DNA of 63,474 nucleotides, the filler included, from Reticulomyxa filosa (taxonomy: Eukaryota; Protista; Foraminifera), in NCBI GenBank assembly GCA_000512085.1. It is 20 parts of 20 records of this genome, joined end to end, with 100 filler letters (N's around TTAATTAATTAA, not from the genome) between each part and the next. Parts side by side here need not be neighbours in the genome. Positions count along the whole stretch, not along the records: positions 16,467 to 19,639 come from ASPP01028840.1; 19 more parts are not named here. One strand, given 5' to 3'. The notes under the pieces are model-generated. The model made no database searches, had not been told where the DNA came from, and saw only the letters and a list, made by a program, of their open reading frames with translations. A program made the translations under genes and the position numbers. This document shows positions 1-63,474 of the stretch, in pieces; position 1 is the stretch's first letter; each line of letters starts with the position of its first letter.

Positions 1-74
1 AAAAAAAAAAAACACGTACAAAAAAAATCGGCACAACATTGCGCGTTGTGGTTCTTTCTTTTTTTGTTTGATAG

Positions 75-542
75 GTAAGACATTGTATTCATTTACTGGA
101 CGATCACCGCACATTCGAATACAAAATGGTGGACTTGGGCAAAGTTCACAGTACCTATGGGGTCCAATTGTCTCAGTTGCAATCGTTCGGAGATGTGCTG
201 ACCGACTGCGTTCGACGTCACACTCCGCTGAAATGGACAGAGGAGCATACCAATGCCTGGCAATGGTTTTGGAAAATTGTAGTAGATTTGTTTAGTCGTG
301 GCATGCTTGAACATATCGAAGAAAAAAAGGAATTGGAAGAACTGATACAAGAACGAGGAGCTCAAAAATTGATCGCCACAGAGGATGATGGAAATAACAC
401 CAACATTGATGCCGATGCAGACGTCGATACTAGTGTTGACGAAACTCAAAATGAAGAATCTGCCTTTAAATTGAGAAGACGGTTTATTAACAATAAACTA
501 GAAGATGACGTCATGAGTATCAAGAAAAATAAGGAAGAATAA
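75..542 (+). CDS. Globin-domain protein, terminal exon (F-G-H helices plus acidic/basic tail); 5' part is outside the window
   Basis: Acceptor TTTGATAG at 73-74, then in-frame VRHCIHLLDDHRTFEYKMVDLGKVHSTYGVQLSQLQSFGDVL..WTEEHTNAWQWFW. This matches the globin pattern LDD..LG..H..YGV..F..W.E..AW with the proximal His in LGKVH. Confidence 0.8.
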   Translation, partial: VRHCIHLLDDHRTFEYKMVDLGKVHSTYGVQLSQLQSFGDVLTDCVRRHTPLKWTEEHTNAWQWFWKIVVDLFSRGMLEHIEEKKELEELIQERGAQKLIATEDDGNNTNIDADADVDTSVDETQNEESAFKLRRRFINNKLEDDVMSIKKNKEE

Positions 543-1898
543 CCAACAAATGCGATGGAAAAGCTACAGCGTGGATATCTGTACGTAATTCAGGAAGGAC
601 TTTTTCAGCATTAAAAAAAATAAGAATTAAAAAAACAAAACAAAAAAATAAGAAAGATGTGTGGATATTTTTTAGTTGACTGTCTCACACGCAACGCTTG
701 ATGCTAGAATACAATATTAACTTCGATTAAAAAATGTCAATGACTTCACATTATCATTGAAAGGAAAAAAAAAAACCAAAAAAAACGGCAGGCTTGTTTG
801 GTAATACATTTATTAATTTTTTTTATAATTTCTTATCTCACACGCGTTTCGAATGTTTACGTTTCTGAAAAGTTTCTAATTCGTAATTTTTTATTTCTTT
901 TCAGGAAAAATCTGGTGTTGCCTCGCAAAATTCATCAAACTGAAAAGCTACACAAAAAAGGATTTTCAACCTACAAAATGATACCAATGACTTCATTCAC
1001 AATTTGATGATTGAAAGATAAATATTCCTAAAAACAAAGAGTGATCGAATCAAAGAATAATTTTGAAAAGATGCAAAATTATAAGTATAACGCATACACA
1101 TTGATCAGTGTTTTTCCTAGGGAAATTATCATATATTTGATTGTTTTATGAAGGCATAGGCAAAAAAAAAGATACCCTCATTGGAGCGGTAACATAAAAA
1201 TTTGTATTAGATTTCTTAAATGGGTATTCATTTATATGCAACGGGTCAATTTGTTGTTTATACACAGCAAAAATGTATCAAACTATGGAGTGAGTTATTT
1301 GCAAGCGTTAGAGAAAGCAGGCCTCCCTTGGATCCAACAGAAAGAAATTATAAAACATTGCCCAAAGCAAAGACATTGGGGTTGAGACATATTCACATTT
1401 GATCAAAGGACAGATGTTGAAAAAATCAAATCAACATTTGCAGTGAGCGATACCAAAAAAAAAATGCCAAGATCCAATGAAAAATAACTCATGTTTTAGA
1501 TTCGTGTTTCTTATTGAACAACAGTGCTGCCAAGTCCATTGTTTTATTTCTAAGCAAATCATTTTTTAGTAAAAAGATTATCCTCAAATATCAACTTTTA
1601 ATAAGTATTCGCAGCAACAAAAAAAACAAGCTATTTCTGTTATCGAGTATTTGTTCATTAAATTTCTTGCTTTTTTTGTCAAGTACATAGTTTTAATTTC
1701 TTAAGTTGAAACATAGACCTGGTCATGATGTATAGATCAAATTGCAATTTTTTAATTTAATACATGTAGGACAAGACCCCAACAATATAAAGGGAAGTTC
1801 CTGCCCTTTTTTTTACAACAACTTACTCATTTACCTTTTCTTCCAACCCTCTTATTCTCTTGATGCTGTTGTAATTTATTTTTGCAAGTAATTTTTGT

Positions 1899-2438
1899 TT
1901 ATAAGTTCCAAATATCAAAATCTTCCATTTCATCATCTTCTGGAACATATTTCTTTCCAACTTCTAATAGATTACAAGGGTTGTAATGTCTTACAGATAC
2001 TCTGCCAATGTAATCATAATCTTTTTCGATGAAGTATACTAGAGTCGCTGTTTCTAGTGCTTCCGGTTTTGACCACATATATTTTTGCTCCATGTTTTTT
2101 AGATTTATTCCTAACATGTCTCTAATTGTGCATGCAGGTCCGTTGTATGGTCTTAATTTCGTTTGTTGTCTTTGTATCTTGTTAAGTTCTGTAATTGATC
2201 TCATACTAATACCGAGCGTTGATTCAATACTAAAGATTTCACTTCTTTGATTTAACTTCTTTAAGGCTAATATTAAAGCACATTGATATGAAATCCAATT
2301 AAGTAAATTACTCATTTCGTGGTAGAATTCTATCTTTTATAAATTATACGTATCCGATGCCTATGTATTTGCTGGGGAGAATTCAATAACTTTGGATTCC
2401 GGTTCCGAGTCGCTGGTGAGATCAATAATGTTGGACAT
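1899..2438 (-). pseudogene. Intronless orphan ORF with an N-terminal SIM-like motif (IIDLTSDSE) and two in-frame stops
   Basis: ATG at 2438 is in frame with ORF 1899-2315 and reads MSNIIDLTSDSEPESKVIEFSPANT*ASDTYNL*KIEFYHEMSNLL. No recognisable family. Confidence 0.45.
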
Positions 2439-2669
2439 AATGTTTGTTCTTGTTTATAATTTTAAAATCAATTATTAATGAATATAAATTTCTTTACTAT
2501 GTAATAACTTTTACTGCTGTAACTATTTTACTTCCTTTTCTTATTTATAAATAACTTGTACAATTTCCATTGCTAGAATTATCCATATTACGCAATTTCG
2601 CATGTAATATTCTTGTTGGATTAATCACTTTTATCAAGAAACTACACCCACTTTGTATTTAGTATTATT

Positions 2670-3470
2670 TTATTGTCTTTCTTTTTCTTTTTCTTCTTCA
2701 ATTAACAAGTTATGATAACTTCTAACCATACTTGAAGTGATTAATTGTTTTTTGTTTAGCATTACTTCGACCATCCTAGATATCATAGTATCTTCAATAT
2801 TTATTAATTTATTGTCTACTGTTATATACCCATTACTTGTTACTTTTAGGTCGACTTCTGGTATGTTTTCGGCACTTTGGTTTTTCTTGCATTTCATATA
2901 ATATCTGTAACCTTCATCATTATATATTCTGCATAGCCATACTCTTGATTGTGTTTTGTATACTAATACTATTCCAAGTTCATCATTTTCTATTACTTCT
3001 TCTAGTGTTTTAAACCATTGCCATTGATTAGTGATGCTTGGCGTTCTGTAACAAATTGTTGATAATATTTCTTTGATTCTTGTGTGTGATTTATACATAT
3101 CTTTTTCCATCATTTCTATTATTCTTGCGTTTTCATGTTTACTGTGTTCCATTTTTGAGCTGTTTTCCCACTATCTTTTCTTAACCATGTTGGTAGAGAA
3201 TTCTAGTTCTTCTTCTTCAAAATCCTGTTTCCTACTAGATTCATTCTCAATCCAAAATTTTCTGCAGATTTCTTTTATTTCTTCATCTTCACATCTTTTT
3301 ACTTCTTCTATGCCTTTCATTTTAAATTCTATTGATGCTTCTGCTTCATCATCATCTGCATTCATATCGTAGTATGCTTCGAAAGGTTGTGCTAGCCTTT
3401 GTCTTTCTTTTTCTATAATTAGTTTATCTAAGATGTCATCATCCAATATTTCCATTTTATCTACTTCCAT
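2670..3470 (-). pseudogene. Intronless acidic orphan ORF split by one in-frame TAG (ORFs 3171-3470 and 2670-3152)
   Basis: Both ORFs are in the same frame. The junction reads MVKKR*WENSSKMEHSK. No introns and no recognisable domain. Confidence 0.45.
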
Positions 3471-3831
3471 TGGACCATGTGCTTGTAATCCTGTTGTTTC
3501 TTCATTAAATTCTGTTTGCTGTCATGATTGTATTTTCTTGTAGACTGGTCGCCATTTTATACGTATACTTTTTTTGGCTGCTACGGCTGTTCGCACTTTT
3601 TTTTTTGTTCTTTTTTATTTTTGGAGTGGATTTTTTTGTGTAGACTGGTCTACTTTAGTATACTAGTAGTTTATTTTCAGCTAAACTTTAGCCTTATGAC
3701 CCAACTAACAGTATTATTAACTAAACCACGTAGGTTTAATACTTATTATACCTGTTGGTAATAAAACTTTGAAACTAGTTGTACTTTTTTCAGAGACTGA
3801 CTCAGTCACTTTATTTTATCCTTATCCGGTC

Positions 3832-4152
3832 TTATCTACGGAATTTCGCAAGTTTTTTGCTAAATATACATTTTGTATTTTTAATTTCACAATTGTTACA
3901 GTTACATCCTGCATATTTGATGATAATCATGTTGATTTCTATATAATTGCATCTTTTTTGTATTTCTATTAATTCTTGAATTCTTTTATAATGTATTTAA
4001 TCAATCATTGAGAATTTCATGTATTCAATATATTTATTCTTTTCAATTAACAGGCATTGTTCTGTATTTAATACTTTATGGATAATGTCTTTTTCTTTCA
4101 TAATTCTTCTCTTTTCACCTTCAATTAATGTAAATGATATTTCGGTTTCCAT
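3832..4152 (-). pseudogene. About 105-aa orphan ORF with one internal TAA and a Cys cluster (mirror copy at 5274-5594, + strand)
   Basis: Manual translation: METEISFTLIEGEKRR...MKFSMID*IHYKRIQELIEIQKRCNYIEINMIIIKYAGCNCNNCEIKNTKCIFSKKLAKFRR*. Confidence 0.35.
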
Positions 4153-4252
4153 GTTGATATAACTTGTATTTTTTTGAGTTAATTTTGGAGTTTCCCTTTG
4201 TTTGAACTTTTCAGACGTTCATTTTTTTGGATTTTTCCATTTTGTTTTTGCA

Positions 4253-4421
4253 TGTTTTTGGATCACTATTTTCGTTTCTGTAATGTACTGTTTTTGGACC
4301 ACTATTTTCGTTTCTATAATGTACTTTTTGTTTTTGTTTGTTCTTGGATCACTATTTTCGTTTCTGTAATGTACTTTTGTTATGCATGTTCCTGGATCAT
4401 TATTTTTGTTTCCAAAGTACT
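4253..4421. repeat. Four imperfect direct repeats (core TGGATCACTATTTTCGTTTCTGTAATGTACT) inside the IR arm, mirrored at about 5005-5173
   Basis: Copies are visible near 4255, 4291, 4341 and 4389. Confidence 0.9.
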
Positions 4422-5611
4422 TTTTTTGATTATTGATTTCATTTCTATTGTGTACTTTAATTTAGATTTTAATTTATGATTTAATTTTCTTTTTATATTA
4501 TTATGTTATCACTCTTATTTATTATTACTTTTGATAAAGAATTTATTATTATTATTCTTGAATTCCTTTTTCAATATAGGTACTTTTCATATTTATAATT
4601 TCAAAAGAAAAGAAAGTCCAGTGATGAAATTAAAATATCGTCAAGCGAAGTTTGTCGATATAATAATGAAATCAATGCAGAATACTGCATTATGGGATGA
4701 ATAAATGGAGAATTGATGACTATGGCATACGAACGTGAAGCCCGCAATGACGGAAGCCGGTATGAAACCTATAGCAGAAATATTCCCAAGTAAAAATCCC
4801 AGAAAATGAACAATCTTTATTAAGAAATTATAAATATGAAAAGTACCTATATTGAAAAAGGAATTCAAGAATAATAATAATAAATTCTTTATCAAAAGTA
4901 ATAATAAATAAGAGTGATAACATAATAATATAAAAAGAAAATTAAATCATAAATTAAAATCTAAATTAAAGTACACAATAGAAATGAAATCAATAATCAA
5001 AAAAAGTACTTTGGAAACAAAAATAATGATCCAGGAACATGCATAACAAAAGTACATTACAGAAACGAAAATAGTGATCCAAGAACAAACAAAAACAAAA
5101 AGTACATTATAGAAACGAAAATAGTGGTCCAAAAACAGTACATTACAGAAACGAAAATAGTGATCCAAAAACATGCAAAAACAAAATGGAAAAATCCAAA
5201 AAAATGAACGTCTGAAAAGTTCAAACAAAGGGAAACTCCAAAATTAACTCAAAAAAATACAAGTTATATCAACATGGAAACCGAAATATCATTTACATTA
5301 ATTGAAGGTGAAAAGAGAAGAATTATGAAAGAAAAAGACATTATCCATAAAGTATTAAATACAGAACAATGCCTGTTAATTGAAAAGAATAAATATATTG
5401 AATACATGAAATTCTCAATGATTGATTAAATACATTATAAAAGAATTCAAGAATTAATAGAAATACAAAAAAGATGCAATTATATAGAAATCAACATGAT
5501 TATCATCAAATATGCAGGATGTAACTGTAACAATTGTGAAATTAAAAATACAAAATGTATATTTAGCAAAAAACTTGCGAAATTCCGTAGATAAGACCGG
5601 ATAAGGATAAA

Positions 5612-5711
5612 NNNNNNNNNNNNNNNNNNNNNNNNNNNNNNNNNNNNNNNNNNNNTTAATTAATTAANNNNNNNNNNNNNNNNNNNNNNNNNNNNNNNNN
5701 NNNNNNNNNNN
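5612..5711. other. Artificial contig linker N44-TTAATTAATTAA-N44, first of 19. Others start near 7753, 11567, 16367, 19640, 25281, 26970, 32870, 34968, 36507, 42131, 47724, 49268, 50554, 51654, 54605, 57727, 59205 and 62043
   Basis: The same ~100-bp N-flanked six-frame-stop linker recurs through the window. Confidence 0.98.
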
Positions 5712-6176
5712 TCCAGATTGCAAGGGGAAATTTTATTGAATTTTTTTTAGAATAAGAAAGTTCTTTTTTAACGTAAAAAAAATGATAGAATATTTCACTA
5801 CAGTAATACAATACATCCAAATCTGGAAAAGAACAAGAATTCAAGAAATAAAATTATTTTTGTTTCGTCTTGATGAACAAGCTGCACATAAACCACAAAC
5901 GAACTGTGTAATATAATTGAATAGCATGTTCATTAATCTCTTTATTAATTTCATTTTCTTTGTTTTGCATTCATAGCTCTTTTTCTTTCAACAAATTTTT
6001 CTTTGATATTTCTTTGATTTTTCCAAAATTGAAATGCACACAGCTATTTATTCACTATTTTTGCTTGAAAACGTAGGTCATCTCCAAGATAAAAAAAGTC
6101 TATTCAATCCAGTTATTGAAAACTACATAATAATTTTTGGTATTAAAAAAAAAAGAAATTCTTACCTCTGTAAGAA

Positions 6177-7752
6177 ATGCAATCAAAAAAGAAAGCTGAC
6201 CCAAAAAGTGGAACGACTCCAGTTTCTTTTGACCGGTTATGTTTCGACAAAGACTGGATTTTGCAAACTAATCAATCTGAAGCAATCAATCACTTTATTT
6301 GTTTGATTTGCAAACAAGTTGCCAACAATGCTTTGGAATCTCATTGTCCTCAACACGAAGATATGAAAGAATCATTGATTGTAGGTGGATATTGTTTACA
6401 GCAATATCTCAAATCAAATTCTAATTCATGTCCTATCCAACCACATGAAAATTCCATTTTTTTAAGAAATAAAGTGGTGCGACAACAAATTGGAGATTTG
6501 ATTGTATTGTGTCCATTACAGTATGGAAATACTCAAAAAGATGAATCAACAAAAAAAATTCAAGTTTGTAATTTTAAAGGAAAGATTAAAGAATTACAGG
6601 ATCATTTGCACAAATCATGTCCTTTGAAATTACTTGATTGTTGGTTCAAACCATTTGGATGTAATCATGTCTGTCTTAGACAAGAATTAAATGAACATTT
6701 GATATCTAACATTCAATCTCATTTTCAATTGGTCATTCAATTTATCCAAACGATAATAGAAAAATTATTCCAACCTCAAAAGGATTTTCAATTATCCAAT
6801 TTTCCTATGGTTTTGTTTTTTAAAAAAAAAAATAATATTTTTTCTTTCTTTTTGTTTTATTTTGTATGTGTCTTGTTTCAACAGCAAATGATCATTTCTG
6901 AAATTGACAAATTGAAGAAAAATACTCAAAACAAAGATGACGAAATTAATAAATCAAATGATGCTGGAATATGTCACAATTGTTCAAACTTCCAAAACAG
7001 AAAAGATGTATATTTTTCTTCACTTAAAACATTTTCAACTGTCTCTTTTAATTCATTCCAATCTTCCAAATTAAGTAAGAGTTTCATTGGACACACTACA
7101 GTGTAAGGAGTATTGATTATGCGTCATTTAATGGGAAACAATATCTTTGTTCTGGATCAAAAGATAAAACAGTTTGTGTATGGAATGTAAAAACAAGACA
7201 TCTATTGAAATGCTTCAAAGGACACTCTACTGAGGTATATAGTGCGAAATTTTCACCGTATCATTATTATGATAATCGTCATTTGGTAATTTGCTCTTCA
7301 TCAAAGGACATCAGCATTCGATTTTGGGACTTCGATACTGATAGAGAATTTGAAACACTCAATAGACATACTAAAGATGTTAACCATGTTCAATTTTCTC
7401 CATTTAGTTGTGGTCAATATTTGTGTTCTGGATCAGATGACAAAACTATTCATTTATGGGATATTAAAACATTAAGTTTATTACATGTTTTCAATGGACA
7501 TACAAATATTGTTTTGTGTATTGATATTTCACCATTGCAAAGCAATAATAACAACAACAATGATAATAAAAGTAACAATATCGGTATGATTGGTGGTAAT
7601 GGATACACTATTTGTTCTGGATCATATGATAAAACCATTCGAATATGGGATATTGAAACAACAAAACAACTCAATGTATTCAAAGGACATGAAGGTGCAG
7701 TGAGGGGCGTAAAATATGGATCAAATGAATTATCAAATACAATATTATCTGG
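6177..7752 (+). CDS. RING-like + TRAF-type zinc finger + coiled coil + WD40 protein (TRAF7-like architecture); frameshift near 7100; 3' truncated
   Basis: CLICKQVANN..C..H..CLQQYL..CPI RING-like region; CNFKGKIKELQDHL..CPL..CWFKPFGC..LNEHL TRAF zinc fingers; GH..WD repeats from about 7090; intron at about 6810-6884. GGACACACTACAGTGTAAGGAGT needs one extra base to read GHTxSVRSIDY. Confidence 0.85.
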
Positions 7753-7891
7753 NNNNNNNNNNNNNNNNNNNNNNNNNNNNNNNNNNNNNNNNNNNNTTAA
7801 TTAATTAANNNNNNNNNNNNNNNNNNNNNNNNNNNNNNNNNNNNNNNNNNNNTTTTTTTTTTTTTTTTTTTTGGGCTTGTTGTACTCACAG

Positions 7892-8099
7892 AGACCAGAT
7901 CAATTCGAATAGCATTGTAGTTCGCGTTTTAACCACATTGAAATTCTTATATGATCAATGCTGCAAAGATGTCACACAACAATTCAGAAATGACTTGAAT
8001 CACAATTTACAAATCTTGATCAATGTGCAAGCAAAATATTCCAGTAATCTTGATGTTCGATCCCTGACACGCACTTTGATGCAAGCACTGTCCACTTAG
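7892..8099 (+). CDS. Terminal exon of a helical (ARM/HEAT-like) protein
   Basis: After poly-T and a CACAG acceptor the frame reads DQINSNSIVVRVLTTLKFLYDQC..DVRSLTRTLMQALST*. Confidence 0.35.
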
Positions 8100-9407
8100 A
8101 GATTTGGATTTGGTTGTTGCCTCTTTTTTCTCGCTTTTTGTATTTGGTGTGTTGTGATATGTTTATTCTTTACCTTGTTTTGTTTTGTTATTGTCTTTTT
8201 ACAAACTCGCCCGCTCATTGCATAATATATATTTTTTTTTTTTGTTCTTTTTTTTTTTTAACATTTTAAATTTTTTTGATTGGCATATGATGCTTGTAGT
8301 ATGGCAAGATCTATTCTTCATTTTTCAATTTTTTCTTGGTTAGACAGTGCTATCCATAATGATTTGTGTTTTTTTAATTTATGTTTCGGGCATATTTGAA
8401 ACTTTTGTAGCGAAACAGGTTGTATATCCATCTTTTAAACATTTGAAATCCGATTCTCCTTAGTTGCTTCATTTATTTTTTTTTAAACGTTTTTCTCAAA
8501 ATCTCCGATAATTGTGTATTCTGAAAGAAATGCCCAAAAATGTTCATCACATTAATACAAAAGTAATTTTAGACCATAAACAATTGTTTTTTTATTCATG
8601 CAATTTTACCCTTATGCAAATATGCCAATATTTTTTGACTGAAAAATTTCACATTATTGTGCTATTTTTATTCTATTTTATAAATCATTGTTACTGGGCG
8701 TGATATACTAAAGTTATAATTTAAACAGTCCAAAGCAAACACTCAATTTTTGATTGTATTTCTGAGTTAACATTGCTCAACTTTTTTGTAATGAACATAT
8801 GCAATTGATGGCAATTTTGTCGAACAATAATGATTAGCATGCATGTATCATGATATCTTTCCTTAATTTTGCTAATTTAGTTCTGAACAAAGTTTTTCCT
8901 TATCTTTCAGCTGTCGATTGTTCTTTATCATTTATTTTGCATTTTCTTTGTAAAATAAATGTAATGCCAATACTTCAATATCAGTCAGTACTTTGATCAA
9001 TCAGCTTTTTTGTTGTGATACACATGATCATTTTTAATGCTATTTATATGCGCTAAAAACGCACTGTGTTCAAGTTGATCATATCAAACAACGGCTAACA
9101 AATAAATCAAGTCATTAAATAAAATGAAAATTGTTGAAAGAATTTAAAATAATTTTGTTTGCTGATTCTGATATTTCGCAAAATTGGAGATCGAAAAATT
9201 ACAATCCAAAGTTGTGTTTCCAAGTTCAAAACGGAAGCACATCAATAACGGATTTTTAGTTTGGCTTGTTGTGCGTGAGTAAGAACTTTTCAGGGCAGAG
9301 GAAAAATTTTGCAGGTAATGTATTGATCAATATGCTCGGGATTATTTTTTTAACATTTATTTCGGTATTCCAAAATTCGACCGAGAAGTAACATTGAAAC
9401 TTAGCCT

Positions 9408-9998
9408 ATGGGTTGCCTGTGTTCAGCACCGAAGCCTCCACAAGAGGTTGACCGAGAAGTACTTTATAAATTTTTGCGAGATGAAGAAACATTGAAAGTG
9501 ATTTGGGAGCAGTTTAATGACAGTGAAGATGCCGGGATTGGCAGAGCTGAGTTTGATACGTTGTTATTTGCGGCGCTTCAAATTTTTTGTCAAGTAACTT
9601 CCCTCTCTGTGTATCCCAAACAAATAGAAAGCGAGACTCCCAACAAGCCAATATATTATAGTATTTAGTATTACACTATTCATCATTACTATCACAATCA
9701 CTACTCATTTTTTTTTTTTTTTAGACACCGTCCAAATAAACACTTTTTTTTTTTTTGGGACAAGCAAGCCCCCATTTCACTAAACGCACAATGAAAACAC
9801 TGGTAGGCAAGAGATCCTAACATGCCACTGCCATCTCGAGAGGCCATGGAACCTTACATTGAAAAATTAAGAAATGAATTAGCACCTAAAATTGACGTGG
9901 ACGGTGATGGTGTTATTTCTTATGAAGAGTTCAAAACCTTTGGAGACTATCTCAAAAAAGAGTATGAAAAAATCGAAAAAGCCTCACGTAAACAATAA
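9408..9998 (+). CDS. Small N-acylated EF-hand calcium-binding protein (exons 9408-9593, 9807-9998)
   Basis: MGCLCS N-terminus (myristoyl/palmitoyl-type motif); degenerate EF loop FNDSEDAGIGRAEF; canonical EF loop DVDGDGVISYEEF; the GT-AG intron keeps the frame. Confidence 0.85.
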
Positions 9999-10641
9999 TC
10001 CGTAAACAAAATTTTTTTTATTTTTGTTTTGTTTCCTGCACATTTCTTCACTTCTTTTTTTTTTTACAAAAAAACCTTTGTTTTGTCTTGGCTTATCTTG
10101 TCTCGTCTTTTTTTTAACTTTACTTTTCTTATACTCAAGTTGGTTCAATTTGGTGTGTGTGGAGAGTTTTGCAATGGAGGAGCGAGTGTTTTTTTGTTTT
10201 TGACTTTTTTTTTTTTTTAGTTGTTAACTTGGATATTGCCGCGTTTGAGATTTGTAGTTCACTTTTTTGTTTTTATGAAGTTTCACCCTTCAATATTCTC
10301 TACAAAAAAAGCTCATCGAAATTAAACACTTTTTAAAATTCGCTTTATTGAAAGCATTCATTTCTTTTTTACTCTCAAGTTCCCCACCCATCTGCTCTGG
10401 AGGTCATTAAAAATAGAACTATTAACTTAATTGCACGCATACAAATATTACTGTATTTTTAACTATTTGACATAATTTACTTTATAAAATATATTTTATT
10501 CTTTGTTTTTCAGCAATAAATGGATATACTTAAAACTTTAGGTATAAACGGATATGTACCGTTTTGTTTAAACCCGAAACGGGGTCCTTTATTGGAAAAA
10601 AATCTTGTCAATCGGTATTATAGATTAATAGCCGGGAATCC

Positions 10642-11470
10642 ATGTTGAGCACGGTGATTCCAGAACCGACTTATCCGAAAAAAGAAAGAACTCGCAGAGA
10701 ATCTGCGATTCTTTCGATGCCTAAAGAGTCGTACAGGTTGGTAACTACAAAGAAGATTTTTTTAAAGAGAACGGAGGAAGCAAAAAAAAAAAAAACAAAC
10801 AAACAAAAAAAAAAACATATATGTATATGCATACACATAAATTGGAAAGACCAATTCAACTATTTCACACTTCACCCGTGAGCAAAATGTCAATCTACGA
10901 AGTGGAATCGGTAAATAGCGGCGAAAAATATTTAATGAAAAGTATAAAAAATGAAAGTTGTGTAGCGTTGCAATTGAGATATGAGTTGGACCGTTTGAAA
11001 TTATTGAAGCATCCAATTTTGCCAAAATTGGCATTTATCGACTATGGAGACGCATATTCGTATATTATTTTTGAAAAGTAAACAGCAATAAAAAGCCTAT
11101 GTTTTTTTTTTTTTATATAATACTTACAACATATAACATATATAATAATGATCATGAACACTGAATGACATCAAACATAGATCAAAAGGACAACCATTGT
11201 GGACACCGGAACAGACACAAAAGTACCCAGGTTTGTTCTTTTTGTTAGTATGTTATAAAACAAACAATGGAATATTGAATCCCCATTATATACATATATG
11301 TATATGTATACACATATGTAATATGTATACGAATTTGAATATAACTGTAGAGAACGTCGTCAGGGCAATAACATATCAATTGGCACGTTGCATGCAATAC
11401 TCGCACGCAATCGGAGTCGTCCATCGTGATTTAAGACCGGCCAATGTGATTGTGCATTTTCCAACCCCAG
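10642..11470 (+). CDS. Ser/Thr protein kinase, multi-exon, 3' truncated
   Basis: KYLMKSI (beta3 Lys), ELDRLKLLKHPILPKL, YIIFE, and the catalytic loop MQYSHAIGVVHRDLRPANVIV. Confidence 0.75.
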
Positions 11471-11666
11471 AGTTTGCTTTTTCTCTTGCAATATATGTAT
11501 ATGTATATATATATATACATATATATATGTATATATGCATATATGTATACATACACGCACATTCATNNNNNNNNNNNNNNNNNNNNNNNNNNNNNNNNNN
11601 NNNNNNNNNNTTAATTAATTAANNNNNNNNNNNNNNNNNNNNNNNNNNNNNNNNNNNNNNNNNNNN

Positions 11667-12502
11667 TGATGGCACGACGTCGTCACAGCGGACGTACTTG
11701 ACTTGCGTGCTATGTCACGACACATTGTCTTGGCACGAAGTCCTCGCCGATTTTTCCAACCCTTTCTATTTTTCACGCAATCATTCGCAGCATTGCAAAG
11801 AAATACAATGGAGAAAAAGATGAATTGCATAAGTCAAAGACTATTGAATGTGCCATTTGTTTGGAGCCTGCTTTTAAAGATAGTTTCGTTGCTTTGTGTT
11901 ATATACAAATATATATATATATATTTGTATATATATATATATATGTGCGTTAAAGATGCCAAATGCTGCTTGCTATCACATTGCATTCATGTATTCCACA
12001 CCGAATGCATAAAGAAATGGAAAGAAATCAAAAATAATCAAATCGATTGTCCGTTGTGTCGTACCAAGTCAACTCACTTTATTCCTTCTCAACGCTACAT
12101 CTATGATGAACAACGCAAAAAAGATCACTTTGATCAATTGCTTCAATTCTGGAGCACTAAGCCGTGCAATCATTGGGGTATGCTCCAACTTATTACCTTT
12201 TTTTGTTTTGTGATTGTCAATATAAATATATATATACATATATATTAGAAAAATCACAACGTCGTAATTGCCCGTTTGGCTATCGTTGTCGGTTTGGCCA
12301 TTATGACGACAAAGGTCAATTGATTTCAAAGTCAGATAAACATAAGCATCCTCTTCCTCTGGAAATCAGAAGAAAGCTTGCCGAAAGAAATCAAAATCAT
12401 AATCAACTCCATTTGGATGATGTGTCGATTGCATTTCTTTCTTCTCTTTTTGTTGAGCTTGAATTCCTTTTCACTGCTTTTGCTGATCACTATTCCACAT
12501 AA
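11667..12502 (+). CDS. Makorin-like RING + CCCH E3 ligase, C-terminal part, multi-exon
   Basis: ECAICLEP, intron, CIHVFHTECIKKWK..CPLCRTKSTHFIPS..KPCNHW, intron, CPFGYRCRFGH. This is the makorin C-terminal layout. Confidence 0.75.
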
Positions 12503-12769
12503 AGTTTTCAAATTGTTTCAACTGTTCTTCATTAAAAAAAATCTCTTTTTCGGCATATACTCGTTTCGTCAGTTATCATTTCAAGATATTCTTGGTGTTT
12601 TTGGGGGGGAGGGGGCACAAAAAATTAAAGTGCAAGTAAAAAAGTTCAAATCTTGAAAAATTAGGGTCTTTTTGTATTGATGCTATATTGATACCATTGT
12701 TCGATCCACAATCTTTTTTTTTTTTGAAGTGAACATAAAGAAGTGGAAGCTTAAATTGACCAGTGAGCA

Positions 12770-14754
12770 ATGGCAGAGGAGATACCTGTTTAGTGATTAT
12801 GCATACCCAATCTATCACAAACCTTAGGATCAACAACAAAAAAAAGTGGAGTGAAGCAACACAGCAGCAAAAATACAAAAATTACAAATACTAGGCAGGA
12901 TGGGAAGAAAGAATAGGTCCAGATGGCAACAAATATTATGTGGACTGGGACAGTAATCAAATGTATCGGAAGGAAGAAACAGCCTCAGGAGTCACTCATA
13001 CGCGCATCCCGACACAAGAGCAGATCTCCATTGCTATGCGTCAGTCCGAGATTGAAACAGTTTGCATATGCCAATCTTTTTCAAAAAAAAAAAAAAATTC
13101 TACAACTGTAAAAAAATGAACTTTTTAAAAAAAATGGACAACAGAATAAAGAGAAAGCCGAACAAGTAAATGAAAATGGAGGGACAGACGATGCAAATGG
13201 AAATGAAAATCTAATGAAAATGGAAATGAAGAAGAAGAACAAAAAAGATGAAATTTATAATATAAAAAAAAAGTGAGAAAAGATACCGATGTTGAGTTTA
13301 TTCTTTGTTAGAGCTATAATTAAAAATAAATTGTTTTGAAACATACAAATGGAAATAGGAAAAAGAAGAAATAAAGAAATGGATGAAATGGCTGAAAGAC
13401 AAGGACGAAAAAGATAAAAAAGAAATTGTTACAAACTTTGAGAAATTATCAGATGACAATTTCGAGATATGGTTACTGAAGCAGAGTAAATGGAAAAATG
13501 ATGTAACAAAAAAAAATATTCCCTCAATTTGTGATGCAACAAAAGCTTTTGTTATCTATCATTCCACTGATAGAGTTTCGTTTTTCTCATTTTTTTTTTT
13601 TTTTAATACAGACAAATCGTTAGTTCTTATTACACCCAATACATGCCATTTGATATGGAATAGGACAATCAAGACAACAACGAAGAGAAAGTTAATCATG
13701 TTCTCGTTTTTATTCTAATCTTTTTATCTAATTACAAGCAACAAAAATATATAAATAGTTGGCAGTACAAGTGATAGTGGATGAAAAATCAACAGAGTTA
13801 ATAATGAGAAATTTGACCTTTGAAGAGCTTTTTCGTCAAATTTACAACAATTTGGAATGGAAATATTTGCGAGAAATGAGGAATAAAGATCAAAGGCTTG
13901 AACTAGCTGATTCAAATGATGAAATTATTGAATCAGATGAAATGGTGAAAACAGAATTTGAAAAGAATAAACGTTTATTTAAAGTACTCTGGAGTCCAAT
14001 ACGAATTGAAAAAATAAAAGTAATAAAAAATGCATTAGTTATAATGATTGCCATTAGTGAGTATATTGATAATGAGATATGGCCTAATCTTCCAAATGTA
14101 AAAGAACAAGATGTTGGGAATTTCAAACAATTATTTGAACAAAACTTAGGATATGAATTTGTATGCAATACGAATTTCAAGATGAACAAAGAAGATGTTA
14201 AAGAATTTTTGATAGAAGTAATAACTAGTCGCGAACTTGTCAAGAATAAACAGAAGTATGATGCATTGATAGTGATAGTATCAGGACATGGGGACAAAGA
14301 AGATGTATTGATAACAAGTGATGGAAAAAAAACTCAAATTAATAGTATTCGAACATTATTTGACTGTGATCGAATGAGCTCGTTTCAAAACTTCCCTAAG
14401 ATATTTTTCATCGATGCTTGTCGTGGCACAACTATGCCGAAAAAAGAAAATAATAACACTGCGAGTAGAGGAAGAGGCATAATGCACGATGGCGAAGGTT
14501 TTTTAATGGTATGGTCAACCACGAGTGGATATTCAGTGAGTGACTTGTCGATATTCAGCGAAAGCATAAAATGTCTTATTAGTCAAAAATATCAAAATGA
14601 AACTTTACGTCAAATGCTAAATGAAATTCGAAATGATATTAAAAAAAAAGATTTGTGTTACTGCCTGGAAAGGAGTGACACCATTGACTATGACATTATC
14701 TTTCAACAAAGAATAAGTTTTAGTCAACAGCTAAAAAACGTTGCCGCGAAATAA
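12770..14754 (+). CDS. Caspase-like (peptidase C14A-type) protease with N-terminal WW, UIM-like, helical and PB1-like regions; exons 12770-12787, 12895-13059, 13145-13290, 13359-13574, 13664-13690, 13759-14754
   Basis: Catalytic His in IVSGHG and Cys in PKIFFIDACRG. Spliced N-terminus MAEEIP|AGWEERIGPDGNKYYVDW (WW) and QEQISIAMRQSEIE (UIM-like). All five introns are GT-AG and phase 0; exon 3 needs one extra A in the A9 run at 13264-13272. The protease domain is much more certain than the upstream exons. Confidence 0.8.
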
Positions 14755-16165
14755 GGTAGCCCCGAGTTTGTCTTGTTTACATCTATTTCTCAAATGTGGG
14801 TCCTACAGTCTCGATGAGTACTTTATTTTATTGTGATTACAAGTATCTCTTACTTTTTTTATGTTTGAAGAAAAAGTAAACACTAAATACGCAAAAATGC
14901 GAAATTTCGATAAAGATGTGATAGTTTCGTTCAAAAAGACCCTCTTAGAAATATTTTCAGAGCTACTCCAGTTTTGATAAAAAAATTGTATGATACATTT
15001 TTTTGTTTTCGACAGTTGGCAATTTGTCAAACTTGAGACAACTGAAAATAATCTTTTCAAAGGTAGCCTATCTGATGATTTCTCTACTCTTTAACAATCT
15101 ATTTAGTTTCATGAAAAAAAAATCCTTATGTTTCTTGTCTTTGATTACATCAATACTATACACAAATTAGCATTTCGTACAAACATAGTATAAAAACTGA
15201 TCATAACCTTCTTCCTCAATCTACGTTCCATATATCAAAGGGAAACAAAGAAAACAATACTGAAATTTTTTATTCAATAAAACTATACCACTTAATACAC
15301 AAAGACATTGACAAACTAATAAATTATTATTTACTCTATTGTAGGAATAGTGAGACTGTTAACTGTAATACGAAAGGAACTTAGCTCCAAAAAGTAATTT
15401 CAGTAAAAAGGAAATTAAATTAACAAAGATAATTCAACACAACAAAGGAAAACAAGTAAAAAAAACAACAAAAATGCGTTGTGAAGAAAGGTTTTAACCC
15501 ACCGGGGGTCCCACAGTTCCATTAGTATTTGAGATCGTATAATAGGGACTTGCCTTATACTATTAACTCACATAAGTACATAGTATTAAAAATAATGCTT
15601 ATGTAGATAATATTATATAATAGAAATTCATTTTGAGTATAGAATTGCATGATTATTATATGTTCGAAAGGATCATTTTCAATTATCAAGACACGATAAT
15701 ATGCTTGCATGTATTAAAAATTATTTGCAAAGATATACATTACTACAAAAAATATATATCAATATATATTAGCAATAATTAACCTTTCACTGTTAATTTC
15801 TAATCACTACAGCAACTATATGTCCTTATTATTACCAACAATAGCAATCGTACAACATTATTTCAAATAAATGTGTGAATCAAGTTCATAATTCTTCAAG
15901 TAAATACAATGATAAATGTCTTCCTACATATAAAAAATCAAAAACAATTTTAAAATCTGTTATTATGTTAATTCTCAGAGTAGTAGAACGAATTGAAAAT
16001 TACTTTATTTGCAATTTCATTCAATGAAGGGAAGAAACGTTGAATTACAATAAAATTTTGCTATGGTAACTGATTGAACATGTCCAAAATTGCTTGAAAA
16101 GCAATAATAATAATGAAAAAAACACAACAACACGACAAAAAAAGCATCAACATTTTGAAACACAA

Positions 16166-16366
16166 CTACCAAAATAATCGAATGAGACTCTGTTCAGTGG
16201 GGACACCAACACGCAACATAAAATTGGTCCACATTCCACGAGAGCCTTGGCCTCTGTGCACATATAATCGATTGTTTCCTTTTTTCCAGAGCCCATTGTC
16301 AGGATAGCCCGAAGCGAACAAGGAAAGTAATGTCATCGACAGGCCACAGGACAAGAATCCAACATG
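16166..16366 (-). CDS. C-terminus of a YkuE/TMPPE-like calcineurin-type metallophosphoesterase
   Basis: YPDNGLWKKGNNRLYVHRGQGSRG..LRVGVPTEQSLIRL matches the family's GLY..LYVSRG.G..R.G.P.EI..I.L tail. Confidence 0.55.
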   Translation of the reverse strand, partial: HVGFLSCGLSMTLLSLFASGYPDNGLWKKGNNRLYVHRGQGSRGMWTNFMLRVGVPTEQSLIRLFW

Positions 16367-17052
16367 NNNNNNNNNNNNNNNNNNNNNNNNNNNNNNNNNN
16401 NNNNNNNNNNTTAATTAATTAANNNNNNNNNNNNNNNNNNNNNNNNNNNNNNNNNNNNNNNNNNNNGCTGTTGAAAAAAAGTTAATAAAGTTATTAAAAC
16501 AAAAAAAGAATGGAAAAGAAAGATAATAAAAGAAAGGTTGAGTATACCTCAACCAACACTGGGGCCGGCATTGCAAGTATGTGTCTGTTGGAAACAGAAA
16601 AACAAACAAAAAAAACTAGGTCCAAGGGGAGGAATAAAAACACACATGTTGGTACACAGACAAGCAAAGAGAAAAACAAAACAAAACAAAACAAAAAACA
16701 TAAATTCTTTCTTTCTTTTCATCCTGCAGACAATTTCCATAACTTTTTTAATTTTTTTTTCAATTTTCTTTCCATTGACCTCTGCATGCAATATGACGAG
16801 GCTCTTTCTTTTTGGCTATGTTTTTGACAAAACAAAAATGATAAAGTATTGTACAGCACACATACACAAAAACACGCTCCAAATGTTGCTTTTTTGTTTT
16901 TGTTTTCTTAATGAAACAATTTCAATTTATACCTTTTTTTTTTTAATTATCCATATCCATGTTTTTTTTGTTAGAAACGCAGTTAATTAATAATGATAAT
17001 TATTTATTAAAAAAAAAGTATGTAAAATATAACTTAACTGTGTACAGCAAAA

Positions 17053-18654
17053 ATGATCGGCCGAAAACGCCCTCACGCTGAGGGACAAAGAGAAGATGCA
17101 CCGGCTCCAAAACGTGCAAAGGTATGTATTGCACAAAACAAAAGCCAATATTTATGAGTTGAGGTACATCTATTTGTTTGGATGTTTATACATTGTATAA
17201 TAATAGATGAGTGGTGGCATATGCCATAAAGTGATGAATTTAATGGCATCATTGATGCCAATTAACTGGAGTGCAAGCCAGGCTCGAAGCGACGAAGAGC
17301 CTGCTTCAAATAGTATGGAGCCTCTGGTGAGGCATTCAGAAGTTAATCTATTTTCTTTTTTTTATTTATTCAATCAATACAACAAAGCAATCACACACAC
17401 ATGTCTATGTGCAATTTGTTCATAAATAAATCTTGTAATTATGTATAATATAAATATGTTTCATGCTATTTGTACATAGATGGCACAGGCTCCAAAGTCA
17501 GATATAGAGCCAAAGCAGCAACTGGAACAACAAGAGCAGCTTGCACAAACGGAGCAACTGGAGCAACCAGAGCGGCCAGAAAAGCGACGAAAGCATTCCA
17601 AACGCAAAGGTAAGGATCGACCGAAGGGACAGCGACGACGACGGGTTCAACGAAAATGTGAAAAGGCTACCAAAGAGCCAAAAAAAGACGACGTGGCTCC
17701 TCAGCCAATAAATAAAAAGCTGCTTGTCCTTGATATGGACAATACAATCATGTATTACAGCACTGAAGTTAGTCTTTGTCTTTTGTTATATGTGTGTATA
17801 TGTTTACATATCTAAACTATTAATACAAACAATCACATACAAATAGGAGTTAACAAACGCAGTTGGAAAAGTGGATCTATTTTTGAATGGTCGAGTCCAC
17901 AATGCATGCGTCAAGCCAAGGCCATTCCTGCAAGACTTTCTCGAGGGCTGCAGTAAATATTACGATATTATAATATTTACTGCAGCAGGAAAAAAATACG
18001 CAGACGACGTGTTGGAACTAATAGATAAGAGTCATTATATAACACGTCGATTATATAATGACTCTTTGACTCTTGACACAGAGTCTGAATTTTATAAAGT
18101 TAAATTTATTTGTGTATATGTAAATAGATATGATTTATATTTATAATTATGATAATAAATAATAGGATATTACTAAACTGGGACGGCCGATGAGTGAAGT
18201 CGTCTTCGTAGACGACAGGAAAACCAGCTGCGCGAAATTCCCGTCCAACTCCATCTGCATTGACGTGTATGCAGGTGCTGACAATGATACAGCGGTAACT
18301 TATATTTATTTTGTATGTTTGCTTGTTTAAATATTGACATTAACATAAATATAAATATAAATTACATCACAATAGCTGGTGCGACTGTTGCCATTGTTAT
18401 TGACAACATTGGCACAGGTGGATGATGTACGCACCGTGTTGGATGCGAACCAGTCTTTCCACTGGGTCTGCGACCAAGCGACGTTCGAAAACGAGTCGCA
18501 GATGCAGTTTTGTGTCTATTTTATTTTGTATAAAGTATGTATGTGTATAGCATATCAAAACACAAGCAAATAATCAACAAAATATATGTGCAAATACAAT
18601 AGATCGTGGAATAACATTTTGGAGGCAGCAGAGAAGTCCACTGGTGGCCATTAA
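17053..18654 (+). CDS. NIF/FCP1/SCP-family HAD phosphatase with a basic, low-complexity N-terminus (about 7 exons)
   Basis: KKLLVLDMDNT (DxDxT), VKPRPFLQDFL..IIIFTAA..YADDVLELID, KDITKLGRPMSEVVFVDD, NDTALVRLLPLL..VDDVRTVL. GT-AG introns; stop TAA at 18652-18654. Confidence 0.85.
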
Positions 18655-19065
18655 GGCTGAACGCTGGAGCCGGACGGAATGGAGTCGATCAACGATGCAA
18701 GCGCGAGCAATTGCCACAAAGAACCTATATGGATTGGTATGCAGCAAGAAAAAGAAGGAAGTTAGGAATAGGAAGGGGGGGGGGGGGAAAAAAGGAGGGA
18801 GGAAGGGGAAATGGAGGAGGGGGGAGAGAAGCAAAGAATGGAGCCAGTGGGGAACAGAAACCCACACAATAGACACCCACCAACAACAAACAACAAAAAA
18901 TAAATAAAAGAGTGGGGGTTATCTATAACAGATAACTTTTTTGTTGTTTGTTGTTGACGTTTTTGTCTCCGATGATATGCATCAGGACAAAAACCGAGGA
19001 AGGAAGTTGGGGAAGAGTGAGGTGTGAATGGGATAGAGTAAATGAAGGGAATATATAATGATGGG

Positions 19066-19325
19066 GTGCCTCAAGTGGAGGACACCACTACAAAACTGAA
19101 GGAGTGCGGCAATAATATATTGTTTGTCCACCTTTGGAGACACCATAACAAAACTGCAGGAGTGCATCAATGTTATGTTAGGTGCACCAAGTGGAGACAC
19201 CACCACAAATAACAGAAGGAGTGCGCCCAATGTGCATTGTCTGCACCAAGTGGAGACACCACCCAAAAACTGCAGGAGTGGCTGCAATATTTATTGTCTG
19301 CACCTGTGGAGACACCATACAAAAT
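19066..19325. repeat. Five degenerate 56-59 bp tandem repeats (core CACCAAGTGGAGACACCA..AAAACTGCAGGAGTG..CAAT..ATTG)
   Basis: GGAG(G)ACACCA anchors at 19077, 19136, 19193, 19252 and 19308. The spacing is not a constant multiple of 3. Confidence 0.9.
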
Positions 19326-19344
19326 ATTTCAGAGGCAGTCCATC

Positions 19345-19450
19345 ATGATCTCTGGTCGGGGAGATCATTGCACAAGTCAACCTTTGGTCGGGGGGTTGAC
19401 TGTGCTAATAAAGTTTAGCCTTTGGTCGGAAGGCTAATCTTGGTCGGGAG
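19345..19450 (+). other. Four consecutive hairpins sharing a TGGTCGG loop; candidate structured RNA or ssDNA element
   Basis: Stems: ATGATCTC/GAGATCAT (19345-19368), GCAC-a-AGTCAACC/GGTTGACT-GTGC (19370-19405), TTAGCCTT/AAGGCTAA (19415-19437), CTT/GAG (19439-19450). Confidence 0.8.
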
Positions 19451-19859
19451 GCTCTACACCACTCACATTTCATTGGACTTCAACTGGTCCTGGTGCGTTG
19501 AGGGGATAGAAAAAACTTACATGCGATTGCATGCAGATTCTTCCTCGTAAATAGTCCTTTCTGTTTTCCAAAAAGGAATCCCTCCACTCACTTCTTTCGA
19601 TTCTTCTCTTTCTCCTTCTTTTTTTCCTTTTTTTTTTTTNNNNNNNNNNNNNNNNNNNNNNNNNNNNNNNNNNNNNNNNNNNNTTAATTAATTAANNNNN
19701 NNNNNNNNNNNNNNNNNNNNNNNNNNNNNNNNNNNNNNNCATCACTATTATTAGCACTCTTGATGTACCCAAAGTGCAAACAAAAGCAAGTTGAAAAAGC
19801 ATATGGTTCCAAAAAAGGACATTGCAATAAATAATACAAAGAAAAGTACAAATATAAAA

Positions 19860-22810
19860 TCAAACAGCAAATTAGGCGTTTTTTGAAATAGTTTTAATTT
19901 AAAAAAGAAAATTCTTCCAGTTGCCACGATGAGCTTCGCAAGTTATTGACAACTTTTGTTCTTGTTTACTGTTCAAATGCATTGTCTCAAATAACTAAAT
20001 TTCTCATGTTCGATATGTTGACTTGAAATTAAGGCTCGCCATGTTTCTCTAAGTTCTTGATAGTGTGGACATTCCATTAAGAAGTGTTCAAAAGTTTCTT
20101 CTTCATCTTCGCAACACTTGCAATCTGATGTGCTAGCTCTTTTGATCTTGAACAGTAACATATTTAATCACAATTTACCTTTATCACTCTGCAACATATA
20201 TGCGCTCATGTGTCCAATGTCGATTCTATTTTTTTGTGAAAAATGGATTCAGTCAATGAAAATTCAGTAATATTGCCGATTTATCTGGAATTTATGTTGA
20301 TTGAATTCTGCTTGTATCTTGCTATATTTGCCACTGCATCTGTTCTTTCTTTTCAGGAATTCAGATTGCAATTGGAAAATTATAAGTTTATGAGTTGTAT
20401 TTGTGAATCTCATTCAAAGCAAATTTACAATCAGAAAGAATTACATCACTTTCATTTTTGTACTATAATTGAATTTTTTCAATGCTTGTCGAATTGCCAC
20501 GATTTCACTGCCAATCATTGTTGTGATCCTTTGATTGTGAACTCCAATTCGATCAATTGTGATTGATACAGATCTTGAATGACCAATCCTGCTCATCCAA
20601 GTACTGGATCAGGTTTGACCTTTCATATGCAAAGATAACAATTGTCTTTTCATACAATGTGTTTAATATATCCTCTGATGTTGGCTTCTTCTATTTCTCA
20701 AAAGGCGATTTGCTAGAATGTGGAAGTCTTGCAATATGTGTTGGCAATTTGCTTTGGTTTGGGTATTTATCAGGTTGTATCTCTGGAGCATCAACTTTAA
20801 ATTCATGAATGTATGATCTTGATATTGTTGATAATTTCCATTTACAACTTATCTTAACGTCATTTCAATTTTATATTTGGATATTTTCTTTTGTTCTTTA
20901 TCTTGAATATGTAATCGACTGAGTTTTATCTGGATCTAATAATATTTTCCATTTTGATGCCATAATGACACGTTATCCAAACTTGTTTGCATTAATTCTA
21001 ATTGTCGCTCCATTTCCTTTTCATCACTGGTGTAAATAGATTTCCACAATGTAACATCATATGCAAACATCCACATTAAATTGGATCTTGAACTGAATAC
21101 ACGATATTGTTGATTTACAACATGAATAACAGTAGTAATAATGATGATCCTTGTGTTAAACCTACGTTAAATTTTCTTTCATTGGAACTAATTCCATTTA
21201 ATACAAATTGACAATTCGGTCTTTGATGAAACTATCCAACCAACAATACATTCTTCATTTAAATCTAAATTATTTTATCATCTTGTTACATAATACATCT
21301 ATCATATGCTGAAGAGATGCCTAGTAACACTGCATATGATCCCCATTATTATTGAATGATAAATAAATTGATTCAATCATTCGTAATAACAATTCGGAGT
21401 GTTGTGCCAAGATTGGAATCCTGCTTGTTATTATGTTAATAATTTGTTTTTGTTTAAATACCACATCAATCTCATTGTGATAATTTTTTACAATAATTTC
21501 ACAACTCCAGATAACAATGAAATTAGTATGTAATTCTTGCAGACGCTGTGATCTCAATCTGGTTTTGGAATTGGAACAATGTTCGCTCTTTTCCATAATC
21601 TTGGAAGAATAATTATTTTCATTTGTCTTGTTTTTATTTATATGTTGTGATACTCCATTAATGCGATTTTTAAATTTGGATATCTCTTTTGGATTTGAAT
21701 TAATTATCACACGATCTTCTTTTCAATTACTTTCTTTTCTTCGAGACATGTTCACACCGATTGCCTTTCGTGTTCTTTGAATAACTGGACAAACAATCGA
21801 ATCACTATGATGTTATCCTTTTTATAACACACTTATAGAATCTCGGATTTTTTTGTAATGATATTGTTCCGATAAATGATTCCTTCGTCAACAGTACTTA
21901 TATACATTGATTTTGAGCAATCTTTTGCAAAATGATTCAACTTGAAACATTTCCTACATTGGATGAAATGTGATTTTGGACGTCTTCGATATCTAACAAA
22001 TACTTCAAATTTTGCTTCGTTAAATCCAATTGTGATTATCATTTCTTCAAATGATCTTTTAATATCTTCTGATTTTGCAAATGTCACTTTACTACTGGCA
22101 TATTTTTAAATCTTTCAACTTCTTCTACTTCATATCCAAGTTCTTACAATGTATCAATAATTTCTTGTGGTGATTCTCTTGTCAATACATTCTTCAATAA
22201 AACACAACGATTTGTTTCTAGGTTTTGACACCAATTCTCTTCAACTTACATTCGTGAAAACCAACGAAAGACTTGTTCTGCAGAAGTAATATTTGAGTAT
22301 ATTATTGTTTTCCTTCTAAATGTTTTCATCGTCAAATACTTTTTCTGCCACTTTATGTTCTTGATTAGTGGTTCTTTTTGTAGTATTTCTAGTCTTTATT
22401 TTTTATTTGCTTTTCGTGTTCATTTGCATAATCATCATCTTGTGGTCTTGAACACTTGATTGAATTACGCTCTTGTGACTTAATTTTCACTTATTGTCTT
22501 CTTTTGCTTGCATTGTAAATCATTATTTCATCATTGCTATTCAAATGTGATTGTCCACCATTGCTAATTTGGTTTACGATTTCTGACAATAACGACAGTG
22601 AATTACCAGAATGTTTGCTAATCTATTTTTGTATCCAATATGCATTCAAATTATCGTTCCCTTTGTTATTTGCTTTGCTTGGTAATGATGACATTTTTCC
22701 ACCAAAGTTTCCAAAATTCCAACGAAAATTTTTGCATTGTGATTTATCTATTACGTAAATATAACTTCGGATATTGTTTTTTGTACTGGCTGATATTGCC
22801 TTAATCACAA
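19860..22810 (-). mobile_element. Decayed non-LTR retrotransposon (LINE) with gag-like zinc knuckle, RT, RNase H and C-terminal zinc finger
   Basis: IQCRKCFKLNHFAKDC (about 21920-21965); RT remnants GLTQGSS and MFAYDVTLW (about 21045-21170); RNase H-like TTMIGSEIVAIRQAL..VILSDCKFA (about 20415-20530); CKCCEDEEETFEHFLMECPHY..R (20045-20125). Many stops and frameshifts. Confidence 0.8.
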
Positions 22811-23408
22811 ATTATAAAATTTTAAAATAACCTTAAAATTTACAAAAATCTTACAAATAACAAATTTGTGATTTTCTTTTGATTTTACAATGGCCTATTC
22901 AACGGTTTCAAATAACTCTTACAATTAATTTCTCCAATATAATAACCAATTTTCTTAAGGAGATTTCATAAAGAAATTTTTCCAAATCTTTAATACTCCC
23001 AAAATTTGCTTCAAATCTTGAAAGATCTTAGATTATCTTGCCTTTTGTACCTAAATCCCTTCAAAAACAACTTTTGCATAAAGGTGAAAATGATGACGAA
23101 GTTGGCTAGAATTTTTTTTTTCTCACATATGTATATATTCAAAATTTTTCTTGAATTGCAAAAAACAAACGACAGTACAAGTGGCAAATGCAACAATATT
23201 GTGAACTTAAAAAAGCTTTTCAATAACAAAATTTGGTTCAAAACTTACAATCCTGGTATTACAAACATTACACTTTTCTATTTTATTCTTTGATTGACCC
23301 AATTTATTTATATACAAAAAAAATTTTAAGCAAACAAACAAATTCTCACTTTACATTTACGAATTAGCATTAGCACAATTTGAGTGTAACTGGAACAAAA
23401 TGTTGGAA

Positions 23409-25280
23409 TTATGGCTTTGTATTGGATGAAGTATCTTGTGGATTGTTTTGGGGTTGGGTGCCATCCGCTTCACGAGTTTCCTGTTCGACTTCGTCATGTC
23501 CATGCATCAATACATTAAGTACTTGATTGTCACCATTTTCAGGGGTTATCACATCGTGCATTTCCAGCACGACATCGTCATCATCCTCATTATCAGGCAC
23601 TTTTTTTTTTTTCCCCCGTAAAGAGCAAAACATTCACAACAAAATAGAAAAAGAAACATGATATTAGACATGTATAGTGTTAATACCTGGATCAGAGAGG
23701 TTTCGAGAAAGCATTCTCATACTGGTATTAAGCATTCTTTTGGCAAAAGATCCTTTTGCAGATTCGCTTCGTTGTCGTGGCTGTGCATTTTGTTGTGTTG
23801 TTTCCTGTTGTGGCGTTTCTTCTTGTTCTGCACCATCAGTAGCTCCGGTCACGGCGGGGTCCCCTTCGGGGTTCATGCCTTCGGTTTCGAGTGTTTGCCG
23901 TCGTCGCGCGACGCCTTCTTGCGAGAGCACACTGTCTCGATGAGGGACAGCTTCGTCTCCTTTTGTGGTTTGGTCATCGTTCCCTCCTCCGTACATGCCA
24001 TCTGATTCCGACTCTTCTTTATCTTTGGACAGCTCTTTTTCATTGGCCGGTTTATCTTTATCTTTCGGAGAAGTCTTTGGATCTTGCTGTGACACCATTT
24101 GTTCGACGCCGATAATATCCGCCTGCAATGTCGCTTGTTTGGGGAAGCGACGCTGGTAGCAGCAATAGAACAACAAGACAACAGCGGTGCAAAGGAAGAT
24201 GATCGCGATCACTAGAGCGATGATATACAGCACGCTGATGGATGCAAATTGCTGGTTCACATTTTGCTTGACTTGTGTCGCGTTGTAACGAGTCGGAGAC
24301 GACGTTGGATGCATTGTCACCGTGGTCTTGGTCGGACTTTCCGTTGTCACCTGCGATGCGCTTGGCACGCTTGTGGGCGGCTGTGACAATGTGTCGGTCG
24401 GCGCATTTGTGGGCGACAGTGAAGGTGTCCATGTACTCACTGTCGGATTCAATGTCGACTGCGTCGGATACACGGTCGGGCGAGTGGTTGGTCGATCTGT
24501 TGGCAGAGTCGTTGGTTGATCTGTTGGCAGAGTCGTTGGTTGGTCTGTTGGCAGATTTGTTGGATGCTTTGTCGGTTGGTTTGTGGGATTCACTGTTGAA
24601 GTCTTTTGTGTATTTATTTATTTATTTATTTATTTGTTTGTTTGTTTGTTCTTTTCAAATTGCATCTATATAAATATACGTATACATAAATTCATGTATA
24701 TAATTTATTTGTATGTATTTGCAATGCATTAAAAAAAAACCAAACAGTTTGAACGGTAGAAGGCTGGGTCGGGGAGTGTGTTGGAACGGATGTAGGAGGC
24801 TGAGTCGGTGCTGTGGTCGGAAACCCGATCGGAAATGCGGTCGGCAGGGCGAAAGGGGAGGCAGTGGGATGTCTGGTGGGTGACTTTGTGGGATGTTTGG
24901 TGGGGAATTTTGTGGGATATCTGGTGGGAAGTTTAGTGGGGTGTTTGGTGGGCGGCTTTGTGGGGTGTTTGGTGGGAGGTTTCGTTGGCAGTTTCGTTGG
25001 CAGTTTCGTTGGGGGTTTCGTTGGCGGCTTTGTTGGCTGTTTCGTTGGCCGTTTCGTTGGCGGCTTCGTTGGCAGTTTCGTTGGGAGTTTTGTGGGGGGT
25101 TTCGTTGGGAGTTTTGTGGGAGGTTTTGTTGGTAGTTTCGTTGGCGGTTTCGTGGGACGTTTCGTGGGATGTACTGTAGGCGCTGGAGTGGGTGAAGCGG
25201 ATGGTTTTAATGTGTACACCTGGTTGGCCACGCCTTTGATTTTGTATATGAAGTGGTTTAATAATCAAATGAGCTAAAAA
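23409..25280 (-). CDS. Mucin-like PT-repeat (PTKxPTKx) single-pass membrane protein, multi-exon, 5' truncated
   Basis: 12-bp PT repeats at 24740-25180 and 24330-24593; TM helix ISVLYIIALVIAIIFLCTAVVLLFYCCY; acidic cytoplasmic tail. Confidence 0.8.
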
Positions 25281-27883
25281 NNNNNNNNNNNNNNNNNNNN
25301 NNNNNNNNNNNNNNNNNNNNNNNNTTAATTAATTAANNNNNNNNNNNNNNNNNNNNNNNNNNNNNNNNNNNNNNNNNNNNGAATCCTGTGATTGCTCCAG
25401 CCTTTTTTTTTTTTTTTTTTTTTTCATTGATTTTTTTTTAATTGTTGTTATTGTACCAGTTGCACCTTTTGCAACTGTTTTTCTACTCCCTTCTTGCTCT
25501 TGTTTTTCCCCCTTTCGTACATTCCGTCCCTCCTTGCACTATTTTTCTCCCCCACTCCACCTGGGCTCCCTTTTTCGCTCTTGTTGTAATAATATTTGTT
25601 TTATTTTCTTGGGAGAGGGGGGGGTTTTTTTCTTCATTTGTAGTGTGAATTTTTTTATTGATATATAATATATATATATAATGAGGGAGGGATCATTATT
25701 TGAATTATTTGTTTATTGGTGTGTGTTTTTAATTACCTTTTTTTATTTTTTTATTATTTTATGATGGTGGTGGTGGTGGTGATGATGATATTTGGCTCTA
25801 ATGTCTGGTTCCTGCGCCGCGTTTGGATAATGGCTCTCCCCTTCAAATACAATGTGTTGCCGCACGCTAGGGATCACAATTTGATGCGGTATTCGCATCG
25901 CATGAGTCGTCAATGCCATCCCAGTCCTGCAAAAGATAGAGAGAGTCCACGAGTGTGGACGAATTACGGTGATGACGAGAAGGCGACTCCGATTGACGCG
26001 CAATATCTATGGACAGCCTCCCCCCATGTGGCTTGTGCCATTAGATATCGACGCGCATTAGGGATGCATTGCATCCCATCAAAGTGGTCCTGCAATAACT
26101 GGAAGAGATGATGAGGATATTGACAAGCAAGCACTCGGCTGTGTCAATCCTCGCATCGCTAATGCAACACAAAGGGATCAGAGCGGCCGTCATAAGCGCG
26201 GTTCATCCGCATTCACAAGTTTCCTTTTTTTTTTTTTTTTTTTGTCATATCACACGAATACGAATACATTACTTGCAATCTTTTGTCTGCTTTGGAATAG
26301 TTGGAAAATAATTTGATTATTCGCAAGATTCCTGTCAATGGTATTTCGTGGTATTTAATTTTTTAATTAATTAATTAATTAATTTTATTTTATTTTATTT
26401 TATTTTAATTTTAATATTTTTATAATGACTATAATCATATTCGGCATTTTTCTCTTCAAAATAAATCGCACAATAAATTAACTTTTTGAGATTGCAGTTA
26501 TTAATCCAACTCAAATAACTGCATATGTTGATATACATATTGTCTTTGTCCACAATTTTGGTATATTTTATTGCTACACACACACACACATACATATTGA
26601 TGGTTACATTTGCCACAGCAAAGTATTCAAATATTGCCATGTTCATAACAAATCAAAGATCACTATCTTGTTCCTTTTTTTTTTTTTTTTTTGAAAATTT
26701 CACTTTCCACGAATCAAATACGTATACAAACACACAAAATGCTTACCAAATTTCAAAACAGGATTTTGGCATACCGAATAAGCCATTGAAAAAGTAAAAC
26801 TATTTGTGATTGTCATAAGCCATCATCACCGTTGTGTGTCACAAGGGAGGGGAGAGCAGGGACAGCCCGTCATTCGACGATCTTCGTTTTGCACATAAAG
26901 TGTGCCACCAATTGCATTCTTTTTTTTTTTTTTTTTGCTATTGCTTTTCAATATGTGAATAGATTGAAGNNNNNNNNNNNNNNNNNNNNNNNNNNNNNNN
27001 NNNNNNNNNNNNNTTAATTAATTAANNNNNNNNNNNNNNNNNNNNNNNNNNNNNNNNNNNNNNNNNNNNTTTTTTTTTATTGTTTGATCTTCGTTATTTT
27101 TATGTGCGACATTTATTTGCACATATATCAAAGACTTTTCAAAAAAAACAAAAAACTACATCTCTTCAATTACTTTGCACGATATAATTTAAAATTCCAT
27201 AGACACTAATTACAACAAAACGATAAAACTTAGTATATTATGTGTTATTGAAAAAGAATAAAAAGTAATAAAAACACAGATGATTATCATCCAGTAGTAG
27301 ATTGTAATCATACAAATTTCAATTGAAATATGTAAAGATGAATGTACTTATGAGCTTAATTTACTTATACCAAACTCTTCAAATCAATTGAAATTGCATT
27401 ATTGATCATATTGTACTATATTATTCCCATATTTTAGTGATTTTATCATAAAAACTTGATACAAATGTCCTTTCAGTTGAAAAAGTTTCTTATTGTTTGT
27501 GAGATATTCAATCAAATAAGAAGGAATTATATATGGCAAATGCAAACGATGAAATAATGGAATACTAGGTCTTAAATTTCTATAATTGAAAAGTAAAGCA
27601 GTAATTGTATTTATGATATTAATATGTGTTATGACCCAAGAAAAGGTCATATTCATATTTGGGGATAATGTTGTTCTACAAAAGAGCATTTTAATTGATT
27701 TGGTTTTTGTTAAGAAAAAATAAAAATTATTCCAAAACGTAAGCACATTTAATCATTCGATAAAATTGTATTATCTTAAAAATCTTTTGTTCTTTTTTTT
27801 GACAAGCTCCTTCCTTTATGAAAACTGATAGAAAAAGTTTTAAATTTTTTTATCTTATATCATTACGTCGTCAAATTGAAAAA

Positions 27884-29251
27884 ATGGAAAATTTTTCCAG
27901 TAAAAATATGGCTTTAATACAACCATCAGTGGTAAGTTTCCTTTTAATACTGCTTCTTCAGAAATCTAAATTTCTTTAACTTGATTGTATATGATTTGAG
28001 ACGAAACTGTCTGAAAAAGAAGAGACTGAAATAATTGTTCAACATTGGATTCGAAAATTAAAGATTAGATTAGGATGGATCAATGATTTCGATAAACTTG
28101 TTGTCAATTATGTTATGTTTTTATTATTATTGAATGATTAAAAAAAGTATTTAAATGTTTATTATTTAACATAGGTTACTACTATCTTTATGCTTGACAT
28201 ATTTTGTTTATCATCTAAATTACTCAAGACTTTTTATGGACATGCCAATGCTGTGTGGAGTATTGATTATTCAACATTTAATGATGATCAATTACTTTGT
28301 TCCGGATCAATTGATAATACGGTTCGTGTATGGAATATAAAGACTAATGAACAAATTCAGTTATTTAATAAACACTCATCTTTTGTGTATTGTGCAAAAT
28401 TTTCATCATATCATCATTATAATAATCACCAAAATGTAATTTGTTCTTCATCAAATGACAAAACCATTCGTTTTTGGGATGTCAAAAATAATCAACAATT
28501 ACAAATGTTTGATGAACATATTAACTGTGTCGTTGGTATTGAATTTTCACAATTTAATGGTGGTAGATATTTGTGTTCTGGATCTGGCGATAGAACTATT
28601 CGTTTATGGGATGTTAAAACATACACACCATTACATATTTTTAATGGGCATACGAATATTGTTTGGTGTATAGATATTTCACCATTACAAAACAATAATA
28701 GCAATAATAATAAAAGTAATCATATTGGTATAATTGGTGGTAATGGATATACTATTTGTTCTGGATCATTTGATAAAACTATTCGAATATGGGATATTGA
28801 AACAGCTAAACAATCAATTAAACTCAAAGGACATGAAAATTGGATTAGGAGTGTAAAATATGGATCGAATGAATTAAGAAACACAATATTATCTGGATCA
28901 GATGATAAAAGTGTTCGTTTATGGGATATTCAATCTGGTAAACAAATTGAAATATTTAATGGACATACAATGTGGGTTAGTACTGTTGAATATTCACCAT
29001 TTGTAGTAAAGAATATTGAAATTGGAAATAATTCAAATGTAATATGTTCTGGATCGATGGATAATACAATTTATTTTTGGGATATTCGATCAAATAAGAA
29101 GGAATTGTTTGTAATCAATGGAGATGAAAAAAGAGATGATGGAATATGCTGTCTTAAATTTTTACAATTAAAAAAAAGAAATAATGACCGTGACTATAAT
29201 ATTAATTTGTGTTTTGGTTCAGGCGATGGTCCAATTCGTATTTGGGAATAG
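27884..29251 (+). CDS. WD40-repeat protein with an N-terminal 'IVQHWIRKLKIRLGWINDFDKLVVNY' module (3 exons)
   Basis: Seven GH..WD repeats. Small upstream exons with GT-AG introns encode the conserved module. Confidence 0.9.
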
Positions 29252-29446
29252 TATTAATATTACAACTAAAAATGTTTTTGAATTAAATATTTTGTTTGCA
29301 ACTGTTAAAGCAAACAAGTAAAATATTGGTCAGTTAAATTGATGTAATTAACAAATTTTTTTATTAATTAAAAACTACGCCTAAAAAGTTCAAACATTTT
29401 TTTCCTTCTTACATCATCTAACTCAATCACAAAGAGTTCTAAAAGA

Positions 29447-30802
29447 ATGAGTGCTTCAATTAATGAAGAAAAAAGTTCAATGCAACAACTATTGGTAAGC
29501 TTTAGTTTATTATTAATCATTTGTCTTCATGATATGTGACTGTAATTGTGATTTAATTAAATCAGTCAGAAGAAGAAAAGATTAAAATCGTTATTGCACA
29601 TTGGATTAGAATGTTAAAAATTAAATTAGGATGGATAAGTGATTTCGACAAAATTGTTGTCAATTATGTTATGTTTTTATTTATTTATTTCAAACGGAGA
29701 TATTTATTTTGCTGTTATTACAACTTTGACACAGGCAACTACTTTCTTTATTCTTGATACTTTTCGTTCATCATCAATGCTACTTCAAAAATTCATTGGA
29801 CATACTAGATGTGTAAATAATATTGATTATTTGACATTTGATGATAGTCAATTCATTTGTTCTGCATCATCTGATCAAACAATTCGTGTATGGGATATAG
29901 AGAACAGCAAACAAATGATATTATTCAATGAACATTCAAACTCTGTAAATTGTGTAAAATTTTCACGATATCATTATTATAACAATAGTCAGAATGTCAT
30001 TTGTTCTTCATCGTATGATGAAACCATTCGTTTTTGGGATATCAAGGATAGTCAACAGTTACAAATATTCAATGTAAATACTGATGGTGTTTGTGGCATC
30101 GAATTTTCACCATTTAATGGTGGTAGATATATGTGTTTTGGATCTATTAATAAAACTATCCATTTATGGGATATTGAAACATCCAAATCATTACATGTTT
30201 TTAATGGACATACAAGTACTGTTTGGTGTGTAGATTTTTCACCAGTGCAAAATAATAATAATAATAATAATAAAAGTAATCATATTGGTATAATTGGTGG
30301 TAATGGATATACTATTTGTTCTGGATCATTGGATACAACTATTCGAATATGGGATATTGAAACAACTAAACAATCAATTGAATTCAAAGGACATGAAAAT
30401 TGGATTAATAGCGTAAAATATGGATCAAATGAATTGGAAAATACAATATTATCTGGATCAAATGACAAAAGTGTTCGTTTATGGGATATTCGATCTAATA
30501 AACAAATTCAAGTATTCAATGGACATCTAAATCAAGTACACATTGTTGAATATTCACCATTTATAGTAAATAATAAATTTGATGATAAGTCAAATGTGAT
30601 ATGTTCTGGATCATTGGATAATACAATCCGTTTTTGGGACATTCGATCAAATAAAGATGTATTATATACAATCAAAGGAAATGATGAAGATTGGGGAATA
30701 TATTGTATTAAATTTTTGCAATTAAAAAAGAATAGAAAATACAATAATGATATTACACTGTGTTATGGCTCATTGAGAGGCACCATTAATGTTTGGGGAT
30801 AA
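29447..30802 (+). CDS. Tandem paralogue WD40-repeat protein with the same N-terminal module (3 exons)
   Basis: IAHWIRMLKIKLGWISDFDKIVVNY followed by seven WD40 repeats collinear with 27884-29251. Confidence 0.9.
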
Positions 30803-31214
30803 ATAAAAAATTAAATGAATCCAATCCTTTTTAAGCAAATCTGTACATTTTTCAAAAAGAATTGAAATGAAACATCTTTTAGGCAAATTGAATTTAAAGA
30901 ATTGAAATTGCATATTACTTTTTCTAAAAAGAATTAATTTTTTTTCATTTGATATTATCCAAATATAACATAAACCTTTATCCGTGCATATCACAATCAT
31001 GATTTCTCTTTTTTAATTACTAACCTGAATGTTTATTAAATTGTTGAATTTGTTGATTAATTTCTATATTTCATACAAAAACAAATAAATTATTAATTAT
31101 CAAATATTGAATAATCAATATTATTTACAAGCTAATATATCCAATAAATGTTTTGAGTAATTTAGAAGATGAATGTAAAATTTGAAATATGAAAATATTA
31201 ATTATTGATTATAT

Positions 31215-31310
31215 ATATGTTTGATAATAATTTTATCAAAATCATTGATCCATCCTAATTTAATGGTCGAGTCCAATATTGGATAGTTGATGAAATTTCT
31301 TCTTTTAATC
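31215..31310 (-). pseudogene. Remnant of the same WD40-associated N-terminal module
   Basis: Reverse strand reads KEEISSTIQYWTR, then a frameshift, then LGWINDFDKIII. No intact WD40 follows. Confidence 0.55.
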
Positions 31311-31666
31311 TGTTATTCTTTTGATTATAGTCATATGTGATATTTAATTCAAAAAGGATTTTGAACAAAGCTAGTTGTGTTTTAAATGTAATATCAAATG
31401 AAAAATATATAAATAATAATTATTGTGATTATTAGATATTAATCTGTAAAAATTTTTCAATTAATCTTGAAAGAATCAAACCACATTATAAATAACATAT
31501 TGAAACAAAAAATCAACATTAATATTATCTTTAGATGATGTTTCCATATAACACAAATTATGTTGTTTAAAATATCCAATAATAGAATTAATATACTCTT
31601 CGACAAACATTTTTTTCCATTGAACACAGGTCATGTCATAAGAAAAAATCTAATGTTTACAATGAT

Positions 31667-32855
31667 TTATACTTTACCCATCTCTTGGCCATTGACAGCA
31701 AATGTCTGTCTTCCAAGGCCTTTCAATGTTTTATATCCATTGCAAAAAAAAAAAGACAATGACAACAAATTGATATTAATATTTGCAGCATGAAATGAAT
31801 TAAGAAAAAGTAGATTTTTGAATTTGCCGTTTGTGATTTCTTTTTTTTCTCACAACCAACTCTATTTTAATTAACACAATACAACGTAGTCATTCTTCTG
31901 TTATGCCTTGCAAGTGACCCAATAAGCGTCCAAAGTGTCATGCTTTTTGAAATCAATAAGAGCAGTTTGACACTTTTCTTTCGTCTGAGAACAAGCTATG
32001 AAAGCAGTCCAATCCAAGTGACGAGTCAAGAAAAAGTTGGGGAGGGTATAGCTAAATAGATATCTGTGCTACACAATATGCATATAATACACACAAATAC
32101 CTAAAATAGAATTTGGAAGACATTTTCCTTCCAATTCAATAGCATGATTCAAAGCCTTGCCAAAGATATGAAATCGCAAGCAAGAGCGCCCCAAGATGCA
32201 GCCCAAGACATAGCCATGCGCAATCCCGATCCGAATATGGATATTGATTGGATCAGAGACGTTTTCAGGTTGAAAGATATTTTGAATTCGGTAATCTTTC
32301 AATTGGTTGTGTATGCTTAGCACGCTCAAGGCGAATTGAAGAACAGATTCGGGCAGCCCTTCAAATGAAACGCAGATATATGCATCCCTTTTTTTTTTTT
32401 TTTTTTTTAATAAAAAATCAAAAATTAAATCAAAAAAGTTAGGAAAAAAAAACAAACCCAATGGTTTCAATCTTTTCAATATGGAGTTGAGCAGCAAGAT
32501 CATCATATTTTGCGTACAAGTGGTGGAGCAAGGACACAACAAAAGAGGGATGCAATTTGGAGGAGAGTTCTGTAAAGCCCATAAGATCGGACTGAAAGAC
32601 GGTGGAGGCATGAAACTGATACTTTAGGAGATGATGATTTTGTTCCATTACCGGTTTCGACAACAATTCCTTTGCGATAAACTGTGGTAACAAAACCGAA
32701 GTGGATTGCTCTCTTTCATTTCTCGATTTCTCAATTGCCTCTTGATATACAATATTTCGTCTCCATTCCTTTTCTTGCTTATAGCCAATTATTATGCTCA
32801 TCAGCAATACCGATGTGTCGATTAAGAATGTAGAGACATCCACTATGATATACAA
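31667..32855 (-). CDS. Membrane class III adenylate/guanylate cyclase, C-terminal part, multi-exon
   Basis: TM helix followed by STVFQSDLMGFTELSS..IEKIETIG|DAYICVS..IRIGIAHGYVLGCILGRSCLRFHIFGKALNHAIELE. Confidence 0.85.
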
Positions 32856-33009
32856 TATATATACATATANNNNNNNNNNNNNNNNNNNNNNNNNNNNNNN
32901 NNNNNNNNNNNNNTTAATTAATTAANNNNNNNNNNNNNNNNNNNNNNNNNNNNNNNNNNNNNNNNNNNNGAAAAAAAAAAAAAAAAAAAAAAAATCAAAA
33001 CTACTCACG

Positions 33010-34940
33010 GATGAGATCAGTCCAGGATTCAATGGCATTGGTGATAATGTATCGCATTTGCGTACGATAATTGTGTTGTGACATCAGATAAAGCATATTT
33101 GCAATCTCTTGGTCCGTTCCCGGATTTTTAAATTTTTCGAATTTGGCCTGTTGCTAATTCAGCGATTTTTATAATTGTGTTGGATTGACTTTGTTTGCTT
33201 TGATTTTGAAATTAAATCAAATCAAATCAAAAAAAAAAAAAAAAGACAGAACTTGTAGCAGCTCTTCTGTTAATTCATCAATTTTCCACTCGAAATCATC
33301 AAAAGATTTATCAAAGGGACGTTTGAAGGAGTCCACTCTGATTCCCAACATCGTTGGCTTGTAGCTAAACTTTTGTATCTCTCCAAGGTCAACATCGGAT
33401 TCTCCCAAGAATACTGCGATTGCATTTGTTATCGGCTTGTTGCCACGTCCGCTTCTCCCAGCAAAACTCTGACCATCTGCGACCTTTTCGTCTATATTGT
33501 CGTGCTCATCTTTGAACGCATACGACGTGGTTCCATATCGTGCCCACATTCGCTCTTTCTCTTTTGCCTCGAATTCGGACTCGTCGTATTCACTCTTCAA
33601 AAACCCCAATGTCACCCACGAATCTGTGTCCAACGGACTGTAGTTTGGGACCAACTCGGGGTTGGTCACTATTACGTGTCTTGGCACAAACAACGAAGGG
33701 AAGTGCTTGAACATTGCATAATACAATGCAATACATTTGAACAGCCAACTTCGTTGGTTAAAGTAATGCTTCACCACCGCTTGGTTTTTGAAGAGAGGAT
33801 CTTCCGGTCCCTTCTCGACCCCAGCCTTCCTTGTTGTCAACTCTTTGATATCGGTGCATTGCATGCAGTTCGATAGCAAATTCACAAACAACGAAGGGTA
33901 GTCCTCGCATGCACGAACAGCACGTCCAGATACTTTTGGGTGTTGCAATAGCACGTACAGACATTCAAGGCACTTTTCCGCTAACTCTGGGGTTTCTTGG
34001 CAAATCCTGTAACAGAGCAAGGAGAGGGGGGGGGGAAAAAAAAAAACAACAACAAAAACCCCAAGCGACTAAAAAATAAAAAAATAAAAAATAAAAAAAA
34101 ATAAAAAAAAGTTTAGGGATGCTATAACTTTGGATTGCGACACAAAAGCAAGATTTGAGCCAAACACGAGTTCGGACTTCGAAAATCATCTCTGCTGGGT
34201 GACGTGTCGGAAAATCCTAACAACGATAGCACCAGGATGTGTTCTTTCATTTGCAACGACTCTGCCAAAAACTGAACGATTGCAATACGGTTATCAATGG
34301 CATCATCGGGTACATTACGAAGTGCAGGTCTAGTCCGCAATTGCGAGCTAAATGCGTGTTCAATTACGCTCAAATGATCCCTTTCGATGAAGCAATTGCT
34401 CAAAGTGAAGTCATATGGATAGCGATTCAAGTAGGACAAGATTTTCAGGGATTGGATACGTATGGTCGGATGTGCGAAGGCAACGCAACTGGCCAAGTTG
34501 ATTATTTGAGGACGATATTGGCCGGACAACAATGACACTGCCAAAGGCTGAACGTTGGGGGCATCCGCCAAAGATTTTTCACAAAAATTCAAAAACGAAT
34601 TTTCCAATCTCACCAGCACTGAGCAAAAAAAAAAGGCAACACAATTTTATTTATCTATTTATTCATTTGTTTTGAGCATTCAAAAAAAAAAAAAAAAAAA
34701 TACGTATATAATACCTTGCAATAAATTCAATAAATTGCAAATTGCAGTTTCCACAAAATGGATTCCTTCGTCAAGAAACGATTTTTCGCGTAGAATGGAA
34801 AGGCCTTCCTCGAATACGTGCATCATGGCATCGAAGGTAGGCGAGTCTGCTTCCAAAATGTTAATTAATAGTCCCAAAGAAGGGTCGACGAAATCTGAAC
34901 AGTCATTATTCCACTTTATTTGTATAGACTTGGCTAACAC
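33010..34940 (-). CDS. NUP205: Nucleoporin Nup205/Nup192-like, internal fragment, multi-exon
   Basis: RIAIVQFL..SL..LSLLGF, PNSCLAQIL, PELAEKCLECLYVL and FNQRSWLFKCIAL occur in the order of conserved Nup205 motifs. Confidence 0.65.
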
Positions 34941-35067
34941 TTTTTTTTTTTTTTTTTTTTTTTTTTTNNNNNNNNNNNNNNNNNNNNNNNNNNNNNNNNN
35001 NNNNNNNNNNNTTAATTAATTAANNNNNNNNNNNNNNNNNNNNNNNNNNNNNNNNNNNNNNNNNNNN

Positions 35068-35379
35068 CAACAAATTCAAGTGTTCAATGGACATACAAAC
35101 AGTGTGTATGATGTTGAATACTCACCATTTATAATAAAGAATAGTATTGGTAGTTCGATTGTAATATGTTCTGGATCAAGTGATAATACAATTCGTTTTT
35201 GGGATATTCGATCAAATAAGAATGAATTGTATATGATCAAAAGAGATGATAAAGAAGATGATGGAATAATTTGTCTTAAATTTATTGGATTGAAAAAGAA
35301 AGAGAAGACAAATAATGTTACATATAATTCGAATTTGTGTTATGGTTCAAGTAATGGTCCCATTCACATTTGGGGATAA
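35068..35379 (+). CDS. 3' end of another WD40 paralogue of the 27884/29447 family
   Basis: FNGHTNSVYDVEYSPF..ICSGSSDNTIRFWDIRSNK..LCYGSSNGPIHIWG*. Confidence 0.85.
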   Translation, partial: QQIQVFNGHTNSVYDVEYSPFIIKNSIGSSIVICSGSSDNTIRFWDIRSNKNELYMIKRDDKEDDGIICLKFIGLKKKEKTNNVTYNSNLCYGSSNGPIHIWG

Positions 35380-35519
35380 TTTACTTTTTATGGAATAAGA
35401 AATGAAAGTGTTTGTTTGAAAAGTTTGATTAAAAGAAAATTAAGATGATATTAAACTTGTTTGATTTGGTTGAATGAAAGCTTTGAAAAATGTGTTCTAT
35501 CTTACTTTTTTGTTTAAAA

Positions 35520-36200
35520 AAATTGAAAAAAGATAAAACTTCATCAGATGATTCTAAAGTTATTTCATATTCACGTGACGAAAATATTCGAATATGAGGC
35601 ATATCTTTAGAAAAACAAATTTAAGCACTGAGGACATAATGGAGTTATTAATTGCATTTATTTTTCATCGATCATTTAAAATTAGTGTCTACTTGTAAAC
35701 TGTCGCATCCCAAGATCTTTGTTATATCTAAAGAAATATTAATCCACGCTTTGTGCGTCAAATCGCTTATAATTTCAACATAATATATCTAAACTCTTCC
35801 TTAAAAACAAAGAAATTATAATATCATATTTCGTGCATGTATAAATTTTTTCAACGACAAATGAATAAAGATATAATATAAGATTCTATCATGCAGTCAA
35901 AATAGTGAAATAGCAATTTAATTTTAGTATGCTTGATGTTGATATTACGTATACCAAAAGTATAGTATCAACAACAACAATTTGGTGAAGTGTTGCAAAT
36001 TGTACAGTAAAACTATGTCACATTCCACAAATTACAAAAGCTATTAAACCGAGACAATTCCAATCATCACTTATCAATAAAATAGCATTGGTGTGTAAGT
36101 TAGATATATTTCTTTTATAAATGGAATTCTTTATCACCAGACGGCTCAAAGCTGGTATCATGTGCAAATGATAAAACAATACGAGTATGGGGTGGAAATA
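35520..36200 (+). pseudogene. Degraded WD40 gene
   Basis: Fragments SSDDSKVISYSRDENIRI* and SPDGSKLVSCANDKTIRVWG among stops and frameshifts. Confidence 0.6.
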
Positions 36201-36649
36201 ATGTTAAAATCATTGATGTAAATGAAAATATATTTGGAAAATTGGTATTCAACACGGTTCGTCAATGAAAGGAAGTATTTGGAGGAATACAAATGGTTTG
36301 ATTTCTCCACAGAAATTACTTGTAAAACAACGTGGTGGAATATTTTGACTTCCTTTTTGTTGGTTAATTTATTTTTGTTTATATATTAAATACTTTGTTA
36401 ATATCACAAATATTTCCATCAATTTTTACTTCTATTGATTGTATAATTCAAATTGCTTTATGAACTTGGCCTAATTATTTTACGAAGTATGAATCAATAA
36501 TTCGATNNNNNNNNNNNNNNNNNNNNNNNNNNNNNNNNNNNNNNNNNNNNTTAATTAATTAANNNNNNNNNNNNNNNNNNNNNNNNNNNNNNNNNNNNNN
36601 NNNNNNTTGGATATGTATACATAAATATATATATATATATATATATGTA

Positions 36650-37008
36650 AACCTGACTCTCAAATCCACTGAGCATAAATTCTTACCCATGTCTCCTGGA
36701 TGAGGCAAACAGGTTATATCGACAATTTGTCGGTATTTACTACATTCATTTCGCATCAGATCCGCACATTTTTTTAAACCATATATTTGTTCAATCACTT
36801 GGATCTCGTCTTTTTGTCTTTGATGCAACTTTTTTTTTTTTTTTTTTTTGTTCGTAAACTCGGGTTCAGTTTTAAACCTGTCTCCTAACTCTTTTTTTCA
36901 AAACATAAAAATTTTTTTAGCTTCCTCCAGTGGCATTCTTCCATTTGTCTTGTTTTGATTCTTTGCTCTTTCTTGTAAAGCCTTTTTGGTCTGCTTTTTT
37001 TTTGGCAT
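36650..37008 (-). CDS. RWD-domain protein (GCN2/RWDD-like), 5' part; frame broken near homopolymers
   Basis: QRQKDEIQVIEQIYG..IVDITCLP..CSVDLRVR resembles the RWD helix 1 (Q..E...L..IY) and the VDLRV strand. Confidence 0.5.
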
Positions 37009-37610
37009 TATTTATGCCCAATACGATTGAAGAATTAATAATTGCTTCCTAATGTATGATTATATTTCTAATGATTCGATTTAAATCCCCCTCTTTGCAC
37101 CTGTCGCATGTTTGAATAGTTTATCTTTTGACAATTTCAAACCTATTCTAATTTTTCACTTTGTTGTGTTTTCTTATTTTTTTTTACATTATCATTTTTA
37201 AAAATATTTTTGCAATAAATATCGTTAGTTGTAACAATCTGATTATAAATATTTGAATATTTATTCATTTTCATATTTTATTTTTCAGTATTCAATAAAT
37301 TGTATATGCTATTTAGCTTAAACAATGCGAGTTTGGAAGCACCAAAAACATATATTTTTTTTCTTAATTTTTCTCTATAATTATTGCATTTGATATTACT
37401 ATAGCGGGATCATTAGTTTAACTTGTTTAAACGCATTTTAATATTAAATAGTATCTCTTTGTAAGTTTCAGATTAACTTATTCTTCATATTTGCAAAAGA
37501 TGTAAAGAATGAAGACAGTTTAAGACTTTGAAAAATACTAAAGAAATTAAGAGTGAAAAAATTGTTTACAATAAGTTGAACTTTTTTTTTAAACTAACAT
37601 TGTTTGGAAA

Positions 37611-39115
37611 ATGCGTTTGTTATGTTGCAAAAAAAAAAGTCAAGAAATAACTTCGTTTAAATCAGTTCAGAACTTATCATCAAATATACGAAACTATGCC
37701 GCAGTACATTACGTGCAGATGGACTCAGCTTCTTCGTCTCAGGATGAATCAGACAATACAATAGAAGAGCACCACGAAGACCAAACGACCTGTCAAAAAG
37801 ACAAAAACAATTGGAAGACAATGGATTAGAACCTATGACAAAATTTCAATGTAAAAAGATTAAAAGGATGGAATCATTCATCAAAAGAGATGATAGCCAA
37901 CTTGAATCAATCTTAAAACAAGACGAGCCTCGATTCATTTGGCAAGAGATGACTGTTAAAGAATAAAACGTATTTTGCTTGCAAATTCCGAAAAGCAATG
38001 TGAGTGTTTATTAAAAAAAAGATAGGAAAAGAGATTGCAATTCTTATAAGACATTGGCTATTGAGATTTGTGCAGACAGATTGGGGTTGGATTGAAGAAT
38101 TCAACAAAATAATTGCTAATTATGTTAAAGCAGTGTTTTGTTTTTTTATAATTACAAAGACAAAATATATACATATATACTTTTTGATCAGATCAGTCAA
38201 TATATTTTGAGTTTGTAAAAAAAAAAAAAAAAAGTTGATAATATCGAAGACTCCACAACATAATGATGTTGTGGAAAATATGCAATTTTCACCTGATGGC
38301 TCTATCGTTCTGTCATGCTCATGGGACAGGACAATTCGATTGTGGGATGTGGCATTGCAACAAGAGCAGAAAGTATTGAAAGGACACACCAAAGGTGTAA
38401 AGGGCGCACGCTTTTCCCAAATGGTATTTTTATTGTATCCTTTTCTTATGATAAGACTATTCGTCTATGGAATGTGGCATCAGGGAATGAGATAGAGATA
38501 ATTGCAGGTATTGTCACATTTGCGACATTTTCACCTGATAGTAACAAAATTTTATGGTGTTCTTATGATAAGATTATCCGATTATGGGATATTGCATCGA
38601 AAAAGGTAATGCAAAAATTTGAAGGACATTTGTCTATTGTGGAGGAAGCACAATTCTCAAATGATGGACTAACCATTGTATCTGCTTCTGCTGATCATAC
38701 TATTCGAATGTGGGATGTTGGATCTGGAAATATTTTGCGAGTGTTGCGAGGACACTTGGATAAGGTCACTGGAATACACTTTTCATTTGATGACCAAACT
38801 CTTGTATCATGCTCTTGGGATGAAACAATCCAACTTTGGGATGTCATATCAGGAAAAAGATTGAAACAAATAAAAGCACACACAAATGGTGTGACAAGAG
38901 TACAATTTTCACCAGACGGTCAAACTATTGTGTCATGTTCAGATGATAAAACAATTCGATTGTGGGATGTAAACTCAGGAAGAATGTTGCAACAATTGGA
39001 TGAACATTCTGATTTTGTCACTGGAGCACAATTTTCTCCAGATGGTCATGTTCTTGTGTCCAGTTCTTGGGATGGACGCATTCGATTTTGGAGGCGTTTT
39101 CAACAAACATATTAA
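37611..39115 (+). CDS. WD40-repeat protein (FSPDG-type repeats) with the 'IRHW..WGWIEEFNKIIANY' module; frameshift near 38415
   Basis: Seven regular repeats of the form GH..V....FSPDG..IVS.S.D.TIRLWDV. The 5' exon boundaries are uncertain. Confidence 0.8.
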
Positions 39116-39591
39116 AAAAAAAAAAAAAAACATAAAATCTAATTGTAAGTAATGCAATTCTTTTGGTGATCAACTAAAGTATTTTGTGCAGGGATACTTG
39201 TAGTGAAAATTGTTTCTTGTCGTTACTTTGTTTCACTCTCAAAATACAGATAATTCTAATATTAACTTTTGAAATTGTCTTCTTTAAAAAAGTGAAAGTG
39301 TTGATAGTACAACAAAGTTGTAGGAAAAAATACAGCGAAAAGGATACAATCGGACACAAAAAAAAAGATAATCCAAAAATGATTGCTTAAACATTTACAA
39401 TTTTATTCATGAAAAATATAACAGTTTTTAAAAATGATATCTACATACCCAAAAATGTATTTGTCACTTCAAAAACGAGCAAACTTGGAAGAATTATTTG
39501 GAATGGATGATAAAGCATAAATAGTTTCATTTTTTTGTTTAAGAAAATGTTTTTAATATAAAAAACTTAACAAATATAAAAAAAAAATGGA

Positions 39592-40467
39592 TTAATAAAT
39601 AAAAAATTTGCTTCCAGTATTGCGAGGTTGTTTGAGTTTGTCAATATTTTTGGTGTAAATATTGTAAAGACAGCAGTAGTGTATTTTTAAATCATTGCAC
39701 ATGCACTTTAGAACGGTATATTGTTGTAAATCAAAAAGAGTCAAAGCATGTTTGTAATTAAGAATTTGAGGATATTTGCAAATATCAGAAATGAGTCTTC
39801 CTCGCTCGACATGATAAGAAGATAAAACGGAATTAAATTTTTGGGCATTATTTTCCATCAGTGATATTACTTTTAACACTTCCTCTTGTACCCCAACACC
39901 AAAGTTATTTCCTTCTTGCATTTCAGGAACACACAAGGATATGCTTAATCTCATGTCGCTAGCAATTATAAGTACGTCATTGACCTCGCTGTTCATTTCA
40001 TCTATTATCGACATTAACCTTTCATTGCAACCATTGTCACTTCTCATTCGAATTTTTTCTTCTTCTGTGTACTTTTCTTTTTTTGTTGTGGTTTTGACGT
40101 CACCCCTTTTACCGTCCTTTTTTTTTCTTTTCGCTTGACTTCCTCCTCCATTATTTGTATTGCTGTCCTTTTCATCTACTTGGATTTCAATTGGACATGC
40201 CTTCTCCTTCTTCAACTCATCGCTGATCCTAGACACCAGCTGTCCCATTTTCTTCAGTTTTTCTGGAATCAAGACATTTATTAGGTCGTCCGCTTTATTT
40301 TGTGAAAACTTTTTCAACTCTTCCAAATCCGCTTTTATATCCGACCATTTCTGCTTTTGCTCTTTCGTTGCCAGTTTTTTGAAGTCATCAAACGAAAGTT
40401 GTTCTTTACTTTCAAAGTTTTGATTCAATAAAGTGGATACGGTTGATGATGATGACAAGGAAGTCAT
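39592..40467 (-). CDS. PSME3: Proteasome activator PA28/11S REG subunit
   Basis: Activation loop VPEMQEGNNFGVGVQEEV, YHVERG..KYP..Y, NIDKLKQPR..Y C-terminus, and a basic KEKE-like insert. Intronless. Confidence 0.9.
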   Translation of the reverse strand: MTSLSSSSTVSTLLNQNFESKEQLSFDDFKKLATKEQKQKWSDIKADLEELKKFSQNKADDLINVLIPEKLKKMGQLVSRISDELKKEKACPIEIQVDEKDSNTNNGGGSQAKRKKKDGKRGDVKTTTKKEKYTEEEKIRMRSDNGCNERLMSIIDEMNSEVNDVLIIASDMRLSISLCVPEMQEGNNFGVGVQEEVLKVISLMENNAQKFNSVLSSYHVERGRLISDICKYPQILNYKHALTLFDLQQYTVLKCMCNDLKIHYCCLYNIYTKNIDKLKQPRNTGSKFFIY

Positions 40468-40682
40468 TTTTTATTTCAAAATAATGATGGTAGCCCCTCC
40501 CCCTCAGTTCCTCAAGAGAGAAATATAAACACTTTTTTTTTAATGGTCCAAATTCACTTTAATGTGACAGTTATTTGTTAGCAGAAAATTTTTTTTGGTG
40601 CTAACCAAATAATTAAAATAAAACAAGTCATAAAGAAAAAAAAGGGTAGATAACAAAATTGACAGAATTTTCGTTAAAAAAA

Positions 40683-41885
40683 CTACAACTTTTGAACAAT
40701 ACAATTATCAATTTTTCTACTTTGAACAATGACAAATCCAGGAATAGAATGGATTAGCAATTTATTTCCTGCAGTCAGATAGCGATTTTGTTCAGATTCG
40801 CCAAAGACTTTTTCCAATTGTAGGCAATTTTGCCGATGTGTTTCAAACAAATCGACGGCAAGAGTGGAGTGAATATTTGCTGGTGTCAGAGGATGAGTGG
40901 TATTGAACATATAGCCTTTACCAGAGGTTCTCTTAAAAAATCAACAAAAGCATATTTTGCCAAAAAGATTTCGACTTTTGATACGCCAACGCGTTGTTTA
41001 TTGCATCCCAACTCATTTATTATCGTTGCATTGTTACCATGAAGCACACACTGATGAACAATATCCCAAACAATTACCGAGTCTTTGCCTGAAAACTCAG
41101 ATACTAATTGCAAATCCTTTGCAACACTGTTTTTTTTTTTTTAATTAACAATATGAACTATTCACTATCGAAAATTTTTGCCCCTTTCATGGAAAATAGC
41201 AATAACAATGATCAAACAAAAATTAAAAAAAAAAAAAAAAAAAAAACAAACCTTTTTCTGGGTATGTACGGCGAGACCCCTTCTAAAATGAAGACAGTTT
41301 TGAGAAGAGGGTTATATCCGTGTTGCAATAGCAAAGCTTTGACATCGAAAAGTGGATCATTGAAATCGATGGATATGAATTTGTAATAATGCAATGATTG
41401 AACATTGAGTCCATTGGCAGCAAAGATGTCCATTTTTTTTGCTGAGTAAACGAATAGTCTAACTCGAAGACATTGACATTGGACGATGCGTTGATCAAGC
41501 GAAGGCCACGCGTGTCATACCCTGCGCCGAGAATCACTAATTGTCTTGGCTCATCTTTGCTGTCTTGTAACAACTCCTTCGTCACGAGTTCGTCGATGAT
41601 AAAAGTTCGTGCAATGGGCTCTGCCAACACACATCCACTGTCGACGCGTTGACAAAACGTATACAATAGCCATCGGAAATATGGATACTCCACCATGAAC
41701 ACGACTTGTGGGTGGCTGAAATATCGCGACATTGTGTCACTCCCACGGAGTTCATATGGGTGGTATGTCGAACCATAACGCAGTGTTGCCACTCCCATCG
41801 CTGTTAATTTGTCTTTACTCTTCATTGCACTCACTCTATTCACAACACATTTTCTCTCTTCCCTTACTTTACTCACTGTCGTCAT
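40683..41885 (-). CDS. LCM-family SAM-dependent methyltransferase; frameshift in the homopolymer at about 41435, intron about 41121-41250
   Basis: IARTFIIDE, RQLVILGAGYDTRGLRL, VFELD, ISIDF, TVFILEGVSPYI. Confidence 0.85.
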
Positions 41886-42459
41886 GTTCCCTTTTGGTCA
41901 TCAAGTGTTTTGTACTCACTTAACAATTCTCCCAGCAAAAATAGTCCCAATGATACCAGGAGTAGCAATATACCGGGTAATATTATCGATCTCATTGCTC
42001 AATCAATACAAACCACTGTAAATTTAAAAAAAAAATCTTGATGTGGTCCTATCCTCTTTTTAAAAAATAATTCTATGCAGTTTTTTGGTCGCAACATGCT
42101 CTGTTCTTGCTTTTAAGAATGTTGTAAGTGNNNNNNNNNNNNNNNNNNNNNNNNNNNNNNNNNNNNNNNNNNNNTTAATTAATTAANNNNNNNNNNNNNN
42201 NNNNNNNNNNNNNNNNNNNNNNNNNNNNNNATCAAATTATGGATATGCAATAAGTTGTGTTGCCATATACGTAGAGCCACTTTTTTTTTTTTTTTTGCAA
42301 AGCATTTGTGTTTTTTGGAAAAAAAAATGAATTCATTTCTGTTTCGAGAATTGTTTGCTGATGACGTGTTCCGACACGAGAAAAAAAAATATATTTGAAA
42401 GTTATATTTGTAATCATTGATTGACACCTTTGTTATTGTTGTTGTTGTAATTTTAGATT

Positions 42460-42980
42460 TTGAGTTGGAAGGAGCAATAAACCGTGATTGGGGCAACACG
42501 TCATTGCCAAGCTCAGAAAAGTCATGTGTTGGATCCCCCAAAAGCAGCACGAGTAGCGATGGGCGGACGGAGTTGTACGATGGTCTTTGTCTGGCACAGC
42601 ATAGTGAAAATGAAGAAAGATCAGAAGACGACTGGAGTGATACTGGTTTTGCTCCGTGTACACAAACGGGTTTGGATGACATGCAAACATGGGGAGCGAC
42701 ACTGGTGTGTCCATCTGCCGTTTCTGAAACATTGCACTCGTTGGACTACTATCCCATTAAGCCAATTCAACTGTCAGATACTAGTGAATGGAATAGTAGA
42801 CTTTATATCAATAAGCTGCAGCTGCAACTGGCCGGGGACCATGTTGAAGCGCAACTTTTACACTTTGATAGGCTACACCGCCTTTACACTGATGTATTAA
42901 CCCCTACGTATACTGCACAAGAACTTCGAGAGCTTGATGAACTTGAAATGATGCGTCGAACTGTTGGTAGTCGAAATTAA
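42460..42980 (+). CDS. Hypothetical protein, terminal exon
   Basis: GC-elevated open frame after a TTTTAG acceptor, ending in TAA before poly-T. No recognisable domain. Confidence 0.45.
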
Positions 42981-45296
42981 CAATTGTTTTTTTTTTTTTT
43001 TTTTTTTGAACAGTTTTTTGTTTTGATGATAATTTGCAAATGCTTAGGGTATTATCAGCTGTATAAATAACAACAACAACAAAAATTGTGTCTGTTCCTT
43101 TCTCGGTTTACGCTTTCTGGAAAGGAGGGAGGGGAGACCCAACATTTGCGCCAAATTTGAGCGCTTTGTATTTTGATAATATTTAAATAAAAAAAAAAAC
43201 CAAAAACCAAAAAAAACCACGTTTCGTTTGGTTATGTAAGCAGTTGTTTTTGTTTATTTATTTTTTTTTTTTGTATTTTCTTTTTTGTTGGTTGGTATTG
43301 TTTTATAGTTGTCTTAATGAGTACACTTCTGCCTTGTGGCCCACCGCAAGAAAAAAAAAAAAAAAGAAATAAAAACAACATTTTTTTAAAAGTATCCTAT
43401 TTGATTGAACATTGAATTTAACCAAGAACGGACATTTTCATTGCCGTTTTTGGTATTTATTTACTTATTGATTTTTTCTCAAGTTCACGTGGTGTCATTC
43501 AGTTAGAATTTTCAGATAGATATAAAACAAACAGTTGGAAAGAAACGGTAGACTTTATTTACAACAGCTTTTCGCAGCTTGCAGCCTAATTGAACTTTGA
43601 GACTGGTGTTGGTTGTCGGAGTTTCAAGATTTGATAACACATAGTCTTAGTAAGCACGTTTTCGACTCAAAAAAATGCTATGTGAGTAAATGTCCGCACT
43701 TTATAAAGTTAATTCTGACTCAAACGGACTTATATACTCAAATTAACTAACTAACTTGTACGTTTCAGATGCCCACATAGTAAAAAAAGACACTGGCACT
43801 TTCGGCAGACATTTTTCAGTGTTGTATTGTTATCAAAGAAATGCTGACAACATCGGTAATCACGTGAAGTCAATGAAAGATCAAACTGAAAATTCTTATG
43901 TCAAATCACAATGTATGTTGTTCCATATAGTGCGAATGAAAGAACAAAACCAGTCATTTTTGTTATGAATGTCAATATTAATATTTAATTTTATGTAACT
44001 ATAAAAATTATAAGTTATGGATGTGTCATATTCAAACTAATAAACAAACAAAATGCTTTTTGTACAATAAATTCTTTAATAAAAAATTTCAAAAAACATG
44101 TTTGTGATGACAATATTTGAAAAATTTCTAAGTCTAAAAAACGTATTTAAGAAGGAAATCGAAACAACACTAAGAGAAAATGAAATTTATCGTGCATTTA
44201 CGCGTCAATGAATATGCTTGATATATTGCAATGTATATTGATAATGACTGTACAAGTTAAGTTTTAAAATGTAAATTTGTTTAATTTTATGTTTTTTGGT
44301 TTTGAGTTTAATAATAATACAATATTCACTGTACTATTTAAAGCAATTTCCACAATATAAACATTTAATATAAAATTTAAACAAAAAAAAATTAATTAAA
44401 TATAACATATTTTTCCCAAATCATACTAACTGCAATATAATATATCATTTGGAACTCAAATTTACTATTCAATATATAAGTTTAAGTTCAAATATGTTGA
44501 ATTTAAAACAAAGTTCGTAATTTTATATTAAAAAAATTGACAAAGATCATATTTATTTCACTTTTTTATGAACGCAATTGTAAAATAAATATATACATTT
44601 ATACAAAAATTTGTTCTAATTCGATACTTGTCCAATGACTAGTCATTTAATAAAAATACTTGACAATAAAATTTTTATGTCATTGAGAAAAAAAATTTTT
44701 AAAATAGTAAAGTAAACTATGCATAATTGCTTGTAATATACCATTGATTTTAAATAGCAGGATATTACAATTAAAATTGAACAAAACTCTCCGAAAATTT
44801 CTTGATATACAGCTTCGTCCACAATCAATGAACTTCTACATTTTCTATACAATTAGCTTTGCAACAAAAGTGGTTAGTATATATTCAAATCGTCGTGTTG
44901 TGATTTGAGTCAAAAAGCTTGTTGAAAAGATACATAACAACAAGAATGCAAAAATTGTTGTAAAATGAACATGTTTTGATATCTTATGGTGGAGCAAAGT
45001 TGACAGAAGTGACATTAAGATGGCGATATTGCACAAGGGAGGAAATATTTTGCATATTTCAAAGGGTGTCCACCACGAAACCTCAAAGTCGAAAAATCCA
45101 AAAAAAAACACAAAAAAATAAACAAACCAAAAAAAAAAAGACATGCAAACAAGGCCAATTTTTTTGACAAAACTCCGTTCAACAAAAAGGTAAAATTTTT
45201 AATGAACGGGGGAAAAGATGAGGAAAAAAAAGGGGGGGGGAGGGGGCGTAGAAAGCGCAAAAAAAAAAAGGAACAAAAAATATGGAGAATTTTTGG

Positions 45297-46137
45297 TTAA
45301 GAATCTTCTTTGGAATCGTTACATTCTTTTTCCCACTCCAATAGCTGCTTAACAAACCCTCGATTAGGATTGATTTCTTTACGGCACTGTTTCAGAAGCG
45401 TATAGGCTTCTTGATAATTCAAACAACACTTTTTGATCAAGTAGGCAATGACAATAGTGGCCGAACGTGAAACGCCCATATTGCAATGCACTAACACCGA
45501 CTTTTTGTGTTCAAACAAAGTTTCGTCGATAAGTTTGTATGCTTTATGAAATACTTGTTTGATGGGAAAGTCTTCTCTATCCACAACATTTTGAAACCAA
45601 TGATACGTAATTTTTTCGTGCTGATGAGACTGTGGGACACCATTGTTTGAAAATGATATTACCACTGTTATGTCACATTGCAACAAATCGTCATGGAATT
45701 TTTTTTCTGTGGCGCTCAGCGCTCCTATGTGCAAGCGACCATATTCTCCTGTGCAATCCTCCTTCTTTTTCGTTGGTACTCGCTCATGAAAGTTTACGTA
45801 GTCGAACAACGAGCCCAAATTCTCCACTATATGAATTTTTTCAGGACTGACTGGTTTTTTTTTGTCCAATTGTTTCAACACCCACATACTCATCCGTTTC
45901 GGCCCACAATTTTTTCAATCTAAAAAAAAAACAAGAGAATGCTCAGAGATACTTTGCTCTGGTCACATTTGTCTTCGCTTTCTTCTGCTTCGAATTTGTA
46001 AATGTCTTTTGCTTACCTTTCCGAAGCTTGTGTGTTGTTAGCAACTCTGCCAGCAAATTCTTGTCAATATGGCGAACTTCAGACTCACTATCAGGCTCAA
46101 TATCAGGGTTTTGTGTCATTTGGCGATTATGATACAA
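45297..46137 (-). CDS. Dual-specificity protein phosphatase (2 exons)
   Basis: LHIGALSA and VLVHCNMGVSRSATIVIAYL..INPNRGFVKQL (HCX5R signature). Confidence 0.92.
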
Positions 46138-46450
46138 GATATTATAAGAAAATTATTGAAGTGGATCCTGGTTTTTAGGAAAACGCTAAAGAGACACACC
46201 GTTCTACTTTGCATGCTCGAACACCCTTGGCTAAAAAATTTTTTGATCATATGTTTCGTAGTACACTTTGCAAGTGAGTAGAATAGACGAAACAAAAATG
46301 TGTAAATTAGCGACTTGAGACGATCAAAGAAGGGTTAGTTTGGGAACGAAGATTTTTTTATTTTGAACATTCATAGGTTACAAAAATCTTCAGAGTGTTA
46401 TTCACTCTGGCTCTACTTGTTTTTTGCGTAGTCTGCAAATCGAAGCATCA

Positions 46451-47237
46451 ATGTCGTTGAGGATTGAGAAGATATCAAAAGATGGCAAATCAAGTCTGCA
46501 CAGTTTCAACAAAGTGAACGAGGAACAGAAGTGGTTGGAACAAAAAAAAAAGCGCATAATGATTGATATTCCTGGTTTGAAAAATATGTCATCCATTGTT
46601 TGTACGTGTTTCTTCCTCCCTCCAACTTTGGAGGGTGTAAAAAAAAGAAAACAAGTAATAAACAAACAAACAAACAAAAAAATGAATAAAGATTTGCGAT
46701 TGAAATGCCCACGTTGCCCGCAAGTATTTAGTAGTCAAAAAGAAGTATGTAGACATTTGAGGTTGCATCCCAATCCAAAGGCGTGCCCATATTGTGAACA
46801 CATTGTTTCGTGCATGTACAATCGCCATTGCATTTGCGAACACAACATATACATACACAAACTAAAAGTTTTTTTTTAAAAAAAAAAAAATTATAGATGA
46901 CAACATCAATTTTTTTTTTTTGGATGGGGGGGGGGGGGGAAAGTCCGTTACAGAACAAAATTTGATAAAACATGTGCGCATTCATACTGGCGAAAGACCA
47001 TACGCATGCCCAGAGCCAGGATGTGTGTGGGCCTTTAAACAAAAAGGAGACCTTCTCTCACATATCAAACGAGGAACCCATGGAGGAGTTATCTTTCTTT
47101 TCATCCTCTCTCTTTCACACATGTGTTTGTTTGATAAATATCTATATACAATTTAATTAATCTTTTTTTTCTTAAAAAAAAAAAATTTGTTTTGTCAGCA
47201 AAAAGTTTTAAAAACACACCAAAAAAAAAAAATGATA

Positions 47238-47274
<37 letters not shown>

Positions 47275-47723
47275 TGAAATGCCGGAAATAAAATAACAGA
47301 AATCAAAGAATCATAAAAAACCACCGCGACAGAAGCTTTGCAATGGGATGACTAGTTTACCGGAGGTGATATCGCTGCCGACCCAAGAGCGCTGTGGAAA
47401 GAATGAGAAGGAGCGCGAGAGCGAGGAGACGAAAGAGACAGCTCCACGCGCGAGCAAACGACGGAGTGCAGCTGCACCAAGCAAATCTCGGACGAGCAGC
47501 TTGGAGCCGTTTGCGATATTCGCTCCTCCAAAGGTGGCCATCGCGCCGCTGTTAGAAATGAACCTGTTTTCCGAGTTCGAGGGTGTCGACGCAATGGAGC
47601 AGTCGGCGTTGGCCTTTTCTGACTTTGCGACATTGCAGTCAGTCCCAATGGTCAATGGTAATGCAGAGAGTCCCCATGTTGTTGTTCAATTGATTCAACG
47701 AAACAATAATAATAATAATAATA
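46451..47723 (+). CDS. C2H2 zinc-finger protein, multi-exon, 3' truncated
   Basis: [54 protein letters not shown], with a canonical TGERP linker. Confidence 0.88.
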
Positions 47724-48956
47724 NNNNNNNNNNNNNNNNNNNNNNNNNNNNNNNNNNNNNNNNNNNNTTAATTAATTAANNNNNNNNNNNNNNNNNNNNN
47801 NNNNNNNNNNNNNNNNNNNNNNNGTCAGCTACTTTATGTTCTTTTATAGTTGACTAAATGAGCAAAAATCTATCGTCATATTGGTTGTATAAATGTTCTC
47901 TCTATCTCATTGTAAGCTCATAAAAAGATTGACATTAAAAAAAGTACTCTTTGAAAATAAAAAAAACTAGTCAAAATTTTTGGAATGACTTAATTTGAAA
48001 AAATAAAATTGTGATTTCTTACCAAAATCATATAACTCAATGACATCATTATAAACACAAGATTAGTTTTAAAAGTGGAAGTAATAACACTATTTTCAAA
48101 AATGACGCATCAATAAAAAGAAGAATACGATACATTAAAATAGATGAAGATATAAGAGATATTAATGGAAACGAATCAGAAAATAGCAACAGCTTTGAAG
48201 TTCCTGATTCAGTTTTTGAAAATGAAGGCTAATATTAAATGCAATAAATATTTTTTTTTATGCTTTTGCATTTGAAGACGTTGCTTTGTCATTCATTGAC
48301 AAAGTAGTTAAAAACAGGTTATTGCTTTTCAACAACTTCAAATTTAGAAATTTCATTCAATAATATACATACAACTTTATTCATATAATTAAAGAAATTA
48401 ATTAGGTCTTTTATTTATTTAATATTTTGCAACTACTTGTAAAGTTACACATTGACAACATTGTTAAGAGTTGGCTAAGCAATGATAATAGCAACTTCAA
48501 AATGCTGAATACAAAGTTCCAGATTCAACAAGATAATATTCCAATGTTGAACACAGTCGTGGTTACAAAGACTACATAATTTATTGTCACAATTAGAAAT
48601 ACTATAGTATCTTCTGTTTTTTTTTCAAGCAAATATGACTAAAAGTATTATACTGGTTGTCAAAAAAAGCGCTCCAATGTTGTTATTATTTCGGGAGTCT
48701 TGCAACATCCAAGCTTCACTGAGATCTACATTATCAATAATTGTATCACGATCAAATCGAATGCATCTCCGACAGATTTCCAATAAAACACTTGTGGAAA
48801 ATGTAAGCCCTAAGCCCTTATTGTATAGAACTTTTTTTTAGTTATCTTTTTTTAATGACGAAAATTGTTTAGGTTGGTTAATGTTTTATTTATTTATTTA
48901 AAATTTACAAATGCACATTAAAAATGTTTTAATTTAATGTTAGAGAACTTACAAAT

Positions 48957-49267
48957 TTAATGCACTTTTGTATTTATGTTTTTTCTATCCTTTTCGACAA
49001 ATGGCAAACCATTGTTTATAATATTTAATGCTGCATGTTCAAAAGCCGTTTGATTTTTGTATTTATCAGAAAGAAATATACAGAATAAATTGACATTGTG
49101 ATTACAGCAGCGTCTTTCCAAAAACTCATTTATTCTTTTTTTGTAATTTTGCTCATTATTATTTCGAAATTTCCATTGTTCAAATTCAGACAATAATACA
49201 ATTGCTTTATTAATATCTTCTCCACAGTTATAGTTCAGTACAACATAAAAAAGATTCAAATCAATTT
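48957..49267 (-). CDS. Hypothetical protein C-terminus (lineage-specific helical domain)
   Basis: Open 100-aa frame running from the contig edge to a stop. No recognisable domain. Confidence 0.45.
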
Positions 49268-49367
49268 NNNNNNNNNNNNNNNNNNNNNNNNNNNNNNNNN
49301 NNNNNNNNNNNTTAATTAATTAANNNNNNNNNNNNNNNNNNNNNNNNNNNNNNNNNNNNNNNNNNNN

Positions 49368-50553
49368 AAAAAATTTTAATGATATTGAGCCAAGGATAAT
49401 TGAGTGTTGCGTTCGAACATTTAATGGAAAAATTAATTGACAGTAATGGCAAGGTAGAGGTAGCTTTACAAAGATTTGGATGAAATTCATTTAGATACCA
49501 CTTTCAAATATTTAATGAATGGTTTGAAACATGTTTATAAATTATTTTTTACCTTATTGACAGCAAAGCCAATGAAATGGAGTTAAGTACAATTGAATAA
49601 TCTTTTTATGTATTTGATAAATAATGAATATAAATACAAGAATGAATGTGCTCGTTATTCATACGCACAGGCAATTCAAAAATGTTTATTATTGCAATTG
49701 CAATTACAATTGGATAGAAAACAATTGGACAATGATGTTTTCAATTATTTGGTGAATGAACTCGAATACGATTCAAGTAATAATGCTCAGTATTCATATG
49801 CAAAATCATTTGGAAGGATGTCATCACAATTGAATGAAGCTTGGAAAGGATTAAATAACAAATTAGATGATAAAAAAGAAGATATCCGTTCAGACATTTA
49901 AAAATGTCTTAATGAAATGCAAAGAAAATCAATTTGATAATATCATTGCCTGTTGGAGATATATTAGGATAATTAAAAAAAACTGACTTTCGTATTTAAC
50001 TTTTGGAGAGACACATTCGACGAGTCTGATGATTGCATTAACGATTCATACACAAGTAAATTTGAAATCATAGCAATAAAATTGAATAACAAGCAATTAT
50101 GTTTATTGACAAATGATCTTTTGCAAAGATTGAAAAATATAAAAATGTAGATTTAGCGTTATCAGGAATACCAGATGATATGTGGAGACGGGTTACAATT
50201 ATTGCATTGGAAGAAAATATAAAAACGAAAACAAAAAAGAAAGATATTAAAATGAAATTACTGTGGCATTTGGTTTGTTGCGATATAATCGTCATATTTA
50301 CTTCAATTCCAATGATAAAATTGATAAAATTGACAATATAATCAATTTTGATGCTTTTAATACATTGAAGTTTTATCACGATAAACAAACCAGGGAACAG
50401 AATTTTTCAATTCAACAAAAATGGGATGGTTATGGTACTTTACAAATTAATCCTCAATTAAAACGATCAAATAGTAATATACATAAAAATCGTTATACCT
50501 CCATTTATGAAGCAGCACAATTGGGTAATGTATCAAAACTGAAATCGGAATTG
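49368..50553 (+). pseudogene. Degraded HEAT-like repeat protein leading into an ankyrin repeat
   Basis: Repeated QLD..F.YL.N.L..R.S.A..(G) units with stops and frameshifts; the contig ends in TSIYEAAQLGNVSKLKSEL (ankyrin-like). Confidence 0.55.
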
Positions 50554-50653
50554 NNNNNNNNNNNNNNNNNNNNNNNNNNNNNNNNNNNNNNNNNNNNTTA
50601 ATTAATTAANNNNNNNNNNNNNNNNNNNNNNNNNNNNNNNNNNNNNNNNNNNN

Positions 50654-51625
50654 ATCGATGCCAGTTTGCGTGGGACATTGTCAGATGCAAGTTGTGAATT
50701 GTTTTTTGCTGCGTCATCAAAAACGGCCGCTGTTTTTGCTGTCGCAGTAATTGCATTCTTACTGACAACATTGTTGGTATTGCAATTGTTGTAAGCAAAG
50801 GTCTTTTCGTCTTCACTGGAAGGGATATCTTCCAACAATTGGTCGATTACTTCCTCCAAAAACTCTTGATGAAGGCCTTTTTTCTGTTTTGCAGAGTTTG
50901 ATTGTTTCAGCTTTTCCAAGCCCGAAGTCTTTGGACTGGCCATTTTCTCTTCCTCGCTGTGATTGCTATCACCTTCGCTACTTGCGCTCGTTGTCTCCGA
51001 GCTTACTACTGTCTTTGTCACTTGCATTTCAAGATTCGGTCGTTTTGTTGTTGTTGTTGTCTCCACAACTGCAGTTTTCGTAGACCTCGTCGATCTTGTC
51101 GTCTTTGGTTTTTTTGACAGCGACGCAGCTGCAGACGTGTTTGTTCTCTCCCCTCTGGGCGTCTTTGCATTTGGATGGTCATAATGCGACTTGGAGCCAT
51201 TCGTCGATCCCTTGGATGTCTTGGGTCGCTTTTTCATACCAGCGTCTTTGTCGTTATCTTTATCTGCACTTCGCATTTGTCTTGCTTTTGGCCAATGCGG
51301 ACTTGGTCACCGATCTGGTGGTGAGACGACTTCTTGCGCGAAGGACGGTCGTCTTTGCGGCTTGCGTGTGTCGTTGTCGAAATGACTGTTGCTTCTCTTG
51401 ATACATTTGCTCAAAGATGGATGGATGTGCCACGCATAACTGCATTAAGCAGCCTCCATGGGCCATGGTCGCGTACTCCACAAACAGCAGTTGCTGCAAT
51501 GACTCAAAGTAATACGATTGGTGATGATGACCGATGTCATTGTCTAATTGGAACGCAAACAATATTTCGATATGTGGTTTGTGATGGCCCATGCGCACTC
51601 GATATAATGTACAATAGGGGTTCAG
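50654..51625 (-). CDS. Hypothetical protein with an S/T/K-rich disordered region (internal fragment)
   Basis: GC-elevated overlapping ORFs 51260-51628 and 50602-51276, joined by a probable single-base frameshift. Confidence 0.5.
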
Positions 51626-52313
51626 CAATGTTTGTCTGGTTTCCTTTTTTTTTNNNNNNNNNNNNNNNNNNNNNNNNNNNNNNNNNNNNNNNNNNNNTTA
51701 ATTAATTAANNNNNNNNNNNNNNNNNNNNNNNNNNNNNNNNNNNNNNNNNNNNTAATTGAATTTATCTCTGATATTTTTCAATATGAAATTACTCAATTG
51801 AAAGATATAATAATGTTAACCTCTCCATGCACGTTCTGCATGTTGATCACTCAGCGCCGACGGTTTTGGACCGCGTGTTTTGGATGCAGATGGTGCGGAG
51901 AGTGGATTCTATCCCCTTTTTAAATTTTTTTTATTGAAAATATTTGAAAAAAACAATTTTCTCTTTAAAATTTCATTGAAGCAAACCAGTTGAAAATAAG
52001 TTTTGAAAAATAATGTTACTGTGCTGCTAACGAAATTTTGTGATCAATTTATTATTTTAATCCGAAAAGCAACTAAGATTTGTTTCATTTGTTATTTTCA
52101 AAACAAATTTTGCTATACATTGATAATGTAAAACACTTTTTTTTAAAAAAGATGAAGTTAAAAAAAAAAAAAAGAGATGAGCCTTTCTTCACATTGTTTT
52201 CGACATACATTACCTCTTTAACATTTCTAAGACAAGTGTCAATTTTTTATATGTTATATATTATATACACATATATATGCATTTTTTTTTAAATTTCGAC
52301 TTGTCACTGTTAT

Positions 52314-54604
52314 TTAATAAATTGACAAAAACACAAACTTAACTTTAATTGTTTTGTTCATAACAAAATTGACACATTTTTGTAGCTTTGGCTTCAGTTG
52401 TTTATGTCTTTTTGCCAAGGTTTCCAACATGGCCGTGTTGTTATTTTTGTTAAACACATTGATTCCCGAGTGGTGTTTGATATGATCCATCGATATCAAC
52501 ACGGAATTTGCACGTTTGTGAGCGGTGGACAATCGTTTTGGATGTTCAATGAGTCAACATTGTGCAAAAGGAGTGGAAAAAAGGTAAGAGTGTGTTGCAA
52601 TTTACCTCCCCTTGCAAATTTGAAGCAAACCCAACTTTGCAGCGTCGGACAAAATTTTCAATCTGTGGGCCCACACATAAGCATCTTGAGGAGACTCTGC
52701 AGTGATATTCAATTTACTTCTATCATCGCCATAAATGACAGTGAATGATGTTTCATAAATGTCTTGGTCTTTCACTCGTCTGACCATACCAGTCACTTCC
52801 AAATTTGCCATACTTGAGCTATTGATGAGAGTGCAATTCATACATTATATTTGCAAATGAGTACAGTGGCATTCAATAAACAAAACAGATAAAAAATAAA
52901 AACACAAATGAAGCGAACCAGAGTCTTGCCTTCTTTCATTTGAGATAATATATCACCATTGTCTTTTGAAGTTGGGTCTACATGTAAGAAATGAGTATTT
53001 CCTAAAGACGGATTAGTGTGGTCCTCGTGTAACAATTCGTCATGATGATACGCATGACTTGCAACTAAAGATGCCGATCTCGAAAGATTCTTGTCTTCGC
53101 TGTCCATCAAATCTTGCAAATGGACATAAGAGCATTGAAAGAAAGCCACCAATCGATGTGACATTATGACCACGCTAAGAGACATGTGATGATATTTGCC
53201 AACACATCACAAAGTAAGGCAACATCATATTTTAATCCAATTAGATTGATTTTATTCTTGTCTCTTTTTTTTTTATACACGATAATATTTGTAAGCTGGA
53301 ATAATTATCATTTTCAAACGTGCTCTATTTCAATATTTTGCTGGCAATATGATAATATAGAGTGAACATCAATAATATATTTATGATAACATAATTGTCA
53401 TTTTTATACGATTGTACGCAAAGATCAAATATGACAATAGATTTCAAATATGTATTCTTGTTTTTCCATTGAAATTGAAATTAGCTCTAAATGATAAATT
53501 TATCTTTTTCATTATAACTTCTTCTATTGATGACTCTTTAGGAATTAAATTGTACAGATCCGTCTTTTGTGATGCAGCGAATGGCATGTTTGCTATTGGG
53601 AGCTAATGTTTTCATTCGAACATGCGCTAATCCATCATCCATTGGGCTCTTTCAAGTGTCTGCCTTTCCATTTATTGCCAAATAATGTATGATTCCATTT
53701 CTTTAATATTGATTTCCGGATGGAATATCTTGCGAATGAATGTGCGTTTCCTGGTGACCGGCTTAACTGGTGTTGTCCTTCTTCGGAGGATGTCGTTTCT
53801 CGGGATCGTTTGGTTCGCTTGTCTATCTTGTGACATTAGTGTTATCTTTGTCTCACTTAACACGTCCAAAAACAACGTGTTCATTTGCTCATACGATTTT
53901 TCTGATGGGCGATAAAGCAGCAAATTTTGATTGTCAAATATTACTGTTGGAACCGCAAAGAGGAAATCAAACACAAGTGCATATTTATATATGTGTATAA
54001 GATATATGTATACGTTTTTTTAAAAATAATTGGAAAGTACCTTTGACAAACAAAAACTTGATTCTTTTAGCCAATTTGATCTCGGCCCAAAGTATATTCT
54101 CAGTTCCTTTTTTTTTTTGTAGATTGTAACTGTGCAAATTTAAAAAAAAAGGGTGGTGTGAGTACAAAGAAATTAAGGTGATTTACCTGTCGTGTCATGT
54201 GATTGGTTGTGTTTTTCATCCGCATCGTGTTCTTGAGAATTGGTGAAAGGGTTGACATGGCCGTCGACGTCGCTTAAGAAGTCGTTGACCAGGACATTGA
54301 GTCTCACTGCTTTGACGAAAATAGCTCTTGCTGCACCTTCGAGAGAATTCGCCACTGTTGCTATTGTTGTGATGATGAGTAGTATGGCTGTCATTGTTAG
54401 TGTTAGTGTTAGGATGACTTGCGGCTGAAAAGTTGACTTGTTTAGCAACATTTATTTCTTTATCTTTTTGTTTTTCTTTTGAAGGAATGGACTTATTGTT
54501 GAACACATTCGAAGTGGGGTGATAGACACTTAAGTAATCCTTTTCTGTCAAAAACCTCTTTTTCCTTCTTCCCAATGCTCTTTCTCGTATTCACACTACT
54601 CTTC
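52314..54604 (-). CDS. Multi-exon gene or partly disrupted gene containing a PLC-type PH domain
   Basis: ILSQMKEGKTL..ETSFTVIYGDDRSKLNITAESPQDAYVWAHRLKIL matches the PLC-type PH C-terminal strands and Trp helix. Upstream exons are unassigned and contain stops. Confidence 0.55.
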
Positions 54605-54763
54605 NNNNNNNNNNNNNNNNNNNNNNNNNNNNNNNNNNNNNNNNNNNNTTAATTAATTAANNNNNNNNNNNNNNNNNNNNNNNNNNNNNNNNNNNNNNNN
54701 NNNNAAAAAAAGAAAATAATAATAAAGTACAATTTTAAAAAAAAAAAAAAAAAGTGCAAGGAT

Positions 54764-55239
54764 TTAACATTTGGATGGCCCCATGTTGTTATTCGAGTTG
54801 GCAGTGGCTACACTCACCGATTTGCTATTATCCCTTTTGATTTCGACAAGAACATTTCTTTTCCATGAGTCAATCAATGTTTTTATTTTATCCAACCACT
54901 CGTCCGATAAATCGTTTGATCGATTTAATATTAATCCATTCACTGTTGCCCCAATTTTTGTCGTTTTTAGTATCTCATAGTTTATCTTCGTGTTCATCAG
55001 ATTTTCCACAATCCTTTGAATGCGTGCTATCTCTGTTTTTGGGTCCTGTTTCCCCCCAACAACATTTTTGTTGTTGTCATTGTTGACGATGGTGCTTGTG
55101 TTTCCTTTATAAAAAAAAAAAAGGAGAACAGAAAAAAAAAAATATTATATATTAAGCACACACACATACTTGCAAATGACCATACCTGAAGCTCTTTTTG
55201 AAAGATACACACATTTTTTATAAGATCAATGTCTGCCAT
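54764..55239 (-). CDS. TFIIS N-terminal (LW/Med26) domain protein, 5' part
   Basis: LMNTKINYEILKTTKIGATVNGL..IKTLIDSWKRNV matches the LW-domain consensus L..T.IG..VN..L...WK. Confidence 0.75.
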
Positions 55240-56102
55240 CGAAAATAGTAAATCAAAAGTTAAAACACAACAAAAAGGATTCTCTTGTCCTCCCCTTTCT
55301 AGACACAAAAACAAGTTAAATAGACACAGTTTCTTTTTTTAATGAATGAAATTATTGGGTTGTATGACAAAATATAACAGAAAAAAATATTCGCTTTTCT
55401 GTTTCTATTAGCAAATAAAATCTTATCCAATTTTTCTTGTTCCAAGAGCTCCAAAAGATATTAATTAAAAAATCTAATCTTTAAGAATTTGTCTTAAAAA
55501 CATTTAATTGAAGATTATGCAACGCTTTTGCCAGCTAACTGGATTTTATCACTGGTAGCTTAGGATTCTCGATATTTGATGTTTTGTTTGAAAATAAATG
55601 TACAGATTATTTCTAGGGCCAAATGTAAGCTTTGTTCAGTGTTTATTTGCTTTTCAGTTAAGATATTACTGCAATTTATATCTATTATTTACAAAAATTG
55701 ATTTTCAAATCTTATAATATTTCAGAATTGCTATTAAATTTTGTTAGAGTTTTTCAGTTCCTAATCTCGACACCAGGTACAATTACAATTCAACATCCTT
55801 TAATAGTAGATGTACTTAGTTGATAATTTTTTAATACATTTATTAAGTAAAACAAATAATACATATAAATGTGTGCCTTTTTTAAAAAATTTCAGTCCAT
55901 ACAACATATGTTAAAATTTTTGTACAAGTCATTATCTCTGTCATTTTGAAGGTTATTGAAAAGCTTTTAAGTAGCATACATCATTTTTGTGTTTTCTTAT
56001 ACAATCTTTTGAAAAACAGAGAAAGCTTCAAAATTTAAGCTGAGAAATTTGAAAAAGGCTGGTAGACATGGAACTTGCTCTTGAAGAAGTTCGGTAGTGA
56101 TC

Positions 56103-57616
56103 ATGTCAAAAGATGCATGGAAAGATAGACTTGCAAGTTCTTCCAAATGGTTGGCATTTGGAGCATTAGCTGCATCATGCTATTTTCTTCATCAATGGTA
56201 TACCGAAAGAGCGGCAAGCAAAACCCAAGCGACAGCAGGAAGCAAAGAAAGTGAAAAAGACGAAACGCCGACACTTCAGTGGTTGCACGACATGCCAAAA
56301 ATCGAGTTGCACGCACATCTGCACGGGAGTATCCCCCCAAAGCTCCTGGCATCGCTGTACAGCGAGCTATCTCAAAGCCAGTTATTTAAAGACGTGATTA
56401 AAGATGGCGAGGACCCGATTGCAAAAGTGAAAGAAATATTGAAGGAAACGACTACCTTTCAAGATTGCTTTGCAATATTTGATGTGGTCCACAGGTTCAT
56501 TAAATAATAAATAAAAAAAAAGGGGGGGGAAGACAAAAAAAAAAAAATTTCATTTTTTTTTTTTTTTGAACCTCCCCCTTCTCTCTCTCCCCCCCCCTTA
56601 TTTCCCTAAGAGTGGTTCAATCAAAAGATGTATTAGAGCGAATTAGCGAGGCAGTGTTTTTGTCATTTGCGCAAGAAAATGTGAAGTATTTAGAGATTCG
56701 AAGCACTCCCCGCGCGTTGAAGCATAGCAACAATTCGCGCGAGGACTACGTGCGTATATTATTAGAGTGCATTGAGTCGTTCCCGAAGCAGCATGCAGCG
56801 CACAAAGACATGACGATCAAGCTGATACTGACCATCGACAACGCAAAGCCCTACGAGGAGGCGGTCGAAACCGTGGAGCTGATCCGCACGATATGGCAAG
56901 AGTATTCGCAAAGTAACAAGACATGTCCACTTGTCGGCTTGGACTTTGCACCCAAGCCATTCGAAGACAAACACATGAATCTGTATCTGCCTTTGCTGCT
57001 CAAAGCGAGAGATCAATATCACATCCCTATCACCATTCATTTCGCTGAGTATTATCATCAGCAACAACAACGACAAGTCTTACAATTCCGTCCTCAACGT
57101 CTCGGGCATGGTATGCTATAATATATATATGTATATGTATATATATATTTATATGTATATACATATATGCATATGTATACATATACATAATTGATACTTT
57201 TTTTTTTATTTGCCAAAATTACAAAAAAAGCAATCAATATGGACGATGAAAATTTTGAGACGATGTTCAAAGACCCGATTCCGATTGAGATGTGCCCCAC
57301 TTCCAATATGATGACGAAATCGATATCAAAGTACCACGATCATGTATTCAAACGGTTAATTACATATTCGGAGGGACTGTATCCGATGATCATTTGCACT
57401 GATGACAAAGGCGTGTTCCACAGCGAATTGCACGAGGAATGGTTTCGAATGGTCAATGCCTTCCCCAAACATTTGACCAAACGCGTCTGCAAACAATTGA
57501 CCATCAATGCAACTATGTTCTCGTTCTTACCTAGCGTTGAGAAAAACTTAAGCTCAAATTGCAATTTGAAGCCTTTTTTGCTGAGTTTGAAAAAAAATTT
57601 TCAGAATGAGTTTTAA
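56103..57616 (+). CDS. ADAL: Adenosine deaminase-like protein (N6-methyl-AMP deaminase type), 3 exons
   Basis: MPKIELHAHLHGSI, ENVKYLEIRSTPR, ITIHFAE, RLGHG, IEMCPTSN, ICTDDKGVF. Confidence 0.85.
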
Positions 57617-57826
57617 CTTTTGCCAACACATTAATATTATCAATATTTTTTTTTGCCAACAAGTCTTTTGTAACTTTTTTTCATACAAAGACAAGCTGCC
57701 ATTTGAATTTATCTCAGTCATCAAACNNNNNNNNNNNNNNNNNNNNNNNNNNNNNNNNNNNNNNNNNNNNTTAATTAATTAANNNNNNNNNNNNNNNNNN
57801 NNNNNNNNNNNNNNNNNNNNNNNNNN

Positions 57827-58310
57827 AATGTTCCAAATGATCATTCACATGTTTCACTTTTCCTTTGAAACCACAATTAATAATTCCAGGTGTTTCTCTT
57901 TCTTCATGTCCTTGTTGTGTTAGCATTCGTAGTTGATGTTGTTCTTGTTGAAATTGTCGTGGACATATCACATCCAATTCATTAATGTATAGCTTAGCAA
58001 ATCGACCTTGAGAATACAAACAGTTGTCATGAGGTTCAATTGGACAAGAATTTTGGTTTTGACTAAGAAATTTAGTCAAACAATTCTCTCCAACAATGAG
58101 CGATTCATCCATATTTTTATGTTGAATACAATTAATCTCCATTGGACTGTTAGCGACTTGTTTGCAAATCAAACAAATCAAATTGTGAATGGACTCCTGT
58201 TTGTTCAATTGTAAAATCCAATTTTTGTCAAAGCAGGCATGTTGTTCAGTAATTGACTCCAAGTCTAGTTTCGCATTGTCTTTGCTTTTCTCTTCTTCCA
58301 TCTTACTCAA
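57827..58310 (-). CDS. Second RING-like/TRAF zinc-finger family member, 5' part
   Basis: CFDKNWIL..LICLICKQVANSPMEINC.QH..IVGENCL..CPIEPH..CGFKGKVK..DHL, collinear with the 6177 gene. Confidence 0.85.
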
Positions 58311-58713
58311 TTTCTTTCTTTTTTAATTAGATGATGTTGAAGAATTGATTTTGAAGTTTTTTGAACTGGGAAAGTTTTGTTGTGGCCAACCTTAATTTTT
58401 TTTTTGACAAAATCACACCATTTGCAAAAAAATTAATTTGAAAAGTTGTTTTATTATTAAAATTAAAAACGATAGTATAGTTTAATAGATTTTTAGTTTT
58501 TTCACAAAAAAAAATAATAAAAAGCATTCTTAATATTCTTTTCCCTTACTAACTTTGATTGTGAGGTCAGTACTTACAAAAAAAAGGGGCAACCTGTGAG
58601 AAAAATAAGACACATTAGCTGAAACTCAATCATTGTGCAGTATCTGGTGAAGTTATATGGTTAAAACAACTAAAAAGACAATTAGATAAACATGAAAAAC
58701 GTATAGGTGAAAA

Positions 58714-59204
58714 ATGGCAAGAAGATATAATACAGGACAATTAATAACCGCATTAGGTATTCGCATTCATAAAGGTACTTTAATTGCACAAAGAACAATA
58801 CAAAATAATCTTATTGATGTTCAATTAACATTAAAAGAAGCAGTAGCAATATTTACAAGAACATGTCAACAAAGTAAGAGATCAAGTACATATGATGGAA
58901 ATGTAATAATAACAGATACAAACACTACTACTACTACTACTAATGGACCAACATCATCGTTAAATACTATCACTAATACTGATTCATCTATTATACTTGC
59001 TATAATGCCAGAATTATTTAAATTAGTTGATGAGCATAAAAAATTATGCGCTGATAGAAGATGGAGTAGATTATTAAATGAATATGTTGATACATTAGCT
59101 ACATATGCTATTGATTTACAAAAAGCATTTGAATTAACAGAACAAGCAGATCAAATATTATTAGAATTAGAAAAATGTATTTTAATACCAATAGAATTAA
59201 CAAA
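58714..59204 (+). CDS. Hypothetical helical protein, 3' truncated
   Basis: Uninterrupted frame of more than 160 codons with strong A/T third-position bias. Confidence 0.5.
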
Positions 59205-59304
59205 NNNNNNNNNNNNNNNNNNNNNNNNNNNNNNNNNNNNNNNNNNNNTTAATTAATTAANNNNNNNNNNNNNNNNNNNNNNNNNNNNNNNNNNNNNNNN
59301 NNNN

Positions 59305-60345
59305 AGAAAGTAAATTATCACCAAATACGAACGGGACCATTTTTTGAACTATAACATAAATTAATTACATACTTATCATTTCTTTCTTTTTAGCTTAATG
59401 AATTTAAAACATGATATTTTTCTAATCCTTTGATGGCATATAATTCTTTCTTAATCAATCGGATATCCCAAAAACAAATTCATTATCAAATGAAAGCGAA
59501 GATATAACATTTGAATTGCATTTTAAAAAGAAAAAAAGAACAAATAAACTGTAGTAAGATTTGCTTCTTGTTGTCATATACATTTGCTTTTGACATTCTA
59601 CTTCATATACCATATTGTTTTACCAGTGATGGTAATAAACTTAAAATAAGTTGAAGAAGAAATAGTTCTTCCACCATTTTCTGTAAATTAGGATAATTGC
59701 TCAATGTCTCCTCATATTATTTTGCTGTCCAAATATTATTTTTATTTTTTGATTTCATTGTTTCAAATTTATCAATATAATCATGCATTTGAATTGTACG
59801 ATCAGCAGAACATGATGTAATTCGATCCCCATTTTTAGATATATCCACACACAATGTACCATTGTAATGACCTTACAATTTTTTTATTTACTTTACTAAT
59901 TTTATGTCATAAATTCGAATTGCATTATCACGTGAATATGATGCAAGTGTTAAACCATCTGGAAAATATTTTAAAGCGTTTACATAATTTAGACTTACTT
60001 TCAATATTTTAGATCTTTTTTATGTTATATTTTTTGTTATAATTTTTAAATCAGCTAAACTATATACAATATGTTGTCTATATGGAGAAAATATTACATG
60101 GTTGCGCAAACATAGAATTTGAATTGTTTCAATATTTTACCAAAATTTTAAATCATATATTTTACCTAAGTTTATTTTAGTATTCATTATATTAATTCAT
60201 GTAGAAATGTCACATAATTGAATCATTCTATCGATTGAACATGAAACAACATTATTTCCATATGGTGAAAATTTTGCGATAAATGCATTATTGTTATGCA
60301 ATCTGAAAATCATAATTTCTTTTCCCAAAGAAATGTCCCATTATT
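59305..60345 (-). pseudogene. Degraded WD40 gene
   Basis: Fragments FSPYGNN, FPDGLTLASYSRDNAIRIYDIK and GHYNGTLCVDISKNGDRITSCSADRTIQ among many stops. Confidence 0.65.
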
Positions 60346-61492
60346 TATTAAATACAAAATAGAATATTATTTTTTTGACAGCACAATATAAATGAAAGTT
60401 GACACATAAAATTAAGAATAAAATTTGAATATTTTATTGATTTTTGAAAATTTTCGAGAAAAAGTTGATAACTTTTTTTAAAGCTTTTTCAGAAAGTACA
60501 TATGCATAGATATTTTTTGAAATAAAAAAGATTATGTCCAAGAAGAAAATTGATCATATATATAAAGTGATGTTTCATTTGTCAAATTTCTTTTTCGAAT
60601 ATGCAAAATCTTATTTAAAACTATGATTATGTAATTAATAATAACAATTTGTAAACAGATCATAAAAGCACTTTTCTTTTAATAAAACTCAGGATCCAGG
60701 TAGAACTAATTCATCGAATCCTTAAAATCAATTTTATATATGATTTGTGAAATAATAATTATGGTATAGAAAAACAAAATTGAGGACATAAAGTTTAATT
60801 AAAAAAATGAATATAAAAACTAATTGTTAGTATAATTGCTTTTTTTAAAAAATTTTGATAAAATTTTTTTGAAAATAATCTATGACAGAAAAATTGCAAA
60901 ATGAAGAACATTCATTGATAATGTATTTTAAACTGTCACTACAGAAAAATAAAATTAAAAAATGTTTTTTAGTATGAGAAAAAGATTCTTCTAAGATTGA
61001 AAAATTTTTTTGGTATAATAAAATTTTTTTAAACAAAAGGGAATATTACTTAATTATGATTGAAATTGGTGAATTATTTGGATACAAATATGAATTTAAA
61101 CAAAATGCGCTGATATATTTATTAAAATAAAAATAATATATTATTCAACTAGTAGTCATACAAAATCCTAGTGATATAAGTGTCGGTCTACTAGATAGGT
61201 TTTTGCATAATGCAATAATCCATTCAAGGTAATGTACGATTGTTTATACAGTAGATTGCAAAGAAAACTGAACGCATAAAACGATATCTTATGATGATAA
61301 TTTATTTTCTCCATGAAAAATCAACATTTAGACATAATTTTTTTTTATTTAAAAAAAAAACTTGAATTTTTATATTTTAATTTTATTTTTATTTTTTATT
61401 TTTTTTTAGCGTCCTTTTTTTTGTTGTGATATCTTTAATTATTTTTTGATATTTTTCATTTTGAAATTTATTGTATCATTTGTCATTTTGAA

Positions 61493-61770
61493 ATGGCGAA
61501 GCATATTAGCCTTTTTATGAAAGGAGTTACTGTTGGTATGTTAATTGGTGGATTTAACATCAGATCAGTTGATAGAAAATTTGTGTTAGTCATGCATCTG
61601 TAATACTGTGGCTTACCCTTTATCATGATAAGGAATTGTAACTAGAAAGACTGGATCGGCATGTCTGAAAAAATTCCTGGTCGTACTCATAGTAAAATTG
61701 TTAGATTGCTTGTTTCTGGAAAGTGTGAAACAGCAAAAGATGTAAAAAAAAAATTAGATAATGATAATGA
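61493..61770 (+). pseudogene. Possible degraded Myb/SANT repeat gene
   Basis: KHISLFMKGVT and *KDWIGMSEKIPGRTHSKIVR resemble the Myb pattern W..IA..IPGRT, with in-frame stops. Confidence 0.3.
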
Positions 61771-62142
61771 AACTAATTCTTTTTTATATTTTATAAAACA
61801 ATAAATATAATTATATACATTAAAAAGATATTCTCGATCAAACTGAACAACTAAAAAAAAAAATTAAAGTAAATAATCATAATAAATACGAAAAAGATCA
61901 TTTCATTAACAATCAGGCAATGCAATCAAATGGTTATATCTAATCTAATTTGGATTTTCATTTATTTAATCCATCATCTAAATTAATACAGATTTATGAT
62001 ATACAGTAAGATAAAAAAGAAAGTTGACACATAAAATGCCACNNNNNNNNNNNNNNNNNNNNNNNNNNNNNNNNNNNNNNNNNNNNTTAATTAATTAANN
62101 NNNNNNNNNNNNNNNNNNNNNNNNNNNNNNNNNNNNNNNNNN

Positions 62143-63474
62143 CAAAATTGAAAGAAATCAACCAATTGCGTAAGGATTGCATGGTGAAAGAAAAAACAGC
62201 AAACGCGACAATGAACATTCCAAAATTGTTGCAATGTTACAATGTGATGTGTGTATTGGAGAAGCGATTTCTATTTTGAAAGACCTCGACAGGATGGTTC
62301 AGCAAAAGTGCAGTCAGCGATTATAGAATTTCGTTGGTGTGACACGTTTAATTCCAAAAAAAGATTCACTAAATATTCGATTAAATTAGCTAAAGTATCC
62401 ATTTTGTACAATTTGGGTGCTTTAATGAGGTTATTTCTTTGTTTTGTGTTTTTTTTTGGGTGTTTGTATACATAAATAAATATGCTATGTATACGTACAT
62501 AGTATATTTATTTATATACACATATATATATATATATATGTACATATATGTATATGTATCTGTTAGCGTTACGACAACAATACAGCTAACTAACTCTTGC
62601 TTTGGTCTTTTCTTTTTACATACTTTGGTTAAATAACAGTTTGCAGGCAATAAAACGTCAAAGTGGTGGCAAAGAATGACTTAAAGAGGCTGCCAATTTG
62701 GTATATCGAATTGATCTTCAAACACATGTGCCACTGCATTTGCATGCGATGCATATGTGATCTTAGAACAAGCCGCCAAAGAAAATCAAGACATTTATTT
62801 TGAAGTTGAGCATTACAAAAAAAAAAAAAAAGATAATAAGACCACCGTAACATACATAAGTACCCCTTACACACATACATACATACATACAATTCAATTG
62901 CATATTATATACATACGTATACATTATCTGTTTTATTTATTACTAATGTATACATTATGTATGTATATGAATACAGACAGTAAATGATTAAGTCTTGGCT
63001 CGTGAAAATGAAAGAGATATCAATTTAGCAGAATTGAATACAAATATGGCCAAGCTAGGAATTGACGTGTATGGTAATTTGGCCTCTTTCAATTCTTCTT
63101 CTTCTTCTGAGCTGCAATCCCAACCCAAATATCAGCACCAATCGCAAACACAGTCACAATCACAATCACAACAATATCAATCTCAATTCTCCAACTTCAA
63201 TCACAATTTTCAGTCAGCCCGAGTGCGCCATTCTACAATGCGACTGCACCATCATTTAACCCAAGCTATGCACCCCCTCGGCAATGGAGTGGTCAACAAC
63301 AATGCCAGCAACTTCCACAGTACTATTCAGGCCAATGTCTTTTTTCTTTTGTGTGTTATGTTTTCCTAAAACAGCCTCAACACATTAAAGTAAATGATCT
63401 TTTTGAATATTGATTTTTACAAATAGGCACCCCCCCCGTTTATGGAGGACAACCTCCTCCACAATATGGACAAT
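62143..63474 (+). pseudogene. BRO1/ALIX-like gene, disrupted, ending in Q/S- and P/G/Y-rich exons
   Basis: EINQLRKDC..LLQCY..LEKRF, frameshift, IEFRWCDTF..SIKLAKVSILYNLGALM, then KE*LKEAA, and a final APPPVYGGQPPPQYG-like exon. Confidence 0.6.

Follow-up and report, generated by a model that had tools for sequence, protein, structure and literature searches.

Caspase-7 binds the P1 aspartate of its substrates through Arg87, Gln184, and Arg233, and the Arg-specific paracaspase MALT1 (C14B) binds P1 arginine through Asp365, Asp462, and Glu500, at positions like those of the caspase S1 trio; caspases and MALT1 are both activated by dimerization (PMC4357240). In the work of Klim et al. (2018), proteases of the single-celled foraminiferan Reticulomyxa filosa fell together with animal caspases, and the authors concluded that caspases were already present in the eukaryotic ancestor (PMC5982838), a conclusion repeated by Kaushal et al. 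(PMC10565124), and the R. filosa family is the stated evidence for pre-animal caspases in both papers. The family also serves as the outgroup in animal caspase trees: ETO10778.1 was chosen in PMC10959488, X6NIS5 was used as the R. filosa caspase in PMC11251625, and an outgroup of the same kind roots the tree in PMC11463336. The R. filosa genes have been cited as the only caspases outside animals. In the passages considered from PMC5982838, PMC10959488, and PMC11251625, the label caspase or caspase-like derives from trees and BLAST, with no mention of the S1 residues, an Arg/Lys|Gly site, or the prodomains. A search of papers available without subscription, the genome paper not being among them, found no paper noting an acidic pocket or the prodomains of this family.

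The window analyzed here is a stretch of 63,474 nucleotides of R. filosa DNA in which short contigs are strung together with spacers. A caspase-like gene of this organism lies on a 4700-base part of the window (11667–16366; an Rfam search of this contig gave no match), and its protease exon is identical to part of ETO25878.1 (P0001), which is annotated as "caspase 3" of R. filosa. The suspicion of the first-pass annotation that caspase-like genes might already be known in this lineage is borne out in print (PMC5982838). On balance, we favor the interpretation that the gene is one copy of a large R. filosa family of caspase-fold proteases with an acidic S1 pocket, predicted to cut after arginine or lysine, and that, where sister genes carry a Kelch-, TPR-, Ras-, or TRAF-type module in front of a shared core of helical, PB1-like, and protease domains, this copy likely has a WW-like exon pair instead. 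The exons are as follows.

12770–12787, plus strand: exon 1, 18 nt with the Met start, ending in Ile-Pro, which completes a WW-type start; absent from the public model
12895–13059, plus strand: exon 2, 55 amino acids, an atypical WW-like domain and a short helix
13145–13290, plus strand: exon 3, a linker rich in N, E, and K, 146 nt, lacking one base for phase 0 as assembled
13264–13272, plus strand: run of nine A in exon 3, ahead of the stop
13359–13574, plus strand: exon 4, Trp-rich helical domain; the public model begins at ATG 13383 inside it
13664–13690, plus strand: exon 5, 27-nt micro-exon, acidic linker; same peptide and same next intron in paralogues
13759–14754, plus strand: exon 6, PB1-like beta-grasp, then the peptidase C14 domain, then the stop

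All of the six exons and five GT-AG introns that had been claimed are present in the sequence, as are the 9-A run and the TGA at 13274. The introns measure 107, 85, 68, 89, and 68 nt, and every junction is in phase 0 except that of exon 3 as assembled, exons 1, 2, 4, and 5 being multiples of three. The ATG of exon 1 is the only one after the stop of the neighboring gene (12502) that has an open phase-0 path to the acceptor at 12894. The GC content of exon 2 is 0.47 versus 0.22–0.33 in the flanking introns. P0001 is the translation of 13383–13574 joined to 13759–14751, and therefore the public model has exons 4 and 6 and lacks exons 1–3 and 5; the description of the gene as hidden applies to the latter exons but not to the two that were already annotated. 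The 27-nt micro-exon is well supported by the paralogous proteins, in agreement with the initial claim: in P0041 an identical peptide is spliced to the exon that follows, and the models of P0030, P0034, P0040, and P0042 read through the same intron after it.

Splicing of exons 1–3 onto exon 4, giving one joined gene, is probable. In the entry frame, exon 3 contains the in-frame TGA at 13274, and another frame is open up to the donor at 13291. There are three routes to exon 4: an extra A in the 9-A run, whose present length is likely an assembly slip or recent slippage; use of the donor at 13166 (480 amino acids); or skipping of exon 3 (473 amino acids). Either of the latter two keeps the frame open without any base change. 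Three paralogues (P0020, P0030, and P0032) show intron-like text right before the helical exon, and exon 4 is therefore probably internal, with 13358 as an internal acceptor. Without correction, however, the assembly reads as two units, in keeping with the annotation: a WW/UIM micro-gene of exons 1–3, with a product of 104 amino acids terminated by TGA 13274, and a short protease gene with its own start codon, ATG 13383. The lack of a WW-bearing relative of exon 2 in the family also speaks for such a division, but we regard it as distinctly improbable. Only about 106 bases separate the stop from the ATG, and they hold a GT-AG intron-like stretch where the paralogues have an intron; the eight codons before ATG 13383 match the pre-helix peptide of the paralogues, and the frame past the A-run resembles, by eye, the ends of the paralogue linkers.

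It is also unlikely that the locus is a recently duplicated, decaying copy, with a genuine frameshift in exon 3 and a shuffled gene that has become a pseudogene or nearly so. The family does contain many damaged members, several rows having the catalytic His or Cys replaced, and more than one change of frame is needed for exon 3 to give its best reading as an acidic linker. In addition, P0002, a close paralogue, has a one-base shift at the site homologous to a second 9-A run (14641–14649 in the window), and its annotated C-terminus is the off-frame reading past that run (off-frame match score 92, next best 54), which fits assembly slips or real slippage alike. Decay is opposed by the state of exons 4–6, which are open across 412 codons with the dyad, pocket, and linker site intact, by the two splice routes that bypass the stop, and by the possibility that slips in the assembly account for shifts of one base at long A-runs. 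The protease portion of the probable joined gene has the following features.

14011–14754, plus strand: peptidase C14 domain and stop (Pfam PF00656, E 2.9e-20)
14110–14112, plus strand: Asp182 on helix 1, counterpart of MALT1 Asp365; Asp in 77 of 85 rows
14287–14289, plus strand: catalytic His241, within SGHG
14413–14421, plus strand: Asp283-Ala-Cys285, with Asp at the caspase Gln site and the catalytic Cys at 14419 (DACRG)
14467–14472, plus strand: Arg301-Gly302, predicted self-cleavage site in the linker between the large and small subunits, aligned with Asp|Ser of caspase-8
14542–14544, plus strand: Asp326 in loop L5, at or adjoining the position of caspase Arg341 and corresponding to MALT1 Glu500

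AlphaFold2 prediction with a 42-row alignment gave four helices (residues 1–60), a beta-grasp domain (65–144), and a caspase-type domain, with a mean pLDDT of 87.9. In this predicted model, the protease fold is nearest to the caspases, ahead of MALT1 and the metacaspases. The VIA comparison of the C14 domain with a caspase chain gave Z 24.7 (rmsd 2.8, 210 aligned), and eight caspase-family chains ranked at Z 21.5–24.7, followed by MALT1 at 19.8 (3v4o; rmsd 3.4, 204 aligned) and 18.7 and by the metacaspases at 17.4 and below. Foldseek gave E 4.7e-12 for the caspase fold, and all 60 of the PDB sequence matches listed for the protease were caspases. The finding that true caspases, and not MALT1, come out on top in both sequence and structure comparisons counts against the interpretation that we favor. 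It agrees, together with the shared branch of animal and Reticulomyxa proteases in Klim et al. (92–95% bootstrap; PMC5982838), with the proposal that the gene encodes a genuine caspase, specific for Asp and activated through WW/UIM recruitment and polymerization of PB1. We nevertheless consider this proposal very improbable, since none of the three caspase S1 residues is kept and the linker site has Arg/Lys in place of Asp. The SGHG and DACRG motifs are both present as claimed, with the His codon at 14287 and the Cys codon at 14419; the latter motif, which had been read as typical of caspases, has Asp at the position of Gln in the caspase motif QACRG.

Counts of the pocket residues cover 101 domains and fragments, which belong to 93 of the 182 fetched proteins, only rows with a residue at the position being counted and related rows not being independent, and the registers were taken from sequence alignment via caspase-3 and PMC4357240, not from superposed side chains. 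In the alignment to caspase-3, Leu175/Pro176 occupy the place of the first S1 Arg. Position 176, near that Arg, is Lys in 14 and Arg in 2 of the 54 rows in which both His and Cys are intact. Position 283 is Asp in 70 of 76 rows and Gln in none, and the 54 intact rows have Asp (52) or Asn (2) there. Position 326 is Asp in 51 of 61 rows and Arg in none, with a register uncertain by one residue, HMMER setting Ser325, not Asp326, on the caspase Arg. The window copy thus has Leu175/Pro176, Asp283, and Ser325/Asp326 in place of the basic S1 pocket of caspases, and its helix 1, L4, and L5 each contribute an acidic S1 residue of the paracaspase type (Asp182, Asp283, and Asp326, the last within one residue).

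The linker differs from that of caspases in the same sense. The column aligned with Asp|Ser of caspase-8, the Asp maturation site in loop L4, is Arg/Lys in 66 of 70 rows, and the next residue is Gly in 65 of 70. Arg/Lys|Gly occurs in all of the 32 full linkers, compared with 5.8 expected, and the linker of the window copy has no Asp ahead of Arg301-Gly302. Four environmental relatives keep both Asp-x-Cys and Arg/Lys-Gly. The conservation of the Arg/Lys|Gly site suggests that L4 is cut in the R. filosa family. From the pocket Asp counts and the linker residues, the charge of the pocket and the candidate self-cleavage residue appear to have switched together, and the enzymes are therefore predicted to be Arg/Lys-specific. 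We consider it highly probable, as far as alignments can tell, that proteases of this family cut after Arg or Lys. Conversely, Asp at the Gln site, the two missing S1 Arg residues, and the Arg|Gly linker make Asp-specific activity unlikely, so that the description of the protein as a non-animal caspase is apt for its fold but probably not for that activity. On this prediction the label "caspase" would not fit the activity by which caspases are defined, and the enzymes are predicted to work in a paracaspase-like manner with caspase-style processing of the linker.

The R. filosa caspases of Klim et al. (PMC5982838) belong to the same family. The two sequences used in animal caspase trees, ETO10778.1 (P0011) and X6NIS5 (P0005), show 48% and 54% identity, respectively, with the protease exon, share the core of helical, beta-grasp, and C14 domains, and have Asp at all three pocket sites as well as the Arg/Lys|Gly site. 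Among known systems, the animal caspases (C14A; caspase-3, -8, and -9) are nearest in fold and sequence, with the same His-Cys dyad and a linker site at the same place, and the initiator caspases resemble the R. filosa protein also in having a long prodomain. They differ in the S1 residues (Arg/Gln/Arg versus Leu or Pro/Asp/Asp in R. filosa) and in the P1 residue of the linker (Asp versus Arg/Lys); no Pfam match to CARD or DED was found in the R. filosa prodomain. MALT1 shares the caspase-type fold and three acidic S1 residues (PMC4357240), but it is more distant in fold (Z 19.8 versus 24.7), it has death and Ig domains, of which none were found in the R. filosa protein, and it needs no L4 cleavage, whereas the R. 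filosa family conserves a candidate L4 site. Metacaspases (C14B) are alike in the Asp two residues before the catalytic Cys, the Asp on helix 1, and the basic P1 residue, which is predicted for R. filosa. They differ in fold (Z 17.4 and below) and in having two additional core strands, inserted after the strand that bears the Cys, so that their beta-7 is equivalent to beta-5 of caspases; no such strand lies between residues 283 and 312 of the R. filosa model, although residues 294–309 have a pLDDT under 50.

The Trp-rich exon 4 noticed at first was indeed modeled as a four-helix domain, with a pLDDT of about 90. This domain is found in 29 of the 46 paralogues obtained by the first searches, twice in some of them. 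It had no match in Pfam, NCBIfam, or PDB sequences, none of the 50 fold-search matches listed for the whole model covered it, and the Atlas gave no usable match for residues 1–150 of P0001 and only a lead of 0.75 for exon 4. It is followed by the PB1-like segment at the start of exon 6.

13759–13998, plus strand: beta-grasp, PB1-like domain; pLDDT 92 when modeled alone; in 43 of 46 paralogues

The PB1 likeness suggested by the first-pass annotation agrees with the fold predicted for this segment. The top nine Foldseek rows were PB1-containing entries (E 0.016–0.065), and the PB1 domain of MEKK3 came first in the VIA comparison (Z 8.1, rmsd 2.1, 69 aligned), a lead tied within Z 1 with FERM, ISG15, ubiquitin-like, and CIDE-N domains. 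No Pfam PB1 match was obtained for the exon; matches to histone H3 with E of about 1 were dismissed as chance. The second cluster of the OPCA acidic motif is kept (Ser in 29, Asp in 32, and Glu in 29 of 34 rows), and the first is partial (Asp in 23 and 17 of 34 rows). At the likely position of the beta-1 Lys, in a register set by eye, the window copy has Gln, and 22 of the 34 rows have Tyr. PB1 oligomers require both the Lys and the OPCA acids (PMC8200828), and self-polymerization through this domain is not supported because the Lys is missing. The absence of the Lys thus makes the PB1 polymerization assumed for an Asp-specific caspase doubtful, and it also counts against the dimerization step of the mechanism that we propose below.

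Exon 2 begins like a WW domain, as had been read. Searched alone against Pfam, it matched WW with E 0.0023 and 18.4 bits, below the cut-off of 26.9, and all 22 of its PDB sequence matches at E ≤ 10 were WW-domain proteins, covering only its first 18–31 residues. The Ile-Pro of exon 1 fills two positions of the WW profile ahead of the Pfam match. The first Trp and the central aromatic pair are present. The second, ligand-binding Trp is absent, with Tyr or Met near its place, and loss of the second Trp in WW2 of WWOX abolishes measurable stand-alone binding of PPxY (PMC9293652). Binding of proline motifs by exon 2 is therefore doubtful, and with it the proline-motif recruitment that had been envisaged for an Asp-specific caspase. 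No relatives of exon 2 were found among proteins of 98–2000 amino acids or among the 182 fetched proteins, and in the same two sets no other member of the protease family had a WW exon; this absence of a second WW-bearing member counts against our interpretation. The end of the exon contains a second element.

13024–13056, plus strand: UIM-like motif, or a worn copy of the post-Kelch helix of the family

The UIM pattern, Hydrophobic-x-x-Ala-hydrophobic-x-x-Ser-x-x-acid after an acidic run, was picked after the sequence had been seen. Exon 2 has the core of the pattern, with a weak acidic run. The six-frame translation of the window, 126,944 residues in all, contains the pattern once, and none of the 46 paralogues has it; when exon 2 was shuffled, 106 of 100,000 shuffles produced it. 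No Pfam UIM match was obtained for exon 2 at E ≤ 10; the UIM-like label denotes a motif match only. The same stretch is weakly similar to the helix that follows Kelch in the paralogues, with a score of 9.5 versus 31–70 for the paralogues' own 26-mers; this likeness was matched by 382 of 20,000 shuffles, and 17 of 39,563 window 24-mers scored as high. By eye, the linker of the Kelch paralogue P0048 has an acidic run and a loose UIM-like helix.

The paralogue searches yielded 29 of 1143 and 17 of 2121 candidates, every one of them labeled as R. filosa. The N-terminal modules of these 46 first matches were Kelch in 12, TPR in 5, Ras in 1, and zf-TRAF in 1, and the remainder were short or partial models or had no Pfam call; these architectures are gene predictions from the same draft assembly and may include merged neighbors. 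In a tree of 40 protease domains, from which six fragments were left out, the window copy groups with P0004 and P0002 (100/98), and the Kelch, TRAF, Ras, and TPR forms are interleaved (the labels of P0004 and P0014 were given by eye). The branches joining the window copy and its nearest paralogue P0004 are 0.044 and 0.012. The N-terminus of P0004 resembles the end of the Kelch region of P0043 by eye, with no Pfam Kelch match, and the module swap therefore looks recent. The helical and PB1-like prodomains are common to a large family, and within the prodomain combination that had seemed unfamiliar the WW exon is one among several exchangeable N-terminal modules.

A profile search found 2090 proteins at E ≤ 0.001, and the best 150 gave 136 new rows, of which only 47 had the protease domain because Kelch proteins filled part of the search. 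Ten of the matches were looked up: six were from R. filosa and four were environmental proteins. One environmental protein, P0055, is a Kelch-protease fusion, and another, P0179, has two tandem C14 domains, both with the His, the Cys, and a Lys-Gly linker site. P0137 combines Hsp70 with the helical and beta-grasp domains but stops where the protease would begin; it may be a real fusion or a merged gene model. Locus scans with alignment A1 gave 11 pattern matches in metagenome contigs, 12 in genome contigs, and 206 in viral contigs, none of which was a relative, and tblastn of P0003 against plasmids gave no match. Several further architectures were observed in the family. P0076 (RFI_20013) has a Kelch region, a C14-like domain without catalytic residues, and many TPRs, and is by its sequence a candidate inactive scaffold. 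The TPR paralogues P0040 and P0042 have a second, N-terminal segment resembling the beta-grasp (a weak E of 0.00056 for P0040, by eye for P0042). The N-terminal 55 residues of P0126 look by eye like the Trp-rich helical domain, and the local profile gave no match.

The arrangement recalls sensor-fused proteases and integrated-domain immune receptors, in which sensors, here Kelch and TPR, and host-like modules, here Ras, the TRAF finger, WW, and Hsp70 in P0137, are exchanged in front of a single effector core within an expanded family. It differs from these systems in that no NTPase or NLR module was seen in the R. filosa family. In the mechanism that we propose, most likely that of a sensor-coupled zymogen, the variable N-terminal module would bind a trigger or scaffold and thereby recruit the zymogen, and the helical and beta-grasp domains would bring two protease domains together. 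The dimer would form in the manner of caspases and MALT1 and would cut its own linker after Arg301 at the Arg/Lys|Gly site, as caspases do at Asp; the processed dimer would then cut substrates after Arg or Lys. By analogy with these relatives, activation by proximity is a reasonably likely mode for the family. A role in defense or cell death is a guess, and somewhat less likely than not, from the expansion of the family and the shuffling of its modules.

If cleavage after Arg or Lys is true, caspases predate animals as a scaffold but not in the activity by which they are defined. The parallel switch in the charge of the pocket and in the self-cleavage residue would make the family a natural test case for the origin of Asp specificity, and the swappable N-terminal modules point to an unstudied signaling or defense system of foraminifera; the WW/UIM combination, a single-copy variant, matters less. 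More tentatively still, foraminifera may possess a large, fast-shuffling system of Arg/Lys-specific, self-processing proteases of the caspase branch, each fused to a sensor or decoy (Kelch, TPR, Ras, TRAF finger, Hsp70, or WW/UIM). Such proteases would preserve a stage at which the caspase scaffold and linker cleavage were in place but Asp specificity was not; the latter would then have arisen on the animal stem and would not go back to the last eukaryotic ancestor.

Other genes were observed on the plus strand of the window. An intron-split gene at 11800–12502, which we take to be makorin-like, encodes a zf-RING_2 domain (E 3.7e-7) with a CCCH finger downstream of it (E 0.0026) and ends 268 bases before the start of the WW gene. 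An intron-split small protein with EF-hand-like motifs lies at 9405–9998, and protein-kinase-like exons at 10725–11566 are cut by a contig end. At 17480–18330 there are exons of a phosphatase-like gene with a DxDxT motif, presumably of the FCP1/SCP type.

What the first reader, a model, noticed from the sequence alone, without database searches (positions are those of the whole stretch)
19345..19450. Four hairpins with different stems but the same TGGTCGG loop
Seen: four adjacent stem-loops have unrelated stem sequences (ATGATCTC, GCAC-AGTCAACC, TTAGCCTT, CTT) that are each complementary, while the loop heptamer TGGTCGG is invariant. The loop-proximal pairs are T-G, which work as G-U wobbles on the + strand but are A-C mismatches on the - strand. 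A weaker related hairpin, GGAC-TTCAACTG-GTCC, follows near 19475-19490. Established: a fixed loop on variable stems is how multivalent protein-binding RNAs are built (CsrB/RsmZ sponges, phage coat-protein operators). Inference: an undescribed structured ncRNA, 3'UTR element or ssDNA origin that presents one ligand several times. Simple tandem duplication would not preserve pairing while replacing the stems.
Basis: partly seen in the sequence, partly recalled or inferred. Interest (0 to 1): 0.8.

Follow-up and report, generated by a model that had tools for sequence, protein, structure and literature searches.

The report
Same-loop hairpins inside conserved RNA fold
Three real hairpins with unrelated stems and the same TGGTCGG loop sit at the tip of a large folded non-coding module that three copies of a phosphatase gene in the foraminifer Reticulomyxa filosa share, and this looks like an undescribed structured RNA whose repeated loop motifs change in number between gene copies.

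Summary
TGGTCGG occurs four times in 95 nt (0.14 expected). Three copies sit in the loops of perfect 8-bp hairpins with unrelated stems. The fourth copy has no stable stem. The "fifth hairpin" is not one: its right arm belongs to a conserved long-range helix.

The locus is not from an insect. It is from Reticulomyxa filosa or a very close relative, just downstream of an intron-bearing NIF/FCP1-type phosphatase gene.

Two more distant paralogous loci (L002, L003) carry a homologous downstream module:
- a long hairpin;
- GUGG-AGACA-CCAC mini-hairpins, two copies there and five here;
- a box CTTTGGGG(G/T)C, whose amplified derivative here is TGGTCGG;
- long-range helices that close the whole domain.

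The three-way consensus fold has 75 pairs, 26 of them compensatory, far beyond column shuffles. It is better on the gene's sense strand, and wobble pairs outnumber A·C mismatches 33 to 9.

Best reading (confidence about 0.45): the hairpins are a lineage-specific amplification of a loop motif at the tip of a conserved sense-strand structured RNA, in the 3'UTR or 3' flank. They were probably made by duplication and template switching and may display a GGUCG loop several times to a ligand.

There is no transcription evidence and no Rfam match, and the three hairpins have no homologues to compare. A neutral DNA-level origin stays a serious rival.

The parts
19345..19368 (+). Hairpin 1: 8-bp perfect stem ATGATCTC/GAGATCAT. 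As RNA a U.G pair closes a GGUCGG loop.
   Evidence: -11.5 kcal/mol on +, -9.7 on -
19370..19405 (+). Hairpin 2: 8-bp perfect core AGTCAACC/GGTTGACT plus an outer 5 bp with one bulged A. As RNA three U.G pairs close a GGUCG pentaloop.
   Evidence: -20.9 on +, -17.1 on -
19411..19441 (+). Hairpin 3: 8-bp perfect core TTAGCCTT/AAGGCTAA (19415-19437) plus an outer 3 bp. GGUCG pentaloop closed by U.G. An AATAAA hexamer lies just upstream at 19407-19412.
   Evidence: (I13)
19438..19452 (+). Fourth TGGTCGG copy, without a stable stem. It is a tandem duplicate of the loop and right arm of hairpin 3 (13/14). It is also a positional homologue of the conserved box CTTTTGGGGTCG in L003.
   Evidence: D5; alignment score 30 against shuffles 7.0 +/- 3.6
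19068..19330 (+). 57-59-bp tandem repeat holding five copies of box A (19075, 19134, 19191, 19250, 19306). Box A forms the mini-hairpin GUGG-AGACA-CCAC. The paralogues have two copies.
18881..18956 (+). Long hairpin: 20-bp perfect CAACAA../..TTGTTG stem with a nested GTTATCT/AGATAAC hairpin. Conserved in L002 and L003.
   Evidence: (I2)
18959..18988 (+). 5' strands of long-range helices P1 (18959-18970) and P2 (18977-18988), which close the domain.
   Evidence: several compensatory pairs between paralogues
19487..19516 (+). 3' strands of P2 (19487-19498) and P1 (19500-19516).
18655..19639 (+). Whole conserved downstream module: purine-rich tract, long hairpin, closed domain, pyrimidine-rich tract. 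It runs to the end of the piece.
17053..18654 (+). NIF/FCP1-type phosphatase gene with short AT-rich introns that all end in ATAG. The probable stop codon is TAA at 18652-18654.

Best explanation
The three hairpins are a copy-specific expansion at the tip of a conserved, heavily folded non-coding module. The module lies directly downstream of a clade of NIF-type phosphatase paralogues in Reticulomyxa filosa. It most likely acts as RNA on the gene's sense strand, as a 3'UTR or 3'-flank transcript. It has a long hairpin followed by a domain closed by two long-range helices. The tip of that domain carries short motifs: AGACA-loop mini-hairpins and a box CTTTGGGG(G/T)C. In this copy both have multiplied, AGACA hairpins from 2 to 5 and the box from 1 to 4 as TGGTCGG. 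Three of the new box copies gained perfect 8-bp stems of local sequence, so the box is displayed as a GGUCG(G) loop closed by a U.G pair. Shown here: the hairpins, the homology and structural conservation of the module, and the sense-strand bias. Inferred: the stems arose by tandem duplication plus replication template switching, and the repeated loops serve as several binding sites for one trans-acting ligand, a protein or a complementary RNA end. Such a ligand could control the fate of the mRNA, for example 3'-end processing, stability or localisation.
For: The hairpins and the motif are non-random. Organism and gene: the best protein hit is RFI_29264 of R. filosa, and its contig L001 is 81% identical over window 16467-18618, introns included; the exons hit Pfam NIF. 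L002 and L003 carry the same ordered boxes and hairpins downstream of their NIF genes. Between L002 and L003 the module gives the strongest nucleotide match (111 bits), above any exon match (51 bits or less). All three modules fold far better than shuffles, z -5.4 to -8.5. Consensus fold: -42.5 kcal/mol, 75 pairs, 26 with compensatory changes. Against column shuffles the values are -41.0 versus -5.9 +/- 2.7, and 26 covarying pairs versus 8.1 +/- 3.1 with a maximum of 16. Sense-strand bias: the minus-strand consensus reaches only -22.6, and G.U-type cells number 33-34 against 9-12 A.C-type cells. Hairpin excess is confined to this module and this gene clade and is not genome-wide. Copy 4 aligns to box B of L003, and copies 3 and 4 are a 13/14 tandem duplicate. 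Template switching is a documented source of perfect RNA hairpins (PMC8794818).
Against: No RNA data: no sequencing run was listed, so transcription, strand and 3' end are untested. Only three copies of the module are available. The closest paralogue contig (L001) ends before the module, so hairpins 1-3 have no homologue and no covariation of their own. Their stems are perfect and lack internal wobble pairs, as expected of young DNA-level palindromes. Both strands fold significantly. In L002 and L003 the box is not in a hairpin loop, so loop display is not a conserved feature. The homology of TGGTCGG to the box is plausible but not unique: MAFFT instead aligns the box to about 19331-19338. The sense-strand bias rests on non-independent cells and partly on structures predicted from that strand. 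No ligand is known.
Confidence: 0.45

Rival explanations
1. Neutral DNA-level by-product. The conserved module may be functional, but the three TGGTCGG hairpins are recent accidents of replication in a fold-back-prone, repeat-rich stretch. Tandem duplication copied the box, and intra-strand template switching copied one flank as its reverse complement, giving perfect palindromes that nothing selects for.
For: The stems are perfect and of equal length (8 bp), as young palindromes are. They are absent from L002 and L003. Copies 3 and 4 are a plain tandem duplicate. The same copy also expanded the 58-bp unit. Other paralogues have their own private perfect hairpins at the tip: L002 at 2285-2316 and 2358-2376. 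The coding exon holds 16-bp palindromes, one of them specific to the window and L001 lineage. Template switching is known to create such hairpins (PMC8794818).
Against: Three independent events would all have to centre on the same heptamer within 95 nt. The loop is invariant in four copies while the stems are unrelated. Hairpin excess is confined to a module that is otherwise under structural constraint. Every loop can be closed by a U.G pair on the sense strand.
Confidence: 0.3
2. The module is mobile or intronic DNA: a fold-back or MITE-like element, or an intron of that origin, with purine-rich and pyrimidine-rich ends that pair and internal tandem sub-repeats. The hairpins would be part of its repeat structure.
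For: Purine-rich (18749-18830) and pyrimidine-rich (19586-19639) flanks are partly complementary (I3, I8, I9, I14). The whole module forms one long fold-back. There are internal tandem repeats. Splice-site-like GT sits before the purine tract in all three copies (window 18739; GGTAAGT in L002 near 1937; L003 near 4236), and TAG sits before a conserved box in two copies (window 19549; L003 near 4789).
Against: The module has the same position and orientation downstream of three paralogues, which points to inheritance with the gene rather than insertion. The arms covary between copies instead of decaying. No further copy appears in about 26 kb of other R. filosa DNA, including three more NIF paralogues. 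A DNA-level local alignment of the two halves is not significant. No target-site duplication was seen.
Confidence: 0.1
3. A 3'-end processing element. The conserved A(A/T)TAAA hexamer followed by the G/U-rich box would be the polyadenylation signal and downstream element. The fold positions them, and the extra TGGTCGG copies are redundant downstream elements.
For: AATAAA lies at 19407-19412, 10 nt before hairpin 3. AAATAAA or ATTAAA lies 5-6 nt before the box in L002 and L003.
Against: AT-rich hexamers are frequent in DNA of 35-38% GC. Cleavage there would remove the 3' strands of the conserved helices P1 and P2 from the mature RNA. Foraminiferal poly(A) signals are not characterised. Downstream elements are not normally shown in hairpin loops.
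Confidence: 0.08
4. A single-stranded DNA origin or nick site for a rolling-circle (HUH) enzyme, with the conserved heptamer presented in hairpin loops.
For: A conserved loop on variable stems is the format of such origins. R. filosa carries Rep-like genes according to 10.1101/2022.12.15.520654.
Against: No Rep gene lies in any of the loci. The module is chromosomal and inherited with a cellular gene in three paralogues. Sense-strand wobble pairs favour RNA. Such origins have one hairpin, not three.
Confidence: 0.03

Closest known systems
Iron-responsive elements in the transferrin-receptor 3'UTR
   Same: Several hairpins in one eukaryotic 3'UTR with different stems and one fixed loop, read by one protein. 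This is established knowledge, not tested here.
   Different: The IRE loop is CAGUGN with a bulged C in the stem; here the loop is GGUCG(G) closed by U.G with no bulge. Rfam, which holds IRE models, gives no match. No binding protein is known.
Smaug/Vts1 recognition elements (CNGG-loop hairpins)
   Same: Short stems of arbitrary sequence presenting a 5-nt G-rich loop, often in two or more copies in a 3'UTR.
   Different: The loop register does not fit CNGGN: the loops read GGUCG or GGUCGG. Nothing is known of such proteins in foraminifera.
CsrB/RsmZ sponges and dispersed viral packaging signals
   Different: Those are bacterial small RNAs with GGA loops, or viral genomes. This is a nuclear eukaryotic locus beside a cellular gene, and no Rfam family matches.
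Hairpins created by replication template switching (PMC8794818; PMC10710096)
   Same: Perfect stems appear in one step as the reverse complement of adjacent sequence. Hairpin 3's left arm is absent from the paralogues, as that mechanism predicts.
   Different: That work explains origin, not function. The ancestral state cannot be reconstructed here without the closest paralogue.

Membership tests
Any Rfam 15 family | Covariance-model match at or near the gathering score | tested here: not met
   In the piece, the best hits are miRNA models at 18-22 bits against thresholds of 45-100, and none lies in 19345-19450. L002 and L003 give no hit at E of 1 or less.
CsrB/RsmZ-type protein sponge | Bacterial small RNA with many GGA motifs in hairpin loops | tested here: not met
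   The locus is eukaryotic, with an intron-bearing NIF gene of R. filosa. The loops read GGUCG(G), not A(N)GGA.
Iron-responsive element | CAGUGN apical loop and a bulged C five pairs below it | tested here: not met
   The loop sequence differs and the stems are uninterrupted. There is no Rfam IRE match.
Smaug/Vts1 recognition element | CNGGN(0-3) loop on a stem | tested here: not met
   The predicted loops GGUCG and GGUCGG do not start with C-N-G-G. Alternative registers would break the stems.
Helitron, DINE-1 or MITE terminal structure | Multi-copy element with defined termini (TC...CTRR or terminal inverted repeats plus target-site duplication) | tested here: inconclusive
   No further copy appears in about 26 kb of other R. 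filosa contigs. No termini or duplications were seen. The whole assembly could not be scanned with these tools.
Rolling-circle (HUH) origin hairpin | Nick-site loop next to a Rep gene, on a circular or mobile replicon | tested here: not met
   No Rep gene was called in the gene tables of L002, L003, L025, L026 or L027, and the module is inherited with a cellular gene.
Conserved structured cis-RNA of a 3'UTR (generic kind) | Conserved secondary structure with compensatory changes among homologues | tested here: met
   75 pairs, 26 of them compensatory. Energy and covariation lie far beyond column shuffles.
Conserved structured cis-RNA of a 3'UTR (generic kind) | Transcribed on the sense strand as part of the mRNA | not testable with these tools
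   No sequencing run was listed. The only evidence is indirect: the strand bias in wobble pairs.
Template-switch-born hairpin | One arm is a reverse-complement copy that replaces or interrupts the ancestral sequence seen in an outgroup | tested here: inconclusive
   Hairpin 3's left arm (about 7 extra nt) is absent from L002 and L003. The paralogues are too distant and the sister contig L001 ends too early.

The most novel reading that the evidence does not exclude
Foraminiferal mRNAs of this gene clade carry a previously unknown type of large, modular 3' RNA domain. A conserved scaffold (a long hairpin plus a domain closed by long-range helices) would display short pentaloop hairpins (AGACA and GGUCG) at its tip. 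Their copy number would be tuned between paralogues by duplication and template switching, setting the valency for a trans-acting factor. One example would be transport or anchoring of the mRNA in the giant reticulopodial network. Another would be pairing of UGGUCGG with an RNA 3' end that reads CCGACCA.
Probability: 0.2. Interest if true: 0.8.

Novelty: new variant of a known kind. Interest (0 to 1): 0.58.

Why it matters
Almost nothing is known about non-coding RNA or gene regulation in foraminifera, and Rfam has no family for this module. If it is an RNA, it would be a conserved, covarying, roughly 0.5 to 0.8-kb structured domain in a rhizarian nuclear gene. It would also be a natural series in which the number of displayed loop motifs differs between paralogues (2 versus 5, 1 versus 4). 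That gives a direct handle on how multivalent RNA platforms evolve and on the part template switching plays in making new hairpins. If the rival is right, the locus is still a clean example of replication-born palindromes arising inside a constrained structure, and also inside a coding exon.

Tried and rejected
- First guess, an insect locus with a Helitron or DINE-1-like repeat: dropped once the protein search placed the locus in R. filosa.
- Sequencing runs: none was listed for 18600-19639, so read laying could not be used and expression stays untested.
- Exon-length protein searches found nothing because of the length window.
- Exons were searched one at a time by reference. The joined spliced model was not built or searched.
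- Metagenome scan with two box A copies gave 21 loci, all unrelated tandem or coding repeats.
- Viral and prokaryotic genome scans with a 30-nt box A pattern gave 0 matches.
- Rfam gave no family and ARAGORN no tRNA.
- The idea that R. filosa is full of perfect hairpins everywhere was rejected. L025, L026 and L027 (14 kb) are at background.
- A plain DNA inverted repeat between the two halves of the module is not significant by local alignment. The long-range pairing shows only at helix level with wobble pairs.
- Homology between the stems of hairpins 1 and 2 (4 of 8 in a shifted register) is not above chance.
- C/D and H/ACA snoRNA, snRNA Sm-site and telomerase-RNA readings were considered from the sequence. 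They were dropped for lack of the defining boxes and because the module exists in three diverged paralogous copies.
- More distant NIF paralogues lack the module.

Full report
**What is in the sequence.**
The heptamer TGGTCGG occurs four times in the piece, all on the + strand, at 19353, 19385, 19423 and 19441. The expectation is 0.14, and no shuffle of 200 reached four.

A strand-neutral scan for perfect Watson-Crick hairpins finds three with 8-bp stems whose loops hold the heptamer:
- ATGATCTC/GAGATCAT at 19345-19368;
- AGTCAACC/GGTTGACT at 19375-19401, which extends to 19370-19405;
- TTAGCCTT/AAGGCTAA at 19415-19437, which extends to 19411-19441.

Such stems are expected 0.35 to 0.6 times in the whole 3.2 kb. 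The three stems share 0 to 3 of 8 positions pairwise. Each hairpin folds better than its shuffles as DNA on either strand, z -3.0 to -4.8.

As RNA each hairpin is 1.8 to 3.8 kcal/mol more stable on the + strand, because a U.G pair closes a GGUCG or GGUCGG loop. The fourth heptamer (19438-19452) does not fold as DNA on either strand; as + strand RNA only a weak 4-pair alternative forms (-2.8 kcal/mol). The GGAC/GTCC hairpin at 19475-19490 is at chance level.

**Where the piece comes from.**
The piece encodes an intron-bearing NIF/FCP1-type phosphatase. Exons hit Pfam NIF at 4.8e-17 and 3.4e-07, the DxDxT motif is in the exon ending at 17772, and every intron ends in ATAG.
- An exon-level HMMER search found one close relative, P0001, at 79% identity. 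P0001 is RFI_29264 of Reticulomyxa filosa, on contig ASPP01025332 of GCA_000512085.1.
- That contig (L001) aligns to window 16467-18618 at 81% identity, introns and upstream region included.
- The piece is therefore a paralogous locus of R. filosa or of a very close relative.
- L001 ends at the equivalent of about 18715, just before a purine and poly-G tract, so it says nothing about the hairpins.
- The probable stop codon of the window's gene is TAA at 18652-18654, in the frame homologous to the C-termini of L001 and L003.

I searched exons one at a time by reference. I did not build or search the joined spliced model.

**The hairpins belong to a conserved module.**
Two more distant R. filosa paralogues are L002 (gene 424-1698) and L003 (gene 3231-4062), with 52% and 47% amino-acid identity in the main exon. 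Downstream of their genes they carry the same ordered series of features as the piece:
- a purine-rich tract;
- a long CAACAA/TTGTTG hairpin with a nested GTTATC/GATAAC hairpin (18881-18956 here);
- box A, GTGGAGACACCAC, followed by AAAAAYTGYAGGAG;
- a hairpin of variable sequence;
- a second box A;
- an A(A/T)TAAA hexamer and a box CTTTGGGGGCC (L002) or CTTTTGGGGTCG (L003);
- a CAATCAC-type box;
- GGAGGGGACAAAAAA;
- a conserved TCTTTCTG...AAAGGAAT.CCTCC.CTCAC block;
- a pyrimidine-rich tract.

Between L002 and L003 the module is the best nucleotide match of the whole loci (334 nt, 70%, 111 bits), above every exon match (51 bits or less). Most introns do not align. Three still more distant NIF paralogues (L025, L026, L027) have neither the module nor any excess of hairpins. 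The hairpin richness is therefore a property of this module and gene clade, not of the genome.

**Structure of the module.**
Each of the three modules folds far better than dinucleotide shuffles:

| Module | z, + strand | z, - strand |
|---|---|---|
| Piece | -8.5 | -7.8 |
| L002 | -8.1 | -6.0 |
| L003 | -5.4 | -6.0 |

The consensus fold of the three has -42.5 kcal/mol and 75 pairs. In 26 of them at least one sequence changed on both sides and kept the pair.

The fold has two long-range helices that close the domain. In the window P1 is 18959-18970 with 19500-19516, and P2 is 18977-18988 with 19487-19498. P2 reads CAGGAC/GUCCUG here and CAAAAU/UUUUUG in L002. Box A forms a mini-hairpin, GUGG-AGACA-CCAC.

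I also made a control alignment in a script, with the window's copy-specific expansions cut out. I kept 18950-19066, 19240-19344 and 19438-19525, and left out 19067-19239 and 19345-19437. Results:

| Measure | + strand | + column shuffles | - strand | - column shuffles |
|---|---|---|---|---|
| Consensus energy (kcal/mol) | -41.0 | -5.9 +/- 2.7 | -22.6 | -3.4 +/- 2.1 |
| Covarying pairs | 26 | 8.1 +/- 3.1 (max 16) | 15 | 5.3 +/- 2.9 |

For L002 and L003 alone the + consensus is -40.1 against -10.6 +/- 3.6.

In the union of the pairs predicted on either strand, G.U-type cells on the + strand number 33-34 and A.C-type cells 9-12. Transitions in a DNA palindrome should give the two types equally often, so this bias favours selection on a + strand RNA, the sense of the phosphatase gene. 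The cells are not independent, and part of the structure was predicted from that strand. I treat this as moderate evidence.

**How the TGGTCGG copies relate to the conserved box.**
- The fourth copy and what follows it (19436-19520) align to L003's box and its downstream boxes with score 30, against 7.0 +/- 3.6 (maximum 23) for shuffles: CTT--GGTCGG.AGGCTC against CTTTTGGGGTCG.ATGCTC.
- Copies 3 and 4 are a direct tandem duplicate, 13 of 14 (D5).
- Hairpin 3's left arm needs about 7 nt that the paralogues lack between their AATAAA-like hexamer and the box.
- Hairpins 1 and 2 are extra sequence relative to the paralogues.
- MAFFT offers a second placement of the box at about 19331-19338, so the exact history is uncertain.

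In both placements the heptamer is a multiplied version of a box that is single and not in a hairpin loop in the other two copies. The same copy has five box A mini-hairpins in a 57-59-bp tandem array (19068-19330) where the others have two. This paralogue has thus raised the copy number of both apical motifs.

**Mechanism.**
Shown: three real hairpins with an invariant loop; a conserved, covarying, sense-biased fold around them; amplification of two apical motifs.

Inferred:
- The new stems arose by tandem duplication plus replication template switching, which copies a flank as its reverse complement and yields perfect stems in one step (PMC8794818). The other paralogues also have private perfect hairpins at the tip, L002 at 2285-2316 and 2358-2376. 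This shows that hairpins turn over there.
- The repeated GGUCG loops are binding sites for one ligand.

I give the whole reading 0.45. The main rival (0.30) keeps the origin and drops the function: young palindromes that nothing selects. In its favour, the stems are perfect, have no homologues, and the box is not loop-displayed in the paralogues. Against it, three separate events centre on one heptamer within 95 nt, and all four loops are identical while the stems are unrelated.

Lesser rivals:
- A fold-back element or intron (0.10). GT at 18739 and TAG at 19549 have counterparts in the paralogues. However, position, orientation and arm covariation point to inheritance, and no other copies were seen.
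- A polyadenylation element (0.08).
- A rolling-circle origin (0.03).

**Comparison with what is known.**
No Rfam family matches. There is no tRNA. No paper in the library links Reticulomyxa with hairpins or palindromes of this kind. In the way it may work it is closest to multi-hairpin 3'UTR elements such as the transferrin-receptor IREs or Smaug recognition elements. It fails their defining loop features and is not a member. I file it as a new variant of a known kind: a conserved structured cis-RNA with repeated loop motifs.

**Limits.**
- No sequencing run was listed, so read laying was not used and expression is untested.
- The R. filosa assembly could not be scanned by DNA.
- The metagenome scan returned only unrelated repeats, and the viral and prokaryotic scans returned nothing.

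Noticed in passing
window 17947-17986 and 18027-18066; L001 4284-4323 and 4364-4403; L003 3330-3365: Two perfect 16-bp-arm palindromes lie inside the main coding exon of the phosphatase gene, encoding GCSKYYDIIIFTAA and KSHYITRRLYNDSL. The first is kept in L001 (14 bp) and L003 (15 bp, with a T>C / A>G compensatory pair) and is eroded in L002. The second is kept in L001 with a G>A / C>T compensatory pair (Ser>Asn on one arm, silent on the other) and is absent from L002 and L003. In each case the less conserved half of the peptide is the reverse complement of the conserved half.
   Followed up: partly
window 18881-18956; L002 about 2060-2140; L003 about 4370-4450: A long hairpin with a 20-bp perfect low-complexity stem (CAACAA.. 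/ ..TTGTTG) and a nested GTTATCT/AGATAAC hairpin is conserved in all three paralogous modules.
   Followed up: partly
window 19068-19330: A 57-59-bp tandem repeat holds five copies of the box GTGGAGACACCAC, predicted to form a GUGG-AGACA-CCAC mini-hairpin. The paralogues have two copies. The box is invariant across all three loci.
   Followed up: partly
window 18959-18994: A perfect 9-bp local hairpin, GTTTTTGTC ... GACAAAAAC, competes with the conserved long-range helices P1 and P2. It looks like a local copy of the distal GGGGACAAAAAA box.
   Followed up: no
window 18739 and 19549; L002 about 1937; L003 about 4236 and 4789: Splice-donor-like GT (GGTAAGT in L002) sits before the purine tract, and TAG sits before a conserved TCTTTCTG box. 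The whole module could be an intron. This cannot be tested without RNA data.
   Followed up: no
window 17053-18654: Every intron of the gene ends in ATAG and has no pyrimidine tract, and the donors vary (GTATGT, GTGAGG, GTTAGT, GTTAAA, GTAACT, GTATAA). The annotated model of the paralogue RFI_29264 reads through intron-like AT-rich sequence at its 3' end and is probably wrong there.
   Followed up: partly
window 16484-16760; L003 1788-2039: The upstream non-coding region is also alignable between distant paralogues (68-74% identity), so conserved 5' elements probably exist as well.
   Followed up: no
L003 4136-4178: An 11-bp perfect hairpin, GGCTACGTACT ... AGTACGTAGCC, lies just after the stop codon of the L003 paralogue. 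Its loop contains ATGGAGTC, a box also present after the stop codons of the window (about 18680), L001 and L002.
   Followed up: no
L004-L024: The 12-mer GTGGAGACACCA recurs in many unrelated metagenomic tandem repeats, several of which look like coding repeats. They have no relation to the foraminiferal module.
   Followed up: yes
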